From the NCBI RefSeq assembly GCF_009914755.1, contig NC_060940.1: a DNA stretch of 64,000 nucleotides; one strand, written 5' to 3'. The position numbers and the translations under genes were made by a program. Numbering within the stretch: position 1 is the stretch's first letter; each line of letters starts with the position of its first letter. This document shows positions 1 through 64,000 of this stretch, one piece after another. The notes below the pieces were generated by a model. That model did not search any database and had not been told where the DNA came from. It saw only the letters and a list, made by a program, of their open reading frames with translations. This DNA is from the human T2T-CHM13v2.0 reference genome, Homo sapiens.

Positions 1-3315
<3,315 letters not shown>

Positions 3316-3509
3316 TTTTACATAACCAACCACTTCTAAAGATTAAAAAAAAACCCCTATGATTAAAAACCTCAGGTCCCTCAGGCAATCATACCAGATA
3401 TCGAAACAAAGCAATAACATAAGGACTGCAGTATTTATTTTATTTTTATATTATTTATTTATTCTTTGTTAGTTTTTGGAGTGTGGGTTTTGTTTTGTTT
3501 TTTGAATTT

Positions 3510-3535
3510 TTTATTTTGTTCTACTCGGTTTTATT
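3510..3535 (-). terminator. Candidate NPIPB polyadenylation signals (AATAAA at 3535-3530 and 3515-3510)
   Basis: Hexamers 35-60 nt downstream of the stop, in an A-rich Alu-tail-like tract. Confidence 0.7.
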
Positions 3536-3569
3536 CTTATTGCTCAGGCTTGAGTGCACTGGCCTCTTC

Positions 3570-6035
3570 TCAGCTCAACCTCCGCCTCTTGGGTTCGGGT
3601 AATGATGGTTCCACGTCAGCGGCCCTCCGCCTCTTGGGTTTGCGTGACGGTTCCACGTCACCGACCCTCCGCCTCTTGGGTTCGGGTGATGATGGTTCCA
3701 CGTCAGCGGCCCTCCGCCTCTTGGGTTTGCGTGACGGTTCCACATCACCGACCCTCCGCCTCTTGGGTTCGGGTGATGATGGTTCCACGTCAGCGGCCCT
3801 CCGCCTCTTGGGTTTGCGTGACGGTTCCACGTCACCGACCCTCCGCCTCTTGGGTTCGGGAGGTGGTTCCATCTCAGCCGCCCTCTGCCTCTTGGGTTTG
3901 CGTGGTTTTTCTGCCTCAGCCTCCTGAGTAGCTAAGGGAGGTGTCTTGAGATTATCATCGGCTGAGGGTGGAAGCGGCCCCCGCAGACGCTCGGCAGGTG
4001 TCTTGATATTATCATCTGCTGAGGGTGGAGCTGAGGGTGGAAGGGGAGTGAGCTGACGCTCAGAAGGTGTCTTGAGATTATCATCCGCTGAGGGTGGAAG
4101 CGGCCCCCGCAGACGCTCGGCAGGTGTCTTGATATTATCATCTGCTGAGGGTGGAGCTGAGGGTGGAAGGGGAGTGAGCTGACGCTCGGAAGGTGTCTTG
4201 AGATTATCATCCGCTGAGGGTGGAAGCGGCCCCCGCAGACGCTCGGCAGGTGTCTTGATATTATCATCTGCTGAGGGTGGAGCTGAGGGTGGAAGGGGAG
4301 TGAGCTGACGCTCGGAAGGTGTCTTGAGATTATCATCCGCTGAGGGTGGAAGCGGCCCCCGCAGACGCTCGGCCGGTGTCTTGATATTATCATCTGCTGA
4401 GGGTGGAGCTGAGGGTGGAAGGGGAGTGAGCTGACGCTCGGAAGGTGTCTTGAGATTATCATCCGCTGAGGGTGGAAGCGGCCCCCGCAGACGCTCCCCG
4501 CAGACGCTCGGCAGGTGTCTTGATATTATCATCTGCTGAGGGTGGAGCTGAGGGTGGAAGGGGAGTGAGCTGACGCTCGGAAGGTGTCTTGAGATTATCA
4601 TCCGCTGAGGGTGGAAGCGGCCCCCGCAGACGCTCGGCAGGTGTCTTGATATTATCATCTGCTGAGGGTGGAGCTGAGGGTGGAAGGGGAGTGAGCTGAC
4701 GCTCGGAAGGTGTCTTGAGATTATCATCCGCTGAGGGTGGAAGCGGCCCCCGCAGACGCTCGGCAGGTGTCTTGATATTATCATCTGCTGAGGGTGGAGC
4801 TGAGGGTGGAAGGGGAGTGAGCTGACGCTCGGAAGGTGTCTTGAGATTATCATCCGCTGAGGGTGGAAGCGGCCCCCGCAGACGCTCGGCAGGTGTCTTG
4901 ATATTATCATCTGCTGAGGGTGGAGCTGAGGGTGGAAGGGGAGTGAGCTGACGCTCGGAAGGTGTCTTGAGATTATCATCGGCTGATGGTGGAAGCGGAA
5001 TCCGCAGACGCTCAGCAGGTATCTTGATATTATCATCTGCTGAGAGTGGAGCTGAGGGTGGAATGGGAGTGAGCTGACGCTCGGAAGGTGTCTTGAGATT
5101 ATCATCCGCTGAGGGTGGAAGGCAGGTGTCTTGATATTATCATCTGCTGAGGGTGGAGCTGAGGGTGGAAGGGGAGTGAGCTGACGCTCGGAAGGTGTCT
5201 TGAGATTATCATCCGCTGAGGGTGGAAGCGGCCCCCGCAGACGCTCGGCAGGTGTCTTGATATTATCATCTGCTGAGGGTGGAGCTGAGGGTGGAAGGGG
5301 AGTGAGCTGACGCTCGGAAGGTGTCTTGAGATTATCATCCGCTGAGGGTGGAAGCGGCCCCCGCAGACGCTCGGCAGGTGTCTTGATATTATCATCTGCT
5401 GAGGGTGGAGCTGAGGGTGGAAGGGGAGTGAGCTGACGCTCGGAAGGTGTCTTGAGATTATCATCCGCTGAGGGTGGAAGCGGCCCCCGCAGACGCTCGG
5501 CAGGTGTCTTGATATTATCATCTGCTGAGGGTGGAGCTGAGGGTGGAAGGGGAGTGAGCTGATGCTCGGAAGGTGTCTTGAGATTATCATCCGCTGAGGG
5601 TGGAAGGGGATGGAGCAGACACTCGGCACGTGTCTTGAGATTATCATCCGCTGAGGGTGGAGCTGAGGGTGGAGCTGAGGGTGGAAGGGGAGTGAGCAGA
5701 CACTCGGGAGGTGTCTTGAGATTATCATCCGCTGAGGGTGGAAGGGGAGTGAGCAGACACTCGGGAGGTGTCTTGAGATTATCATCCGCTGAGGGTGGAA
5801 GGGGAGTGAGCAGACACTCAGGAGGTGTCTTGAGATTATCATCCGCTGAGGGTGGAAGGGGAGTGAGCAGACACTCGGGAGGTGTCTTGAGGCTCAGGGA
5901 GTTATCAGTTATAGAATGTTGTTGAGTTGGAGGAGGTGGCTGGTGGCCCATCCTGTTTTTTAAAGTTTCAGCTGTGAGGTAGGGCCAGTAGGGCAATCCT
6001 GAAGAATGACGATGCTCCGCTGCCGCCATTCTGAC
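3570..6035 (-). CDS. NPIPB: NPIPB terminal coding exon (821 aa plus stop): [17 protein letters not shown]..., Pro-rich VNTR and basic C-terminal repeat
   Basis: Within ORF 3570..6065. Acceptor ccctacag at 6036-6043. Matches the recalled NPIPB3/B4/B5-type C-terminal region. Confidence 0.95.
3579..3910 (-). repeat. Coding VNTR 2: 87-bp (29 aa) unit made of 42+45-bp subunits, encoding a PKRRR array
   Basis: ctcttgggttcggg recurs every 87 bp. Protein [29 protein letters not shown]. Confidence 0.95.
3935..5895 (-). repeat. Coding VNTR 1: 57-bp (19 aa) and 69-bp (23 aa) units, mostly alternating as a 126-bp dimer
   Basis: Repeated gtgtcttgagattatcatccgctgagggtggaag / gtgtcttgatattatcatctgctgagggtggagctgagggtggaag. 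Confidence 0.97.
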
Positions 6036-7395
6036 CTGTAGGGCCAAAGGAGGGAATGTTTTCACACATATTCATTTGATGGACAAAATTACCGCCACCA
6101 ACACAGTCTGCACCTTCTGTTGCTGGTGATAGATTTTTGCACCTTTCCATCCTCCAGGTTTCAAAATAGCAGTATCAGTGTCATAATATCACCCTTCCAC
6201 TGAGTACTGCCAACAGCTGGAGGGTAAAGGAAAGTCATTGGGACACACTGTTGTCTCCACATGCCACTGTGTCTGTCTGCAAATGTAGGCAGGCTGGGGT
6301 CCTGCCCCAGGGAAGACAGAGTCATAACAGAGTAATAAAGAAGCATGTTTGAGACACAGGAGTGTCTATGTCTATCCTCATTCCTCCCTCACAGCCATCA
6401 CCAGAGCATGTTTCTTGCACCAGGTCAACAGACAGTAAGAGACAGTAAGAGAGGCATGAAAAGCCCACTGTCCACACATGTTGCAGCTTCTTTTTGGAGA
6501 ATGTTTTCCAGGCCTTTTATGTTCTGTCTCTGACTCTCAGAACTCTGCAAGGTCAGTGTGACCACCCTGCTCCAAATCTAAGAAAACAGAGGTTTCCAGA
6601 GGAAGGAGAAATTGTGCCCAGGGTCACACAGCTTGCAAGAGGCAGAGTGGAAGTTGATTCCAGCTCTGCCTGCAGGACCCTCTCATTTCCCCTCTGTTTC
6701 CCTTCTTGACAAAGGATCTTCTTCACTCTGGAGGTGCCACCCATGAGAACAAAGAGCTCTGGAGAGATGTGGATTCCTGAAGAGCTGCAGGGGAACTGGG
6801 AGAGGGTTTTCTGACAGAACAATCTCACCTCAAGAAGTCACTTAGGCATGGCTGTAATATTTCTTTTCACTCCCAGGTAATACCAAATTGTAAGTGCACT
6901 AGGACATAAAGAATACTTTTGTCCATGGAAAAATGAGGTGGGAATTCTAAACAAAGCAAGTTTTAAAACTGTGTTTCACTTCAAGTGTACAAGTCCCATC
7001 ACGTGTAATCATAGGACTCGGCAGCTTTTGAAGGTACAGAGGCCACACAAGAACCAGCTTAGCTGAGCATCATTTAAGGCCTTCATTTGGAATTGTCCCT
7101 GTGGGTAATAAGTTACATTCACTCTTCACTAGTTTACAGTCAGGGCCCATCTGCTATTACAAATACGGAACCTCTGACACTTAGAATATTAGATCAGGGG
7201 CCCCACTGGGTGGGGATGAAGGTGTTTTTGCGCAACACGGTTACCAACAGGGATGGGACTGTGATGCTTGTAGGCAGCCTTTCTCTCTGCCATCTCCCTC
7301 TGCAGGGCTTGAGCACAGAGCTGTAGGGAGAAAAATGTATCCATGTCCTGACCTGGCAGACTATGTCCAAAAGCAAGGAAAACAAGCAAACTTAC

Positions 7396-7431
7396 CCAGT
7401 TGCAAAGAGCCTTTCTTGCAGAAGGGGGGAT
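7396..7431 (-). CDS. NPIPB: NPIPB internal coding exon (36 nt, IPPSARKALCNW)
   Basis: tttttcag|ATC...TGG|gtaag; phase 0/0; joins in frame to VRMAAAE. Confidence 0.93.
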
Positions 7432-7540
7432 CTGAAAAAGCCAACACATGAGAAATTGAATGTTGAGAGAGTCTAAGGGCCGTGGCATCATCTGCATCAG
7501 CACTGAACTATCCCGCAACTGCAGGGAGGAAGCTCCTTAC

Positions 7541-7601
7541 TTTGCATTTGTGGTAGTCCTCTGCCCGCCGCCGCAACTCTTGCGCACGTTGAAACATTTT
7601 C
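7541..7601 (-). CDS. NPIPB: NPIPB internal coding exon (61 nt, KMFQRAQELRRRAEDYHKCK)
   Basis: atag|G AAA ATG...AAA|gtaag; phase 2/0. Confidence 0.93.
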
Positions 7602-7848
7602 CTATGGATTACAATCACTTTCATCAGATAAAGCACCACTTTCAGGATGATTTTAAATAATCTGCCATGTTTCTGTTATCCTCACAACTGTACCCTTACA
7701 CAATCTATCTCTACCTAGAAAACGTATTTCAGATGGCTATAAGAGTACAGTCTGAGCCGGTCACGGTGGCTGACGCCTGTAATCCCAGCACTCTGGGAGG
7801 GCGGGGCAGATGGATCACGAGGTCAGGAGATTGAGACCATTGTGGCTA

Positions 7849-8103
<255 letters not shown>

Positions 8104-8610
8104 TTACTGCCTGCTGACTTCTGAGATGATAGTTTCCTTCCCCATTCTCAGTACATCCCTAATTCATCCTTCATTGAGCATCTTTTATCATAAAGCTGTA
8201 TTCTCTTTGTATTAATATCCTTACCGTGTTTCACAGGGCAGAAACAGCTGGGCTTATAAACAGGCATAGTCCTTTTGAAGGATGTGGTTGATCCTACAAC
8301 AACACACTTTCCTAAGGATGACAACAACTCACCCCACCCCTAGAATGGCTGGTATGAACCGAGTTTCCACACAGTCTAGCTGGCAATGGGGTCAGGAGAC
8401 GTTTTGCTACTTCACATCTTTTGGTCACTGGTAAATATTAAGGTACTTTGTTTTCTGTTTTGTGAACTCTCTCTCGCTCTCTCTCACGATATGTCTTCTG
8501 ACCGTTTGTTTCTATTTCTGCATTTACTGGGTCTAAATACTGTACAAAGGTTAAAAACAACACTCCAATGGGCGTTTCCCAGGAGGGTGGGGTTCAGTTT
8601 CTGAACTCAC

Positions 8611-8718
8611 TTGTAGGTGTGTATTTCTTTCATATCCAATTTCCCATTTTCCTCTGCCTCTGATACCTGCCTCTCCTTTTCTGCATGCTCACATTCTTTC
8701 ACGCTTAGTTTCCTCAGA
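8611..8718 (-). pseudogene. NPIPA-type 108-nt cassette exon ([35 protein letters not shown]) with inactivated acceptor
   Basis: Open in frame, donor gtgagt intact, acceptor reads ttctaa instead of ttctag. The peptide matches the segment I recall in NPIPA proteins. Confidence 0.85.
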
Positions 8719-10673
8719 TTAGAAGGGAGAGAAATGCACACACATGATCCACCAGCCCGTGTGGGATTCCCTCTGCCCTTCTGGCATCTGAAGGCTGTGA
8801 TTCAAAGATCCCCCCTGCAACCTTCCCACAAATGAACCAACTGATTCTCACAACCGAAGGGAGAATTGACACCTCCCATTGAGGGACAAAAAAAAGTCAC
8901 ACTCTGGCCTGCTGGCAAGTCACCTGTCATTTCCAGCTCATCTTCATAGTTCCATAGTTAGTCCTATTCTTTAGTAAATATAAAGACTATTAAAAGCTTC
9001 TATGAGGTGCACTATGTGTGTCTCTGGGGTCAGTCTTGTGCTTGACACAGCGAAAGCTCATTTTAGTTCAGTGTGAAAAACCAGACCTCACCAATTCATC
9101 ACAACTAACTCCATCGGAAGCAGAGGATTGCTCCTCATCTGACTCCTCCTGTGTGAGACCTTATTCTCAGTCAGAGGCTGATGCCGGAACTGAGACCATC
9201 AGCCATAGAGAGATCCTTCCAGAATAACCCCGCAGTTCACTACTGCACTTTGCCATGATTCAGGACTGGAACTCTTGTCATCGACTTTAAAGATCCTGGT
9301 TGAGAGAAAAGGCAATCTGAATGCTGGGCGCATCTATTGAATTAGAAATGATCGGAATGGCTCCTAAGTCAGGGTGTTATGTCCTGAAAATAGGTGACAA
9401 CGGCAAACCATCCACCCTGGTGTTGACTGACTTTAACAAGGTTCAGTTCACAGAGATTGAGGGCAGAAAAAGGAAACGGCCTAAAAAGGGTAAGTTTGCT
9501 GTGTTGCCCTCACTCCACTTGATTCATGGTCCTGATCCTAAGGATCTCACCTGATACTTGGTTTTATAGGAAGGATGTGTAAAATTCCCAGAACGCTAGG
9601 AAACAGGGGCGAAAACACTTCAAAGAGAAAGTTAATGAACTTGTTTCTGACCACAAGGCATCCTTCAGCACATGCTGTCTGGAGTGGCCTCAAACAAGGA
9701 GTGTGTGGTGTGGTGCTGAGAATGCAATGGGAGCAGGGTCCTGTCCCCACGCTAAAGAAGCTCACAGCTTAATGCAAATGAGAAGCCAGTGAGGACATCA
9801 CTACTCCTGCTGTGCACTTGGGAACTAGAAACACAAAACCTGACTCTGGAGGGAAGCTAAGGAAGCATTCTACTCTTGAGTTGACATAAGTGCATCTGAA
9901 GCTTCTGATCTCCGATGAGAACAATGGGGGACACCAAACAGAATATAAAACCCATGATTGAATACATCAAATTGCTAACATGGCAGTAAACAGACATGAG
10001 GTGAAGATGGAGAAGAAGGAAACCCAGGACGAAAGTCAGCCTCGCATTTGGAACCCATTTCCCTGAGTTTCATTGCTGAATTCCAGAAGGAACTACTGAG
10101 ATGCAAAGAAGCACAGCAGCTTTTGCACACATGCGTGGGATTAGATGGAAAACAAGTGGATTGAGGGTCTGCCAATGAAAGCGACCCGTACTGAAGTCCA
10201 CTGGCTCTGGTTGAGACCCAGAAGAGTCATGCATCAGAATAAAGGTGGACAGGAAATACCCTGGCCTTTGTAGGGACTGAGCCTGCACCGACGACTTCAA
10301 TTGCAGCCTGTATGGAGGACCCCTGACCATCCCCCAGAAGTAGACTCCCATCTCTTCTGCAGCAAGATAACATGCTACTAGGCCTCAATTCATTGCTAAA
10401 CATTTTTTAACAAGTATCTCACATTTAACAAAAAAAGATCAGTCATATGGCAGCAAAATACAATGTCATATGACCAAAACATGAAAGACTGTGAAAATGA
10501 ATCTGGAGGTGACCCAAGCATTGAATTCAACAATCCAGGCTGGGTGCGGTGGCTCACACTGGGAGGCTGAGGTAGGCAGATCACCTGAGGTCAGGAGTTC
10601 AAGACTAGCCTGGCCAACATGGTGAACCCGTCTCTACTAAAAATACAAAAATTGGGCCGGGCACGGTGGCTCA

Positions 10674-10993
<320 letters not shown>

Positions 10994-11196
10994 CTACTCG
11001 GGAAGCTGAGGCAGAATTGCTTCAAACTGGGAGGCAGAGGTTGCAGTGAGCCAAGATTGCACCATAGCACTCCAGCCTGGGCGACAGAGCGAGACTCTAT
11101 CTCAAAATTAAAAAAAAAAAAAAAAAAAAAAAAGGCTGGCTGTGGTGGCTCACGCCTCTAATACCAGCACTTTGGGAGGCTGAGGCAGGTGGATTA

Positions 11197-11454
<258 letters not shown>

Positions 11455-11671
11455 CTAGCAACTCCTCTTCCTCCGAAAAAATGAAAACAAGAATGTAGGA
11501 AGGGAAAGGAATTATACAGCTTAAACTAATGAAGCAGAAAGGACAAACTCAATTTTGAACCCACTGAATTTGCCACAAATATTGTAGAAAATATTCTCAA
11601 GGACTTTACAGTTGTCTACTTTGATTGGCACATGGTTCATACAACAGTATTTGTGTCAAGGCACATCTTAC

Positions 11672-11867
11672 TGTTTTCTGGCGGTCTTCCTCTTTCCATT
11701 GATTTTGTCATGATGGTTGATTTTCGTTGTCACCTTCCTCTTACGGATTTTAGCTCTAACTTTTGTTTCCACATGTCTCCGTAGAGTAATGACGTCTTTC
11801 AGGCCAATTTTATTTCCTCGAAAGGAAGAAACTCTTTTCTTTGTGTGCATACAAATGGACCTCAGCC
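11672..11867 (-). CDS. NPIPB: NPIPB internal coding exon (196 nt, [11 protein letters not shown]...KTARKQ), with the NPIPB-type 17-codon 5' extension
   Basis: ccaag|GG CTG AGG...AAA CA|gtaag; Lys/Arg-rich; part of ORF 11668..12045. Confidence 0.92.
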
Positions 11868-11979
11868 CTTGGTGAGAGTGAGGAGAGGAGAAGGTGAGAA
11901 ACCTGAGGGCAAGAAGCTGTTCTTTCCCTTTCCAGGGCAAACTCATTTCCACACTATGCGGATTCCAACAGAGCCATAC

Positions 11980-12079
11980 CTTCCTGTCTACGGCGGTTGG
12001 ACCTCCAGGCTCTCTGCTGTACATCCGTGGATCCATCATGTCCATTTCGAGACCAGAAGATAGTCTTCAGGAGAGACAC
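11980..12079 (-). CDS. NPIPB: NPIPB internal coding exon (100 nt, [33 protein letters not shown])
   Basis: ttcctag|GTG...GAA G|gtatgg; phase 0/1. Confidence 0.93.
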
Positions 12080-12535
12080 CTAGGAAATAATAATATAAGA
12101 ATGACGGCTGGGCACGGTGGCTCATGCGTATAATCCCAGTACTTCGGGAGGCCGAGGCAGGTGGATCACGGGGTCAGGAGTTCAAGACCAGCCTGGCCAA
12201 GATGGTGAAACCCCGTCTCTACTAAAAATACAAAAATTAGCCGGGCATGGCAGCGGGCGCCTGTAATCCAAGCTACTCGGGAGGCTGAGGCAGAGAACCG
12301 TTTGAAGCTGGGAGGCGGAGGTTGCAGTGAGCCGAGATCACACCACTGCACTCCAGCCTGAGCGACAGAATGAGACTCTGTCACATACACACACACACAC
12401 ACAAGAATGACATGAGGCTGGCACGGTGGCTCACTCCTGTAATCCCAGCACTTTGGGAGGCCGAGGCAGGCGGATCACCTGAGGTCGGGAGTTTGAGACC
12501 AGCCTCACCAACATGGAGAAACGCTGTCTCTGCTA

Positions 12536-12733
<198 letters not shown>

Positions 12734-12736
12734 TCA

Positions 12737-13032
<296 letters not shown>

Positions 13033-13476
13033 TCACACAACTGAACTGTACACTTCAACACGGTTAGATGGTAATTATCATCTTATAAGTATTTTACCAC
13101 AGGTTAACATGTTTCACAACTTGAAAAGGAAGTAATTACCTTCAGCTCTCTGAGTTCTAGAATTTGTAACATTTCATCCCCTGCTCCTTCCTGATCTGCA
13201 CTGGAGCATCTTCCTTCTGTCCCTGCTCTACTCAGAGTTCACTTTCCCTTCCCTCACATCAGCTTCATTGAGGCTGGTTTGAACTTAACGCAAAACATTC
13301 TCACTAATGACTGAATTCCCACCAAGATTTCCATATTATCACAGTATGCTTTTAATCTTCTAAGATATTAAATATTTCTTCTCATCATAGCTAAAATGCA
13401 ATGCAAATCCCATCTCAGATGTGGGTCAGATACCTATGAATCTCCTGAGGTGGTCATTGAAATGACTTTTTCTTGA

Positions 13477-13797
<321 letters not shown>

Positions 13798-14183
13798 TGA
13801 TTTCTGCACATAGGATAAAAAAAAAATCATGTACTAGGATTTCGAGAGAAGCAATGGGTAATCTAAAAAGATGAAAAGAGCAACCACGTCAATCCCACAG
13901 CTACTGCTAGATTTCATAGGAAAGGTAGCTGGCCCAGTTTGGAGCTAGGGGAAATGTCAAACACATGAAGAAATGAGAAGCCAAGAAATGCCATCACGCA
14001 TGAATGCTTCATGGCACCCATGATGTCCCTGCTTAGGAGGTAATGGTATAGATGACTAGATGACAAGGACAAAGATGAGAGGTGCGAAGTTGTCCAAGTC
14101 CAACAGCTCAACTGAACTTTCCTAAGTGGAATTGTTAAAAAGTGGTAAATTTAAAAACTTCCCCTGGCTCACGTGGTGGCTCA

Positions 14184-14489
<306 letters not shown>

Positions 14490-14959
14490 TTATACCGAAA
14501 ATTCTCTGTTCAGGACTAAGTGGCATAGAGAATGTTAAATGTGCCTAGATATCTTCATAACTCATATATTTTCTGTTTTCTACATATCTTGAAAGGCAGT
14601 GCCAAATGACGTGTAATTATCTAGGTGGTAAAACTGAAACATACTTCCTCTTCCCTTGAATATAAAAAAGCATTGTGGTATTAGTACTTTTATCTTGGAT
14701 CATTGTTCAGAAGGAGGTTCAGCCCCCAGACAACCACATTTTTACTGTCATGAATGGCAAGACAAAATGTAGAGCTCAACTTACCCAAAGGAAAAAAGGC
14801 TCAAAAGACAAATTATGGCACAACTTAGCAGCCAAATTCTTACCAAGTACAGACTTTTGACATACTGATCTCTCTCCAGTTCCAAGTCGGAACATGCACT
14901 TTGAATGATGTCATTCAAAATTACCCTGCCCAGACACACTTTTCATTGATTCTCTTGGA

Positions 14960-15352
14960 GGGCAGTTCTAAGAGTCTCTGGGGCTTTCTCTGCATCATGA
15001 GACGCAGTGCAGTTCTGCCCTTCACCTTCCGGCAGTTTGTCACCTCATCCCTATGACCTCACAGGAACTTTGTCTCAGGCCAATTGTTTGTTCCTTGGCC
15101 TCTTTCATTTCCCCTAAAAATCATTTGCTGCCCCTCTAAATGGCCTACATCTCCATCTATCTCCCTCTCCCCTCAGAAGAGGGTGCTCTTTAAGCATCAG
15201 CCATCCGGCCCTTCTAGCAGTCTCATTTTTCAGCTGGTTCCCATGTTTATGCCTGTTCTATGTTTTTCTTTTCCTGTTAAGCTGTCTGTTGTCAGCTCAT
15301 TTCTGCAGTGAATCTTCAGAGAGGAGATTGGAAGCTTTCCTTCCACCCATAC
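14960..15352 (+). mobile_element. Degenerate ERV1 (MER4-group-like) LTR fragment
   Basis: 3' end cctgttaagctgtctgttgtcag...cagtgaatcttcagagag...ttccttccacccatac resembles MER4-group LTR ends. Confidence 0.45.
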
Positions 15353-15683
15353 GATAGAACTACAAAGCAGAAGAGTTTAGAAAGAATTTCCTATTTAAGT
15401 GACGAAACCTCATACTCCATTTGTGATAAATAGCACAAAGGTTAAAAAAACTTATTTTTGACCAAAAGCTCTGTTGACATTCTATTAAACAAACACCGAC
15501 CTATTTAATTTTCATAATGCAAATGGCAGATGTTTTCATAATTCTTATACTAATAAATCATTTCCCTGATTTTTTGGGTAAAACCACATATTCATAATGA
15601 AGTCCAGAAATGTGAATTGTTTTATATAATTTATTCTTATTTGTGATTACAAGTATACCTCTACAGAAAGTTAGTATACTCAC

Positions 15684-15812
15684 CCAAAGGTAAACTATCC
15701 AGAGGGTAATGACAACTTTATAACTTGTCGGAAACGCAATAATGACATGTAACCAAGGACTTCCACCAAAGTCAGTCCCACGATGATGATGGTCAGCCAG
15801 AGTATTGATAAC
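15684..15812 (-). CDS. NPIPB: NPIPB common second coding exon (129 nt, [10 protein letters not shown]...[11 protein letters not shown]) with a hydrophobic, putative transmembrane segment
   Basis: ttccag|GTT...TGG|gtgagt; phase 0/0; part of ORF 15558..15860. Confidence 0.93.
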
Positions 15813-16049
15813 CTGGAATAATAATAGTTGAAATAATGAAAAGGTCAATGACACTGACAATATTTCACTCAGAAAGAATCATCCTTAGAAACCGTCAACC
15901 TCCTCCAAAAGGTAACCACATCCCTCAGATATCACCGTGGGATTCCACTGCTACAAAAAAGAACAGAAGTTAGAAGTCACATGTTTTTCAGATGGCTGGT
16001 AGTGTTTTCAGGCATTGCAAATGTGGGGTGTTGTCTTTCTTGGTATAAA

Positions 16050-16877
<828 letters not shown>

Positions 16878-16885
16878 AAGTATAA

Positions 16886-17029
<144 letters not shown>

Positions 17030-17527
17030 TAACTGGGATTACAGGCGCCTGCCACCACGCTCGGCTAATTTTTGTATTTTTAGTAGAAACAGGGTTTCAC
17101 CATCTTGGCCAGGCTGGTCTCCAACTCCTGACCTCATGATCCACCTGCCTTGGCCTCCCAAAGTGCTGGGAATACAGGTGTGAGCCACTGCACCTGGCCA
17201 GTAGTTATCTTTTCTTTAAAGTTATTTACTTGTTTTTTAAATTGATGTATAACATTGGATGCATTTATTATATATCACATGGTAAAAGAATCCCTCTAAA
17301 TAATACTTCTCTCTTGGATTATATGAATCTTTGTCATTTAAATCTCAGCATAAGTAAAAAAAAAAAAAAATACAATGAAGAGATTACTTCATTCACAAAT
17401 AAGTATCAAATTTTAGTGCTTAAAAATTAACAAGGTGGGCTGGGCGTGGTGGCTCACGCCTGCAATCCCAGCACTTTGGGAAGCCGAGGTGGGTGGACCA
17501 CGAGATCAGGAGATTGAGACCATCCTA

Positions 17528-17905
<378 letters not shown>

Positions 17906-18352
17906 TTAACTATATATTCTTGAAAACATCTCAATTTTAAATGTTTCTTTCAAGATGGTGAATTAAACAGAGATAGCCCTTCAACAGGTTGAACTCAGCA
18001 TATGCTGAGTCTGAAATGGAAATGATGAAGTTAGAGAACCATACAACAATGGTAATGATTTCAGAAACATGGTGTTGAGCAGAACAAAGCAGACACAAAA
18101 GAGTACCTATGGCATGGCATGCATCTGTATACGCGAAATTCCAGAATAAGCAAGCTAACCTATGATAAGAAAGAGACTGGCTGGGAAGACTGAGAGTTCA
18201 CTTTCTGGGGTGACATAATAGTGTAGATCTTGGCTGGGCACGGTGGTTCACGCCTGTAATCCCAACGCTTTGGGAGGCCGAGGCGGGCGGATCACCTGAG
18301 GTCGGGAGTTCAAAACCAGCCTGACCAACATGGAGAAACCCTATCTCTACTA

Positions 18353-18700
<348 letters not shown>

Positions 18701-18717
18701 TCAAGAGATGGAGACTA

Positions 18718-18999
<282 letters not shown>

Positions 19000-19519
19000 C
19001 TACTCAGGAGGCTGAGGCAGGACAATTGCTTGAACCCCAGAAGCGGAGGTTGCAGTGAGCCGAGATCTTGCCACTGCACTCCAGCCTGGGCGACAGAGTG
19101 AGACTCTGTCTAAAAAAAAAAAAAAAAAAAAAAAAGTCATCAAACCAGATGACACAAATCAAATGACATTTCACTTTGTTTTGGTCCATTTTCTTTGTTA
19201 AAAACAAGAGTGCAGCGGGGCCATCTCGGCTCACTGCAACGTCCAGCTCCTGGGCCCAAGCGATCCTCCCACCTCAGCCTCTCCAGTAACTGGGATAACA
19301 GGTACGCACCACCAGGCCCGACTAATCTTTATTGGAATTTTTTGTAGAGATGGGGTTTCGCTATGATGCCCTGGCTAGTCTTCAACTCCTGGACTCAAGT
19401 GATCTGCCCACCTCGGCCCCCTAAAGTGCTGGGATTACAGGCCTGAGCTGTGTAATTTCATGCCACGTGATACAGCCCAGTAAAAAGGAAGAAACCCCAC
19501 GGGTCCAGCGTCTACTCAC

Positions 19520-19594
19520 AGAGATGCACTGATGGCTGATAAATTCCAGTAGGAGCCCAAAGAGGAGCCAAAAGAGCATCCACCGCACCCGCAT
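19520..19594 (-). CDS. NPIPB: Alternative NPIP first coding exon, signal-peptide-like (MRVRWMLFWLLFGLLLEFISHQCIS)
   Basis: ATG at 19594, 25 codons, donor gtgagt, phase 0. Resembles the MRLRW... N-terminus recalled from other NPIPB paralogs. Confidence 0.7.
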
Positions 19595-19650
19595 GTCCTG
19601 GTCCTTTCAGGGCGCCCTGAGGCGGCCAGGACAGAGGTGGAGGTGGCTTA

Positions 19651-19830
19651 GGGCAGGGGGGAGGGAAGGGGACGGGACCGGGGCCGGATCTGAGTTGGGG
19701 AGGGGGAGGGGAGGGGGAGGGGAAGGGGAGGGGAAGGGGGGAAGTAAGGGAAGGGAAAGGAGGAGAAGGGGGCTGTTGGGCACCTGGAGGAGGTGGAGGA
19801 GGAGGAGGAGAAGAAGAAAGGGGTCTGGGA
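19651..19830 (+). repeat. G/A-rich low-complexity tract, G-quadruplex-capable, in a GC-rich promoter-like region
   Basis: ggggagggggaggggagggggaggggaaggggaggggaagggggg followed by (gga)n. Confidence 0.8.
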
Positions 19831-20023
19831 AAGGATCCGGTTCAAATTAAGTTCTCAAGCGCTGGTGGAAGGTTTAGCTACAGGTCACGGAGAAGATCAG
19901 GGAAGCAACAGGACACGCGGGGCAAGGGAGCGTGAGGCTTAGGAGCAATCAGAGGGAGACAAAAAGGTTCTGCTATCCACCAAACCTTCTTCGGTCTGGG
20001 CCCTCCCTTACCAACCCTGGGGC

Positions 20024-20045
20024 TTTATACTCCCTCTCCACCAAT
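20024..20045 (-). promoter_or_regulatory. Candidate TATA box (TATAAA 20029-20024) with an adjacent CCAAT motif, upstream of the signal-peptide exon
   Basis: Motifs seen directly, about 430 nt upstream of ATG 19594. Function is inferred only. Confidence 0.35.
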
Positions 20046-20338
20046 CCCTGATGACCCCGGTGGTGCCTCACAATGGACAGTGCCTCACAATGGACAATGC
20101 CAAGTAGCGCCCGCATCATTCCAATGACCCCTCCCCCATCTCAGTCTCCCACACTCCTCCCAAAGACAGGTCCTCTCTGGAACCTTCACAAACCTGATTT
20201 CTGGTCCTCCCCAACCAGCTCCCTGTCCCTGCTTCTGGGCGCTCCTTCCTTCCTGAGCTCCCAGGGTTCCTCAAGGTCACTTATGGCGACAAAACATAAA
20301 AAACAAATGATGGCAGGATGGCAGGAAGAACCTCATAC

Positions 20339-20401
20339 CCAAGCAGAGTGCCAGGTTTTACAGCCTCCGCTCAGCCATTCATATCCTAAGCAACAAAACA
20401 T
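20339..20401 (-). CDS. NPIPB: Alternative NPIPA-type first coding exon ([21 protein letters not shown])
   Basis: ATG at 20401, 21 codons, donor gtatga, phase 0. Matches the recalled NPIPA1 N-terminus. Confidence 0.75.
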
Positions 20402-21458
20402 CAGCAGGGTGCGGAAGGTCCCGATAGTAAACCATCTCCATCACATCCATGTAGCCATCCGTCCATCAACCTGTATCTCAGGAACAAATGTAGATACATT
20501 CATTTTAAGCATGCCTGGTACATTTACAAAAATTAACCTGACTTATTTTGTTCCAGCAAATCTCAATATATTTGAGAGCAATCAAATCACACAGCATGTT
20601 TCTGATCATATAACTGTGCTAGAAGTCAATGATTAAAAGCTAATTCAAAATTATTATTTGCTTGGAAATTCAAAGTGCCCTTATAAGACATAAACATAAG
20701 AAAGAATCCAAAATGAAACAAGATTGCCTTTCAACTCAATGATGAGATCATAACATGGCAATAAAATGTCTCCCTCTGGCCTGGGAATTCCTCTTTGTGG
20801 CACAAGGTTGTGTGATCTCAAATCACCGCTAACCCACCTAGACATTTTAACATCCGAAACCGAGTGATGACGTCCTTATCTATATCATCTTACTGCCTGT
20901 GTGTGTGGACTTTAAATTCTGAACCCAAATGAGGGGGAGAAAACCAAGTTGACTTTCATGACTGAGCTCTCAGGGACGTCCAAGGAATCTGTGCATTTCA
21001 AGAAACAAAGTTCATCAGCTTCTCTCCTAAGGTATTTGCCCACAATACCCAGAGGGCTTGGCAGCATCATGTGTGATGGGTGGGGAGCTCCAAGCAGGTG
21101 GGCAGGACCCAGGGGCCTGGTGACCAGGACAGACCCCCACTGTCCATCAACTTTCCTGGCCCTGTCCTCTGCTAAACTTCCCACAGGCCTTCTGCCCGAT
21201 CACACAGAGTATGCCCAAACTCTCTCAGGCCTCTGGCAGCTGAAAACCACTGCTTTAAATCCCTTTACCATTTACTATGACATAAGGTTATTGTAAACAG
21301 GAAATATTCTATTGATGCTACAAATGGAAAGCCAATGCCTTTACCATAAATAGAAAAACAACCCTAAGAAGCAAGCAAAACAAAAACAAAACAGGGGCTG
21401 GGTGTGGTGGCTCACGCCTGTAATCCCAGCACTTTGGGAGGCCGAGGTGGGCGGATCA

Positions 21459-21688
<230 letters not shown>

Positions 21689-21792
21689 CTACAAACAAAC
21701 AAAAAACAGGGTTAACAAAAGTATGGAATTCAATTCTTTTTATATGCTGCAGCCATGTTCCTGCCCTAGATTTGGCTGGGCATGGTGGCTCA

Positions 21793-22147
<355 letters not shown>

Positions 22148-23399
22148 TTAGAGCAAAAGTGAATGGCAGAGAGTACTATAATGTCCATGAAGGGCTGCTA
22201 GAGTCACCGTGATCATAGCCCAAGCAGAGATAGGGAAAGGAAGATGTGAGCAGAGTTTGGGGTCTCGAACAATGGAGGTTATTCGTGCAGCCCAGGAAAG
22301 GCTCCCCAAAGCCAGGATCAACCTCCCTTGGAGGCGGTCCCTCATGGAGGCATGGTCAGGCACCTTAGATTTGAGAACAGCTATGTTGCTGCTGACCAGC
22401 TGTGTGACCCTGGGCTGGTTTCCTTCCACACAATGGGAGTGCCAATGGCTGCATGCATGCAAAGACCGTCTGAGGATAGGAGGAAGCAATCTGTTGAGCA
22501 CCCGTGTACCTGAGTGTCATCACCTCCCAAGGGCATCCTTCGTTCCAGAGCTGGCGCCTTGGAAGGCCCTTGGTCACTGAAGGCAGTGATGATGGTAACA
22601 GCAGTAAATCATCATTTACGGCTGATGAGGGAAGGCCAGGGGTAGGGCTCCTAGGTCCTGGATAAGAATGAGGGTCTGGGCACTCCTGGGGACAGCTGAG
22701 TGGTAGGACTCCTGGGTCCCCAGGGGGAAGGTCCATCTTCAGTGGCATTGGGCCTAGGCTGGGATGCTGAGTTATCCACTGGAGCATCAGCAGTACAGGC
22801 AGGCACAGAGGCAGTGGATCCATCGGAGGTGGCAGGTGTAGGATCGTCTGGTGAGCAAGTAGAGTCACCAAATCTGGCTGACCACTACCCCCACTACCCC
22901 CACTATCCCCACAGACGATGCCCTGTCCCTTGCCTCATGCTCCGGCAGGGTACAGGCTCGCACCTGGGGCCTCAAGGAGCATCTCTCTAAGACCTCTGTG
23001 TCCTGGTCATTGAATGGGCACTTGAGTCACCCAGGGCCATTGGAACAAAGAGGAAGAATCAGGCCCCACGATGTTTTGGGAGAGTGTTTAGCACAGGAAA
23101 ATGCGCAGAATACATGCACGACACGGGGGCACTGTCAGTGTGGGAGCAATGGTTTACAACCTCCAGCCCTAATCTGAGCACTCTCACCTGTGCAATCTGA
23201 AAGGAACAGGAGACTTGCAGGAAAGACAGTGCCTGGATTTAACTTAAAGGAACTAAAAATGTTGGAATTTTTACTCTTGATATCCTTCCAAATCAACTCT
23301 CTCAATGTTCCCATCCTCAAAACTATCATATGGGGTAACTGAGGCAGTCAGAGATTTACTGACTCAATGTCACTCAATTGATTCTGAGTTCACTGCTGA

Positions 23400-23486
23400 T
23401 TACATCCGACCAAACTGCTTTTTCTGAAGTCTACTCCGTTTAATCATGCTGGTGATGATTTTGTGCGGCTCTGGGACAAACTCCAC
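23400..23486 (-). pseudogene. ACSM1-derived terminal exon (VEFVPEPHKIITSMIKRSRLQKKQFGRM*) in NPIPB intron 1
   Basis: cttcagccag|GTG...ATG TAA. Aligns to the recalled ACSM1 C-terminus [28 protein letters not shown]. Confidence 0.82.
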
Positions 23487-24039
23487 CTGGCTGAAGATAA
23501 AGCAAATCTGCGGTGACTTAGTCCTCCTGTCATTTCCCATCAGTTCCCCACTCTCCTCCTCTGCCCCTCCACAGTCTCCCATGCAGGCTGACACCATATG
23601 ACGGCCTTAATGGAGTCCACCGAGTATTTCAGGTTCTCTCCTGGGCCACTTGAAAGTGGATGTACCCATGGGATTTGCTTTGACCCAGGAGATGTGAGTG
23701 GAAGTGAAGCGTGTCACCTCGAGGCAAAAGAGTTGGGAGCCATTGAGACGGGCCACTCTCTCCTTCATCTCTTAGAGCAGCTGACAGCTCCCATATGGAG
23801 GCTGCTCCTTTATTCTCGTGGCAGGATGAGGGCATGTGGGGCACAGGGCACAGGAGAGCCATGGAGGATGTGCAGCATGGGCAGGAAAAGAGCCTTCAGT
23901 GGTGTACATTTCCATAGTTTGGGGCTGTTTCTTACCTACAGTGATACCTAGCCCATCCTAGCAGGCATGCACCATCTACTCCACACTCTGTGATGCAGAC
24001 TAGCCTGCCGTCAGAACACGAACTGGTGGTCAGACACAG

Positions 24040-24240
24040 GTAGGTTTCAGTTCCAGCTCTGCCTCTTATTGACTGCAACCTCAGGCTTAACTTTCAGTCT
24101 CTGAGCCTCAGTTTCAACTCTGTAAAATGAGGTGGCTATACCATCTCAGGTTGCAGAGAGAATTAAATGAAATATAAGTGCATGTAGAGCATTGAACCCA
24201 GGGCCTGGCACACACAGTGAGTACACAATGTTAGCCAGGT
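24040..24240. mobile_element. MIR element
   Basis: ctctgagcctcagtttcaactctgtaaaatgagg...aattaaatga...gggcctggcacac. Confidence 0.75.
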
Positions 24241-24708
24241 AGCTTCATAATGCATACTGATTGTCAATATTCAGACAATGCAGTAAAGTGTTACCAAAAA
24301 TAAAAGTAAACTTATTTGCATATGTATTCTTTCAATCTTTATTTTTAAACAGGGTAAAACTATGCATATTCTTTCATAGCCAGTGTTTTTCTCTTCATAG
24401 TATATTGTTAAAATAATTTTACTTGGACCGGGTGCAGCGGCTCACACCTAAAGTCCCAGCACTTTGGGAGGCCGCGGTGGGCAGATCACGAGGTCAGGAG
24501 TTGACACGAGCCTGGCCAATATGGTGAAACCCCATCTCTACTAAGAATACAAAAATTAGCTGGGCATGGTGGCACACACCTGTAGTCCCAGCTACTCAGA
24601 GGCTGAGGCAGAGGAATTGCTTGAACCCGGGAGACGGAGGTTGCAGTGAGCCAAGATTGTGCCATTGCACTCCAGCCTGGGGGACAGAGTGAAACTCTGT
24701 CTCAAAAA

Positions 24709-24713
<5 letters not shown>

Positions 24714-24758
<45 letters not shown>
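24714..24758. repeat. (TG)n microsatellite after an Alu tail
   Basis: About 22 TG units read directly. Confidence 0.95.
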
Positions 24759-24760
<2 letters not shown>

Positions 24761-25041
24761 CTATATAAATCTCAAAAATAAAAGATCATTTTTGAGATTA
24801 TCATTTTAAAAGACAAGATAATGTTCAACTTAATGACTAATTTAATTATTACTATTGGACTTTTTGTAGACTAAACAGAGCATTCAAAACAAATGAAGGA
24901 GAATAAAAAATATGTATTACATGTTGTAAAATAAATGTGATGTGGTTAACTCTTTTATTCAAAGTTATAGAACATATATATGTACTATAGAATGTATTTC
25001 TTATTATGAGTCATGTTAAAAAGTAGTTTAGAAGCTGTTGA

Positions 25042-25305
<264 letters not shown>

Positions 25306-25673
25306 TGATCCACCAGCCTCAGCCTCCCAAAATGCTGGGATTACAGGCATGAGTCACCATGCCCAGCCTAAACTTGGCAAGATAATAAATCACCTTTTTA
25401 AGTGTCGTTGGGCACTTGTCTGGTTGTTTTTCTTTAGGTTACCATGCCAGCAATGATTCCTTTTGAGTTTCTGACAGAAGATAGTGGTTTTCATCCAAAT
25501 AAGTCAACTACTCTACCCCATCCCTAAGCCACTTGTATGGAAAGAAAAAGAGGAAGAAGCCAGTACTGTGACTGCGTAAGCTTCCCCCAGCATCACCCGC
25601 TATGAGATGTGTGGCAGCTGAGACCCGGGAACTGCTCAAGGGCACCAGGCCCCATCTGTCTGCACTCACTCAC

Positions 25674-25793
25674 CTTCCTCAGGTACTCGCATGGGCATGT
25701 CACTGACTTTACATGCTGCTGCAGCTCCTTGGTGAGCTGGCCCTGGTCATGGGACAGGAACTGTGGGGTCAGGACAATAGAGAGCTTCACCAT
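25674..25793 (-). CDS. NPIPB: NPIPB first coding exon ([40 protein letters not shown]), derived from the penultimate ACSM1-like exon
   Basis: 40 codons, donor gtgagt. Near-identical to recalled ACSM1 [43 protein letters not shown] sum 120+129+100+196+61+36+2466=3108 nt, i.e. 1035 aa. Confidence 0.92.
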
Positions 25794-28587
25794 TTGCAGA
25801 ATGAGAACAGGGGCTCATGATGAGTGCCAACCTATTAGATAATTTTAAAAAAAAAGTGTTGAATGAGTGGAAAAACAAGGTGATGTTTGAGTCTATAGTG
25901 GTCAAGGGCTTCAGAAAAGGACAGAACCAAGTTCAAATTCCTGTACTTTGAATTTCTACTTCATGCCATGCAAAATTACTTTACCCCTTTTAACCTCAGT
26001 TTTCTTCTGTGTGAAACAGGAACAATAGTTTCATTCGTCATTCAGTTTCTCTCAAGGTTTCACGAGATCATACCTATAAAACATCCAAGTCATTTAAATG
26101 TATCATCATTTCTGTCATAATTAGTGGGATCCATTTCACTATTATTGGATATACAGTTCTGTGCCTGAAACCTACAAAAAAAGAAAATGTTAAGTCTAAA
26201 AAGCATTAGTGATTTCTCATTTTTATATTACTAATTATAACCCTATTTAATCACACAAGGCCTTGTCCGTGGCAGGTGCTCAATAAACACTTGTCGAATC
26301 AATGCATGTGGGCTCCGGAGCCACACTGTTTAGATTCTATTCTGCCTCCACCACTTATCAGCTGTGTGATCTGGGTAAGATAATTCACCTCTTTATGTCT
26401 GCACTTCCCTCTCCATAAACTATATATAATGAGAATCCTTAGCTCATTCGGTTGTGGTGAGGGGTGAATGATTTGGCACACAGGAGGGGCTTGTTAACAT
26501 TAGCTGTGATGATCTCCTTCCAAATCTTCATTTTCAGAGCCACAGATGAGGCCACAGTGCAACCAGGTGACCTTAGAGTGTAAGTACACATGATCGCCAG
26601 CTATGCTCTATCTCCACCATAGGTCCAAGACTGGGTAGTTCTGGCCTGGAGGTTTCTGCTACATCTGCCTTCTCAGTGTTCACCTAAGGACTTTTGTATT
26701 TTCCTCCTCGCATCCCCACAGATGGGGTTCAGGCTGCCGGACACAGCTGGGTGATGCCAGGGCAGTGGTCACCTGTGCCAGCCCCGTGAGGTAGCTGGAG
26801 GATCATTGTTCCTTCCTTCTCGGGCTCTGGGCAGATGCCAGGGCTGGGGTGACCCATGCCCTCAAGTTTCTTGCTTTGGTGGGCCACATTTTCCCTTGGC
26901 AAAGAGGGTAAAGGTCACAGGATGCCAGAGAGCTGTGACTTCTCTGTGCCCTGGGCCCAAACTATGAAGACCTGACACACTATGCTAAAAGTCCAAGGCT
27001 GGGTGCTCCCCAGAGCTTCTTGCCTCACCGCTTCTGCTGAGGGAGGAATGAATACTATGTCCTCCCAGAGCTTTGGGAGCTTGTAGCAAGCAGCCTCCCC
27101 AGCGCAAAATCTCTTGGAAACCTCTAACTGTGTCTGAAACATTAGTGCAAATGTTGCATCCTATTTCCCATATGTCCGCATGTTTTAGAAAAAAATCCTC
27201 AATTTCCTAAATATGCAAGAAAAATCGGTATTGTAGGACAATGTGACTTTTTAAAAAATGTTATTTAAAAATCTTCCCCACCTCCTTTTCTGCCCTCCAA
27301 GACTGCCAAATACTTGTTGAACATATATTATTAAATGCCTACTACATGCCAGCCATGATTCATGGTCTTGGGGACACAGCAGAGAACGAACTGACAGGAC
27401 TCCTCTCTTATGTAACTCACATTCTTATATGATAATGATAAGGGTTAACATTAATTAAGCTGTCACTGCATGTTAGTCACGGTGCAGTCATTCCCACACA
27501 TTATTACACTTAAACCTGCCAGCAAGCTTGCAAGGTAGTTGTTTTTCCTTTAAAAACTGAGTCTCGGAATGATGAAGCACTCTGTCCAATGTCACACAGC
27601 TAGTAAGTGTGGAGACCTTGCATCCAATCAATGCCCGTCTCATTCTAAAGGCCATGTTATGTGTTCTCCAGCCCATGGAGAATAATTTTAACACAGTCAA
27701 TGAAATTTCTACACAACAATGTTCTTGTCTCAAGTCCAAGAATGCCTCCTACACCTCCTATAATACTGGCTTTCTGGTGAGTAAAGATGCCATTCTCATG
27801 TGTAATCAGGTGGCAAATGGAGATATGACCAAAGTAACCATCTGCCTACACTCATAACCCTGTACACACTCTTCCTGTGTCGATTCAATTCAAGTACCCC
27901 TTTTGATCACTTAGCAAATCTGACCTTTAAAAGGGTTAGGGTTTTTATATCCATGTAAGTTTCTGTATTGCTTTGGAAGTCTCTGGTTAAATTAATACTC
28001 TTTTAATAGTGACCTGTGATTCTGTTTTGATCAAGTGTTTTCAAACTTGACGTCTTTGATGGGTTTCTCCAGTGTCAAAATCCTAAATCAAGTCTTTTTG
28101 GCTTAAAACTAACTTTGGGATTTTTTTCAGCTGCATCCCTTGGGGAGTCTAAAGAATGTATCTCTCATCTTGTAGAGGTATTAAGTGATTCGATTTATTT
28201 GGTAGATTAAATGGGCAGGCATTGTCAAATGTGGCGATACTGCATGGGAGGGCACTGTCAAGTGAGGTGACATTAGATCTCATCTCAGTTATATTTATGG
28301 GTATGTTGTTGATATGCGTGTTCCAAAAATTGCATACATTTATACAAATTTAATATGATTTGTAATTTTGATAGTTATGCTAAATATTTGCTAAAGTTAT
28401 ATTTGTATAAACATGTCACGAATGGCTGGGCACCGTCACTCATGCCTGTAATCCCAGCACTTTGGGAGACAAAGGCACGTGGATCACCTGAGGTCGGGAG
28501 TTCCAGACCAGCCTAATAGAGTGAAACCCTGTCTCCACTAAAAATACAAAAATTAGCCATGCCTGGTGGCACATGCCTGTAATCTCA

Positions 28588-28719
<132 letters not shown>

Positions 28720-28872
28720 TTATTATTTCTGAAGATTGTATGAAATTCATAAAAGTCTGCTGGCCCTGATATGATGCTGTCAGTCATGATTCTGATTACT
28801 GTCTTAAAATGCTGCACATAAGTAATTAAATTTCCTTGTGAACTGGGAAGTTTCATCAGACTTTTATCATAA

Positions 28873-29118
<246 letters not shown>

Positions 29119-29385
29119 TAATTTTTTGTATTTTTAGTAGAGACAGGGTTTCACTGTGTTAGCCAGGATGGTCTCAATCTCCTGATCTCGTGATCTCCGC
29201 GCCTCGGCCTCCCAAAGTGCTGGGATTACAGGTGTGAGCCACCGTGCCCAGCCTAATTTTTGCATTTTTAGTAGAGAGGAGGTTTCACCATGTTGGCCAG
29301 GGTGGTCTCAATCTCCTGACCTTGTAATCCGCCTGCCTCAGCCTCCCAAAGTGCTGGGATTACAGGCGTGAGCCACTGCAACTGA

Positions 29386-29631
<246 letters not shown>

Positions 29632-30260
29632 TGATCCACTCTCATTGGCCTTCCAAGGTGCTGGGATTATAGGCGTGAGCCACCACAACTGGCTCAGTAA
29701 ATACATTTTTTATTATCAAAAAAGAGTAGTGTATGGTTGGCGTATTCTGTGTAGAATGTATTTTATTGATGTCTCCTATTTTTATAATTTCTGAGTTAAG
29801 TACTTTTTAATTAATGCTTTTTAGTTTTGGGCAGATTCAGTTGACTAAAGCACCTCATTTCCCAGATACATGAAATAAAATATTTGGCTTCTTTTCCAAT
29901 TTCACACTGATGTTATTTTGTGAAAATCAGTGCTTTAAGATAAATCGTTATACGTTAAGATAAACATGAGAAACTTGATCTAATATTTAATATTTATTCA
30001 GTTCTACACTTTATTAACTTCTACACCAGCAGATTTAGACATTATGTAACCATCTCAAGAAGTTTCACTTGGATGTAATGCTTCACGCTTGTAATCCCAG
30101 CACTTTAGGAGGCTGAGGTGGGAGGACTGCTTAAGGCAAGGAGCCTGAGACCAGCCTGGGCAATACAGCAAGATCCCATCTCTATTTTAAAGAAAAGTTT
30201 CACTTTGGGAGGCCAAGGCGGGTGGATCACAAGGTCAGGAGATCGAGACCATCCTGGCTA

Positions 30261-30518
<258 letters not shown>

Positions 30519-31120
30519 TCATCTTCCACAGATTTCAAGTTGTGAAGCCCTGAACTGTTAATTTATCTTGAGAATGTATATTTAAGCTTAATTTAAGACT
30601 ATATACCTAAAAATTGAGCATATAATTTCTATAATTTGTTTATGTAAGTTTCTGTAAGTCATAAGTATGTGGTTTCCAAGTGTATAATTTATCTGAATGT
30701 AATAGGCATTAATATATTTTACATTACTGGGACCATAGTACAGAAATTTCTAAATGGTTTGTAAAATAACTTGTTATTTGTGTTGTTGTAAAAGCAGTTA
30801 ATACAATGGAAAAACTCGTAATAAGAAGATACAGTTTAACATCAAAAAGTTTACCCAAGGTAATTATGAGTACTACCTGGCAAAACTTCACGGAAGCTGT
30901 GGTATCACTTTTATGATGGAAGAATGGTGTTTGCATTTTGTGTAAAAGTACTTGCGGCTGGGCGTGGTGGCTCATGTCCCAGTGCTTTGGGAGGCGAAGG
31001 CAGGTGGATCATCTGAGCCCAGGAGTTTGAGACCAGCCTAGGCAACGTGGCAAGAGCCTGTCTCTCCAAAACCTACAAAATTTAGCCAAGCTTGGTGGTG
31101 TGAGCCTGTAGTCCCAGCTA

Positions 31121-31576
<456 letters not shown>

Positions 31577-31660
31577 TTACTTGTAATTAAAAATCATGCA
31601 TCATTCACAATTTATATCTTTTTTGTTTGTACAAAAATGAACACAAGTTATTCTCTTTTA

Positions 31661-32047
<387 letters not shown>

Positions 32048-32553
32048 TTAACTTTGGTATTTCAGGTTGTATTTAAATGGAGACTTAACATGAACTATGT
32101 TCATAACACTTGACCAAATTAAGTGTAGATCGTCTCTTTAATAAAGAGATCATCTGGAACTGCAATTTCTAACTCATACATCATTGCTACAAACCTTATT
32201 TGTTTACTATTTCTCTTCCAAGGACCATCAGTCATCCTTTAAAATTCATTTCAAGCTCTGAAAAGATATTTTTTGTTACATGGGCAATTTACTTTTAGTA
32301 CAGTAAAATGTTATGTGAATTTCTACAGTATGTTTGCCAAAATGAATTATATCTAGAATACGCTTAACAATATATTCTGGAGGCAGCTTTCATTTGAAAT
32401 TAGGTTCACCTTCTGAGAGTATGAAAAAGTTAATGGGTTTTTGTGCCTGAAGATTTTGATGTTGCATTTGGCTACATTTAATCCACTTTCACCCATAAGT
32501 TTTAACATCTAAAAAAATTAAATCACTGCTAATGCAATTAAAATGCATTATGA

Positions 32554-33040
<487 letters not shown>

Positions 33041-33278
33041 TAGAATGAGGCATGTTGACACCTCCCCTTCCCATCATGGCCTAAGCTGGTCTTTTCAGTT
33101 TACTTTGGAATGTCCTTGCTCAACAGGAAGGGTCCATTCAGTCGGATTGGGTGGCTTAGAATTTTATTTTTGGTTTACATCTCAACTATCACAGCAGCCG
33201 GGCGCGGTGGCTTCACAGCTGTAATCCCAGCACATTGGGAGGCTGAGGCAGGGGTATCACCTGAGGTCTGGAGTTCTA

Positions 33279-33551
<273 letters not shown>

Positions 33552-34301
33552 TTAAACTGGTTAATGCAGAAAGGAAGTCTGGAAATTCCAGTTTTAAAGT
33601 AAAATTTTGGACATTGTAGGATTGATTATTTGGCATAGTTGTGATGTTTGTTCCTGCGTTATGGTTTTGTTGGCAGGGCAGCCTTTAAGGACCTGTATAT
33701 TTTCTTCTAGACTCTATATATTCCCTGTGAGTATTAGTTGTATGGTCAAACTGGCAAATTTTACCATAGGTATAAATAATAGAGAATGTGGAAGAATAGT
33801 GAATAGTGTCAGAGATAGTTAAAAGTCCATACAATAGTAGAGAAGGTAATAAGTAATAGTGGCTTGGACTAAATATTTGTTGAATAAATGTTTTAAAAAA
33901 CAGGCTACCTACAATTTGTGTTGAAGATATGAATGAATGAAGTTTCCACACCTTTATGTGGAGACCTGATAAGTAAGCAACAATAAGGAAGGGTCCCCAG
34001 GTTGGGGAGAGCCCCAAGTTGAGAACAATAATGAACAATTATTGTATGAACAATTGTTAGAAACAGCTAATCACAAACAACCTGCGGGCACAATGACCTC
34101 ATTCCACACGTAGCACCCTTCAGCAGGACCCTATAAAACTTTCCTCCAGCCCTTGCCTCTTTGCAGGTAGCCCCTTCTCTGCTGAGCTGCCCACTGCAAC
34201 ATATTTTCACAATTTCTCTAATAAATCTGCCCTTCTTTACCTACAACTATCTTGGTAAATGGCTTTACCACCTGCAAAACTGACCCTAGGTTGTTGCTAC
34301 C

Positions 34302-34663
34302 CGATATGGTTTGGCTGCATCCCCACCCAAATTTCATCTTGAATTGTAGTTCCCATAATCCCCATGTGTCGTGGGAGGGACCCGGTAGGAGGTAATCGAA
34401 TCATGGGGGCAGGTTTTTCCCATACTGTTCTCGTGATAGTGAATACATCTCACTAAATCTGATGGTTTTATAAAGGGCAGTTTCCCTGCACGTGCTCTCT
34501 TGCCTGCTGCCATGGAAGACATACCTTTTTGCTCCTTGCCTTCCACCATGATTCTGAGGCCTCTCCAGCCTTGTGGAACTGTGAGTACATTAAACCTCTT
34601 TTTCTTTATAAATTACCCAGTTTCCAGTATTTCTTCATAGCAGTATGAAAAGTAACTAATACA
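34302..34663 (+). mobile_element. THE1-family MaLR solo LTR inserted in an older ERV-type LTR (~33957-34676)
   Basis: gatatggtttggctg...actaataca termini; 5-bp TSD CTACC at 34297-34301 and 34664-34668. Confidence 0.88.
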
Positions 34664-35070
34664 CTACCCGAGACATCTTAGGAGATTTGTAATAGCTGTA
34701 ATGCCAGGTCCACCATATTTTTAGCATAAAGCAAATGTTTACGCGTGATATGACTGCACGGGCTTTCTTTCAGCTGGAGCCATAGCAACTCAAGTAGTAA
34801 CCCTATCTTAGTCTGATTAAAAGTAAATATTAGTCTGGGCATGGTGGGACATGCCTGTAATCCCAGTACTTTGGGAGGCTGAGACAGAAGGATTGCTTGA
34901 GCCCAGGAGTTTGAGACCAGCCTGGGCAACATGGAAAAACACCATCTCTACAAAAAATACAAAAATTAGCTGAGCGTGGTGGCACACACCTGTAGTCCCA
35001 GCACCTTGGGAGGGTGAGGCAGGAGGATCTCTTGAACCCGGGAGGTGGAAGCCGCAGTGGGCAATGATCA

Positions 35071-35930
<860 letters not shown>

Positions 35931-36412
35931 ATCATGCTACTGCACTCCAGCCTGGGCAACAGAGCAAGGCCCTGTCTCAAAAAAAAAAAAAAAAAGGAAC
36001 ATGACTTAATACATTCATTTTGGAGGATAAGTCTCTCAAAATAGGCCTTTCACTGGGGGAAAATGGTAAAAATACTCCCTGGTAATTCAAGAATTGGAGA
36101 CTCCTGAGATGCTGCTCATATTAGCTGAGCACTTATCAATACTTCACTTTTTTCCATATATACTCAAGGAACAAGTGCTATTTAAAGTGTTTCACTCCAC
36201 TGGGCTAGGTGCAAGACTATAAAGAGGTGTGAGGATCAACACTTTTATGAAAACCAGTGTCATTCTGGATATAGTTTCAGATGCTAGTGCAAAGGAAGCT
36301 CTTGGTATACGGAAAAAGTATTCAACAATAAATTAGGCATGGTTGCTTCCATTTTCTGCCTCACATACTTTTTTTTTCGTGGTTAAAGTGATACAATGTC
36401 TATGATATTTTA

Positions 36413-36688
<276 letters not shown>

Positions 36689-36809
36689 TCAGGCCAGGTG
36701 TGGTGGTGCACTCCTGCAATCCCAGCACTTTGGGAGGCTGAGATGGGCAGACAGCTTGACCTCAGGAATTCCAGACTAGCCTGGGCAACATGGCGAAACC
36801 CCATGTCTA

Positions 36810-37064
<255 letters not shown>

Positions 37065-37095
37065 CTACAGTCCTCTATTAAGCAATGTGCCACAG

Positions 37096-37484
37096 CAGGG
37101 TCCCTGACCCCTGGGCCATGGACATGTACTGGTCTGTGGCCTGTTAGGAACTGGGCCACAGAGCAGGAGGTGAATGGTGGGTAACAATTGAAGCTTCGTC
37201 TGTATTTCTGGCTGCTCCCCATTGCTTGCATTGCTGCCTGAGCTCTGCCTCCTGTCAGATCAGCAGCATCATTAGATTCTTACAGGAGCATGAACCCTGT
37301 TGTGAATTGCACACACGAGGGATCCAGGTTGCATATTCCTTATGAGAATCTAATTCCTGATGATTTGTGGTGGAACAGTTTCATCCCAAGACCATTACCA
37401 TCCTGCGCCCCATCCCTTGCCGCCTGTGGAAAAATTGTCTTCCACAAAGCCGGTCCCTGGTGCCAAAAATGTTGGGGACTGCTG
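37096..37484 (+). mobile_element. MER1B-like hAT DNA transposon
   Basis: cagggtccc...ggcctgttaggaac...tccctggtgccaaaaatgttggggactgctg. Confidence 0.8.
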
Positions 37485-38124
37485 TGCTTTAGAATCTGCC
37501 ATGAATCTGCAGCCTCTATTATATAGCTCCCTATAGACTTTGCTTCCTACCGTCTTACGTTCTGCCTTATAGGCATTTGACTTTGCAACCCTTGTTTTTG
37601 TTAGTATGCTACGCTGGTGACATTGACCAAATTGACCACACATTAATTATAAGCTTAGTTGGTGATGACCTCAACGGAATAACGTGACATAAGTATTGTG
37701 ACAATACTTCTTGCATGTATCTGCAGGTGGAATTGTAAACCTGGTGGTCCGAGATGGTCTAATTCCATCTTCCTATGTATCTCCTTATATTAATAGTGGT
37801 AACATTTGTGGTGGTGATTCAGCATTTCAATGCCTCTTCTCATGGCAACAACAAACGTTTTCCTTCTGAATCAACATTAACCTAGATGTTACTGCGGATC
37901 AAAATTAGACTCTACATTTTCAACCACAGAAATACCGGGCAGTAAAAATTTTTCTTAATATTGATTGCCTACATAGGTTGTGTAATTAGCATATGTTTAC
38001 AGTTCTATGATTTCTGCGTGGCTGCTACAGAGCTGGAGGGGGTAAAGCAACAGTATTTTCTCAGTTGTCCGAGCAGCATTACATTATAATAAATAGGTAA
38101 TATTAAACTGGGCTGATGAGAGTT

Positions 38125-39670
38125 GCAAAAGACTACTTTAATGTTCATATGGAACCAAAAAAGAGCCCACATTGCCAAGACAATCCTAAGCCCAATGAAC
38201 AAAGCTGGAGGCATCATGCTACCTGACTTCAAACTATACTACAAGGCTACAGTAACCAAAACAGCCTGGTACTGCTACCGAAACAGACATATAGACCAAT
38301 GGAACAGAACAGAGCCCTCAGAAATAATACCACACATCTACAACCATCTGATCTTTGACAAACCTGACAAAAACAAGAAATGCAGAAAGGATTCCCTACT
38401 TAATAAATAGTGCTGGGAAAACTGGCTAGCCCTATGTAGAAAGCTGAAACTGGATCCCTTCCTTACACCTTATACAAAAATTAATTCAAGATGGATTAAA
38501 GACTTAAATGTTAGACCTAAAGCCATAAAAACCCTAGAAGAAAACCTAGGCAATACCATTCAGGACATAGGGATGGGCAAGGACTTCATGTCTAAAACAC
38601 CAAAAGCAATGGCAACAGAAGCCAAAACTGACAAATGGGATCTAATTAAACTAAAGAGCTTCTGCACAGCAAAAGAAACTAGGATCAGTGTGAACAGGCA
38701 ACCTAGAGAATGGGAGAAAATTTTTGCCATCTACTTATCTGACAAAAGGCTAATATCCAGAATCTACAAAGAACACCAACAAATTTACAAGAAAAAAAAA
38801 CAAACCCCATCAAAAAGTGGGCAAAGCATATGAACAGACACTTCTCAAAAGAAGACATTTATGCAGCCAACAGACACATGAAAAAATGCTCATCATCACT
38901 GGCCATCAGAGAAATGCAAATCAAAACCGCAATGAGATATCATCTCACACCAGTTAGAATGGCGATCATTAAAAAGTCAGGAAACAACAGGTGCTGGAGA
39001 GGATGTGGAGAAATAGGAACACTTTTACACTGTTGGTAGGACTGTAAACTGGTTCAACCATTGTGGAAGACAGTGTGGCGATTCCTCAGGGATCTAGAAC
39101 TAGAAATACCATTTGACCCAGCCATCCCATTACTGGATACATACCCAAAGGATTATAAATCATGCTGCTATAAAGACACATGCACACATATGTTTATCGC
39201 GGCAATATTCACGATAGTGAAGACTTGGAACCAACACAAATGTCCATCAATGATAGACTGGATTAAGAAAATGTGGCACAGATACACCATGGAGTACTAT
39301 GCAGCCATAAAAAAGGATGAGTTCATGTCCTTTGTAGAGACATGGATGAAGCTGGAAACGATCACTCTCAGCAAACTATCACAAGGACAAAAAACCAAAC
39401 ACCGCATGTTCTCACTCACAGATGCGAATTGAACAATGAGAACACTTGGACACAGGAAGGGGAACATCACACACTGGGGCCTCTTGTGTGGTGGGGGAGG
39501 GGGAAGGGATAGCAGTAGGAGATACACCTAATGTAAATGACGAGTTAATGGGTGCAGTACACCAACATGGCACATGTATACATATGTAACAAACCTGCAC
39601 ATTGTGTACATGTACCCTATAACTTAAAGTATAATTTTAAAAAATAAGTAAATAAATAAATAAAAAAAGA
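38125..39670 (+). mobile_element. 5'-truncated L1PA (3' part of ORF2, 3' UTR, poly-A)
   Basis: ORFs 38123..39432 are L1 ORF2 C-terminal fragments ([27 protein letters not shown]) broken by stops and frameshifts; G-rich 3' UTR tract; A-tail. Confidence 0.95.
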
Positions 39671-39675
39671 AACAA

Positions 39676-40257
39676 TTGCTGGCTTTGCAATTCTCTTTCC
39701 TCCAAAATCGCCAAGGCCTCAATTTACTCATTGCTGAAAAAGGACGACTCTGTATATTTTTAAATGAAGAGTGTTGTTTTTACCTAAATCAATCTGGCCT
39801 GGTATATGACAACATAAAAAAACTCAAGGATAGAGTCCAAAAACTTGCCAACCAAGCAAATAATTATGCTGAACCCCCTTGGGCACTCTCTTAATTGGAT
39901 GTCCTGGGTCCTCCCAATTCTTAGTCCTTTAATACCTGTTTTTCTCCTTCTCTTATTCGGACCGTGTGTCTTCTGTTTAGTTTCTCAATTCATACAAAAC
40001 CGTATTCAGGCCATCACCAATAATTCTATATGACAAATGCTCCTTCTAACAACCCCACAGTATCAGCCCTTACCCCAAAATCTTTCTTCAGTTGAATCTC
40101 TCCCACTGTAGGTTCCCAGGCCGCCCCTAATCCCGCTCGAAGCAGCCCTGAGAAACATCGCCCATTATCTCTCCATATCACCCCCACAAATTTTCGCCAC
40201 CCCAACACTTTACCACTATTTTGTTTTATTTTTCTTATTAACATAAGAAGACAGGAA
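39676..40257 (+). mobile_element. HERV-H 3' internal remnant: env transmembrane fragment and polypurine tract
   Basis: LQNRQGLNLLIAEKGRLCIFLNEECCFY is the immunosuppressive domain plus CX6CC motif; frameshifted before WMSWVLPILSPL; aagaagacaggaa precedes the LTR. Confidence 0.88.
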
Positions 40258-40715
40258 TGTCAGGCCTCTGAGTCCAAGCTAAGCCATCATATCCCAGTGA
40301 CCTGCACGTATACATCCAGATGGCCTGAAGCAACTGAAGATCCACAGAAGTGAAAACAGCCTTAACTGAAGACATTCCACCATTGTCATTTGTTTCTGCC
40401 CCACCCTAACTGATCAATGTACTTTGTAATCTGCCCCACTCTTAAGAAGGTTCTTTATCATCTCCCCCACCCTTAAGAAGTTTCTTTGTAATTCTCCTCA
40501 CCCTTGACAATGTACTTTATGAGATCCACCTCCTGCCCCCAAAACACTGCTCTTAACTCCACCGCCTATCCCCAAACCTATAAGAACCAGTGATAATCAC
40601 ACCACCCTTTGCTGACTCCTTTTTTGGACTCAGCCCGCCTGCACCCAGGTGAAATAAACAGCCATGTTGCTCACACAAAGCATGTTTGGTGGTCTCTTCA
40701 CACAGACACGTGAGA
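40258..40715 (+). mobile_element. LTR7-family 3' LTR of HERV-H
   Basis: tgtcaggcctctgagtccaagctaagcc...cccgcctgcacccaggtgaaataaacagcc. Confidence 0.9.
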
Positions 40716-40887
40716 CAGGAGTTCGAGACCAGCCTGGCCAATCTGGTGAAACTCTATGTCTCTACTAAAAATACAAAAATTAGCTGGGCATGGTGGCGGG
40801 CACCTGTAATCCCAGCTACTCGGGAAGCTGAGGCACAAAAATTGCTTGAACCCAGGAGGCAGAGTTTGCAGTGAGCCAAGATCACAC

Positions 40888-41343
40888 TGTCAGGCCTCTG
40901 AGCCCAAGCCAAGCCATTGCATCCCCTGTGACTTGCACGTATACATCCAGATGGCCTGAAGTAACTGAAGATCCACACAAGAAGTAAAAATAGCCTTAAC
41001 TGATGACATTCCACCATTGTGATTTGTTTCTGCCCCACCCTAACTGTTCAATGTACTTTGTAATCTCCCCCACCCTTAAGAAGGTACTTTGTAATCTCCC
41101 CAACCCTTAAGAAGGTTCTTTGTAATTCTCCCCACCCTTGAGAATGTACTTTGTGAGATCCACCCCTGCCTGCAAACATGGCTCTTCACCCCCTATCCCA
41201 AAACCTGTAAGAACTAATGATAATCCACCACCCTTTGCTGACTCTCTTTTCGGACTCAGCCCGCCTGCACCCAGGTGAAATAAACAGCCATGTTGCTCAC
41301 ACAAAGCCTGTTTAGTGGTCTCTTCACACGGACGCGCATGAAA
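40888..41343 (+). mobile_element. LTR7 solo LTR inserted in an Alu right arm
   Basis: tgtcaggcctctgagcccaagcc...gacgcgcatgaaa; 5-bp TSD CACAC at 40883-40887 and 41344-41348; the Alu resumes after it. Confidence 0.92.
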
Positions 41344-42164
41344 CACACGACCGCACTTCAGGCTGGGCGACAGAGCTAGATTCCATCTCAAAAAAAATAA
41401 AACAAAAAGGAGTCACCTCCCCCGAGAGGCCTCTGGACCACCCCATCTGAGCAGGCCACTCTTCCTTCTCTATCTTACCATCTTGTTTCTGTCCCAGTAG
41501 TTAGGGCTACCTCCAGTAATCCTATTTGTCCCTTTACTGTTTAGTGCGTCTCGCTTGACTAGAAGCTCCATGAAAGCAAGAGACCCTACCTGCCTCCTTC
41601 GCCACTAGACCCCCAGGGCCTGGTATGTGGTGATCGCTCAGGGCCCATTTTCTTCCTTTCCTCCTCCTCCAAGGGTGGGGAAAGAGCATCAGAAGGTCTA
41701 GGTGGCCCCAGGCCCAAACAATGCTCCTTTAAAAGGAAACCAGATTGTTACAAAGGTCAGAGGCTGAAAAGTTATTTCCGCCTTTTATCCCTCTAAATTC
41801 TTCACTTCCTGAAAAAACAAACAAACAAAAAAGCCACTGAGGGCCCTTGGACTAAATCCAGGCCTCAGTTGCTGGGCAGAGGTCAGTCTTGTCCAGACAT
41901 GGGAAAAAAATAACTCGAGTCAGACAGGTGGGTCACCAGAGAACGAATCCAGCCTGCAAATGGCCTGTGCAATCTTCAGCTCTGTCCAGACCTGCCTCCC
42001 TTTGGGGATGCCTTTAAAGGTGATGAATGATCTGGATGAATGGGCTTAGAAGATAAGAGGGAAAAACAAATATCACAGGTCAAATCGTTATTTGTCTTCA
42101 AGTTTAACACCGTCTACTGGACTAAAAGATGTCCAAAGAATAGTTGTTCAACTATGTAAATTCC

Positions 42165-46460
<4,296 letters not shown>

Positions 46461-47019
46461 CAAAAAACGACTGGAAAGGAGATGAGGGTACTTGTGAAGC
46501 CATATTATATGACACGCTCTGTGCTAGGACTTTTATATACCTTGTCTCATCTCTTCATCTCATATAATCCTTACAAGGATCTCAAAAGTGGGGAAATCCC
46601 CATATAACTGAAGACGAAGGCAGTTCAGAAGTTCACTGATTTGCCCTAAGGTTCCTCAATTTGCAAACGTCAGGCCAATGATCCAACCCCAGGTATGTTT
46701 GGCAGTGAAGGACCAGTTGAGTCACAGCTGCAAGTAACCACCCTGCAGTGGTCCCTATCTTGGCCGTTAGCTTACATTGACATTTAACACTCAAATTTAC
46801 TCAGTAACACCAGCTATCATGTTTTCCACTAAAACTCCACAGCATTCTGGCAACTTTTCTATTTTAGAGCAATAAAGTAAATTGTTAGCATCCCTTTGAC
46901 ATATAAATATTTCTACAAATAGTAATTCTCTAGCCATTCATTTGGAGTATTTAAAACTCAACATTCATAGCACATTTTATGTGACAAAGAACTTCTGTTC
47001 AGAACACAAAAATAAGTCG

Positions 47020-47705
47020 TACATCTTCATTAAAAACGGGTGAAGAATTTGAACAAACATTTGCAAACTAAAATACAAATGAAATACACTCAACATCATT
47101 AGTCATCAAGAAAATAAAATTATGAGATAATCACTAATAATCACTACATATGCACCACAGTGATTAAAATTTTTTTAAGTTAAGCCACGTGACCCAACAA
47201 GGTGCATTCACTCAAGAGAAACGCAAATATATGTCCACTCAAAGACTTGCACATGAATGTTGAGAGCAGGTTTATACTGAATAGCGCAATGTGAAAAAAC
47301 CCCAAAATCTAGCAAAGGATGAAGGGAGAAATAAACTGTGGTATATACATACAATAGAACACTACTCAATAATAAAAAGGATTATATTCCTGATACATGC
47401 AATATGGGTGAACCGTAAAAATATCATGCTGAGCAAGAGAAGCCAAACACAAGAGAACATGTTGTTATGATTTCACGTACATGAAACTTTAGTAAAGACA
47501 AGTCTAATCCATAGTGACAGAAAGCAAATCAGTAACTGCTGACAGGGGCAAATGAGGAGATGATCTCAAGGGAACCTTCTGGGGTAAGACGCTGTTCTGT
47601 ATCTCGATCGTATTGGTGGTCACACAAGTGAAGACATGTTAGAACTCATCAAACCATACACTTAGAATGTGTAATATAAACCTCAATAAAGCAAAATTAA
47701 AAAAA
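47020..47705 (+). mobile_element. Old L1M-type 3' fragment
   Basis: ctcaacatcattagtcatc...aataaactgtggtatatacatacaatagaacactactc...tataaacctcaataaagc. Confidence 0.7.
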
Positions 47706-47729
47706 AAAACCACCTTTAATTTTCTCTTA

Positions 47730-64000
<16,271 letters not shown>

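What the first reader, a model, noticed from the sequence alone, without database searches (positions are those of the whole stretch)
3490..3934. NPIPB basic C-terminus is an exonized Alu right arm amplified into a polyvalent NLS-like array
Seen: on the coding strand the region starts GCTACTCAGGAGGCTGAGGCAGAAAAACCACGCAAACCCAAGAGGCAGAGG and ends GAACCCAAGAGGCGGAGGTTGAGCTGAGAAGAGGCCAGTGCACTCAAGCCTGAGCAATAAGA plus an A-rich tail. This is colinear with the Alu right arm (GCTACTCGGGAGGCTGAGGCAGGAGAATCGCTTGAACCCGGGAGGCGGAGGTTGCAGTGAGCCGAGA...CTGCACTCCAGCCTGGGCAACAAGA). The Alu frame [19 protein letters not shown] has become [17 protein letters not shown]...EPKRRRLS, and the ~42-45-bp core is amplified to 7 PKRRR plus 1 PKRQR. 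The stop codon and both AATAAA also come from the Alu. Known: K(K/R)x(K/R) is the classical importin-alpha NLS consensus. Inference: a G-to-K change created an NLS, and repeat number may tune nuclear import avidity. I do not recall this origin being described.
Basis: partly seen in the sequence, partly recalled or inferred. Interest (0 to 1): 0.85.

Follow-up and report, generated by a model that had tools for sequence, protein, structure and literature searches.

The report
Alu-derived basic repeat tail of NPIPB
The lysine/arginine-rich repeat at the end of this NPIPB gene copy really is a piece of an Alu element that was fused to the last exon and tandemly multiplied, but this origin and its predicted nuclear-targeting role are already in print.

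Summary
Observation confirmed. On the minus strand, 3936..3537 matches an Alu profile built from 35 Alus of this window in two colinear pieces (E 3.5e-9 and 6.1e-10; 0 of 200 shuffles gave a hit). Paralogs with a single unit give one unbroken match to Alu positions 165-267 (E 6e-20). The repeat unit equals Alu positions 178-219 ([14 protein letters not shown] in the exon frame). The window has 8 units, 7 PKRRR and 1 PKRQR. Other copies in the same genome have 1, 3, 4 or 6.

The origin is not new. Bekpen 2017, Cantsilieris 2020 and Martinez-Gomez 2019 all describe it. The first also predicts NLSs and reports partial localisation tests. The third lists peptides from the units.

- The AAG lysine codon is also in a non-coding full-length copy of the same Alu at chr16:14.72 Mb, so it arose without selection for an NLS.
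- The stop is not the Alu's own. It comes from a CpG C-to-T change plus a 5-nt deletion.

Still open: whether the Alu was an old resident AluS rather than a fresh AluY insertion, and whether unit number changes nuclear import.

The parts
3937..6035 (-). Upstream part of the annotated last exon: unique start, then the SADDN.../MIISR... coding VNTR. It ends ...DDNLKTPP just before the Alu junction.
   Evidence: Translation; TRF periods 57/69/126/252 over 3939-5890; Pfam PF20885 NPB13-l_MII_rpt, E 5.1e-184; no Alu-profile hit in this part at E<=10.
3924..3936 (-). Junction and first Alu-derived bases (Alu model 165-177). GCTACTCAG from 3932 encodes ATQ.
   Evidence: nhmmer alignment starts at model 165 = window 3936. 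The same junction ...[15 protein letters not shown]... occurs in all 11 translated loci, the window and ten paralogous copies.
3882..3923 (-). Unit 1 (42 nt, [14 protein letters not shown]), equal to Alu model 178-219.
   Evidence: 32 of 42 identities to the model segment; 0 of 500 shuffles reach this.
3840..3881 (-). Unit 2 (42 nt, [14 protein letters not shown]).
   Evidence: 29 of 42 identities; 5 of 500 shuffles reach this.
3579..3839 (-). Units 3-8: three copies of an 87-nt double unit (42 nt [14 protein letters not shown] plus 45 nt AADVEPS(S/L)PEPKRRR).
   Evidence: TRF period 87, 95% matches. The 45-nt units have 29-30 of 42 identities (1-6 of 500 shuffles reach this). The 42-nt VGDV units have only 26 of 42 and are not significant alone (106-135 of 500). 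They are linked to the Alu through intermediate units in paralogs.
3570..3578 (-). TTG AGC TGA: last two codons (LS) and the stop codon (3572-3570).
   Evidence: The position aligns to Alu model gagccgaga with a 5-nt gap. Copies without that deletion read on as LSKLRT....
3516..3569 (-). Rest of the Alu right-arm body, now 3' UTR. It holds the AATAAA at 3535-3530.
   Evidence: nhmmer aligns through model 265 at 3537; alignment with the model and with L017/L019 to the body end.
3434..3515 (-). A-rich stretch after the Alu body, with five AATAAA. Those at 3463-3454 lie 20-29 nt before the annotated transcript end at 3434.
   Evidence: The proximal part is shared with the full-length Alu copy L019. 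The distal ~50 nt are also shared with NPIPA copies.

Best explanation
The C-terminal 121 residues, the stop codon and most of the 3' UTR of this NPIPB13-like copy come from one sense-oriented Alu right arm. The arm starts at Alu position ~165 and is joined in frame to the last SADDN-type repeat of exon 8. A 42-nt segment (Alu positions 178-219, [14 protein letters not shown] in that frame) was duplicated head to tail. Paralogs in the same genome hold 1, 3, 4 or 6 units. In the lineage of this window an 87-nt double unit was amplified further to give 8 units (7 PKRRR, 1 PKRQR). A 1-nt deletion takes the Alu's own in-frame stop out of frame in all NPIPB copies. A later 5-nt deletion, plus a CpG C-to-T change, gives the RRRLS-TGA ending of the 6- and 8-unit copies. 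All of the above is shown here. Inferred: each unit carries a K-R-R-R match to the classical monopartite NLS pattern, so the array most likely promotes nuclear import or retention of NPIPB. This whole account, including the NLS prediction, is already published.
For: An Alu profile built from 35 Alus of this window gives two colinear hits, E 3.5e-9 and 6.1e-10, sharing a 5-6-nt deletion at model 222-226. 0 of 200 shuffles gave a hit. The single-unit paralogs L017 and L018 give one unbroken hit, model 165-267, E 6e-20. Units align to model 178-219 at 26-33 of 42 identities. The junction is the same in all 11 translated loci (window and ten paralogous copies), and 10 of them form a 1/3/4/6/8-unit series; the chr18 copy stops early. 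Seven loci are 100% identical over the 527 nt. The annotated exons join to an intact 1035-aa ORF. The tail has 40 K+R in 121 residues and 8 K[KR]x[KR] matches. Print: Bekpen 2017 describes the PKRRRxxDVEP motif as arising from an Alu insertion plus a frameshift, predicts at least 4 NLSs, and reports that an antibody against a unit peptide stains mainly the nucleus. Cantsilieris 2020 reports a partial Alu insertion in exon 8. Martinez-Gomez 2019 calls the 3' repeat set Alu fragments and lists PeptideAtlas peptides EAEAQQLPKPK, VDEVEQSPKPK and HCTQAWAIR. These peptides equal my translations of the 3- and 4-unit copies.
Against: Structure: the three [14 protein letters not shown] units are not individually distinguishable from shuffles (26 of 42; 106-135 of 500 shuffles reach this). 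Interior units alone reach only E 0.05-0.1 with the profile. Rfam gives no match in 3400-4000. Function: in Bekpen 2017, NPIPA lacks the array yet is also mainly nuclear when over-expressed. One partial NPIPB clone (K1.4) was mainly cytoplasmic. No clone held the whole C-terminal repeat region. The 2025 pangenome preprint predicts a transmembrane domain for this subfamily and a signal peptide for others, which fits a soluble nuclear cargo poorly. This particular locus is annotated as a transcribed pseudogene. The units are so recent (95-100% alike) that their conservation says nothing about constraint.
Confidence: 0.85

Rival explanations
1. The array has no selected function. It is a by-product of the GGAGGCGGAGG stretch of the Alu being read as RRR, expanded by replication slippage or unequal exchange in a very unstable, fast-duplicating gene family.
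For: The lysine codon and the RxR core are already present in the non-coding full-length copy L019. The window's six distal units form a very recent 87-nt amplification at 95% identity. Unit number differs widely among paralogs. PKRWR and PKRQR variants are plain CpG decay of the CGG codon. NPIPA is nuclear without the array.
Against: The exonized right arm carries 18 lineage-specific changes against 2 in the non-coding copy. Right-arm divergence is 22 of 118 against 76 of 2079 in the flank, Fisher p 2.5e-9. This is not quiet neutral drift. Changes such as E to K add basic residues. The ORF is kept open in 10 of the 11 loci translated; the chr18 copy has an early stop. Peptides from the units are in PeptideAtlas.
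Confidence: 0.3
2. The basic array works, but not as an importin-alpha NLS. It could be a nucleolar or nucleic-acid-binding tail. In paralogs with a signal peptide it could be a string of dibasic processing sites.
For: Composition is 40 K+R, 21 D+E and 21 P in 121 residues. A signal peptide is predicted for B6-B10, B14 and B15 and a transmembrane domain for the B3-B13 group. The 95-kDa band is found only in the nuclear/cytoskeleton/insoluble fraction. That dibasic sites are convertase targets and that arginine-rich runs target nucleoli is recalled knowledge, not a call.
Against: The KRRR core fits the classical NLS pattern as well as any other pattern.
Confidence: 0.15
3. Origin as printed: a fresh, 5'-truncated AluY retrotransposed into exon 8 of an NPIPA-like gene in the African-ape ancestor. 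NPIPA therefore shows the empty site.
For: Stated in Bekpen 2017 and Cantsilieris 2020 on the basis of cross-species gene models whose figures I could not see. The unrooted flank tree allows a single gain if the root is placed on the NPIPA stem.
Against: A full-length copy of the same Alu sits at chr16:14.72 Mb. It shares 11 derived substitutions, the same A-rich tail and 2.2-2.4 kb of the same flank, with no NPIP exon upstream. A truncated insertion cannot regrow a left arm without a further Alu-Alu exchange. That copy is 13.1% from the window's Alu consensus (7.1% outside CpG), equally in both halves. RepeatMasker calls the NPIPB6 pieces AluSq2 and AluSx4, not AluY. The flank of the full-length copy is the most divergent of all 12 (2.6-3.7% against 0.3-3.0% among the rest), so a clock-like root makes it the outgroup. 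In NPIPA the repeat unit is cut at CTCAAGA and joined to the distal part of the A-rich stretch. NPIPB keeps the unit's normal continuation CACCTCCC, which an insertion at that point would have to recreate by chance.
Confidence: 0.4
4. The resemblance to Alu is chance or low-complexity similarity.
For: None beyond the weak scores of single interior units.
Against: E 6e-20 for the unbroken single-unit copies. 0 of 200 shuffles of the window region gave a hit. 1 of 200 shuffles of L017 gave a hit, at -1.1 bits, against 63.5 bits for the real sequence.
Confidence: 0.01

Closest known systems
NPIPB-specific PKRRRxxDVEP C-terminal repeat (Bekpen et al. 2017, bioRxiv 10.1101/116087; Cantsilieris et al. 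2020, PMC7419210)
   Same: It is the same feature: 8 repeats of the motif, attributed to an Alu in exon 8 plus a frameshift. NLSs are predicted in the C-terminal region, and the C-terminus is said to matter for nuclear localisation.
   Different: Those papers call the element AluY and an insertion, and say the motif is fixed at 8 copies in all NPIPB duplicates. In this genome I find 1, 3, 4, 6 and 8 units. I also find a full-length, AluS-like, 13%-diverged copy of the same element elsewhere.
Alu-derived coding sequence in principal isoforms (Martinez-Gomez et al. 2019, PMC6924539): NPIPB6 'C-terminal swap'
   Same: [quoted passage not shown] RepeatMasker reports two Alu pieces per gene, matching my two profile hits. 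Peptides are listed from the units.
   Different: Peptide evidence is for the 3-4-unit NPIPB6 type, not the 8-unit type in this window. The paper gives no unit mapping to Alu positions and no NLS discussion.
Classical monopartite NLS, K-(K/R)-X-(K/R), of the SV40 large-T type
   Same: Each unit contains KRRR or KRQR preceded by proline, giving 8 pattern matches in 121 residues.
   Different: A pattern match only. No binding or import test exists for these units, and acidic DVEP/EMEP spacers separate the basic cores.
Typical Alu exonization (antisense Alu supplying splice sites for a new cassette exon; recalled knowledge)
   Same: Alu sequence becomes protein-coding.
   Different: Here the Alu is in sense orientation, supplies no splice site, extends an existing last exon, and supplies the stop and 3' UTR. 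It was then tandemly amplified.

Membership tests
Alu SINE (right arm) | Significant, colinear alignment to the Alu consensus or profile | tested here: met
   Model 165-243 and 192-265 in the window, E 3.5e-9 and 6.1e-10. Unbroken 165-267 in single-unit paralogs, E 6e-20. Shuffle controls. The profile was built from 35 Alus of this window, not from Dfam.
Alu SINE (right arm) | A-rich tail directly after the body | tested here: met
   A-rich stretch at 3515-3434, shared with the full-length copy L019.
Alu SINE (right arm) | Dimeric structure (left arm) and target-site duplications | tested here: not met
   The window has no left arm. Sequence upstream of 3936 is the NPIP VNTR and gives no Alu hit. 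The left arm is present only in the related locus L019. Candidate duplications there were judged by eye only and are inconclusive.
Alu subfamily AluY (as printed) | Low divergence and AluY diagnostic positions | tested here: inconclusive
   The full-length copy is 13.1% from the window consensus and ranks about 25th of 35 window Alus. RepeatMasker labels in print are AluSq2 and AluSx4. No Dfam consensus was available, so diagnostic positions were not scored.
NPIP family, B subtype | NPIPB-type last exon with MIISR repeats and the MVKLS start | tested here: met
   Pfam PF20885, E 5.1e-184. The annotated exons give MVKLS...KRRRLS, 1035 aa, with no stop.
Classical importin-alpha-dependent NLS | K-(K/R)-X-(K/R) basic core | tested here: met
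   8 matches in the 121-residue tail. The pattern itself is recalled.
Classical importin-alpha-dependent NLS | Binds importin-alpha; sufficient and necessary for nuclear import | not testable with these tools
   No importin reference is offered by the complex tool. Published localisation data are indirect and mixed.
Alu-derived polyadenylation signal | The AATAAA used lies in the Alu body or tail | tested here: inconclusive
   AATAAA at 3535-3530 (Alu body end) and 3515-3510 (proximal A-rich tail) are Alu-derived, but lie 76-101 nt before the annotated end. Those at 3463-3454 fit the end at 3434, and they lie in a stretch also present in Alu-less NPIPA copies.

The most novel reading that the evidence does not exclude
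The element is not a fresh AluY insertion. It is an old resident AluS at the 3' edge of the LCR16a duplicon, and the chr16:14.72 Mb partial duplicate still holds it full-length. NPIPB captured its right arm by a small deletion, and that arm then evolved about nine times faster than its non-coding twin. The NPIPA ending (...KKLRKNK) is itself a later deletion derivative that runs into the leftover A-rich tail. At the 3' end, the polarity 'A first, then B' would therefore be reversed. Separately and not excluded: the natural 1/3/4/6/8-unit series acts as a graded nuclear-import signal.
Probability: 0.4. Interest if true: 0.35.

Novelty: already known. Interest (0 to 1): 0.2.

Why it matters
NPIP is one of the fastest-evolving gene families in humans and African apes and sits at the core of the chromosome-16 duplications behind recurrent 16p rearrangements. 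Knowing that the NPIPB tail is amplified Alu sequence shows how junk DNA became a translated protein segment, but this has been in print since 2017-2020. Two smaller points are useful here: a clean map of the unit onto Alu positions with a within-genome copy-number series, and evidence that may revise how and when the Alu reached the exon. The functional question, whether the array imports the protein and whether unit number matters, remains open and is easy to test.

Tried and rejected
1. I tested whether the large SADDN/MIISR VNTR (3939-5890) is also Alu-derived, because of a by-eye resemblance on the opposite strand. There was no Alu-profile hit at E<=10 with all filters off, so I rejected this.
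2. Rfam scan of 3400-4000 for a 7SL/Alu-like family: no match at E<=1.
3. I looked for NPIP exon or intron sequence upstream of the full-length Alu at 14.72 Mb (8.4 kb searched). None was found, so that locus is only a partial copy starting at or in the Alu.
4. I tried to use the ~74%-identical chr10 and chrX relatives of the exon-8 start as outgroups for the 3' junction. Their similarity stops about 110 nt into the exon, and chr10 continues with a different tandem array. They were of no use.
5. Flank tree to polarise gain versus loss of the Alu. The topology fits both, and only the root decides. Midpoint or clock rooting favours loss in NPIPA, but rates differ about two-fold among lineages, so this is not decisive.
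6. Target-site duplications for the full-length Alu and microhomology at the NPIPA and NPIPB junctions were inspected by eye. There are several candidates and none is convincing.
One paper look-up failed on term syntax and was not repeated.
8. Searches for direct tests of an NPIPB NLS ('NPIP/Alu/morpheus' and 'NPIPB' + 'nuclear localization signal') found only Bekpen 2017. Of the other nine papers listed I opened only PMC10102026, which has no NLS test.
Full report
WHAT IS THERE

On the minus strand the annotated last exon (6035..3434) is open from its first base to a TGA at 3572-3570. It first encodes the known SADDN.../MIISR... VNTR. After ...DDNLKTPP it switches at 3936/3932 to [10 protein letters not shown], followed by eight units ending in PKRQR (once) or PKRRR (seven times), and then LS-stop. 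TRF sees 3579-3904 as period 42 (7.5 copies, 81% matches) and, better, as period 87 (3.8 copies, 95%).

IS IT ALU?

I could not use a database consensus, so I built a profile from 35 full-length Alus found in this same window. With all filters off it hits the exon twice, both on the coding strand:
- Model 165-243 matches 3936..3864, E 3.5e-9.
- Model 192-265 matches 3606..3537, E 6.1e-10.

Both hits share a 5-6-nt gap at model 222-226. None of 200 dinucleotide shuffles of 3960..3434 gave any hit at E<=10. Interior units alone reach only E 0.05-0.1.

Two paralogs on 16q (G000 C16:75.79 and 76.01 Mb) have a single unit and give one unbroken hit to model 165-267, E 6e-20.

Mapping each unit shows that the repeat is Alu positions 178-219 (42 nt, [14 protein letters not shown]). 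Identities are 26-33 of 42. The three [14 protein letters not shown] units (26 of 42) are not significant on their own, since 106-135 of 500 shuffles do as well. They are tied to the Alu by intermediate forms in paralogs: EAEAQQLPKPKRRR, VDEVEQSPKPKRRR and [14 protein letters not shown].

THE PARALOG SERIES

A search of the window's own genome found 7 loci, this one included, that are 100% identical over the 527 nt, plus shorter versions. I translated the window and ten paralogous copies; the eleventh fetched locus, L019, is non-coding and was not translated. All 11 translated loci share the same junction. Unit counts are:
- 1 unit: 75.79 and 76.01 Mb.
- 3 units: 28.74 and 29.33 Mb.
- 4 units: 28.62, 29.05, 80.44 and 11.96 Mb.
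- 6 units: 29.66 Mb.
- 8 units: the window.
- The chr18 copy has a stop after its second unit.

Three further loci (28.94, 80.21, 80.32 Mb) were not fetched. Their hit extents match the 4-unit type. The statement in print that the motif is fixed at 8 copies in all NPIPB duplicates therefore does not hold for this assembly.

STOP AND POLY(A)

The Alu's own in-frame stop (CAG TGA in the consensus, CAG TAA in the non-coding copy) is bypassed in every NPIPB copy by a 1-nt deletion, giving ...RLSKLRT.... The 6- and 8-unit copies have a further 5-nt deletion. This brings a TGA into frame, and that TGA was itself made by a C-to-T change at an Alu CpG (gccgaga to GCTGAGA). The stop therefore lies in Alu-derived DNA but is not the Alu's stop.

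Six AATAAA follow it. The annotated transcript end at 3434 is best served by those at 3463-3454. These sit in a stretch that the Alu-less NPIPA copies also carry.

WHERE THE ALU CAME FROM

At C16:14.72 Mb there is a full-length Alu (model 1-301, E 3.5e-92). It has the same A-rich tail, including its odd non-A motif, and the same 2.2-2.4 kb downstream flank, which is 96.1% identical to an NPIPA flank and 93.3% to the window. No NPIP exon or intron lies upstream of it.

Against the Alu model, its right arm and the single-unit NPIPB right arm share 11 derived substitutions, including both G-to-A changes that turn GGG into AAG. After their split the non-coding copy gained 2 changes and the exonized copy gained 18, over 116 columns. 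Right-arm divergence between them is 22 of 118, against 76 of 2079 in the flank (Fisher p 2.5e-9).

Two conclusions follow:
- The lysine codon is also carried by a copy that is not coding, so it arose without selection for an NLS. Later E-to-K changes are specific to the coding lineage.
- The exonized arm evolved much faster than its twin, in keeping with the family's known rapid protein evolution.

The full-length copy is 13.1% from the window consensus (7.1% outside CpG), equally in both halves, and ranks about 25th of 35 window Alus. RepeatMasker labels printed for NPIPB6 are AluSq2 and AluSx4, not AluY.

NPIPA copies end ...DDNLKKLRKNK-stop. Their last repeat unit is cut at CTCAAGA and joined to the distal part of the A-rich stretch. 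NPIPB keeps the unit's normal continuation before the Alu.

On 2079 flank columns the 14.72 Mb copy is the most divergent of 12 sequences (2.6-3.7% against 0.3-3.0%). The tree fits either one gain (root on the NPIPA stem) or one loss (root on the 14.72 Mb copy, which is where the midpoint falls).

I therefore think it somewhat more likely than not that an old resident Alu was captured by deletion, and that the NPIPA ending is a further deletion. I cannot decide this without other primates.

WHAT IS IN PRINT

- Bekpen et al. [quoted passage not shown] They predict at least four NLSs in the middle and C-terminal region. They raised an antibody to a unit peptide that stains endogenous NPIPB mainly in the nucleus. 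They also report that NPIPA, which has no array, is mainly nuclear. One partial NPIPB clone was exclusively nuclear and another mainly cytoplasmic, and no clone contained the whole C-terminal repeat region.
- Cantsilieris et al. 2020 (PMC7419210, passages) repeat the partial-AluY-insertion account.
- Martinez-Gomez et al. 2019 (PMC6924539, passages and one supplementary table) say the 3' repeat set appears to be composed entirely of Alu fragments and list PeptideAtlas peptides from the units.
- The 2025 pangenome preprint (passages) does not mention the PKRRR array or an NLS. It predicts a transmembrane domain for this subfamily.
- Two searches found no direct test of the array as an NLS. Of the other nine papers listed I opened only PMC10102026, which has no NLS test.

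HOW IT MOST LIKELY WORKS

Shown: Alu-derived, in-frame, amplified, translated in at least the 3-4-unit paralogs, and very basic (40 K+R in 121 residues, 8 matches to K[KR]x[KR]).

Inferred: the cores act as classical NLSs, or at least as nuclear-retention elements. I put this at about one in two.

Rivals are a functionless by-product of reading GGAGGCGGAGG in this frame, or a different use of a basic tail. A graded effect of unit number is untested. The natural 1/3/4/6/8 series would make the test simple.

THIS LOCUS

It is annotated as a transcribed pseudogene, yet its annotated exons join into an uninterrupted 1035-aa MVKLS...KRRRLS frame. The exon matches Pfam PF20885 at E 5.1e-184.

VERDICT

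The new points here are details and one open question about polarity.

Noticed in passing
window 3434-25793 (minus): The locus is annotated as a transcribed pseudogene, but joining its seven annotated exons gives an uninterrupted 1035-aa ORF from MVKLS to KRRRLS-stop.
   Followed up: partly
L019 (G000 C16:14723700-14725500) with L021: A partial copy of the LCR16a 3' flank (about 2.4 kb) begins at or in a full-length Alu, with an antisense Alu 30 nt upstream and no NPIP sequence in the 8.4 kb before it. This looks like a segmental-duplication boundary at an Alu.
   Followed up: partly
L017 versus L019, Alu right arm: After their split the exonized right arm gained 18 substitutions and the non-coding copy gained 2, over 116 columns. 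Several changes add lysines.
   Followed up: partly
L022-L024 (NPIPA-type copies, G000 C16:14.95, 14.76, 18.37 Mb): The NPIPA proteins end ...DDNLKKLRKNK-stop. The last six codons, the stop and the AATAAATAAA lie in the same A-rich stretch that follows the Alu in NPIPB copies.
   Followed up: partly
L032, L033 (G000 C10:80.37 and 81.12 Mb), L034 (C23:50.37 Mb): About 74% identity to the end of NPIP intron 7 plus the first ~110 nt of exon 8. On chr10 a different tandem array follows. These may be older relatives of the exon-8 start.
   Followed up: partly
window 3939-5890 (minus): The exon-8 VNTR switches frame from SADDN... to MIISR... and back without a stop. This is described in print.
   Followed up: no
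L014/L029 (G000 C18:11.78 Mb): The chr18 copy has an in-frame stop after its second unit (PKRWS, PKRWR, then ADEV-stop).
   Followed up: no

What the first reader, a model, noticed from the sequence alone, without database searches (positions are those of the whole stretch)
4484..5121. Dual-frame coding VNTR with an exactly compensated frameshift pair (-19 / +13)
Seen: at 5120/5121 one unit lacks the 19 nt gcggcccccgcagacgctc. This shifts translation from the Pro/acidic frame ([12 protein letters not shown]) to a His/Gln/hydrophobic frame ([23 protein letters not shown]) for about 200 aa. A 13-nt tandem duplication (cccgcagacgctc at 4484-4496 and 4497-4509) restores the frame (net -6), so the NLS-like tail is kept. 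The second frame is stop-free over the rest of the array (ORFs 3932..4462 and 5102..5842), while the third has TGA-TAA in each unit. Inference: one DNA repeat encodes two interchangeable protein domains, and unequal crossover can resize them independently or truncate the protein. Frame-switched NPIPB proteins are known; the exact lesions are mapped here.
Basis: partly seen in the sequence, partly recalled or inferred. Interest (0 to 1): 0.75.

Follow-up and report, generated by a model that had tools for sequence, protein, structure and literature searches.

The report
Known frame-switching repeat in human NPIPB
A repeat in the last exon of a human NPIPB gene copy is read in one frame, then a second, then the first again because two inherited indels cancel out; this is already published, and the pair likely persists because losing either one would cut off the protein's basic tail.

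Summary
In detail: a 19-nt deletion at 5120/5121 and a 13-nt duplication at 4484-4509 bracket 209 codons read in a second frame, and the last exon stays open for 821 aa. The switch is already published for NPIPB3/4/5/11/12/13 from 169 haplotypes and 8,986 cDNA molecules (PMC12790995), and the second-frame repeat is Pfam PF20885. All 8 long-repeat copies examined carry it, so it is inherited, not an assembly error.

Small additions:
- NPIPB11 enters the second frame by -1, not -19, at the same unit, so the founding pair was probably -1/+13 (tree support 65/45).
- Short NPIPA-type copies enter the same frame by +2.
- This RefSeq 'pseudogene' has an intact 1,035-aa spliced ORF.
- A published MHC-I peptide lies in the shifted frame.
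- AlphaFold2 orders only the shifted zone, at low confidence.

Selection for the pair is not shown. An open second frame has P of about 0.06-0.3 by chance, and keeping both lesions through 8 resizing events has P of about 0.13-0.26.

The parts
3570..6035 (-). Coding part of the last exon (exon 8) of an NPIPB12/B13-clade copy; 821 aa plus stop
   Evidence: clade from Table S5 of PMC12790995
5121..5893 (-). VNTR zone 1, read in the Pro-rich SADDN frame (57-nt head monomers, one 81-nt unit, then four 126-nt dimers)
5104..5141 (-). Entry unit of 38 nt (57 minus 19; junction 5120/5121), which moves translation into the MIISR frame; the same unit is 56 nt (-1) in NPIPB11
4494..5120 (-). VNTR zone 2, read in the MIISR frame; 209 aa, residues 520-728 of the 1,035-aa protein; Pfam PF20885
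4998..5024 (-). Codons for RYLLSVCGF, a peptide reported in an MHC-I immunopeptidome; lies in the diverged marker unit two units after the entry lesion
4484..4509 (-). 13-nt tandem duplication (70-nt exit unit) that restores the first frame; present in 8 of 8 long copies
3939..4483 (-). VNTR zone 3, back in the SADDN frame (four dimers)
3573..3904 (-). Basic tail: 42/87-nt repeat encoding 8 PKR(R/Q)R motifs; described as AluY-derived and NLS-like
   Evidence: PMC7419210 and 10.1101/116087, passages
7396..25793 (-). Six upstream coding exons (214 aa) with GT-AG junctions; with exon 8 they give an intact 1,035-aa ORF. Pfam PF06409 in two exons; hydrophobic stretch at residues 73-91

Best explanation
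This is the last-exon repeat of an NPIPB12/B13 copy in which two indels shared with its paralogs shift the middle 209 codons into a second, stop-free frame and back, and the pair likely persists because either indel alone would remove the basic tail. Shown: ordinary in-frame decoding of the spliced model gives 1,035 aa (N-terminal NPIP domain, Pro-rich zone, His/Arg-rich MIISR zone, Pro-rich zone, PKRRR tail). No recoding or second start is needed. Inferred history: (1) a 1-nt loss in one unit moved the rest of a then shorter array into the MIISR frame. This was tolerated because that frame is open and lies in the last exon, and it gave an ending like that of NPIPA proteins. (2) A 13-nt tandem duplication downstream restored the tail. 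(3) An in-frame 18-nt deletion turned -1 into -19 in the ancestor of all long copies except NPIPB11. (4) Slippage, unequal exchange or out-of-register conversion in 126-nt steps has since resized the three zones. The MIISR block is probably translated. Whether it folds or has a function of its own is unproven; I treat it as a tolerated insert first and a possible new domain second.
For: 8 of 8 long copies have the 70-nt exit unit and an entry lesion exactly two units before the same diverged marker unit; 7 have -19 and 1 has -1. The -1 copy is NPIPB11 (214+863 = 1,077 aa, as B11_1 in Table S5). The best intron tree puts the six -19 copies tested together (65/45). Both single-lesion readings stop before the tail. 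The NPIPB C-terminus was reported to matter for nuclear localisation (10.1101/116087, passages). The three-zone pattern is described 'within each paralog' for 169 haplotypes and in 8,986 cDNA molecules (PMC12790995 section 10). B11 is fixed in copy number and B12/B13 is never absent (passages). A peptide from the shifted frame was reported in MT2 cells (10.1101/2025.07.08.663715 section 9); it is encoded by 7 of the 8 long copies and by none of the 8 other copies checked.
Against: Selection is not shown: under a crude neutral model, 8 resizing events leave both lesions intact with P = 0.13-0.26. The order of events is not proven: grouping NPIPB11 with the window's trio is not rejected (p-AU 0.19), and gene conversion can distort such trees. 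Short NPIPA-type copies (7 of the 18 other copies) lack the tail altogether, and one copy (L019) truncates after -1 then +2, so tail-less NPIP genes exist. The peptide evidence is one chemically modified 9-mer in a preprint and cannot be assigned to this copy. The localisation work used partial clones, and one NPIPB clone was cytoplasmic. RefSeq labels this copy a transcribed pseudogene.
Confidence: 0.55

Rival explanations
1. Adaptive new domain: the frameshift created a folded beta-solenoid inside an otherwise disordered Pro-rich array, and selection keeps the MIISR block for its own function.
For: AlphaFold2 on the 821-aa exon puts all 12 strands in residues 310-504 and leaves both SADDN zones at pLDDT 30-40. 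The models match parallel beta-solenoids (Z up to 10.1 and 10.0). The zone is at least 208 aa in all 8 copies. PMC12790995 predicts a beta helix and reports selection signals near B12 and brain-enriched expression.
Against: Confidence is low: mean pLDDT 51.5 for the best model of the zone alone and 23-27 for the other four. Top Z-scores are ties among unrelated solenoids at 2-12% identity and lie in the range the tool calls a common arrangement for repeats. My models differ from the paper's, which has both frames folding. Zone-2 variants are mostly non-synonymous in the MIISR frame, with no visible sign of constraint in small numbers.
Confidence: 0.2
2. Neutral passenger: the proteins are under little constraint, and the pair is shared only because the copies are young and exchange is reduced near the diverged units.
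For: The copies differ by 1-30 sites in 4,460 intron columns. An open second frame and an intact pair are both within chance. Frameshifts into this frame recur in the family (+2, -1, -1/-19). Compensatory pairs were found preferentially in weakly conserved proteins (PMC8935012, passages).
Against: All 8 long copies keep an open 798-924-aa exon, and the 4 copies whose upstream exons were read are intact. B11 is fixed in copy number and B12/B13 is never deleted. The one latent stop that arose lies in the unused frame, though this is a single event.
Confidence: 0.22
3. True dual coding: the same DNA serves as two interchangeable protein domains and both frames are kept open by selection everywhere in the array.
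For: Identical 57- and 69-nt units occur in all three zones. No stop in the MIISR frame occurs in zones 1 or 3 of any of the 8 copies.
Against: Each allele reads each base in one frame. Three of 8 copies carry a TGA in the SADDN frame inside zone 2. Only 13 of 378 single-base changes in the dimer would create a stop in the second frame, so the absence of stops among the few variants seen is expected.
Confidence: 0.03
4. Assembly or sequencing artefact in a GC-rich repeat.
For: None found beyond the general difficulty of such repeats.
Against: The same exit lesion is in 8 of 8 separately located copies. The switch is reported in 169 haplotypes and 8,986 cDNA molecules and has its own Pfam family.
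Confidence: 0.01

Closest known systems
NPIPB3/4/5/11/12/13 exon-8 VNTR (Dishuck et al. 2025, PMC12790995; Pfam PF20885 and PF06409)
   Same: This is that feature: alternating 19/23-residue units and a SADDN to MIISR to SADDN switch. The window's 12/10/9 units fall inside the published ranges 7-15, 6-14 and 5-11.
   Different: The passages read do not map the indels, do not mention the -1 entry in B11, and predict a helix for both frames, whereas AlphaFold2 here orders only the MIISR zone. My counts for two other copies (16 and 17 first-zone units) slightly exceed the published range, possibly from a different counting rule.
Pairs of compensatory frameshifting mutations (RAB36, ARHGAP6, NCR3LG1; PMC8935012)
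   Same: Two indels whose sum is a multiple of 3, with a stop-free shifted stretch between them.
   Different: The six high-confidence cases have 1-2-nt indels 7-99 nt apart. Here they are about 610 nt apart inside a tandem repeat, so the shifted stretch is itself expandable. 'NPIP' has 0 occurrences in that paper's main text.
NPIPA C-terminus
   Same: Seven NPIPA-type copies end in the same MIISR frame; Table S5 holds 15 occurrences of that ending.
   Different: They enter by a +2 dinucleotide duplication in the last unit, read about 16 residues and stop. There is no compensation and no basic tail.
MUC1 VNTR frameshift (ADTKD-MUC1)
   Same: A frameshift in a GC-rich coding VNTR yields a long repeat protein in another frame (search listing and abstract starts).
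   Different: MUC1 frameshifts are rare, uncompensated and pathogenic. The NPIPB shift is compensated and is the normal allele.
Dual-coding regions such as XLalphas/ALEX and MUC1-ARF
   Same: A long open alternative frame overlaps the main frame.
   Different: Those use two frames of the same bases from separate starts (listing; details recalled). Here the frames are used one after the other in one chain.

Membership tests
NPIP family | Pfam PF06409 NPIP domain in the internal exons | tested here: met
   Two exons score 58.9 and 57.3 bits against a cut-off of 27.5
NPIPB3/4/5/11/12/13 subfamily | Expanded exon-8 VNTR with SADDN to MIISR to SADDN switch | tested here: met
   PF20885 606 bits against a cut-off of 36
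NPIPB3/4/5/11/12/13 subfamily | MVKL first exon, no NPIPA exon 5, PKRRR tail | tested here: met
   The spliced seven-exon model starts MVKL and has 8 PKR(R/Q)R motifs
NPIPB12/B13 clade | Phylogenetic grouping with the other 16p11.2 copies | tested here: met
   1-3 differences in 4,460 intron columns among the window, L002 and L005; support 96/95. The name comes from matching Table S5 rows B12/B13 over the visible 400 residues, by eye
NPIPB3/4/5/11/12/13 subfamily | Predicted beta helix in the repeat | tested here: inconclusive
   AlphaFold2: solenoid in the MIISR zone only, mean pLDDT 40.9 and 51.5; for the zone alone 1 of 5 models
NPIPB3/4/5/11/12/13 subfamily | Human-specific origin (about 3.1 mya) | not testable with these tools
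   No ape genomes are held; the protein search returned no relative. The date is from PMC12790995
Compensatory frameshift pair | Two non-3n indels summing to 3n with no stop between them | tested here: met
   -19 and +13; -1 and +13 in NPIPB11
Dual-coding region | The same bases translated in two frames from one allele | tested here: inconclusive
   The sequence needs only one frame per position, and 3 of 8 copies have a stop in the unused frame. Translation of the unused frame was not measured
Pseudogene (RefSeq label) | Disrupted ORF or splice sites | tested here: not met
   Six GT-AG junctions and a 1,035-aa ORF in the annotated exon model. Expression of this exact copy was not tested

The most novel reading that the evidence does not exclude
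A one-base slip, later fixed in place by a 13-nt duplication, created a human-specific folded beta-solenoid out of the alternative frame of a disordered Pro-rich repeat. NPIPB11 keeps the founding -1/+13 state, the block is translated and presented on MHC-I, and purifying selection now holds the two lesions together while the repeat resizes around them.
Probability: 0.17. Interest if true: 0.6.

Novelty: already known. Interest (0 to 1): 0.22.

Why it matters
The feature itself is described, so the gain is modest. The mapped lesions make an open question testable: typing the entry and exit units in existing long-read haplotypes gives a direct test of purifying selection on NPIPB proteins, whose function is unknown and which lie in recurrently rearranged duplications of chromosome 16. 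The junction peptides differ between NPIPB11 and the other copies and so offer paralog-discriminating targets for mass spectrometry. If the MIISR block folds, it would be a clear case of a new domain made by frameshift in the human lineage.

Tried and rejected
- Tree from about 1.2 kb of flank: the 8 long copies group together (89/95) with no resolution inside. The downstream flank splits them differently (L003, L004, L007 differ by 22-25 sites from the rest), so it reflects neighbouring duplications and was not used.
- Longer tree: 7 of the 8 long copies plus 2 outgroups, 4,460 columns; L007 was left out because its upstream intron was not held. It is suggestive only.
- Protein database search with the MIISR zone: none of 7,992 scored candidates passed. 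This says nothing about apes or uncompensated isoforms.
- Table S5 search for junction peptides: 0 hits, but cells are cut at 400 characters, so it is uninformative.
- Fold searches: only generic solenoid matches; no specific homolog or function can be read from them.
- One search stopped on a script error, and undercounted zone 3 of the window by one dimer; one search has the corrected counts.
- Assembly artefact and programmed ribosomal frameshifting were rejected: the DNA itself is in frame.
- Two further matches at C16:75.79 and 76.01 Mb were not examined. That call scored 40 of 180 candidates, so copy counts are lower bounds.

Full report
Observation. The minus strand of 3570-6035 is the last coding exon of an NPIP gene. 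Cut at a fixed anchor, its repeat has 30 units; 28 are 57, 69 or 81 nt, one is 38 nt (junction 5120/5121) and one is 70 nt (13-nt duplication at 4484-4509). The net change is -6, and the exon is open for 821 aa, with 209 residues read in the MIISR frame. The second frame is open across the rest of the array, and the third has stops in each unit.

The gene. Splicing the seven annotated exons gives six GT-AG junctions and one ORF of 1,035 aa starting MVKL. RefSeq's label 'transcribed pseudogene' therefore does not rest on a broken frame in this model. Pfam finds PF06409 (NPIP) in two upstream exons and PF20885 (NPIPB13-like MII repeat) over the shifted zone, at 606 bits against a cut-off of 36. 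The second frame is thus already a curated family.

What is in print. PMC12790995 (section 10 read except its last 238 characters, plus passages and supplement searches) states that the exon-8 VNTR of B3, B4, B5, B11, B12 and B13 shifts from the SADDN form to the MIISR form and back within each paralog. It gives unit ranges from 169 haplotypes, counts 8,986 cDNA molecules with the pattern, predicts a left-handed beta helix for both frames, dates the subfamily to about 3.1 mya, and notes that protein evidence is sparse. PMC7419210 (passages) describes the Alu-derived tail repeat. [quoted passage not shown] Four searches listed no paper whose title or abstract start maps the individual indels. 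The library lacks most subscription papers, I read only some hits, and figures and preprint supplements were closed, so I cannot claim the lesions are unmapped.

Paralogs. A search of the own genome scored 40 of 180 candidates and gave loci for 26 distinct NPIP copies (four loci were second matches in copies already counted). Eight have the long repeat. All 8 have the 70-nt exit unit, and in all 8 the entry lesion lies two units before the same diverged marker unit. Seven have -19 (three with a further in-frame -3). L008 has a 56-nt unit, that is -1. L008 is NPIPB11: 214 + 863 = 1,077 aa equals isoform B11_1 of Table S5. Since -19 equals -1 plus an in-frame -18, the simplest history is -1 first. 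An intron tree of 7 of the 8 copies and 2 outgroups (4,460 columns) has three lineages. L008 is 20-30 sites from the others, which are 15-19 sites apart between groups. The best tree groups the -19 copies (65/45); L008 with the window's trio is not rejected (p-AU 0.19) and L008 with the 21-23 Mb copies is marginal (0.044). The order is favoured, not shown. Of the 18 other copies, 7 short ones enter the same MIISR frame by +2 and stop after about 16 residues, one (L019) has -1 then +2 and truncates, and 10 never use it. The frame has thus been entered at least three times in the family.

Dynamics and chance. The three zones hold 4-6, 5-7 and 2-5 dimers across the 8 copies, which needs at least 7-8 resizing events. 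The window and L002 differ at 1 of 4,460 intron sites and have exons of equal length, yet the shifted block sits two dimers apart, so remodelling is fast. Either lesion alone ends the protein before the tail: the first frame carried past the +13 stops at 4459, and the MIISR frame stops at 3932. Under a crude model with uniformly placed events, 8 events spare both lesions with P = 0.13-0.26, so this genome alone does not show selection. An open second frame has P = 0.06-0.3 depending on the null. One variant in zone 2 of L003, L004 and L007 is a stop in the unused first frame and Q to E in the used one; no stop occurs in the unused frame of zones 1 and 3. Numbers are too small to infer constraint.

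Protein. The preprint 10.1101/2025.07.08.663715 (section 9 read) reports a DNCB-modified 9-mer, RYLLSVCGF, as NPIPB13 613-621 among MHC-I peptides. It maps to window 4998-5024 in the shifted frame and is encoded by 7 of the 8 long copies and none of 8 other copies checked. PMC6924539 (passages) found PeptideAtlas support for NPIPB6, a different subfamily. AlphaFold2 on the exon placed all strands in the shifted zone and left the SADDN zones disordered (mean pLDDT 40.9). The zone alone, with six paralogs, gave 51.5 in one model and 23-27 in four. Fold searches returned ties among leucine-rich repeats, pectate lyases, tailspikes and adhesins at Z up to about 10 and rmsd mostly 3-6.6. This is a weak hint of a solenoid, and it disagrees with the published prediction for the first frame.

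Mechanism. Shown: one in-frame chain with three repeat zones and a basic tail. Inferred: -1, then +13, then -18, then resizing in 126-nt steps, with purifying selection mainly on keeping the tail (0.55). Rivals: neutral passenger (0.22), adaptive new folded domain (0.2), true dual coding (0.03), artefact (0.01).

Comparison and verdict. It is a member of the NPIPB long-VNTR subfamily and a compensatory frameshift pair in the sense of PMC8935012 (passages), unusual in spanning about 610 nt of an expandable repeat against 7-99 nt in that paper's six high-confidence cases. It resembles MUC1 VNTR frameshifts (listing only) in producing a repeat neo-protein, but it is compensated and normal. Already known; interest 0.22. 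The most useful additions are the B11 -1 state, the intact ORF of this 'pseudogene', the peptide in the shifted frame, and a defined population test of selection.

Noticed in passing
window 3570-25793 (-), LOC124907834: Annotated as a transcribed pseudogene, but the annotated exons splice to an intact 1,035-aa ORF. Table S5 lists a B12/B13 isoform whose length (1,016 aa with the shorter first exon) implies the same 821-aa last exon (my arithmetic).
   Followed up: partly
L008 (G000:C16, about 29.66 Mb): NPIPB11 enters the MIISR frame by -1 rather than -19, has a variant exit unit and a shorter tail.
   Followed up: yes
L009-L012, L016-L018: Short NPIPA-type copies end in the MIISR frame through a +2 dinucleotide duplication in the last unit.
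   Followed up: partly
L019 (G000:C16, about 15.1 Mb): A copy with -1 then +2, which passes through the MIISR frame into the third frame and stops at 111 aa: a natural uncompensated case.
   Followed up: no
L003, L004, L007, zone 2: A C-to-G change that is a stop in the unused first frame and Q to E in the used frame; the same three copies have an in-frame -3 just after the entry lesion.
   Followed up: partly
window and L002: Near-identical copies (1 difference in 4,460 intron columns) with equal exon length but the shifted block displaced by two dimers.
   Followed up: partly
window 6036-7395 (last intron): PMC12596725 (passages) places a 50-aa microprotein, PIPPI, in the last intron of most NPIP genes. 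One search lists several ATG ORFs of 33-102 aa there, none of exactly 50 aa; I did not identify which, if any, is PIPPI.
   Followed up: partly
3' flank of L003, L004, L007: The 1 kb after the gene differs by 22-25 sites from the other five long copies, while the upstream intron differs by 0-3, pointing to a duplication or conversion boundary just after the gene.
   Followed up: no
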